From a virus (lineage: Duplodnaviria; Caudoviricetes): 25,025 nt of DNA. Where the stretch lies: positions 1 to 25,025 of IMG/VR virus record IMGVR_UViG_3300010362_000102; one strand, 5' to 3'. Positions 1-25,025 of this stretch are shown here, piece by piece (positions within the stretch are counted from its first letter, which is position 1; every line of letters starts with the position of its first letter). The position numbers and the translations under genes are program-made. The notes under the pieces are model-generated. The model was not told where the DNA came from. It saw nothing but the letters and a program-made list of their open reading frames with translations, and searched no databases.

Positions 1-935
1 CGCAGGTGCATGTCCCCGCCCTTGCGGGACTTGGACACGTAGGTGTAGGCGGCCTTCTCCATCTCCTCCGCGGAGATGATGTCCCCCTGCAGGTCCACCA
101 CCGGCTCGCCGTCCAACTCCACCACCGAGGCCCAGCCGAAGATCTGCTGCTTGTCCGCATCCGCCTTGGCGATCTCCCCGTTCCAGATCACCTCGACCTG
201 AGTGTCACCCTTCTGCACCCGACTTCGGTCGTAGGCCGCCTTCAGCTTCCCCCTGTCGAGTCGGATCCCGCGCTTGGGTGGAGCGGCCTTGCCGCGCCTC
301 TCGGCCCACCTGGTGACCGGGTTGTCGCCACCACCGAAGGCTTTCTCGACCTGAGCCGAGCCTCGGGCACCACTGGGCAGCCGACGCAGCGCGCCGGCAC
401 CCTTCTTGGCGTACTCGGTGCCCTTCTTCCGGACCTTCGGGTTGGTCACCGCGGCCCTGGTCAGGCTGCCTTTGGTGGGCACCGAGGAGTTGTTCAACAG
501 CTCGTCCAGGTCCTTCTTGACCAGGGCGCCCTTCGGCTTCTTGACATCACCGTGCAGGATCTTGGTGGCCATCAGCTCACCACCCAGCCCGGCGGCCTCC
601 AGGGGTAGCAGCGCGGTGGCCAGCCTCTTGGACTTCAACGCGGTCCGCAGCGGTCGGGCCGCACCGGCGATCTTCGCCGCCTTGTAGCCGTGCCGCATCT
701 CCTTGCCGGCCAACGCCAGGCCACCGGCTCCCGCAGCCGCGCCGACCCCGCTCAACGCCGCGGTGGCCGCCCGCTTCTTACGCTCATGGGTGCTCAGGTC
801 CGACTGGGCGGGATTCATCTTACTGACGCCGGATCCCATCTTGCTGATCAGCTCGTCCCCACCACCGCCGAACAGCAACTCGGCCACCTCGCGGAACGTC
901 TGGTCCGTGGCCAGCAGCTCGTGAACGGTGCTCAT
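1..935 (-). CDS. XkdF-like (Peptidase S78_2-type) prohead serine protease with a long basic/Gly-Ala N-terminal extension; 3' end runs off the window
   Basis: Not in the ORF track. Manual translation from ATG 935 (MSTVHELLATDQTF...) stays open to the window edge and ends ...EIAKADADKQQIFGWASVVELDGEPVVDLQGDIISAEEMEKAAYTYVSKSRKGGDMHL, which matches the N-terminal pattern of XkdF-like proteases (FGWASV, D-x-QGD, EKAAY, G-x-MH). It follows MuF in the head module. Confidence 0.8.
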   Translation of the reverse strand, partial: MSTVHELLATDQTFREVAELLFGGGGDELISKMGSGVSKMNPAQSDLSTHERKKRAATAALSGVGAAAGAGGLALAGKEMRHGYKAAKIAGAARPLRTALKSKRLATALLPLEAAGLGGELMATKILHGDVKKPKGALVKKDLDELLNNSSVPTKGSLTRAAVTNPKVRKKGTEYAKKGAGALRRLPSGARGSAQVEKAFGGGDNPVTRWAERRGKAAPPKRGIRLDRGKLKAAYDRSRVQKGDTQVEVIWNGEIAKADADKQQIFGWASVVELDGEPVVDLQGDIISAEEMEKAAYTYVSKSRKGGDMHL

Positions 936-941
936 AGGTCC

Positions 942-960
942 ATCGTCCTCACCTGCGCTA
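942..960 (-). promoter_or_regulatory. Promoter-like motif TAGC-N9-GACGAT, 6 nt before the ATG (leaderless-type)
   Basis: Minus strand reads TAGC gcaggtgag GACGAT ggacct ATG. The same geometry occurs at 14343-14361, 16302-16320 and 24135-24153. Confidence 0.55.
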
Positions 961-2967
961 GTCGAACGGGATCTGGTATTCCTTTGCGTCCGGGTCCACC
1001 CAGTAGACACTCAGCGCCAGGTTCGGACCGGCCTCCTCGGTCTTGACCTTGTGCGCGTTGTAGATCCCCTCAGTCACCCAGTCCTCGTATCCTCCGTGCG
1101 ATCCGGCCTGGAGCATCGCGGTCTGGCCCTCCCGCGAGTCATGTCCCTCGTCCATCCGCAGGATCCGGACATCGAAGTCCCGGGGCTGGATCCCGATCGC
1201 CTTGGCCATCTTGGAGTACTTGTACTCCTTGATCCGACGATTGCCACCGCCGTCGGACCACTCCACCTCGATGGTGTCCTCGAACCCGGTGTCCGGATCT
1301 ATGGTCCGCCCCTGATAGGCGGTCCAGCCCACCACCTGGTGGACCTCGGCGTCATCCAGCTCAGCGGTCCACCGGCGACCGGACTCATCGGTCTCCGTCA
1401 GCTCGTTCCGGTTCGAGGCGATCACCCAGTCGGCCATGTCCTGTCGTTGTTCGTTGAAGGCACCCTCGGCCTCGCCGATCACCTTGCTCAGATTGGGTGA
1501 GAAGTAGACACCGCGGTTCAGCTCCACCTGACCACTGCGCCAGTTCAGCTTCTCCGGCTTCACCACCGCGTAGACCGGGTACTCGTGACCGTTGTCGTCC
1601 TGAATCTTGAGCACCCGCCGGAAGATCGAGTAGCGCTTCGGCGGCGTGTACTCCTGCGCGGCCCGCGCCATCGACATCGCGGTCTGATCCATCTGCATCT
1701 GCATCTGCGGGGTGATCATCGACATCATCGCCGCGCGCCGCTGCTCCGGAGTCATCTGGACCTTCCGCTCGGCCTCCATCGCCTGGCCCTGCTCCATGGA
1801 CAGTCCACCGCCCATCGACAGCTTCGGCCCCATCGACAGCTTCCCGCCCATCGAGAGCTTGCCGGCGCCCATCGAGAGCTTGCCCTGTCCCATCGACAGC
1901 TTCGGCTCCTCCTCCGTGGTCTCGATGATCGGCGTCGAGATCACCGGCTGCTCCCGCTCCTTGAACCGTGGCCCGGGACGTTGCGCCGCCCGCGCTCCGG
2001 ATCGCCGGGAGAACCGCCCCGGGTTCTCCGGGTCGCCACCCCGAGGATGCTCCCGTGGATCCCATTCCGCCTTGGCGATCACGAGGCGCTTGGTGAACCG
2101 GTGCTCCAGCAACCTGACCACGCACCGGCAGTTCGGGTGCAGGCCCGGGGTCCAGAACTCTCCCTGCGAGGTCTTGAACCGCTCATTGACCCCGACCTTC
2201 TGGCCGTGCAGCGGCGCGCACACCGAGCAGGTCCGCTCGTCCTTCGCGGTGATCCAGACCTTCTCCGCCTTCTCGCTCAGCCGGCCCTTGTCCTGCAGCC
2301 ACATCCAGGCCAGCTGCTTGGACTGCTCGTCGATGTTGTGCTCCTCCTGCTCGGCCAGCTTCCTGGTCCGGGTGGTGAACGCCTTGTCGATGTAGGCCCT
2401 GGCCTTGGCCTTCAGCGGACGAGGCAGCACGTCGGACACCGGAGTGTCGAACTGCTTGGCCCCGACATAGCCGCGCATCTGGCGTGGTGACAGTCCGTAG
2501 GCGTCCAGCACCCGACCCGCGGCGGCCTTGGCCGGCACCCTCCGGTTCACCATGGCGTTGAAGCCCTCCGCCAGGCCCTCCCGCGAGGTGACGTGGAAGT
2601 ACTCCCCGATCTTCTCGGCGTGCTTGTCAGCCAGGTCGTAGAGCACGCTCATCGGCACGTCTCCGGCGTTCGCGCGCCGGTAGGCGTGGTAGTAGGCGTC
2701 CGCCATGATCGGCGCGGAGATCTTCCGGAACCGCCAGAACGCGGCCTGCCAGGCCAGATCCGCGATCCGGACTAGCTGATGGTGGGTGGGCTCGGCGATC
2801 CCGGCCAGCTCCTGTCGCATCTGCCGGACCATGGCGACCCTGGTCACCGCCAGGGCTGCCTCCAGCGCCTCCGCCGGCGAGCCCAGGAACTCCCCAGCCC
2901 GCGGGATGTCCCGGACCCGCAGATCGGTGGGATGGAATCCCAGCTCGACGTACGGCGCGGTGGTCAT
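958..2967 (-). CDS. MuF-family (SPP1 gp7/Mu gpF-like) head morphogenesis protein with C-terminal extension, 669 aa
   Basis: KVWITAKDERTCSVCAPLHG...PGLHPNCRC is the MuF signature. It lies between portal and protease, with roughly 380 aa after the MuF core. Confidence 0.85.
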   Translation of the reverse strand: MTTAPYVELGFHPTDLRVRDIPRAGEFLGSPAEALEAALAVTRVAMVRQMRQELAGIAEPTHHQLVRIADLAWQAAFWRFRKISAPIMADAYYHAYRRANAGDVPMSVLYDLADKHAEKIGEYFHVTSREGLAEGFNAMVNRRVPAKAAAGRVLDAYGLSPRQMRGYVGAKQFDTPVSDVLPRPLKAKARAYIDKAFTTRTRKLAEQEEHNIDEQSKQLAWMWLQDKGRLSEKAEKVWITAKDERTCSVCAPLHGQKVGVNERFKTSQGEFWTPGLHPNCRCVVRLLEHRFTKRLVIAKAEWDPREHPRGGDPENPGRFSRRSGARAAQRPGPRFKEREQPVISTPIIETTEEEPKLSMGQGKLSMGAGKLSMGGKLSMGPKLSMGGGLSMEQGQAMEAERKVQMTPEQRRAAMMSMITPQMQMQMDQTAMSMARAAQEYTPPKRYSIFRRVLKIQDDNGHEYPVYAVVKPEKLNWRSGQVELNRGVYFSPNLSKVIGEAEGAFNEQRQDMADWVIASNRNELTETDESGRRWTAELDDAEVHQVVGWTAYQGRTIDPDTGFEDTIEVEWSDGGGNRRIKEYKYSKMAKAIGIQPRDFDVRILRMDEGHDSREGQTAMLQAGSHGGYEDWVTEGIYNAHKVKTEEAGPNLALSVYWVDPDAKEYQIPFD
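1794..1902 (-). repeat. In-frame tandem repeat encoding (KLSMG-x1-2) x5 plus one degenerate copy
   Basis: Plus-strand unit cccatcga(c/g)agctt at 1811, 1829, 1847, 1868 and 1889. The peptide reads KLSMGQGKLSMGAGKLSMGGKLSMGPKLSMGGGLSME. Confidence 0.9.
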
Positions 2968-5900
2968 CAGGCTCCCGGCCAGACCTTGTGCTTGGCCGCG
3001 GCCTGGTTCAGCTTGTCGATCCAGGGCTTCATCGTGTCGGTCTCGTTGAAGGCGGCGAAGTCATTGTTGCTGAGGATCGTCGATCGGTTCTGCTTCCACA
3101 TCGCGGCCACGTTCCGCACCGCATCGCTCTCCTCCGGATCCTCCCCCTCGCGCTCCATCCGCTCCGCGACCGCCTGCGCCCAGGCGATCTGCCGGTCCAC
3201 GTTCACCTTCGGCTTAGCCTGCTCCTCCGAGGTTGGCGTCGGGTTGGTCTGCTGTGGCATCGCCGCATTCTTCCGCGCCGTCCGATCAGACTCGTTCATC
3301 TGGGTGAGCAGCGCCCGAGATCGCTGCAACAGCTCCATCTGGTCCAGGATCGCCTCCGGGTTCTCCCGCAGGCTCTTCTTGCCCTCACCCAGTCCGGGCG
3401 AGCGTGGATCGACTCCGAGATCCTCCAGATCCTGGGTGGTCAACCTGCTCGGATCGGCCTTCAGGTTGTTGTACATCTGCCGCAGCGCCCGGTGCTCGGC
3501 CTCGAAGTCGGCCTCGGACATCTGGCTGTACACCAGCTCCGACTTGATCCCACGACGGGACTTACGATCGATCCGATCCAGCTCCCGGCTCACCAGCTTC
3601 TTGTCCGCGCCCAGCTTGTACGGATCCTCGGTGAACGTCGGAGCCTGCTTCGGATAGATGCCCGCAGCGCTCTCCCGGTCGAACGGACGACGATCACGAT
3701 GTCCGATCGCGGTCTCCCACTTCCGCTTCAGCGCATAGTCATCGAACCCAGCCAACTTGGTGTACTGGTCCGCCCACTCCGCGAACTTGCGCTGGCCCTC
3801 CGGTCTGCGCAGATCGTCCGCGGTCATCGCTAGCGCCTCGGCGACCTTGCCCTTCTGCGATGCCTCGTCCAGGTTGACTCTGGCGTGCTGCTGAAGCTCC
3901 AGCGCAGTATCGACGATCGACTCCTCGATCTTGGCCTTGGCGTTCTCCTCACGGCGCTTCTGGTGCACGTCGTTCTTGCCCCTCGCGACACCGGCGCCGA
4001 CACCGGACTCCTCGGTCTCGGCAGGCCGCGGGCCGGTAGGCTGACGACCACCCTGGTAGTCGGCCTCCCGAGCCGAGAACTTGCCGCCCATCTTGGTGTA
4101 CTTCGGGGTCTGCGCTCCACCGAACAACCCGGCCGCCGCGGCCGATGGCCGGTTCCGACCCGGCTCCACGTAGCCCAGGTCCCGCTCGGTGTCGATCTTC
4201 TTCTCCGCATCCCGGTTCGATGCGTACCGGGTGGTGATGTAGTACGGGAACTGCTCGGCCAGCGCGAACAGCGCGGCTCGGTAGCCCTCGGAGTTCAGTC
4301 GGAACCTGGTCTCCTTCTGGTCCATCAGGTCGTCGTAGACCTGGCCCCGGATCTTGTTCCGCTCACTCTCGTTGGCACCGGCGGCTCGGGAGTTGATGAT
4401 CACTTCGGCCCGCTTCTCGTCCTGCTCGGAGATGTACGGGTTCTCCTTGAACTCCTCGATCCGCTCCAGGATCGCCTCCTGGATGTCGGCCCGTCGCCAG
4501 CCCGGACCGCTCATCTCCTCCTTGACCTCGTTCTCGATCGCCACCCGCATGTCCGGGTCGATCTCACCGCGCTCCACCTGCGCGGACTGCACTGCATCCA
4601 GCAGCTGCTCGTAGCGCCGGGTCATCCGCCGAGCCTTGTCGTTGTGTCGCCGGCCACCCCGGAAGTCCGGCTCGAAGGTCATCGTGTAGGTGCCCGACCG
4701 CGAGGTCACGGTGACCTGACGGGCTCCGCTGATCAGTCCGGTGTAGATGTCCTCCGCGGTCAGCCCGCCAACGGAACGGGTCCGGATGTACTCGCCGCCC
4801 TTCAGCGCCTTCAGGTTCTTCAGGTTGAACGGCAGGTAGTGGTCGTCCCCATAGCCCACCGCCTGGGTGGTGATCTGACCGTCGGCGTTGATGATCACGC
4901 CCTCGGACGGCGGAGTGTTGCCAGCCGCCAGATGCAGCTGGTACAGCCCCTTGTCCGGAGCCCGACCACCCCTCTTCCGGGTGGTGCGCAGGTAGTCCAC
5001 CACGTTCCGGCGACCGATCTCCCGCTCGGCCCACTCCGGAGCCCGCTCCGCCAGCGCGGCCCGACGCTCCGCCATCCGAATCAGGTTCTGTGGTGCACCT
5101 GTGCTGACCGCGACCCCGCGAGTGGGACGCTGCCGGGCTCCGGCCCGTTCGATCTCCGGCTCCGGGGCCGGACCGTACTGCTTGCCCTGCTCCACGCCCT
5201 GGCCGTAGGCACGCACCAGCGCCCGGTCCGGGGTCTTCTCGGTGCCCCGGTACCGGTATGCGGTCTTCCGGGCGGTGGGACCAAGCACCGCCTCCGCCTG
5301 CGGACCGGCGTTGCCAATGATCTGGGCGAACTTGCCGGCCATCTGGGTCTTGGATCCCTCCGGACCCAGGGTGCTCAGGAAGTCCCCGGTGGCCGAGAGC
5401 CGGCCGTAGAGCTTGGCGTTGGAGGCCTTGTCGTCCTTCCCGGACTCCAGCCAGCTCCGGGTGAAGGCACCACCGGCACCACCCTCCACGGCGTTGATCT
5501 GGGCCACCTGCTGGGGGTTCAGCGTCCCACCCAGCGCGGTGGCCAGCCCGAACGCGGCCCCACCAGCGGTCAGCGTGGTGGGCTTCGCGTCCGCTCCGAC
5601 CAGCCGGAAGCTGGGATCGGCCAACAGCTCCACCGGCGGCTTGCTGCCGACGTGCAGCTGGGTGAAGTCCTTGCCGTTCCGGTCCCGGAAGTGCAGCATC
5701 ACCGACTGGTTGCCACTGCCGCCGGTGGACTCCTTCACCGTGTCCAGGAAGTTGGCCAGCTGTCGATACTCGTCCTGGAACCGGACCCGGTCCTCCCTGC
5801 TCAGCTGGATCCCGTTGTGCTCCTTGGGAGTCTGGATGCCCAGGATCTGACGCCCGGTCTTGCCGCGCAGCAGCTCCTGCTGCTGGTGAGAGATCTTGGT

Positions 5901-6590
5901 CCGGAACCGTCCCGAGGACGGATCCCGGCGGAAGTCCTCCTCCCGCCACTGGTAGCCGTACCGCTGGGCGGCGCCGATCTTGCTGACCGGCTCCAGGCGT
6001 CGCTCCAGCAGCGCGATGGCCTGCGCGTAGCCGATCGCCTGGTCCCGGTCGTAGCCCTTGGCCACCATCCGCAGATGCGCCTGCTTCAGGTCCCCGACCT
6101 GCTTGCCGATCACCTGGTTCAGATGCCGTTGCAGGGTGCCCAGGTTCTTCTCGACGGTCTCCTCGAAGTAGTCGCTGACCACGACGTGGCAGAACATCTC
6201 CGCGGTGTCATCGTCCATCTTCATCACCAGGTCGAAGGCACGCTGCGCGGCCTCCTGATTGAAGTCCGGATCGTCGGAGACCGGGACCAGCATCTTCTTG
6301 ACCTGGCCCTTCTTCGGTGCACGCTTCCGCGGAGCCAGTTTCTCCAGGTCCCGACGCTTGATCTGCGGCATCTGGTTAGCCAACGCACCGCCGATGGTGC
6401 CGATCGCCAACGGCTGCAGCCAGCCCTTCGCACTCTTCGTGACCCGCTCCGGCGGCTTGCGGTACTTCCCCTTCTTCTTCGCCGTCCGGATCATCGCGTT
6501 GCTCTCGGCGGCGAACTTCTGGGCCCACCCCTCACCCTGACCGGCCTTCCAGTTGACGTACCGACGCTGCGCCTCGCTCCTGTACGGCAT
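2967..6590 (-). CDS. Large head-module protein (1207 aa), probable internal virion/ejected protein, with a degenerate JAB/MPN-like segment
   Basis: Long ORF whose stop overlaps the MuF start (TGATG), located between portal and MuF. N-terminus MPYRSEAQRRY, an RRDPSSGRF motif, and the segment EGVIINADG...LKGGEYIRTRSVGGLTAEDI. Function is inferred. Confidence 0.7.
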   Translation of the reverse strand: MPYRSEAQRRYVNWKAGQGEGWAQKFAAESNAMIRTAKKKGKYRKPPERVTKSAKGWLQPLAIGTIGGALANQMPQIKRRDLEKLAPRKRAPKKGQVKKMLVPVSDDPDFNQEAAQRAFDLVMKMDDDTAEMFCHVVVSDYFEETVEKNLGTLQRHLNQVIGKQVGDLKQAHLRMVAKGYDRDQAIGYAQAIALLERRLEPVSKIGAAQRYGYQWREEDFRRDPSSGRFRTKISHQQQELLRGKTGRQILGIQTPKEHNGIQLSREDRVRFQDEYRQLANFLDTVKESTGGSGNQSVMLHFRDRNGKDFTQLHVGSKPPVELLADPSFRLVGADAKPTTLTAGGAAFGLATALGGTLNPQQVAQINAVEGGAGGAFTRSWLESGKDDKASNAKLYGRLSATGDFLSTLGPEGSKTQMAGKFAQIIGNAGPQAEAVLGPTARKTAYRYRGTEKTPDRALVRAYGQGVEQGKQYGPAPEPEIERAGARQRPTRGVAVSTGAPQNLIRMAERRAALAERAPEWAEREIGRRNVVDYLRTTRKRGGRAPDKGLYQLHLAAGNTPPSEGVIINADGQITTQAVGYGDDHYLPFNLKNLKALKGGEYIRTRSVGGLTAEDIYTGLISGARQVTVTSRSGTYTMTFEPDFRGGRRHNDKARRMTRRYEQLLDAVQSAQVERGEIDPDMRVAIENEVKEEMSGPGWRRADIQEAILERIEEFKENPYISEQDEKRAEVIINSRAAGANESERNKIRGQVYDDLMDQKETRFRLNSEGYRAALFALAEQFPYYITTRYASNRDAEKKIDTERDLGYVEPGRNRPSAAAAGLFGGAQTPKYTKMGGKFSAREADYQGGRQPTGPRPAETEESGVGAGVARGKNDVHQKRREENAKAKIEESIVDTALELQQHARVNLDEASQKGKVAEALAMTADDLRRPEGQRKFAEWADQYTKLAGFDDYALKRKWETAIGHRDRRPFDRESAAGIYPKQAPTFTEDPYKLGADKKLVSRELDRIDRKSRRGIKSELVYSQMSEADFEAEHRALRQMYNNLKADPSRLTTQDLEDLGVDPRSPGLGEGKKSLRENPEAILDQMELLQRSRALLTQMNESDRTARKNAAMPQQTNPTPTSEEQAKPKVNVDRQIAWAQAVAERMEREGEDPEESDAVRNVAAMWKQNRSTILSNNDFAAFNETDTMKPWIDKLNQAAAKHKVWPGA

Positions 6591-6603
6591 GGCTCATCCC
6601 TTC
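6588..6603. repeat. 16-nt exact direct repeat (copy 1) spanning a stop/start gene junction
   Basis: catggctcatcccttc (minus GAAGGGATGAGCCATG), identical at 7506-7521. Confidence 0.85.
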
Positions 6604-7508
6604 TTGCGGTGCGCGGTGGCCAGCAGACCGCCGGCGCCGATCCCGGCAGCGACTGTGGTCGGGGTCCGGAACCTGCCCACCGCCTTGGCCGTGCCACCCA
6701 GTACCTCGGCGAAGTGCTCGTGCTGGGCGGCCGCCCCACGCAGTCTCCCGGCCTCCTGGGCCGCATGACGAGGAACGCCCTTCAGCAGATGCGGCTTCCG
6801 TCTGACCTCACCGGTTCGACGACCGGCGAGACTGGGAGCCAGCGCATTGGACCGAGCCGTCTCGCCGGCAGCCCTGACGGCGTACTTCTTCTCCTTGGTC
6901 CGCAGGAACCTGGGCACGGTATGGGTCAGTGCTGCACCGGTACCACCGGCACCGACCAGCGCGGCGTTGTAGGTGTCCGACTCCCGCCGACCCTTGGACA
7001 CCTTGTGCTTCCGCCGGTACGCCAGCCCACCGGCGACCGTCGCGGCTCCACCGACCAGCGCGGCATTGGCTGCCCTACGACCCTGTGCCAGTCCCCGGAT
7101 CACCTTCATCTCAGGCTCGATCTTCCCGTAGTTGTAGCCCCGGTAGAAGGCGGACTGCTTGCTCTTGGCCGGGCCGCTCCACTCGGCCTCGGTGTGCTTC
7201 TGCTTGAACCCGTAGATCCCGCCACCGTGGGCATGACTCCGGAAGCCGAGGATTCCTCCTGGAGCGATCTTCGTCGCGCCCCGGACCGAGGACCTGACTC
7301 CCTTGCCACGTCCCATCTGCCGTGCCGCGGTGGAGTCGGACTTCGCCTTGGGGACACCACCGGCGATCAGTCCGGTGCCACCGGCCACCGCCCCGGCACC
7401 GACGACCGCAGTACCCCGTCGGTTCCGCTTGGTGGACGACTCGGCCTTGCTCACGCCGCTTTGCGAAGTGCCGATCCCACCATGGTCCACCCCGAACGCG
7501 CTGATCAT
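6594..7508 (-). CDS. Basic Gly/Ala-rich hypothetical protein (304 aa) with four small-residue hydrophobic stretches; possible internal virion protein
   Basis: ORF directly after the portal, starting MISAFGVDHG...GVSK. Hydrophobic stretches are AVVGAGAVAGGTGLIAGGV, ALVGGAATVAGGLAY, AALVGAGGTGAAL and VAAGIGAGGLLA. Confidence 0.75.
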   Translation of the reverse strand: MISAFGVDHGGIGTSQSGVSKAESSTKRNRRGTAVVGAGAVAGGTGLIAGGVPKAKSDSTAARQMGRGKGVRSSVRGATKIAPGGILGFRSHAHGGGIYGFKQKHTEAEWSGPAKSKQSAFYRGYNYGKIEPEMKVIRGLAQGRRAANAALVGGAATVAGGLAYRRKHKVSKGRRESDTYNAALVGAGGTGAALTHTVPRFLRTKEKKYAVRAAGETARSNALAPSLAGRRTGEVRRKPHLLKGVPRHAAQEAGRLRGAAAQHEHFAEVLGGTAKAVGRFRTPTTVAAGIGAGGLLATAHRKKG

Positions 7509-7521
7509 GGCTCATCCCTTC
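7506..7521. repeat. 16-nt exact direct repeat (copy 2)
   Basis: catggctcatcccttc, identical to 6588-6603. Confidence 0.85.
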
Positions 7522-9356
7522 CTGGGTGGCTTCGGCGGCTGCTTCTTCGCGGTCTTCGCCGGCACCGGACGGCCGTACTTCTGCTTGTCCCGCATCGCCG
7601 ACGCGGTCAGCCTGGCCGAGGCGAGGGCGCTCCGGTCCTTCATCCTCATCGCCTCCTTGGTCCGCTTGTGGTCCCGGTTGGCCATCGTGTCCGCGAGCCG
7701 CATCTTCTCCTTCTCCCGGCCGTGCGCGGCGGTGGCGCTCTTGTCCTGGGCGGCCAGCAGCTCCAGCTGCCGCTGGTGCTGGGCCAGTGCGGCCGGATCC
7801 TCGGGCGGCGGAGCGTTCATCATCTGCTGCTGGGCCACCTCCTGCTGAGCCATCTCCGGGGTCGGCTGCTGGGCCTGCAGCTCGGCCTGCTCCGGGGTGT
7901 AGCCCTGGGCGGTCATCTCCGCCTTCTGCTGCATCCCGATCAGCTCCATCTGGCTCTGGCCGTATTCCATCGCCTGCTGCTGGGTGTACATGGCCCGCTT
8001 GTAGTCCACGTCCTCGTCGGTCATCTCCGGCAGCCGGGCGATCTCGCGCACGTACTTCTCCAGCTCCGGGTCCGGGAACCACTGCATCCCGGCACCACCG
8101 GTGGCCGAGATGAACGAGGCCAGCTGGGCCAGGTCCGGCGGGTCCACGTTGGTCGGCTCGAACCGGGGCAGCTGGTCCAGCTTCCAGCCGTTCACCGCGA
8201 ACAGCCGAGGCACCGCGTACCGGTTCAGAGTGTCCGCGATCGCCTTGGTGATCGCGTTCAGCGCGGCCCGGAAGATCCCGGTCTTGTCGGTGTGCAACGA
8301 GTAGCTGCCGGTCTGCTCGTGCCCGACCAGGATGAAGTCGGCCAGCACGCTCATCAGGATCCGCTGCTCGTAGCGCTGGATGATCGAGTTGGTGTCGAAC
8401 TGCCGGGTGCCCCCACTGCTCATCAGCTCGAAGTCGAACAGCGGCTGCTTAGTGTCCGGGTCGTACTGGACCGGCAGCACCAGACCCTCGTTCTCGTCCC
8501 GGCGCACCCCACGCACCATCTTCCGGAAGGCGTCCACGGTCTTCGCCTGCGGGGTGCCCTTCTGCGCGGTCAGGTAGTCCGCGGGCACCTTGCCCACCGG
8601 CATCCCGGCCAGGTCCCGCTCCACGCCGATCGCCTCGAACTCCTCCAGTCGCTTCTTGAAGTACCAGGACCGGTACGCGGTGCGGAGCAGGGACACGCCC
8701 TCCGGGTTGCCCTTGGCGATCGAGGTCCGGAACAGGACCGACTTCTCGATCGGGATCACCGTGGTCTGGTACCTCGGTGGCGCCATCTGCACCATCGCCC
8801 GGACCCCGCCGGTCTCGTCGAAGGACCAGCGCAGCATCGTCTCCTGAGCCCGGATCGGCATCTTCCGCCAGCCGATCAGCCCGTCCTCGTGCTTGCTCCG
8901 CTTCTTCGGATCCTTCTGCCAGGGGCCCAGCCGGCGCTTGTAGACGATCTCGTGCCAGCTCCAGCCGTACGGGAGCATGGACAGCACCTCGCCGATGAAG
9001 TCGTCCCAGGAGTGGCTCATGTCCTCCATGCAGCTCTCCAGGAACTCCTGGGCCAGCACCCCCTCCTCGGTCTGCTCGGCGGGCAGCACCTTCCACTCCA
9101 CCTCGCGGATCAGCTTGTCGATGCTGAACAGCAGCGCCCCGCACATCGAGTCGTTGGCGGACATCTCCCGGTAGACCCGGACCGCCTTGCGACCCCGGAG
9201 CGCGGGCAGGAACTCCTCGTCGACGTACCCGGAGACCCGCTTGACCCCGGTGACCCCGAGCTCGTCCATCGGGCCGACGCGCTGTGGGATCTCGTCCCCG
9301 GCGTTGTCCTCGTCCCAGGTGGAGATGTCGCCGGCAGGGAGCTTGATGTCTGCCAT
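7512..9356 (-). CDS. Portal protein (DUF935/Mu gp29-like), 614 aa, with a Gln-rich then basic C-terminal tail
   Basis: Immediately downstream of TerL. Motifs EEFLPALRG...VYREM, LSMLPYGWSWHEIVYK, GNPEGVSLLRTAYRSWYFKK..E..AIGVERDLAGMP and GSYSL are typical of this portal family. Confidence 0.88.
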   Translation of the reverse strand: MADIKLPAGDISTWDEDNAGDEIPQRVGPMDELGVTGVKRVSGYVDEEFLPALRGRKAVRVYREMSANDSMCGALLFSIDKLIREVEWKVLPAEQTEEGVLAQEFLESCMEDMSHSWDDFIGEVLSMLPYGWSWHEIVYKRRLGPWQKDPKKRSKHEDGLIGWRKMPIRAQETMLRWSFDETGGVRAMVQMAPPRYQTTVIPIEKSVLFRTSIAKGNPEGVSLLRTAYRSWYFKKRLEEFEAIGVERDLAGMPVGKVPADYLTAQKGTPQAKTVDAFRKMVRGVRRDENEGLVLPVQYDPDTKQPLFDFELMSSGGTRQFDTNSIIQRYEQRILMSVLADFILVGHEQTGSYSLHTDKTGIFRAALNAITKAIADTLNRYAVPRLFAVNGWKLDQLPRFEPTNVDPPDLAQLASFISATGGAGMQWFPDPELEKYVREIARLPEMTDEDVDYKRAMYTQQQAMEYGQSQMELIGMQQKAEMTAQGYTPEQAELQAQQPTPEMAQQEVAQQQMMNAPPPEDPAALAQHQRQLELLAAQDKSATAAHGREKEKMRLADTMANRDHKRTKEAMRMKDRSALASARLTASAMRDKQKYGRPVPAKTAKKQPPKPPRKG

Positions 9357-9457
9357 ATCTCCAGTCTCCCGTCGCTGTCACGCAGTGAGGCTGCCCGCCG
9401 CTCTCACCAGGTCACGACACATTGCCCTCGGCTCGCCAGTTCGTGACTCCCCGGAGG

Positions 9458-12346
9458 TCATACTGTCAGGTCCAACTCGTCCAGGGTCTGCTGCGACTTG
9501 TTCTCCACGCTGCCGACCACCCACTGCCCGGGCTTCCGCTTGGCGTCCTTGTTGTGCTTCATCTCGTCCTCGATCCAGGTCGGGTCGTTGTTCCCGGCCA
9601 GCACCACCGGGATCGCCGGCACCGCTCGCTTGGACACCGCCCGCCAGACCAACGCCATCGAGCACACCTCGTCCGGCAGATGGAACTCCTTGCCCCGGGA
9701 GTAGATCTGCTCCACCGAGCAGTTGTGCACCACGATCCCGTTGGCGAAGAACTCGTGGGCTCCCTCGACGGTGATGTCGTAGACCTTACGCACATCATCA
9801 GGAGGACTACAGTAAACAACGTGAGCGCTCGTGTAACCATCGACCGGCAGTACTTCCTGGACCGCGTGATCATCGACCAGAACGGATGCTGGCTGTGGCA
9901 GCTCTCCATAGACCGCCTGGGCTACGCCCGGATGCGACTGTGGAAGCAGCCCTCGCAGATCGCCCATCGAGTCGCCTACCGGACCATGGTCGGACCGATC
10001 ATCCACGAGCTCGATCACACATGCCGGGTCCGGCACTGCGTCAACCCCGACCACCTGGAGGATGTCACCCACGCCGAGAACGTCCGGCGCTCTGACATCG
10101 CGCTGGGGATCAGGTCCGAGAAGACCCACTGTCCGCTGAGCCATCCCTATGCCGGCGAGAATCTGGTGATCACCGAGGGCCGGCGACGGTGCCGCACCTG
10201 CATCTCGTACAAACGCCACATCGCCTACCTGAAGCGCCTCGGCCCGAACCCACCCGCGACCAGTCGCCACCGAATGGTCTGGGGTCAGGAGCAGTTCATG
10301 GCCATCGCACGTACGAAGGCGGCTGACCCGACGCTCACCGTTACACGTGGTACTGGTAACTTTCCGCCAGCCCTGACGAGTCATGGCATAGTCACCGACC
10401 TGGACTTGCTCAATCGGTACGTCGCCGCGAAGGGTCCATACGAGTGAGCCCTCGCTCACGCAGTACAGGTGGTTCTTGTAGAACACCGGGATCCGGGGCA
10501 CCCGCCACTTGTCGTTCTCCACGCTGGAGATGTACTCGGAGAGCATGTTGTCCCGCTGCGCGCCGGTCATCAGGAAGCCCCGGGCCCGCCGGTCCACGTA
10601 GTCCGCGACCACCGCGCCCAGCCCGGTGGCATCGTGGATGCCCTCCGCGTGGTAGGCCTTCATCAGGTCGTTGAACACCCCGATCATCACCGGGTAGGGG
10701 TGCCGGCGCATCCGGGTCCAGTGCACCACCTTGCACGGGAAGAAGGTGACATCGGCGACCGTGATCACCGTCCAGTCCACACTCTGCGCCCAGTCCGCGG
10801 CGATCACGTACTCCCGGTCCTGCTTCGGGTCCTCGAACCGGTAGTCCTGGCGCTCCTTGATCACCTTCTGCTTGATGGTGTCCTCGGGCAGGCTGAACAT
10901 CCGCTCCACCGAGGCGGTGTCGAAGGCGCGGTTCCCGATCGACGGCTCGCCCAGGTCGTACTCGACCCGCCACATCTCGGCCGGGATCTCCAGTCGCTTC
11001 TGGGCGATGGTCTCCTCATCCAGCCAGCCGTCCACAGGATTTGCGGTGTCTTTGTAGCAGTTGTGTACCACCACGCCCTCGGCCACGAACTCGTGCGCGC
11101 CTTCCACACCGAGGTCCCAGACCGGGGTAAGTTCGTATCCGTGTTCACCAACTGCATCGACTGGCCGGGTACCAAACGAAACGGCTACGGCCTCAAGCAC
11201 ATCACCGAGCGGAACGGTCCAGCCAACACCTCCACCAACGCACATCTGTGGGTGTGGGAGCGAGTCGTAGGCCCAGTCCCCGAGGGCCTCCAGAGTGACC
11301 ACCTGTGCCGGAACCGTGGCTGCGTGAACCCGGAGCACATCGAGTTTGTGACCCCATCCGTCAACAAGGCGCGCGCGTGGCTGTTCCAGGAGCGCAAGAT
11401 CTCCTGCGGGAAGGGACACGAGTTCACTCCGGAGAACACCTGGATCCGTCCCGGGCGCGGTCACCGCGTGTGCCGCCAGTGCAACGGCATGCGCCCAGCC
11501 ATCGGGGACGGCCACCTGGTGATCGGGGGTGAGACGAAGGAGTCGCTTACCGATCCGGAGCGTGAGCGTCTGTTTCTCACCCATGAAGGTGACGTGCTGC
11601 ACTGGACGCCAGCCCTGGCGCGTGAGTACGAAGTCCGCATCCGTGACTTCCTCGACCGGAACTTCACCCCGCGCCGTCAGAACGTGAGTGCCTGATGCGA
11701 CGCACCACCGGAAGATCTTCTCGTCCCGCTCCATGAACCGCTCCTGGACCACCGCGAATGTCTTGTCCGGGTACTGCCAGGTGGAGGTCATCGCGGTCAT
11801 CGGCTGGATCTTCTGGCCCTGCCAGTTCTCCTGCGGCATCGGCTGGCCCAGCGAGGCGTCGAAGATGGCCAGGTCCATCTCGTCGATCTCGTCCAGCAGC
11901 AGGCTCGGCGGGTGCGGACCGCGGACCGTCTTCTGGGACGCGGTCAGCGGCATGATGATCGCCTTGTTGGTGAGTCTGATCCGGGTCGCGGTCTCCTCCC
12001 GGATCAGGTACTTCGGGGCGTGCTCGGACTCCCAGGCGTTGCGCATCGTGTTGTGGATGTTGATCGACTGGTTCAGCGAGCCGCCGACGATGTTCACATC
12101 CGAGCCCAGCACCGCGGCCTTGGTCAGCCCCAGGATGGACATCAGCCGGCTCTTCCCGGACAGGCCCCGGGAGCCGTGCATCAGGATCGACGGCATCCGG
12201 TTGAAGTAAGCCGCGGCGAAGGCGTCGAACGGGGCGTCATGGTCGCTGCACACCTTGTGCCGGGGGATGGTGATCCCCCACAGGGTCCGGACCAGGTGGT
12301 AGAGCTCGGAGTCGGTCCTAGGGCCGCGGTCCAGGATGATGCTCAC
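9458..12346 (-). CDS. terL: Terminase large subunit precursor (962 aa) with two inteins; predicted spliced product 500 aa
   Basis: Walker A-like GSRGLSGKS, Walker B LLLDEID, motif III-like MTST, and nuclease motifs VIAADWA, HDATGLG and HLPDEVCSMA. Sits upstream of the portal. 962-215-247=500 aa of extein. Confidence 0.92.
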   Translation of the reverse strand: MSIILDRGPRTDSELYHLVRTLWGITIPRHKVCSDHDAPFDAFAAAYFNRMPSILMHGSRGLSGKSRLMSILGLTKAAVLGSDVNIVGGSLNQSINIHNTMRNAWESEHAPKYLIREETATRIRLTNKAIIMPLTASQKTVRGPHPPSLLLDEIDEMDLAIFDASLGQPMPQENWQGQKIQPMTAMTSTWQYPDKTFAVVQERFMERDEKIFRWCVASGTHVLTARGEVPVEEVTDADFVLTRQGWRPVQHVTFMGEKQTLTLRIGKRLLRLTPDHQVAVPDGWAHAVALAAHAVTAPGTDPGVLRSELVSLPAGDLALLEQPRARLVDGWGHKLDVLRVHAATVPAQVVTLEALGDWAYDSLPHPQMCVGGGVGWTVPLGDVLEAVAVSFGTRPVDAVGEHGYELTPVWDLGVEGAHEFVAEGVVVHNCYKDTANPVDGWLDEETIAQKRLEIPAEMWRVEYDLGEPSIGNRAFDTASVERMFSLPEDTIKQKVIKERQDYRFEDPKQDREYVIAADWAQSVDWTVITVADVTFFPCKVVHWTRMRRHPYPVMIGVFNDLMKAYHAEGIHDATGLGAVVADYVDRRARGFLMTGAQRDNMLSEYISSVENDKWRVPRIPVFYKNHLYCVSEGSLVWTLRGDVPIEQVQVGDYAMTRQGWRKVTSTTCNGERRVSRLRTCDGHELLLTPDHSVATGRGWVRAEALQVGDVAFVRDAGAAPSPALGDHQILAGIGMAQRTVGLLGPDPQRDVRAPDVLGVGDILQVVGVDAVPDPACVIELVDDRSDHGPVGDSMGDLRGLLPQSHPGVAQAVYGELPQPASVLVDDHAVQEVLPVDGYTSAHVVYCSPPDDVRKVYDITVEGAHEFFANGIVVHNCSVEQIYSRGKEFHLPDEVCSMALVWRAVSKRAVPAIPVVLAGNNDPTWIEDEMKHNKDAKRKPGQWVVGSVENKSQQTLDELDLTV
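9808..9813 (+). promoter_or_regulatory. Putative -10 element TACAGT for the antisense HNH of intein 2 (7 nt before GTG)
   Basis: ggaggac TACAGT aaacaac GTG(9821), in an AT-rich patch. An AGGAGG at 9800-9805 also lies upstream but is 15 nt from the GTG. Confidence 0.55.
9821..10447 (+). CDS. HNH homing endonuclease encoded antisense within intein 2 (208 aa from GTG 9821)
   Basis: GCWLWQ...GYA...AHRVAY...ELDHTCRVRHCVNPDHLEDVTHAEN (HNH_3-type) plus KTHCPLSHPY..EN...RRRCRTC (Zn-binding module). This is the 3' part of track ORF 9422..10447; the start choice is inferred. Confidence 0.85.
   Translation: MSARVTIDRQYFLDRVIIDQNGCWLWQLSIDRLGYARMRLWKQPSQIAHRVAYRTMVGPIIHELDHTCRVRHCVNPDHLEDVTHAENVRRSDIALGIRSEKTHCPLSHPYAGENLVITEGRRRCRTCISYKRHIAYLKRLGPNPPATSRHRMVWGQEQFMAIARTKAADPTLTVTRGTGNFPPALTSHGIVTDLDLLNRYVAAKGPYE
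11128..11133 (+). promoter_or_regulatory. Putative -10 element TAAGTT for the antisense HNH of intein 1 (7 nt before GTG)
   Basis: gggg TAAGTT cgtatcc GTG(11141). No Shine-Dalgarno, and the same geometry as in intein 2. Confidence 0.55.
11141..11695 (+). CDS. HNH homing endonuclease encoded antisense within intein 1 (184 aa from GTG 11141)
   Basis: NCIDWPGTKRNGYG...AHLWVWERVVGPVPEGLQSDHLCRNRGCVNPEHIEFVTPSVN plus [13 protein letters not shown]...RVCRQC. This is the 3' part of track ORF 10469..11695; the start choice is inferred. Confidence 0.85.
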   Translation: MFTNCIDWPGTKRNGYGLKHITERNGPANTSTNAHLWVWERVVGPVPEGLQSDHLCRNRGCVNPEHIEFVTPSVNKARAWLFQERKISCGKGHEFTPENTWIRPGRGHRVCRQCNGMRPAIGDGHLVIGGETKESLTDPERERLFLTHEGDVLHWTPALAREYEVRIRDFLDRNFTPRRQNVSA

Positions 12347-12626
12347 CGATCAGCTCCTTCAGGCTGTGCCCGGTCGGATGCCAGGGCACCATCACCCGGA
12401 AGCTGCCGGCCGGCGTCTGGACCAGGTAGTGCCAGCCACCGTAGTCGGTGGCGGTCACCTCGGCCACGAAGGAGCCGTCCGAGCTGAGCCGCACCGTCGG
12501 AGCCAGGGTGGCCCAGCAGGTCCCGTCCTGGACCAGCCAGAGCCGCTCCGGGACGAACCGGACCAGTCCTGCCACCGGTCGTCCCTGGCAGACGAAGGAT
12601 CCGGTGACCGTGCAGGACTGGAGCAT
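12318..12626 (-). CDS. Hypothetical protein (102 aa), beta-rich, reminiscent of N-terminal domains of actinophage tail-spike/minor tail proteins
   Basis: Fills the gap between holin and TerL with tight spacing. Pattern TVTGSF...G.VRFVP...L..DGSF...VTATD..W.Y.V; the resemblance is by eye only. Confidence 0.6.
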   Translation of the reverse strand: MLQSCTVTGSFVCQGRPVAGLVRFVPERLWLVQDGTCWATLAPTVRLSSDGSFVAEVTATDYGGWHYLVQTPAGSFRVMVPWHPTGHSLKELIGEHHPGPRP

Positions 12627-12628
12627 GG

Positions 12629-12853
12629 CTACTCGACCGGCTCCACCGGTGTCTCACTGGGTGCTTTGTCCACCGGAGTCACGAACATCCGGGCCAGGAT
12701 GGCCAGCACCACCGCGGTGATCGCCATGATCGAGCCGACCTGCTCGTCGCTCAGGGACACCCCGAAGGCCAGCAGCAGCCCCAGCACCGCCTGCACCAGA
12801 CCGGTGATCAGCACCGGCTCGTTCTTGATCATGTTGCCCGTGAAAACGCTCAT
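12629..12853 (-). CDS. Holin (74 aa, two transmembrane segments)
   Basis: EPVLITGLVQAVLGLLLAFGV and IMAITAVVLAILAR..VTP. Directly follows the endolysin. Confidence 0.8.
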   Translation of the reverse strand: MSVFTGNMIKNEPVLITGLVQAVLGLLLAFGVSLSDEQVGSIMAITAVVLAILARMFVTPVDKAPSETPVEPVE

Positions 12854-12882
12854 CTGCGTTCACCCATGCTCATCACTCCTCC

Positions 12883-13422
12883 TCAGGAGTCGATGACCCT
12901 CTTCGCCCCCGGATTGTCGGCCAGGATCCGCCGACCGCGCGGGGTCTTGCACAGCTCCCGAGCCTTCTTCTCCACCTGCCGCAGCGGCCGGTCCAGCTCC
13001 CAGTGCATGGCGTCCGGCCGGCCGGAGTAGTCCCCGCCCCAGCGGATGCACCCGGTGTACATCTTCAGCCGGTTGTGGATCCGGATGATCTCCGCCCGGG
13101 AGAAGGTGTTCCTGGTGGGCACCCCCATCGGGTGCTTGGTCGCGTTCAGGTCGATTGCGGTGCCGGAGGCGTGGTTGCTGATCGTCGAGGAGCCCCGGAT
13201 CGGCCGGGCCGCCCAGCCCCAGTCGTCCCAGGTCTTCTCGTTGTCCAGGTCCTCGACCTCCTCGGAGAACCACAGCGCCAGGTGGATCAGTAGGAACCCG
13301 CCGGATCCGTCCCGGGCCAGCAGGTGCCGCTTCACCTGCGGGATCTCCCACTTCCGGAGCCGAGGCAACGGACCGGTGGTGCCGCTGTCCAGCACCGGGT
13401 AGCCGTTGGCTGAGTTGACCAT
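12883..13422 (-). CDS. Endolysin, M15-family Zn peptidase (179 aa)
   Basis: SNHASGTAIDLN (SxHxxGxAxD) and RWGGDYSGRPDAMHWE motifs. The real start is most likely ATG 13422 (MVNSANGYPV), which overlaps the upstream TGA; the longer track ORF from 13914 overlaps another gene. Confidence 0.88.
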   Translation of the reverse strand: MVNSANGYPVLDSGTTGPLPRLRKWEIPQVKRHLLARDGSGGFLLIHLALWFSEEVEDLDNEKTWDDWGWAARPIRGSSTISNHASGTAIDLNATKHPMGVPTRNTFSRAEIIRIHNRLKMYTGCIRWGGDYSGRPDAMHWELDRPLRQVEKKARELCKTPRGRRILADNPGAKRVIDS

Positions 13423-13994
13423 CAGAACCTCTTCAGGGTCTCTCGGATCCGGGCCCGGTCCCGCTTCAGGGCGTTCACCAGCCGGGTGTTGCCCTTGTTG
13501 TCCTTGATCGCCTGGTCCAGCCGGTCCACCGCCTTGCGGATGTTGACCTCCTTGGGCTTCGGCGGCTTCCGGTCCGGCATGTCCAGGACCACCCCGTTCA
13601 GCCAGGTGGCCGCGAACTGGAACTCGTCGCCCCAGTGCGCCGGGAAGAAGCTCATCGGGGTCAGGCTGACCATCCCCGGACCGGCCACGTCGTTGGTCCA
13701 GCACATCAGCTGGCCGGCTTTGTTCCGGCCCTGCACGGTGACGATGTGCCCGTACGGGTTGGAGTCGTTCGGGTCGTCGAAGTAGGCGACCATGCCCCGC
13801 TTCACGTCCTTCAGGTCGTGCACCCGGTACTTCGCCGGGGTGGCGTGCTGGGCGGAGACCGCGCTCGGATACATCGAGCCGATGTTCCGGGCGCTCCGGC
13901 ACAGCTTCAGGCACAGACCGCGCCAGGCGGAGGTGTTGGAGCGGTCCTGAGCCCGCAGCCAGGTGTTCGTCTCCAGGGTGCTACGTTGCGTCAT
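13422..13994 (-). CDS. Second peptidoglycan hydrolase, CHAP/NlpC-P60-like Cys peptidase (190 aa)
   Basis: WRGLCLKLCRSA (candidate catalytic Cys) and GMVAYF...PYGHIV (His), then WTND. Located in the lysis cassette. Confidence 0.7.
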   Translation of the reverse strand: MTQRSTLETNTWLRAQDRSNTSAWRGLCLKLCRSARNIGSMYPSAVSAQHATPAKYRVHDLKDVKRGMVAYFDDPNDSNPYGHIVTVQGRNKAGQLMCWTNDVAGPGMVSLTPMSFFPAHWGDEFQFAATWLNGVVLDMPDRKPPKPKEVNIRKAVDRLDQAIKDNKGNTRLVNALKRDRARIRETLKRF

Positions 13995-14130
13995 CGCCCT
14001 GGTCCTCGGGCTGGTCCTGGTAGTCGTCGCCAGCGGCCTGCGGGACCTTGGGCACCGAGATCTCCGGATCCGGGTCGACCACCCCGACCTCGTCGAGCTC
14101 GGCCAGCTCCTCCGGGGTCGGCTCGGTCAC
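13981..14130 (-). CDS. Small acidic hypothetical protein (49 aa)
   Basis: Below the track cutoff. GTG 14130 overlaps the upstream stop (GTGA). Sequence MTEPTPEELAELDEVGVVDPDPEISVPKVPQAAGDDYQDQPEDQGDDAT*, with GC-rich third positions. Confidence 0.6.
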   Translation of the reverse strand: MTEPTPEELAELDEVGVVDPDPEISVPKVPQAAGDDYQDQPEDQGDDAT

Positions 14131-14336
14131 GAGGACTCCTCGTCCTCGGCGCTGCCGGCCTCCTCGGACTCGTCCTCGCCCTCGTCGGTCAGCGAGTCCA
14201 CCTTACCGCCGGCGAACGCCGCGGCCCGCTCCGCGTCCACCTCGGGTTCGGGGTACATGATCTGTCCGGGCACACCCGCGCTGTCCTCGTTCTCTTCGGT
14301 CTCTTCGACGGTCTCTTCGATCTCGTTCTCGGTCAT
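14127..14336 (-). CDS. Small very acidic hypothetical protein (69 aa)
   Basis: ATG 14336, MTENEIEETVEETEENEDSAG...EDEESS*. This is the 3' part of track ORF 14127..14783 and is preceded by the repeated promoter-like motif. Confidence 0.7.
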   Translation of the reverse strand: MTENEIEETVEETEENEDSAGVPGQIMYPEPEVDAERAAAFAGGKVDSLTDEGEDESEEAGSAEDEESS

Positions 14337-14342
14337 GTCTCC

Positions 14343-14361
14343 ATCCTCACCACTCTGGCTA
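14343..14361 (-). promoter_or_regulatory. Promoter-like motif TAGC-N9-GAGGAT, 6 nt before the ATG
   Basis: TAGC cagagtggt GAGGAT ggagac ATG. Here the TAG is not the upstream stop codon (that is TGA at 14363-14365). Confidence 0.55.
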
Positions 14362-14362
14362 G

Positions 14363-15484
14363 TCACAGCTCCTCCTCCCAGACGATGTGCACCTCCCCGC
14401 AGCGCAGGTTGGCGCCGATCGACACCACCTGGGAGTAGTCCTCGGGGAAGGCATCCGCCTTGATCGGGTCCTTCCAGTCCAGGCCCATCCCCTTGACCTG
14501 GGTGTTCAGGTTGTCCTTGAACTTCTGCGGCAGCTCGAACCACTTGGCCTGGCCCTTGGCCAGGGTGCCCAGCTTGGTGATCTCGTGCCGCTCCACCGCA
14601 CTCCCGACCGCCGGCAGCACGTTGGTCGAGGTGTACGGGGTCCAGAACAGGTAGATGTTCGCGTTCGCGGCCCCGGTGTCGTCCGCACGCCGGATCAGGA
14701 TCTGCGCGGACTTGATCCTGATCGCCTCGCCCTTGGTGGTCTGCGCCCCGATCGAGTCGGTGAACTGGTTGCCGTACATCCACAGCCCCTGGGACCTTGG
14801 CGACTTCTGCTGGACCAGGTCCCCGTTCACGTACCCGGTGGACCTCCAGGACCCGGACTGGTTGGGCTGGATCCGAGCCTCCTTGACGATCACGTTCGCC
14901 ATGTCCACCGAGGCCTTGGCGACGTGGATCGAGGCCTGGTTGGCGGTGCTCCAGTTACCGTTCGCGTCCAGGCTCCAGGCCCCGAAGTAGTAGGTGGTGT
15001 CGCCCTTGATGATGGTCCCGGCAGCAGCGTTCACCGGCCACTGCTTGTAGGTGTAGTTCGAGGTGTCGTTGTGGTTGCCGTACTGGTTGTACCGCCACTC
15101 GCTCCACGGCTCCCCGGTCCAGTCCCGGTCCGGGGTCGAGGTGTAGGTGCCCCCGAACTGGGTGGTCGGCGGCTTCCCGGCGTAGGTGGTCAGCACCCGG
15201 GTCAGCCGGGCGTCCTTGTCGTTCGAGCTGCCCGGCAGCCTGGTGCCGACCCGGAGGTACCTGGTCTTCAGCGTCTTCACGCCCTTGATCGTGTCGAAGT
15301 CCTCGACCACGTTCAGGGTCACCTCGGGCGGGTTCGGCGGGATCACGTCGTACTCGTAGGCCGGGGTCCACACCCCGGCCCGTCGCACGTAGGCGTCGGT
15401 GGCCGACACCCAGACCCCGTTCTGCTTGACGTAGACGTGGCTGGCCTGCACCCAGACGCCGTCGATGTTCTGATAGAGCGCCAC
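14363..15484 (-). CDS. Minor tail/virion structural protein (373 aa)
   Basis: N-terminal YVKxxGVW-type repeats, a D-x-x-PP-x-PP linker, an FN3-like YYFGAWSLDANGNWS, and a C-terminal domain like those of actinophage minor tail proteins. Confidence 0.7.
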   Translation of the reverse strand: MALYQNIDGVWVQASHVYVKQNGVWVSATDAYVRRAGVWTPAYEYDVIPPNPPEVTLNVVEDFDTIKGVKTLKTRYLRVGTRLPGSSNDKDARLTRVLTTYAGKPPTTQFGGTYTSTPDRDWTGEPWSEWRYNQYGNHNDTSNYTYKQWPVNAAAGTIIKGDTTYYFGAWSLDANGNWSTANQASIHVAKASVDMANVIVKEARIQPNQSGSWRSTGYVNGDLVQQKSPRSQGLWMYGNQFTDSIGAQTTKGEAIRIKSAQILIRRADDTGAANANIYLFWTPYTSTNVLPAVGSAVERHEITKLGTLAKGQAKWFELPQKFKDNLNTQVKGMGLDWKDPIKADAFPEDYSQVVSIGANLRCGEVHIVWEEEL

Positions 15485-15495
15485 GACTCACACCT

Positions 15496-15939
15496 TCAGT
15501 TCCCACGAGTGCGACGACACTCTCGGCAGCGACGGTACTGATGTCCGTTCGCGCGAGTCGTCCAGATGGTGTTCTCGGGCGTGAACTCGTGATTGTGCTT
15601 GCAATGCGTTCGCTCGGCCCAGTACGAGCGCCTCCTGACCATCATGTCCGCAGTGTTGTCCGCTGGAGTACCGAGTCGCAGATGAGCAGGATTGCAGCAC
15701 GGACGGTTGTCGCACGAGTGCAGCAGCCAAGCTCCGGCTGGGATGGAATCCTCGCCGTAGGTGTGCAGCCAAGCAGCTCGCACGGCCGTCGTCATCTTGC
15801 CGTGGAATGTGGTGGTTCCGTACCCATGGGTGCTGGGAGGCCCGGTCCACAGCCAGCAGGCATCCGGTCCGCCGCTCTGGTCTACCCGATCCCAGAACTT
15901 CTTGCCCCAAGCGCCCTTGCGCCCGTTCTTGTTCGTCAC
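15496..15939 (-). CDS. Free-standing HNH homing endonuclease (147 aa)
   Basis: FWDRVD...ACWLWTG...GYG...[23 protein letters not shown] plus [14 protein letters not shown]...RRCREC. Codon usage is more AT-rich than in neighbouring genes. Confidence 0.9.
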
Positions 15940-15945
15940 ATGGCG

Positions 15946-15954
15946 ACATTAGCA
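15946..15954 (-). promoter_or_regulatory. Putative extended -10 promoter TGcTAATGT, 6 nt before the HNH GTG
   Basis: Minus strand: ggaaa TG c TAATGT cgccat GTG(15939). No Shine-Dalgarno. Confidence 0.55.
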
Positions 15955-15962
15955 TTTCCAAC

Positions 15963-16283
15963 TTAGATCTTGAAGTAAACATCGCCGTCCGCGCCGCCGG
16001 AGGGGTTCGCGGTCCCCGAGGTGATCGCCGGCTGGGCCGGTGGGAAGGCCACCCAGGCGGACCCGGTGTAGTACCACATCCGATCGCTGTCCTTGGTGAA
16101 GGCGAACATCCCCTCCTCCACCCCGGCCGCGGTGGCCTTGGTGTCCCGGTCGGCGGCGGTGGCGTAGACCCCCATCACCCGCTTCTCGATCATCTTGGCC
16201 AGCTGGGTGATGTCATCCACTACGTCCGGGTCGTCGCCCGCGATCGGCACCCGGAAGCCCTGGGCTGGAGTGTTACCTGGCAT
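15963..16283 (-). CDS. Small virion/tail-associated protein (106 aa)
   Basis: Strong RBS GAGGAGG. Motifs YATAADRD...EGMFAFTKD...YYTGSAW and ITSGTANPSGGADGDVYFK are common in tail-fibre-associated proteins. Confidence 0.75.
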   Translation of the reverse strand: MPGNTPAQGFRVPIAGDDPDVVDDITQLAKMIEKRVMGVYATAADRDTKATAAGVEEGMFAFTKDSDRMWYYTGSAWVAFPPAQPAITSGTANPSGGADGDVYFKI

Positions 16284-16301
16284 GGCTGCCTCCTCAGCAG
16301 A

Positions 16302-16320
16302 ATCGTCTCATCCCCGGCTA
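16302..16320 (-). promoter_or_regulatory. Promoter-like motif TAGC-N9-GACGAT followed by a short leader with RBS
   Basis: TAGC cggggatga GACGAT tctgct GAGGAGG cagcc ATG. Confidence 0.5.
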
Positions 16321-16974
16321 CGCAGCAGGATCCGCCTTGATGATCCAGTTCACCGCTCGGTACGGATTCAGCACGCTGAACGCGGTCGTCGAGGCTCCAG
16401 GGCCACTGGCGGTGGAACCGTTCACATCGTGGGTGTGTGTGCTCCCGGTGGTGTTTGCAGAGGTCTTGGTGACCACGGTGCCGGTGGTGCCACCGGCGGC
16501 CATGATGTTCGCCTGCGGACCACCACCAGAGGCATTCTCCCGCCATCCGGCCTCGTGGGTGTGCGCGCTGTTGGTGGTGGTGGTGCCCAGAGTTCCGGCA
16601 CCATGGGTGTGCGGCACCATGTTGTCCGAGGTCAGGGTCACGCTCGCCACTCCACCATTGGACCCGAGCGCCTTGGTCCCGGACGCGCCGATCGGGAACA
16701 GATCGGTCAGGTTCGGGGTGTTCGGGCCGACCAGCGCGATCAGCGCGGTGTACTGGGCCGGGATCGCGGAGCCGTCGCAGAGCAGCCAGCCGGTCGGTGG
16801 AGTGGCGGTGAACCAGATCGCCCCGGCGCCCACCGGCAGCCCGGAGCCCCCGCCACCGCCACCACTGGCATCCACATACGCCTTGGTGGCCGCGTCCTGG
16901 GGATTGACCGGGCTCTTGACGTTCTGGATCGCCAGTCCGGCCATATCCAAGGTGGACCCGATCGTCTTGCTCAC
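16318..16974 (-). CDS. Tail fibre protein with phage tail-collar domain (218 aa)
   Basis: LPVGAGAIWFTATPPTGWLLCDGSAI...Y.AL.AL...PNL...FPIGA (collar), HTH-x metal-binding repeats (PHTH, AHTH, THTH), and the terminal NPYRAVNWIIKA. Confidence 0.88.
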   Translation of the reverse strand: MSKTIGSTLDMAGLAIQNVKSPVNPQDAATKAYVDASGGGGGGSGLPVGAGAIWFTATPPTGWLLCDGSAIPAQYTALIALVGPNTPNLTDLFPIGASGTKALGSNGGVASVTLTSDNMVPHTHGAGTLGTTTTNSAHTHEAGWRENASGGGPQANIMAAGGTTGTVVTKTSANTTGSTHTHDVNGSTASGPGASTTAFSVLNPYRAVNWIIKADPAA

Positions 16975-16999
16975 CGGCTCGTCCTACTCCGCGCGTCCG

Positions 17000-18199
17000 T
17001 CATCCCATCACCACCACACGCATCGAGTTTGCCGAATAGGCCACGTCCGGGGTGACCGCGATGGTGTAGGCGTCCACCACCCGCCAGTCCAGCACCATGT
17101 CCGCGTTGGTGCTGACCAGCCGGAACGCGGCGATCACGTCCGTGGTGTTCAGGTTGTGCACGATGTTCAGGGCGACCCCGGCGGACAACGCACCCAGCAC
17201 GGCCGTGTACTTCCTCACCGTGCCCGCAGCCGAGGCCAGCGCATACCGACCGTCGGCATAGGCGGTGTCCAGAGCCACCGTGTCCGCAGCCACCGTGATC
17301 CCGGTGCCCTGCCCCACGTCCAGGGTGTTCCCGGTCTTGGTCAGACCGGCCCCGGCGGTGATCTGCCCGGCCCCGGAGAACTGCACCCAGGTGACCGCAG
17401 TGGTGCCCAGGGTGCCGCCCTGGTCCGAGGTGCACACCCACCCGGTGTCCGCCTGGGTGGTGCCCTGCTCCACGAACACGAACGCACCGGGTACCTCGGT
17501 CCAGGCGTCCATGTCGCTGGTCCGGTACAAGTGACTGTCCCCGGCGGCGACGGAGTAGACGCCGTTCTGAGCCGGAGCGGTCTGGTTCTTCAGCAGCACC
17601 CGGTCACCGATGACCGGGGTGATCCCGTCGAACGTCCCTGCCGCGTTGATGAGCGGGAAGTCGGTAGTCGAGGCGCACTTCACCGACTGCTTGGCGTCCA
17701 GCCCCTGGGCAGCCGTGTCCACATAGCTCTTGGTGGCCGCGTCGGTGGGGCCCGTCGGATCGGCCAGGTTGATGATCCGGTTCCCACCGAAGTCACAGTT
17801 CCCGTTCGGCGCGGTGTTACTCAACAGGGTGTTCAGCCGAGTGTTCCCGGCGAGTGCCTGCTGGCTGGTGAACCCGAGGGTGCGCAACGAGGGGGTGCCT
17901 ACCGCGCCGTCCTTGTTCGCGGCGGCCACGTCGGCGTCCACGATCACCCCGGTGGCGATCTGTGGGTTCGGATAGCTGCCGCTCAGGTCCCCGCCCGCCG
18001 GACCGCCAGCCGCCGCGGTGGAGTAGATGTCCACCCAGGAGCCGTTCTCATAGACCTTTGCCTTGTTGTTGGTGGTGTCGTACCAGAGCTGGCCGTTGGT
18101 CGGGGACGACGGCGGATTGCCGGACGCCGCGGTCTGCATCACCAGGTTCAGCACCGGGATCTTCTGCAGATCCAGCTGGGAACCGAACTGCTTCGCCAT
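17000..18199 (-). CDS. Virion structural/fibre-associated protein (399 aa)
   Basis: GQLWYDT, GGDLSGSYPNP, DAATKSYVD, GDRVLLKNQT..AQNGVY, WVQFSGAG.ITAGAGLTKTGNTL and HNLNT motifs, typical of a widespread phage structural family. Confidence 0.8.
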   Translation of the reverse strand: MAKQFGSQLDLQKIPVLNLVMQTAASGNPPSSPTNGQLWYDTTNNKAKVYENGSWVDIYSTAAAGGPAGGDLSGSYPNPQIATGVIVDADVAAANKDGAVGTPSLRTLGFTSQQALAGNTRLNTLLSNTAPNGNCDFGGNRIINLADPTGPTDAATKSYVDTAAQGLDAKQSVKCASTTDFPLINAAGTFDGITPVIGDRVLLKNQTAPAQNGVYSVAAGDSHLYRTSDMDAWTEVPGAFVFVEQGTTQADTGWVCTSDQGGTLGTTAVTWVQFSGAGQITAGAGLTKTGNTLDVGQGTGITVAADTVALDTAYADGRYALASAAGTVRKYTAVLGALSAGVALNIVHNLNTTDVIAAFRLVSTNADMVLDWRVVDAYTIAVTPDVAYSANSMRVVVMG

Positions 18200-18208
18200 C
18201 TCGTCCTC

Positions 18209-20725
18209 CTAGCCGAGCAGCCGGGCGATCCCGGCCATCGGGTTGAACCAGCTGATGACCACCTGGGTGTCGGTGGGATAGCTCACCTCCGGGTCGTAGC
18301 AGATCACCCTGGCCTCGTCCAGGGCGATCACCTCCGGGCGAGCCGTGAATCCGGTGTGGTTGATGATCCAGGAGCTACTCGGGGTGGCGAAGGTGAACTC
18401 CTGGTAGCCGGCCCCGGGACCAGGCGGACCCGGCGGGCCGACCACCGGATCAGTGGTGATCGCCATCGCCGCCATCTGCACCCGGTCACCGGTCACCGTG
18501 GTCCCGGAGTTCTCCACCACCAGGTACCGGATGCAGGCATGCCCGGCCTCGGTGGAGCAGTTCTCGCGCATCGTCACCCGCAGCCAGTAGTAGCCCTGGT
18601 TGGCCTGGTCCCGGACCAGGATCTGCTGGCCCTCGTAGACCTCAAAGAACCCGCAGTTCAGGCCCACCGCGTCCACCTGGTTGACGCTCAGCCGGCCCTC
18701 CTCGCCCTCGGCCGGGATCTCCGCCCCGCTGATCAGCCCGACGGTGGTCTCATGCTGGACCACCGTCTCGTCCCAGTCGTACATGCCCGGGTAGGTGGTC
18801 GCCCCGGCCATCCCGTCCGCACCGTCGACCCCATCGGCTCCTGCCGGCCCCGTCAGGCCCTGGATGCCCATCTCGCCCTGCGGACCCATCAGACCCTCGG
18901 CTCCCGGTGGCCCGGCGTCCCCCTTGTGGCCCTCGATCTTGGCCGCCTCCAGCGCGGTCTGATTGACCCCGGGCTGGACGTTCGAGTCGCCGGTGCCGGT
19001 CTGCGCGCAGGACAGGGTGATCACCTGACCGGCGGTGAATCGCATGGTGATCGCCACCACCAGGATCGCGGCCACGCTGCTGCTCGGGAAGCTACGAGTC
19101 TGCCGATAGCTGGTCCCATCCACCTGGAGGATGCACTGCCGATGCCCAGAGGCCCCGGCCGCACCCATGTTGATGTAGCCGACCACCGAGTAGGTGCCGT
19201 CCTCGGGGATCACCAGCGCGTTGCTGGCGATGTCCGCGAACGACGACGGCTCCGCGTAGTCGGCGGTCTGGAAGGTGATCGGAGTGTTGGTGCCGCTGTT
19301 CGGCACCGCCTGCACGGTGGACTTGTAGATCCGGGCCCGGGTCTCGGTGATCTGCCCGGAGGTGCTGTTCGCCTCCAGTCGCCCGGTGTTCAGGTCCAGG
19401 TACACCGGGTACTTCGGCGGCGCGGTGCTGAACACCGGGAAGGTGGCAGTGGCCGAGTACGGCGAGACCAGGGACGGGTCGGCACCCCAGGTGCGCACCT
19501 GCCACTCCACCGAGTCCCCGTAGGTATAGCTGCCCGCGGGCAACGAGTACGTCGAGTTCGGGGAGGTCACCGCGGTGATCACCGTCCAGGTGCCGACCCC
19601 CACCTTCCGGTGCTGGACCTGGTACTTGGTCTGCGCGGTCTCGTCGGTGGGATTGTGCGTCCAGTTCAGCTGGATCGGCTCGGCCGGGTCCTGCTCGTTC
19701 GACCCGGCACCCGGGGTCAGACCGGTCGGCGCGCTGGGTGCGCTGGTGGTGCCCGCGGTCTCCGCGGTCTCCTTGGAGAAGGCCGAGAAGAGCTGGGTCT
19801 CCGCCGCGGTGGTCCGACTGCGGAGCCGGTACTTGTTCCGGACCGACATGTCCGGGGCGACGTGGGTGTAGGTCTGGGCGGTGTTCGGCACCACCGCCAG
19901 CGGGGTCGGGTCCCAGACCCCGTTCGTGCAGTGCCACACCTCGGTCTCGTACTCGTCGTAGGCGGTGGACCTCAACCAGGTCAGCGACAGGTCCGGACCC
20001 CCGGAGACGAGCATCGCCGGCTGGGCCGGGGCCGCCGGAGTGTTGTAGACCTCCTCGGAGGTGACGAAGCCCGAGCTGCCCACGCTGTTGGTGGCCCGGA
20101 CCCGATAGCTGTACTTGTGCGCGGCCACCGTGTTGGCATCGGTGAACGAGATCGCGGTGCCGCCGGTGGTACCGATGGTGACCCAGGTGTTCGGGGTCAC
20201 CCCGGAGGGCACTCCGGCCAGTCGCTGCACCGTGTTCTGGGTGATCGGCTCCCCGTTGGTCGGATGGTTGATCCAGGAGACCTTGGCCGAGGCGTCGCTG
20301 ATCCGGGCCCCGGACACCGCGGTCGGCGCCGCCGGGATGTCGTAGGGCCGGGCCGGGATCCGATTGCTGATCGCCACCGACGGGGTGATCCCGCGCTGCA
20401 CCCCGCTCAGCACCGCCGAGAAGGTCCGGGTCTTCCCGGTGTCCCCGTAGTCGGTGCCGACATAGGTGTAGTCGTAGTTGAAGGCGTCCCGCTTGATCGG
20501 CTGGTTGCCCTGCATGTTGTCGTAGGTCTTGGTCCCGGTCAGCGCGCCGCCGTAGGTCAGCTTCTGGTTCAGGTCGTTGTACAGGTGCTGGTTCTCGGTC
20601 CAGACATCGATGTGGCAGCGGGCATAGGTCGAGTCGTGGGTGACCGGGTCCCAGTCCAGCTCGAAGCCGACCCGCATCCCGTTCTCGTCCAGGTAGTACT
20701 CCCACGCTCCCCAGAGGATCGCCAA
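18209..20725 (-). CDS. Minor tail protein with FN3-like repeats, a C1q-like domain and collagen G-X-Y tracts (838 aa)
   Basis: PAAPT...VSW...YSYRVRATNSVGSS (FN3), LVIPEDGTYSV (C1q-like), GHKGDAGPPGAEGLMGPQGEMGIQG (collagen). TTG start directly after the HNH stop. Confidence 0.8.
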   Translation of the reverse strand: MAILWGAWEYYLDENGMRVGFELDWDPVTHDSTYARCHIDVWTENQHLYNDLNQKLTYGGALTGTKTYDNMQGNQPIKRDAFNYDYTYVGTDYGDTGKTRTFSAVLSGVQRGITPSVAISNRIPARPYDIPAAPTAVSGARISDASAKVSWINHPTNGEPITQNTVQRLAGVPSGVTPNTWVTIGTTGGTAISFTDANTVAAHKYSYRVRATNSVGSSGFVTSEEVYNTPAAPAQPAMLVSGGPDLSLTWLRSTAYDEYETEVWHCTNGVWDPTPLAVVPNTAQTYTHVAPDMSVRNKYRLRSRTTAAETQLFSAFSKETAETAGTTSAPSAPTGLTPGAGSNEQDPAEPIQLNWTHNPTDETAQTKYQVQHRKVGVGTWTVITAVTSPNSTYSLPAGSYTYGDSVEWQVRTWGADPSLVSPYSATATFPVFSTAPPKYPVYLDLNTGRLEANSTSGQITETRARIYKSTVQAVPNSGTNTPITFQTADYAEPSSFADIASNALVIPEDGTYSVVGYINMGAAGASGHRQCILQVDGTSYRQTRSFPSSSVAAILVVAITMRFTAGQVITLSCAQTGTGDSNVQPGVNQTALEAAKIEGHKGDAGPPGAEGLMGPQGEMGIQGLTGPAGADGVDGADGMAGATTYPGMYDWDETVVQHETTVGLISGAEIPAEGEEGRLSVNQVDAVGLNCGFFEVYEGQQILVRDQANQGYYWLRVTMRENCSTEAGHACIRYLVVENSGTTVTGDRVQMAAMAITTDPVVGPPGPPGPGAGYQEFTFATPSSSWIINHTGFTARPEVIALDEARVICYDPEVSYPTDTQVVISWFNPMAGIARLLG

Positions 20726-21133
20726 CTAGACCACCCTCTGCCGCGCTTTGCGCGCCCTGATCCGAGCATTACGGCAGATACGACATCGCCGTCCGCCGTA
20801 TGGCTCGATGATGAGGTTGTGACCTTCGTACGGATGATTCTGTGGACAGTGCGTCTTGTTCTTGTTCGAGGCTGGCGTCAGCGCCAGATGCTGCGCCCTA
20901 GTGACTGGTTGCAAGTGATCCGGATTGCAACATGCTGGAAACTCGCAACGGTGATGTAGTTCCTTATCCGGAGGCACCGCACCTTTCGCATCGACGTAGG
21001 ACAGGATGTGCGAGTACTCACTCTTGCCCTTGATGCGAAAACGTCCGTACCCCTTGGACTTGTATGCAGTCCACTCCCAGCAACCATCCGCACGCTTGTT
21101 TACCTTGGCCCAGAACCGTTCGGGTAGTGTCAT
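20726..21133 (-). CDS. Free-standing HNH homing endonuclease (135 aa from ATG 21133; the track start at 21154 is also in frame)
   Basis: ERFWAKV...GCWEWT...GYGRF...ELHHRCEFPACCNPDHLQPVT plus KTHCPQNHPY...RRCRIC. Visibly lower GC than the flanks. Confidence 0.9.
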   Translation of the reverse strand: MTLPERFWAKVNKRADGCWEWTAYKSKGYGRFRIKGKSEYSHILSYVDAKGAVPPDKELHHRCEFPACCNPDHLQPVTRAQHLALTPASNKNKTHCPQNHPYEGHNLIIEPYGGRRCRICRNARIRARKARQRVV

Positions 21134-21140
21134 GCACCCC

Positions 21141-21146
21141 ATAATA
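21141..21146 (-). promoter_or_regulatory. Putative -10 element TATTAT, 7 nt before the HNH ATG
   Basis: Minus strand: caac TATTAT ggggtgc ATG(21133). Confidence 0.6.
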
Positions 21147-21153
21147 GTTGCCA

Positions 21154-23031
21154 TCAGGTGATCCTGACCGCGATCAGAGGCACGAAGTTCAGGATCCCGG
21201 GACCGGCCGCCCAGCCCAGCCGCTGCACCAGCGAGCCGATCGAGGTGGGCGGCTGCCCGGACACCTTGCCCGGGGTGCTGGACAGGAACACGGTGCCCGG
21301 CAGCAGGCCGGTCTGGTAGGCGTTGTAGCCAGTGAAGTAGACCTTGGCCTCGTCGTTCACCGCGTAGTCATGCATCACGTAGCCGTGGCCCTCGTACCGG
21401 GACGCGGCGTTCGCCCTGCGGGCCCGGAAGTAGCCGCCGCTGCTCCACACGTTGACGATGTCCCCGGCGCTCAACGGCTCCGAGGCGATCACCGCCTGCA
21501 CCGCGTCCTTGACCGGGGTCAGCGAGCCGTCGCTGATCCGCTCCCCACTCATCCAGTCCCGGGTGATCTTGGCCGCGGACATGTCGTCCTGGGTGTCATC
21601 GGTGAAGTACTTGCGCACCCAGTCGTTGTCCCTCAGCTCGAAGACCCGGGTGATCTTGTCCCCGTGCAGCCCGGAGGTGGAGGCGTTCGGAGCCCCGGTC
21701 GCGACCTCGTTCACCTCGTCCCACTCGCCCCAGTAGCCGTCGGTGGAGTCACCGTCGAAGTACCGGCCCAGGTCGTCGGTCCGCTCGATCAGCATCCCGT
21801 CCGCGCGCCACACGTCGCCGTGGTTCGGGTTCACCACCCGGGGGTAGAAGGACGCGGTGCCGACCGGTGCCAGTGCGCTCACCCAGGGCCGCCCCTGGTC
21901 CGTCCAGGTCGGGTCCAGCTGCAGCGGGCTACCGGCAGCGGTGCCGATCTCGGTGTCGGTGGCATCGCACCAGACGATCTCCAGGTACACCCCGGCCCCG
22001 GATCCGGTGACCAGGGAGCAGAACACGGACACCGTCCAGATGTTCCCCTCGGCCGCCGGCTGCCTCGGCTCCCAGACCAGCCAGTGCGCCCCGGAGCCGG
22101 AGTTGGCCAGCTCGGCCACCTTCAGCCCGTCGATCGCCGACGGTGCGGTGACCACGCTCAGGCTGGCCCCGACCGTGCCCCAGTCGGTGTCGTCGATCTC
22201 GAAGGACGGGTTGCTGCAGACGTTGGTCCGCTCCCGGGTCCGGGTGAACCAGATCGAGCCCTCGTTCCGGGACACCTGGTACTCCACCACGATCGGCTCG
22301 CCGGTGATCGGGTCGACCTCGTTCTTGTACACCGTGTAGGTCAGATCGTCCGGACCCGGCTCGTAGTCGCTCATCGAGACCCGGCCGTCCGCGGTGTCCG
22401 CGGCGTTCTGGGCCGAGTAGGCCACCGCGTTGGTGTTCTCCACCGCCAGGTTGGTGGCCGCGATCGCGTTCTGGTTGGCCGTGATGTCCGCCGCGTTCTG
22501 CGCGGTCTGCGCGTCCTGGATGTCCTCCCAGTCCAGGCCGTTCCAGCGATAGGTCCGGTTGCCCTCCTCGCCCCGGATCCACAGGTCCCCGACCATCAGC
22601 TCCGAGCCGGGCGGGATCACGTCCCCGATCGGGTTGCCGTTCTCGTCCACGTCGGTGCGGTAGGTGTGGATGCCGCCCACCGCGGCACTGGCCTCCCACT
22701 GCCCGGTGGTGGCGTCCCAGACGTAGAGCGCATAGTCGTGGCCGGTGTCGTACCAGACATCGCCGGTGTTGTACCCGGAGCCCGGCGGCATCGTCGACCC
22801 GACGTAGGTGGCCGACCCGGTACCGCCCCGGATCTCGATCCAAGCCCCGATCTCCTCGTCGTAGATGGACAGGGTGCCCAGGTCCTTGCGGTACACCAGC
22901 TGACCGGGCCAGGCCGCCTCCACCAGGTCCGGGGTGGGCGTGCCCGGGTCCACGTCGAAGATCTCGACGTAGGTGGACTCCACCGGAGTGCGCTGACCAA
23001 GCCTGGGGGACTGTGCCTGGTCGTACACCAT
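21154..23031 (-). CDS. Minor tail/virion protein with a carbohydrate-binding-module-like domain (625 aa)
   Basis: GDVWYDT and GDLWI repeats, a short coiled coil, TNVCSNPSFE (CBM-like start), YFDGD, and a C-terminal ASEPLSAGDIVNV domain. Confidence 0.75.
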   Translation of the reverse strand: MVYDQAQSPRLGQRTPVESTYVEIFDVDPGTPTPDLVEAAWPGQLVYRKDLGTLSIYDEEIGAWIEIRGGTGSATYVGSTMPPGSGYNTGDVWYDTGHDYALYVWDATTGQWEASAAVGGIHTYRTDVDENGNPIGDVIPPGSELMVGDLWIRGEEGNRTYRWNGLDWEDIQDAQTAQNAADITANQNAIAATNLAVENTNAVAYSAQNAADTADGRVSMSDYEPGPDDLTYTVYKNEVDPITGEPIVVEYQVSRNEGSIWFTRTRERTNVCSNPSFEIDDTDWGTVGASLSVVTAPSAIDGLKVAELANSGSGAHWLVWEPRQPAAEGNIWTVSVFCSLVTGSGAGVYLEIVWCDATDTEIGTAAGSPLQLDPTWTDQGRPWVSALAPVGTASFYPRVVNPNHGDVWRADGMLIERTDDLGRYFDGDSTDGYWGEWDEVNEVATGAPNASTSGLHGDKITRVFELRDNDWVRKYFTDDTQDDMSAAKITRDWMSGERISDGSLTPVKDAVQAVIASEPLSAGDIVNVWSSGGYFRARRANAASRYEGHGYVMHDYAVNDEAKVYFTGYNAYQTGLLPGTVFLSSTPGKVSGQPPTSIGSLVQRLGWAAGPGILNFVPLIAVRIT

Positions 23032-23037
23032 GAGCGA

Positions 23038-23055
23038 ATGCTAATGCTGGAGCTA
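23038..23055 (-). promoter_or_regulatory. Variant motif TAGC-N8-TAGCAT, 6 nt before the ATG (leaderless-type -10)
   Basis: TAGC tccagcat TAGCAT tcgctc ATG(23031). No Shine-Dalgarno. Confidence 0.5.
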
Positions 23056-23733
23056 GTGCGGCAGCATGTCCGCGTAGCTGGCGAACCCGGAGTTCGCGTT
23101 GCCGGCCGCACCGGCCGGTCCCTGGGCCCCGGTGGCGCCGATCGGGCCCTGGACCCCCTGCGGTCCGATCGGTCCCGGCGGACCGCTGCCCACCCGGGTC
23201 ACCGTGAGCGCCCCCAGGGACACCCCGGTGGCCGCCCCCGAGCGCGCCAGCACGTTGACGTTCTCCCCGCCCGTGGCGCGGTACGGGAAGGTCAGGTCCA
23301 CGTAGAACGGCGCACCCACCCCGGCCATCCGAGATGCCCTGGCGATCGTGGTGGTGCTGGTCTGGAACCACACCTCACGGGCACTGGCCGCGGCATCGTC
23401 GAACCTGAGCCAGCAGCTGAGCAGGTAGTCCCCGGGTGCGGTCAGGGTGGCGTTGGTGGTCGAGGTGAAGCAGCTCAGGTCGTCGTAGCTGACCGAGCCG
23501 AACGCGATCACCGTGTCCGTGCTCACAGCCAGCGGGTTGCTGGTGGCCACCTGGGTCAGTCCCTGGAGCTGGTTGATCTGCCCCATCGGGCCGGTCTCGC
23601 CGATCGGCCCCTGCTCGCCCTGGATGCCCTCCGGGCCGGCCACGCCCCGGGGGCCCTGCGGTCCGATGCCCTGGATCACCCCGGTCCGGACCTGGATGGC
23701 CCCACCGTTCACCAGGCGGACTACGTTCGCCAT
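23053..23733 (-). CDS. Collagen-like protein with central C1q-like domain (226 aa)
   Basis: Two G-X-Y tracts (GPQGPRGVAGPEGIQGEQGPIG and GPPGPIGPQGVQGPIGATGAQG) flank LTAPGDYLL. RBS GAGGAG. Confidence 0.82.
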   Translation of the reverse strand: MANVVRLVNGGAIQVRTGVIQGIGPQGPRGVAGPEGIQGEQGPIGETGPMGQINQLQGLTQVATSNPLAVSTDTVIAFGSVSYDDLSCFTSTTNATLTAPGDYLLSCWLRFDDAAASAREVWFQTSTTTIARASRMAGVGAPFYVDLTFPYRATGGENVNVLARSGAATGVSLGALTVTRVGSGPPGPIGPQGVQGPIGATGAQGPAGAAGNANSGFASYADMLPH

Positions 23734-23741
23734 CTCTCCTC

Positions 23742-24128
23742 CTAGAGCTGGGTCACCCTCTTGTTCACCGTCACCTCACCGTAAATCAGCCGCTGCACCT
23801 GGTTGCCGGCGTACTCGTTACCGTCGTTCACGGTCACGAACAGGTCGTACTGGTAGACCCCGGGCAGCAGTGCCCCAGTCACCGCGTCCTCGATGTGGAT
23901 CTGGATCAGCCCGATCTCACTGGACAGCCCGAGCTCCGGGATCATCCCCTCGGGCAGCTCCACGTCCGGAGTGGTCAGCGACAGCTGGGTGGCCCCCAGG
24001 TTGTTCTTGATGTCCAGCCGGCACGGCGGGATCACGTTGTACGGCTCCTCGAAGTCGTCGGTGTAGACGATGCTCGCGGTCCAGTCCTCGCCCTGGTCGA
24101 TGTCCAACGGGACGTGCGCTGCTCCCAT
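23742..24128 (-). CDS. Small virion protein, probable fibre attachment/adaptor (128 aa)
   Basis: LDIDQGEDW...GVYQYDLFV...RLIYGEVTV...VT, a pattern seen in small proteins that precede fibre genes. Confidence 0.7.
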   Translation of the reverse strand: MGAAHVPLDIDQGEDWTASIVYTDDFEEPYNVIPPCRLDIKNNLGATQLSLTTPDVELPEGMIPELGLSSEIGLIQIHIEDAVTGALLPGVYQYDLFVTVNDGNEYAGNQVQRLIYGEVTVNKRVTQL

Positions 24129-24134
24129 GGCTCC

Positions 24135-24153
24135 ATCATCCGATCTCTGGCTA
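24135..24153 (-). promoter_or_regulatory. Promoter-like motif TAGC-N9-GATGAT, 6 nt before the ATG
   Basis: TAGC cagagatcg GATGAT ggagcc ATG(24128). Confidence 0.55.
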
Positions 24154-24627
24154 GTCGGTGTCGGTGGCCGCCTGCAGCGCGGCGATGTAGTCCTCCTCCT
24201 GCTCGCCGACCACCAGCACCAGGTTCTTGTTCACCACCGGGTCCACCTGCTCCAGGCCGGTGATCCGGACCCGGGTCTGGATGATCTTGATGCACGAGTC
24301 GATGGCCTTCGGGTCGCCCATCATCGCGGCCGGCCAGGACGCCGACTGCAGCGCGTTCAGCCGGAGCAGCTCCATGCCCAGCAGATCGTCGCGCTCCTGA
24401 CCGGTCAGCGACCGGGCGTCCAGCTGGAACTTCTCGATCAGCATCCGGTGCACGTTGCTGCCCCTGGCCATGCCCAGGGTCTCGGAGATCTCAGACCAGG
24501 ACTTGCCTTCGATCATCAGCGCATACGCCCGGGTCACCTTCTCCTGGTGCTCGGGCGTACTCGTACGCTTTCGGGCCACTCGCGTTGCTCGCGACTTGCG
24601 GTGGTCGATATCGGTCACCTTCGCCAC
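24151..24627 (-). CDS. HTH protein, probable terminase small subunit (158 aa)
   Basis: GTG 24627 with RBS GGAGGTG. HTH RAYALMIEGKSWSEISETLGM followed by ELLRLNALQSASWPAAMMGDPKAID..IKII..R..ITGL, a pattern typical of actinophage small-terminase-like proteins. Confidence 0.65.
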   Translation of the reverse strand: MAKVTDIDHRKSRATRVARKRTSTPEHQEKVTRAYALMIEGKSWSEISETLGMARGSNVHRMLIEKFQLDARSLTGQERDDLLGMELLRLNALQSASWPAAMMGDPKAIDSCIKIIQTRVRITGLEQVDPVVNKNLVLVVGEQEEDYIAALQAATDTD

Positions 24628-25024
24628 GTAGGAACACCTCCACCACTTCGTCCACCGTGGTCTCGCCATTGTCCACCATCTTGAAGATGTGCCTGCGCAC
24701 CCGTCCCGAGGTGCCGGCCCAGATCCCGTACTCCTCGCGCACCGTCAGCGCCCAGGTCAGGCACTCCACGTACACCGGGCACACCTCGCAGAGCTTGGCC
24801 GCGGCCCGCATCTGCCGGATCGGCATCATCGGCTGGTCGTCCCTGCCGAAGTAGTACTCGACCCCCACCCCCTTGCAGTGCGCCCGGGACTGCCAGTCGG
24901 GGTAGAGGTCGTCGATGGAGTAGGAGACCCAGCGCTCGTTCTCGGCATCCGGGACGTACTGCTCGGTCCGGACCAGCCAGTCGTCGAGGCTACAGGTGGA
25001 GGGAGCTGGCCCGATCCAGGATCC
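24491..25024 (-). CDS. whiB: WhiB-family Fe-S transcription regulator; 5' end outside the window
   Basis: The frame is open to the window edge: ...YPDWQSRAHCKG...AAKLCEVCPVYVECLTWAL...EYGIWAGTSGRVRR, giving four Cys plus the G[IV]W[GA]G turn. Confidence 0.9.
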   Translation of the reverse strand, partial: GSWIGPAPSTCSLDDWLVRTEQYVPDAENERWVSYSIDDLYPDWQSRAHCKGVGVEYYFGRDDQPMMPIRQMRAAAKLCEVCPVYVECLTWALTVREEYGIWAGTSGRVRRHIFKMVDNGETTVDEVVEVFLRGEGDRYRPPQVASNASGPKAYEYARAPGEGDPGVCADDRRQVLV

Positions 25025-25025
25025 G

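Follow-up and report, generated by a model that had tools for sequence, protein, structure and literature searches.

The gene for the large terminase subunit (terL) of a tailed virus (Duplodnaviria; Caudoviricetes) is interrupted by two inteins, and opposite each of them, on the antisense strand, lies an intact gene for an HNH_3-type endonuclease. The window analysed here is a stretch of 25,025 nucleotides, positions 1 to 25,025 of IMG/VR record IMGVR_UViG_3300010362_000102. The two-strand anatomy, the intact motifs and the empty alleles in relatives are direct observations. We consider it likely that the inteins self-splice, that the HNH proteins are made separately from leaderless transcripts internal to each intein, and that they promote copying of the insert into intein-free terL genes, probably by nicking them. 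An earlier note on this DNA had proposed that a linker is spliced out while the nuclease is expressed on its own; the anatomical part of that proposal holds, and the mechanism, as judged from sequence and modelling, is compatible with our tests of selection, fold, start box and empty alleles.

Two class 1 inteins in a terminase gene

The terL gene (9458..12346, minus strand) matches the terminase families PHROG 9 and PHROG 2 and lies immediately upstream of the portal protein gene (7512..9356, minus strand). It encodes a precursor of 962 aa, or 500 aa minus both inteins. The N-extein (11705..12346, minus strand) contains the ATPase domain, in whose sequence motifs resembling Walker A and B can be read, the middle extein (199 aa; 10463..11059, minus strand) is an RNase H-like nuclease domain with a weak Terminase_6C match, and the C-extein (9458..9721, minus strand) comprises 87 aa and the stop codon. 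Intein 1 (645 bp, 215 aa, residues 215-429; 11060..11704, minus strand) is inserted at site a, between Trp and Cys where the ATPase part ends. Intein 2 (741 bp, 247 aa, residues 629-875; 9722..10462, minus strand) is inserted at site b, between Tyr and Cys late in the nuclease domain. None of the cultured-phage records spans 80% of the terminase, and four match a Hint piece only.

Both inteins begin with Cys, carry TPDH in block B and end in His-Asn followed by Cys, and so display the full set of class 1 residues (N-terminal Cys/Ser, block B TxxH, block F Asp, His-Asn and the +1 residue). Both also score above the cut-off for TIGR01443, bearing out the earlier claim of complete splicing motifs. 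In the AlphaFold model of intein 1, the two ends together contain 94 residues with pLDDT above 90, and a Foldseek search against solved structures gave 21 matches at E <= 0.001, those listed being intein or Hint proteins. Between these folded Hint ends the centre (residues 83-182; 11159..11458, minus strand) has pLDDT mostly below 50 and is predicted to be an unstructured passenger linker, in keeping with the featureless centres described previously. The Hint fold was modelled for intein 1 only, the assignment for intein 2 being based on Pfam and NCBIfam matches. The motifs, the fold and the essential nature of the host gene together suggest that each intein would splice itself out of the terminase.

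Profile searches of the terL frame returned Hint/intein families only. With no nuclease family in this frame in the Pfam and NCBIfam searches, these are not canonical bifunctional inteins; neither are they mini-inteins in the sense of encoding no homing nuclease, since an intact HNH_3 gene lies opposite each. Both insertions are precise and in frame with respect to empty homologous alleles, which were found at site a in 24/24 relatives and at site b in 23/24. Contigs join across the intein 2 site; among those listed, none provides a joint across intein 1. The relative L004 agrees with the flanks of site b over 15 bases on either side.

HNH genes on the opposite strand

HNH1 (184 aa; 11141..11695, plus strand) and HNH2 (208 aa; 9821..10447, plus strand) are codon-aligned to terL, and the start and stop of each fall within its intein. 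HNH_3 (PF13392) is matched at 11240-11368 in HNH1 (E = 7.1e-13, 48.4 bits) and at 9962-10087 in HNH2 (E = 1.3e-08, 34.8 bits), against a Pfam cut-off of 24.8 bits, and both proteins match the PHROG 826 HNH family (E = 1.6e-33 and 1.4e-43, respectively). As read from the sequence, the catalytic His and two Asn residues are intact in both, and each has a C-terminal Cys/His zinc module with ligands C89/H93/C111/C114 in HNH1 and C104/H108/C124/C127 in HNH2. Pfam, PHROG and ligands therefore agree with the earlier note, which had read intact HNH_3 genes with a zinc module on the codon-aligned opposite strand; the profile search it proposed as a check placed HNH_3 on the plus strand and only Hint/intein families in the terL frame. 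The nucleases are not confined to the intein centres, however, as had been supposed. Their frames run antisense across nearly the whole N-terminal splicing region, ending in TGA stops antisense to codon 4 of intein 1 (HNH1) and codon 6 of intein 2 (HNH2), and the final 81 residues of HNH2 form a tail encoded opposite that region of its intein. HNH2 is 38-48% identical to the best cultured-phage matches listed. Its structure model, built from a three-sequence alignment, has a pLDDT of 51.6 and found no match in a fold search; a PDB sequence search likewise gave no match for HNH2, and an Atlas look-up with the tail gave only unnamed matches, all below 0.9. Two free-standing HNH_3 members also occur within the window.

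An open antisense frame is in itself no evidence for a gene, because such frames are cheap in a genome of 65% GC. The codon-aligned antisense frame has no stops in six of the eight long gene segments of the window, and opposite high-GC free-standing HNH cores it is open in 26/45 cases, as against 1-5/45 for the other four frames. Nevertheless, we give almost no credence to the idea that the plus-strand ORFs arose by chance, as shadow frames opposite a GC-rich gene. Shadow frames would not yield HNH_3 and PHROG matches down to E 1e-43, nor 972 homologues, and GC3 is 0.84-0.86 in the HNH frame just where that of the terL frame falls from 0.96 to 0.65. The profile matches, together with the strand-specific selection and synonymous bias set out below, already refute it.

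The strand-specific comparison of selection that the earlier note called for found the HNH frame constrained in the intein centre in 8/8 pairs, with pN/pS of 0.23-0.76 against 1.04-1.43 for the intein frame, while the intein frame gives 0.13-0.75 across the N-terminal splicing region; the values are uncorrected and come mostly from distant pairs, with sequences shared between pairs. A close relative of intein 1, represented by two low-depth contigs (about 3x) and differing at no fewer than 26 positions, gives a similar picture among the differences listed: 7/9 changed codons in the centre are synonymous for HNH and 0/9 for the intein, and in the splicing region 1/12 are synonymous for HNH and 6/12 for the intein. 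By these sequence comparisons, it is the HNH frame that selection tracks in the centre, and at the ends it is that of the intein.

The tails of the two proteins were considered separately. A functional role for the last ~70 aa of HNH1 was rejected: changes there favour the intein frame and chance alone would leave the HNH frame open with P 0.78, and this stretch is probably a read-through tail. For the HNH2 tail, antisense pN/pS is 0.83-0.87, compared with 1.05-1.25 in four other distant pairs. Its identity exceeds a codon-resampling null, but so does that of a close pair lacking conservation in the tail, and a test for double coding showed no lowering of silent-site change across the splicing region (36/80 vs 70/157, p = 1.0).

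Start and stop lie within each intein as the earlier note had stated; its internal promoter fared less well, a sigma-70 scan returning no sites and no convincing -35 box being seen, and what stands is a TANNNT box. This box, a predicted -10 element of a leaderless transcript, is found 7 nt before the GTG start of both HNH1 (11128..11133, plus strand) and HNH2 (9808..9813, plus strand), and the related locus L015 has one with spacing identical to that of HNH2. The in-frame arrangement TANNNT-N6/7-ATG/GTG occurs in 10/13 nested genes (the remaining three have no leaderless signature), 2/80 free-standing HNH genes and 0/437 background windows, the spacer range having been broadened from 7 to 6-7 nt after a first look at the nested genes. 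Since the box stands 6-7 nt before the start, each HNH gene may be transcribed separately, as a leaderless mRNA initiating within the intein.

We regard it as very unlikely that the HNH genes are silent or dead passengers in this phage, leaving inteins that now behave as mini-inteins. Expression of HNH1 and HNH2 is predicted from sequence, and HNH1 has a long branch in the HNH tree and a start that almost coincides with its first conserved Cys, some 20 N-terminal residues of its relatives being missing. Against decay, the catalytic and zinc-binding residues are intact in both proteins, changes in the close relative of intein 1 are biased towards synonymous ones in the HNH frame, and both box and stop rely on rare codons of the terL strand. 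The HNH1 box requires a Leu codon found 3/306 times in the window genes and the HNH2 box a Cys codon found 1/26 times, and both HNH stops read as TCA on the terL strand, a triplet that accounts for 2/271 Ser codons.

Spread of the elements and proposed action of the nucleases

A pattern scan, which left the frame free, found 15 further hits (11 distinct inteins) with the same layout, and all are codon-aligned. The scan can match only intact HNH motifs, so that decayed copies go uncounted, and two hits from the window's own record (L116 and L117) were excluded from the relatives. Two others (L112 and L115) were dismissed as chance, having no intein frame and being out of register. A further DNA pattern, less strict and more widely spaced and run without a positive control, gave no hits, and a search of viral contigs by peptide words for relatives of intein 1 gave 30 candidates with none confirmed. 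At site b, L015 and L109 carry same-site homologues, and the three carriers are not grouped on the extein tree (one clade rejected, AU p 3.2e-05); for the site-a carriers the test does not reject a single origin (p 0.128). This patchy spread suggests homing, and it can also arise by repeated loss. In the mechanism we favour, the HNH would nick intein-free terminase genes and the insert would then be copied in, with nicking preferred to double-strand cutting because known phage HNH homing enzymes nick DNA. The likely origin is a free-standing actinophage-type HNH gene that landed backwards in a mini-intein, the frame of which could have survived the capture because, at high GC, stops are usually absent from the codon-aligned antisense frame.

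The nucleases might instead be expressed and yet only shelter in the intein as enzymes of free-standing type, cutting at a distance or elsewhere while the intein moves by co-conversion. We consider this unlikely. It would suit the nearest relatives, which are free-standing (87/87 HNH hits in the 80 best loci, and the cultured-phage matches listed), and the finding that nested HNHs do not form one group (5 changes), albeit on a tree of low resolution (93 rows, 110 columns; quick search) with 4/90 branches well supported. The HNH cores of the two site-a carriers are just 35% identical, and I-HmuI and I-HmuII are reported to cut intron-plus and intron-less alleles alike (PMC3428280). However, the site-b intein and its HNH have been kept together in three distant hosts. 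Start, box and stop all lie inside the window inteins, and the stop lies inside 12/12 complete inteins, as expected of one mobile unit.

Less probable than any of these save the shadow frames is that the HNHs have been co-opted by the phage, as packaging helpers or as weapons against intein-free co-infecting relatives, rather than serving their own spread. HNH proteins adjacent to terminase aid packaging in other phages (PMC3592412), and L003 and L004 have a free-standing HNH gene immediately upstream of an empty terL. Most relatives, however, have neither intein, the Pfam search gave no match to the packaging-type HNH family PF01844, and the layout recurs in a head-protease-like gene (L114 and L121).

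In 48/71 related inteins, across lower GC, the HNH lies in frame 3 of the same strand; such genes in L025-L104 were missed by our local HNH profile and recovered by Pfam. A broader reading, which we put forward tentatively and hold to be somewhat more doubtful than not, is that a separate, self-promoted HNH gene is the rule in a large intein lineage of uncultured phages, that GC largely sets its frame (antisense at high GC, frame 3 at lower GC), and that the nuclease of the site-b family has gained its 81-residue tail as genuine double coding with the folded splicing domain. Full mobility would then extend to many phage 'mini-inteins' of 210-335 aa, and the timing of their homing would be separate from that of the host gene.

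Relation to known systems

Should the HNHs work as proposed, inteins annotated as immobile mini-inteins would be active selfish elements, and homing-competent phage inteins would be undercounted. An intein-internal promoter would allow the nuclease to be timed apart from the late terminase precursor, and the convergent HNH transcript could affect terL expression. The comparison of open frames opposite high-GC free-standing HNH cores offers a simple reason for captures in this one antisense frame. We found no experimental test of expression or homing of antisense intein nucleases in the literature consulted; the small size of these inteins and their natural empty alleles make a direct assay feasible.

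The earlier note suggested that the architecture might be undescribed, but antisense nucleases in inteins have been published. Full inteins with an antisense nuclease of LAGLIDADG or VSR-like type are the subject of work by Gosselin, Arsenault and Gogarten (bioRxiv 10.1101/2025.01.02.630785), with the LAGLIDADG type in Synechocystis DnaX, a Chloroflexus SpoVR-like protein and an actinophage minor capsid protein. They name terminase among the hosts of non-canonical inteins, caution against mistaking these for mini-inteins, credit Gorbalenya 1998 with the first antisense case and cite Gogarten 2002. As described there, those inteins resemble ours in being full inteins whose foldless centre lies opposite a nuclease gene of its own, in their actinophage-like setting and in a proposed free-standing nuclease origin; the phylogenetic signs of continued spread described for them may be shared at site b, where one clade is rejected. 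The layout is thus that of their antisense-nuclease class, whereas the nuclease here is HNH_3 with a zinc module, two antisense-HNH inteins share one gene, and the ORFs cross the N-terminal splicing region, outside which the published secondary ORFs typically lie. A conserved -10-like box is present here; the words promoter and leaderless are absent from the main text of the preprint. Our literature search found no paper on an antisense HNH version. The architecture itself is therefore not new, while the HNH family and the internal promoter signal do not feature in the main text of the published account.

The TerL inteins reported in 2016 (PMC5050341) share the class 1 splicing motifs, the terminase host and the homing logic, but all are in the ATPase domain, whereas site b is in the nuclease domain, and unlike them the present inteins have no nuclease in the intein frame. 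The ShiLan domain (Arsenault et al. 2025, PMC11855218), an out-of-frame HNH insertion in actinophage methylases, is similar in that the HNH is hidden in another frame of an open host gene, with a GTG start and proposed leaderless translation. It has no splicing domain, and the words antisense and reverse are absent from the text of PMC11855218; here the HNH is antisense and within true inteins. Finally, HNH1 and HNH2 have the HNH_3 core in common with free-standing actinophage HNH_3 proteins (PHROG 826) and with the intron-encoded nicking enzymes I-HmuI, I-BasI and I-PfoP3I, by analogy with the last three of which they are predicted to nick; unlike these free-standing or intron-encoded enzymes, they are nested antisense in a protein-splicing element.

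Two terminase inteins and the HNH genes nested within them

The virion genes of this phage fragment (65% GC) lie on the minus strand, among them a 962-aa ORF for the terminase large subunit (terL; 9458-12346, -) directly upstream of the portal gene. The ORF contains two class 1 inteins. Intein 1 occupies site a, with a Trp|Cys junction (11704-11060, -; 215 aa), and intein 2 occupies site b, with a Tyr|Cys junction (10462-9722, -; 247 aa); subtracting both leaves an extein of 500 aa. The inteins are 33% identical to one another and each possesses Cys1, TPDH, the block F Asp, the terminal His-Asn and Cys+1. An AlphaFold model of intein 1 based on a 22-row alignment is confident at its ends (94 residues with pLDDT >90), residues 83-182 mostly have pLDDT <50, and solved inteins are the top fold matches. 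Two genes downstream of the portal, a 1207-aa ORF (2967-6590, -) has no Pfam match, no PHROG match and no intein.

An earlier note had claimed that each intein hides a homing endonuclease gene on the antisense strand, and profile searches do find an HNH_3 gene there in each. HNH1, nested in intein 1 (11141-11695, +), scores above the cut-off for HNH_3 (E 7.1e-13) and matches PHROG 826 (E 1.6e-33), as does HNH2 in intein 2 (9821-10447, +; E 1.3e-08 and 1.4e-43, respectively). Both ORFs are codon-aligned to terL and lie entirely within the intein boundaries, with the catalytic His/Asn and the Cys/His module intact; they share 29% identity. Among 1036 candidates, 972 are homologues of HNH2, and the 473 cultured-phage records that match it come chiefly from phages of Mycobacterium, Gordonia, Streptomyces and Arthrobacter, so the host is likely to be an actinobacterium. 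Free-standing HNH_3 genes with 29–39% identity to the nested ones are present at 15496-15939 (-) and 20726-21154 (-), giving four HNH genes in the 25-kb window.

Selection and a putative expression signal in the antisense frame

The codon-aligned antisense frame is stop-free in 6/8 long gene segments of the window, and an open frame alone therefore carries no weight. Composition and substitution patterns do differ between frames. GC3 in the terL frame is 0.95–0.97 in the exteins versus 0.64–0.65 in the inteins, and the HNH cores reach 0.84–0.86 in their own frame. Comparing related inteins in eight pairs gives pN/pS of 0.23–0.76 for the HNH frame versus 1.04–1.43 for the intein frame in the centre, and of 0.13–0.75 for the intein frame in the N-terminal splicing region; these values are uncorrected, the pairs share sequences and most are distant. 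The same switch of frame is seen in low-depth contigs from a sequencing run containing related phages (X2), which resemble intein 1 at 88–95%: among 26 listed differences, changed codons in the centre are silent for the HNH in 7/9 cases and for the intein in 0/9, and those in the splicing region are silent for the HNH in 1/12 and for the intein in 6/12. This strand-specific comparison, proposed in the earlier note, thus finds the HNH frame constrained in the centre and the intein frame in the splicing region, and on the grounds of selection, as read from these sequences, the nested HNH frames are more than chance.

Both HNH ORFs continue across the N-terminal splicing region, with stops at intein codons 4 (HNH1) and 6 (HNH2). 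The HNH1 tail (~70 aa) looks like read-through. Many residues of the HNH2 tail (81 aa) are kept in two other nested genes (L015 and L109), and 10/80 columns are invariant in the antisense frame only, with 22 invariant in the intein frame only. The splicing region shows no drop in silent change (36/80 versus 70/157), so that true double coding of the HNH2 tail and the splicing region as two folded parts is a possibility.

The earlier note had placed start, promoter and stop of each nuclease gene inside the intein; start and stop are indeed there, but a sigma-70 promoter scan for the nested genes returned 0 sites. The actinobacterial -10 consensus is TANNNT, and inspection by eye located this box exactly 7 nt before the start in HNH1, HNH2 and the nested HNH of L015. 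With the spacer broadened to 6–7 nt after further nested genes had been viewed, the box precedes 10/13 distinct nested genes (several of which are related, leaving fewer than 13 independent cases) and 7/10 of those not used to frame the idea, compared with 2/80 free-standing HNH genes and 0/437 background windows; per-gene shuffling gives P = 0.003–0.024. The signature is absent from the nested genes of L105, L109 and L111. The HNH boxes and stops demand codons seldom used on the terL strand, where nine window gene segments use TCA for 2/271 Ser, CTT for 3/306 Leu and TGT for 1/26 Cys. An AGGAGG at 9800-9805 (+), 15 nt before the HNH2 GTG and upstream of the box, is farther from the start than a usual ribosome-binding site would be. 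PMC11855218 discusses leaderless GTG starts in mycobacteria.

Empty alleles and a wider family of antisense-HNH inteins

Viral relatives found by their middle extein (53–85% identity) are empty at site a in 24/24 cases and at site b in 23/24. The sole carrier, L015, has a 247-aa intein whose antisense HNH is 47% identical to HNH2 and stops at the identical position. One contig from a second run (X1) skips intein 2 in full (741 bases), and two X2 contigs join across it with short sides; all three represent related phages from a different population. Phylogenetic analysis of 32 middle exteins places the window in a clade (support 100/100) shared with 15 rows that are empty at site b. Grouping of the three site-b carriers is rejected (AU p 3.2e-05); grouping of the two site-a carriers is not (p 0.128). 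Such patchy carriage of site b fits homing, and repeated intein loss may also account for it. The +1 residue of the empty site-b alleles is Ala in 14/23 and Cys in 9/23; Ala would block splicing and could close those alleles to the intein. In two relatives with an intein-free terL, a free-standing member of the same HNH family lies immediately upstream of that gene and on the same strand (L004:1974-2327 and L003:225-578, +).

Searches with a DNA pattern that links the reverse strand of an intein C-terminus to an HNH motif, leaving the frame free and detecting intact motifs only, gave two matches in the window, none in 100 shuffles, and hits in six viral loci, 12 metagenome loci and one from a genome collection. 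Of the 19 rows, two come from the window's own record, and 15, of which 11 are distinct, show an intein that carries an antisense HNH in codon alignment. They occupy four sites in terminase and one in a head-maturation-protease-like gene (L114:804-1508 and L121:804-1508, +), and one (L123) belongs to a Micrococcales MAG. Two rows lacking an intein were rejected as chance matches. A control accounts for the fixed antisense frame of these 15: in free-standing relatives with GC of at least 0.60, it is open in 26/45 HNH cores, and the other four frames in 1–5/45. In the 80 nearest HNH loci, 87/87 HNH matches are free-standing. The L107 terminase has a second intein, upstream of 1077 (+), which ends just before the Walker A GKS and contains an in-frame HNH-like motif.

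Proposed homing scheme and relation to known inteins

With the anatomy, the selection and the empty alleles as observations, we infer the following. Translation of the terL message would run through both inteins, which would then excise themselves together with their passenger linkers. A -10 box within each intein would drive transcription of its HNH from the opposite strand, with leaderless translation, and the nuclease would nick the intein-free terL of a co-infecting relative, whose repair would copy the intein in. Phage HNH homing enzymes are described as nicking DNA (PMC3428280). We consider this scheme as a whole, from splicing and separate antisense expression to nicking and homing, to be probable. 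Its chief rival, in which the intein is carried along by a nuclease cutting elsewhere than at the insertion site, strikes us as unlikely.

Nucleases in other frames are common among 71 distinct inteins fetched via the splicing motifs of intein 2, a set biased towards its relatives. The HNH_3 cut-off is passed by 48/49 scanned same-strand frame-3 ORFs (L037-L104 and L206-L234; two further short ORFs were left out), whose loci have a median GC of 0.49 (range 0.29–0.68; >=0.55 in 14/48), compared with 0.52–0.65 for the 11 antisense loci. An HNH_3 gene in frame 3 is thus present in 48 of the 71 inteins, and the flanks of many of these resemble the end of the terminase nuclease domain. One intein has a same-strand frame-2 HNH (PF01844) ORF (L252:992-1879, +), and in-frame nucleases comprise HNH_3 (L249), LAGLIDADG (L235 and L225) and a weak LAGLIDADG match (L219). 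A 319-aa intein has a 291-codon stop-free antisense frame that is not codon-aligned and has no Pfam match (L237:983-1855, -), and two inteins in L060 (1571-2563 and 2576-2956, +) are separated by only four extein residues.

TerL holds a real double-strand-coded and probably mobile element, twice in one gene. The observation in the earlier note is confirmed and its interpretation partly supported; the idea that the architecture might be undescribed is not supported. A survey of 784 actinophage inteins describes four non-canonical types, namely in-frame HNH, anti-sense LAGLIDADG, anti-sense VSR-like and frame-3 endonuclease VII-like, and credits the anti-sense LAGLIDADG type to Gorbalenya 1998 and Gogarten 2002 (Gosselin, Arsenault and Gogarten, bioRxiv 10.1101/2025.01.02.630785). 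Our literature search, thin on subscription journals, found no publication that describes an intein with an HNH gene in antisense. The general antisense-nuclease intein is already published, and as far as this search goes the new part is the HNH as the antisense nuclease. Among the 71 inteins above, one of 393 aa (L088:1589-2464, -) resembles the published anti-sense VSR type, its antisense ORF being DUF559/Vsr-like with zinc ribbons. The HNH described by Arsenault et al. (PMC11855218), in contrast, is out of frame and without a splicing domain, and the TerL inteins described by Kelley et al. (PMC5050341) lie in the ATPase domain.
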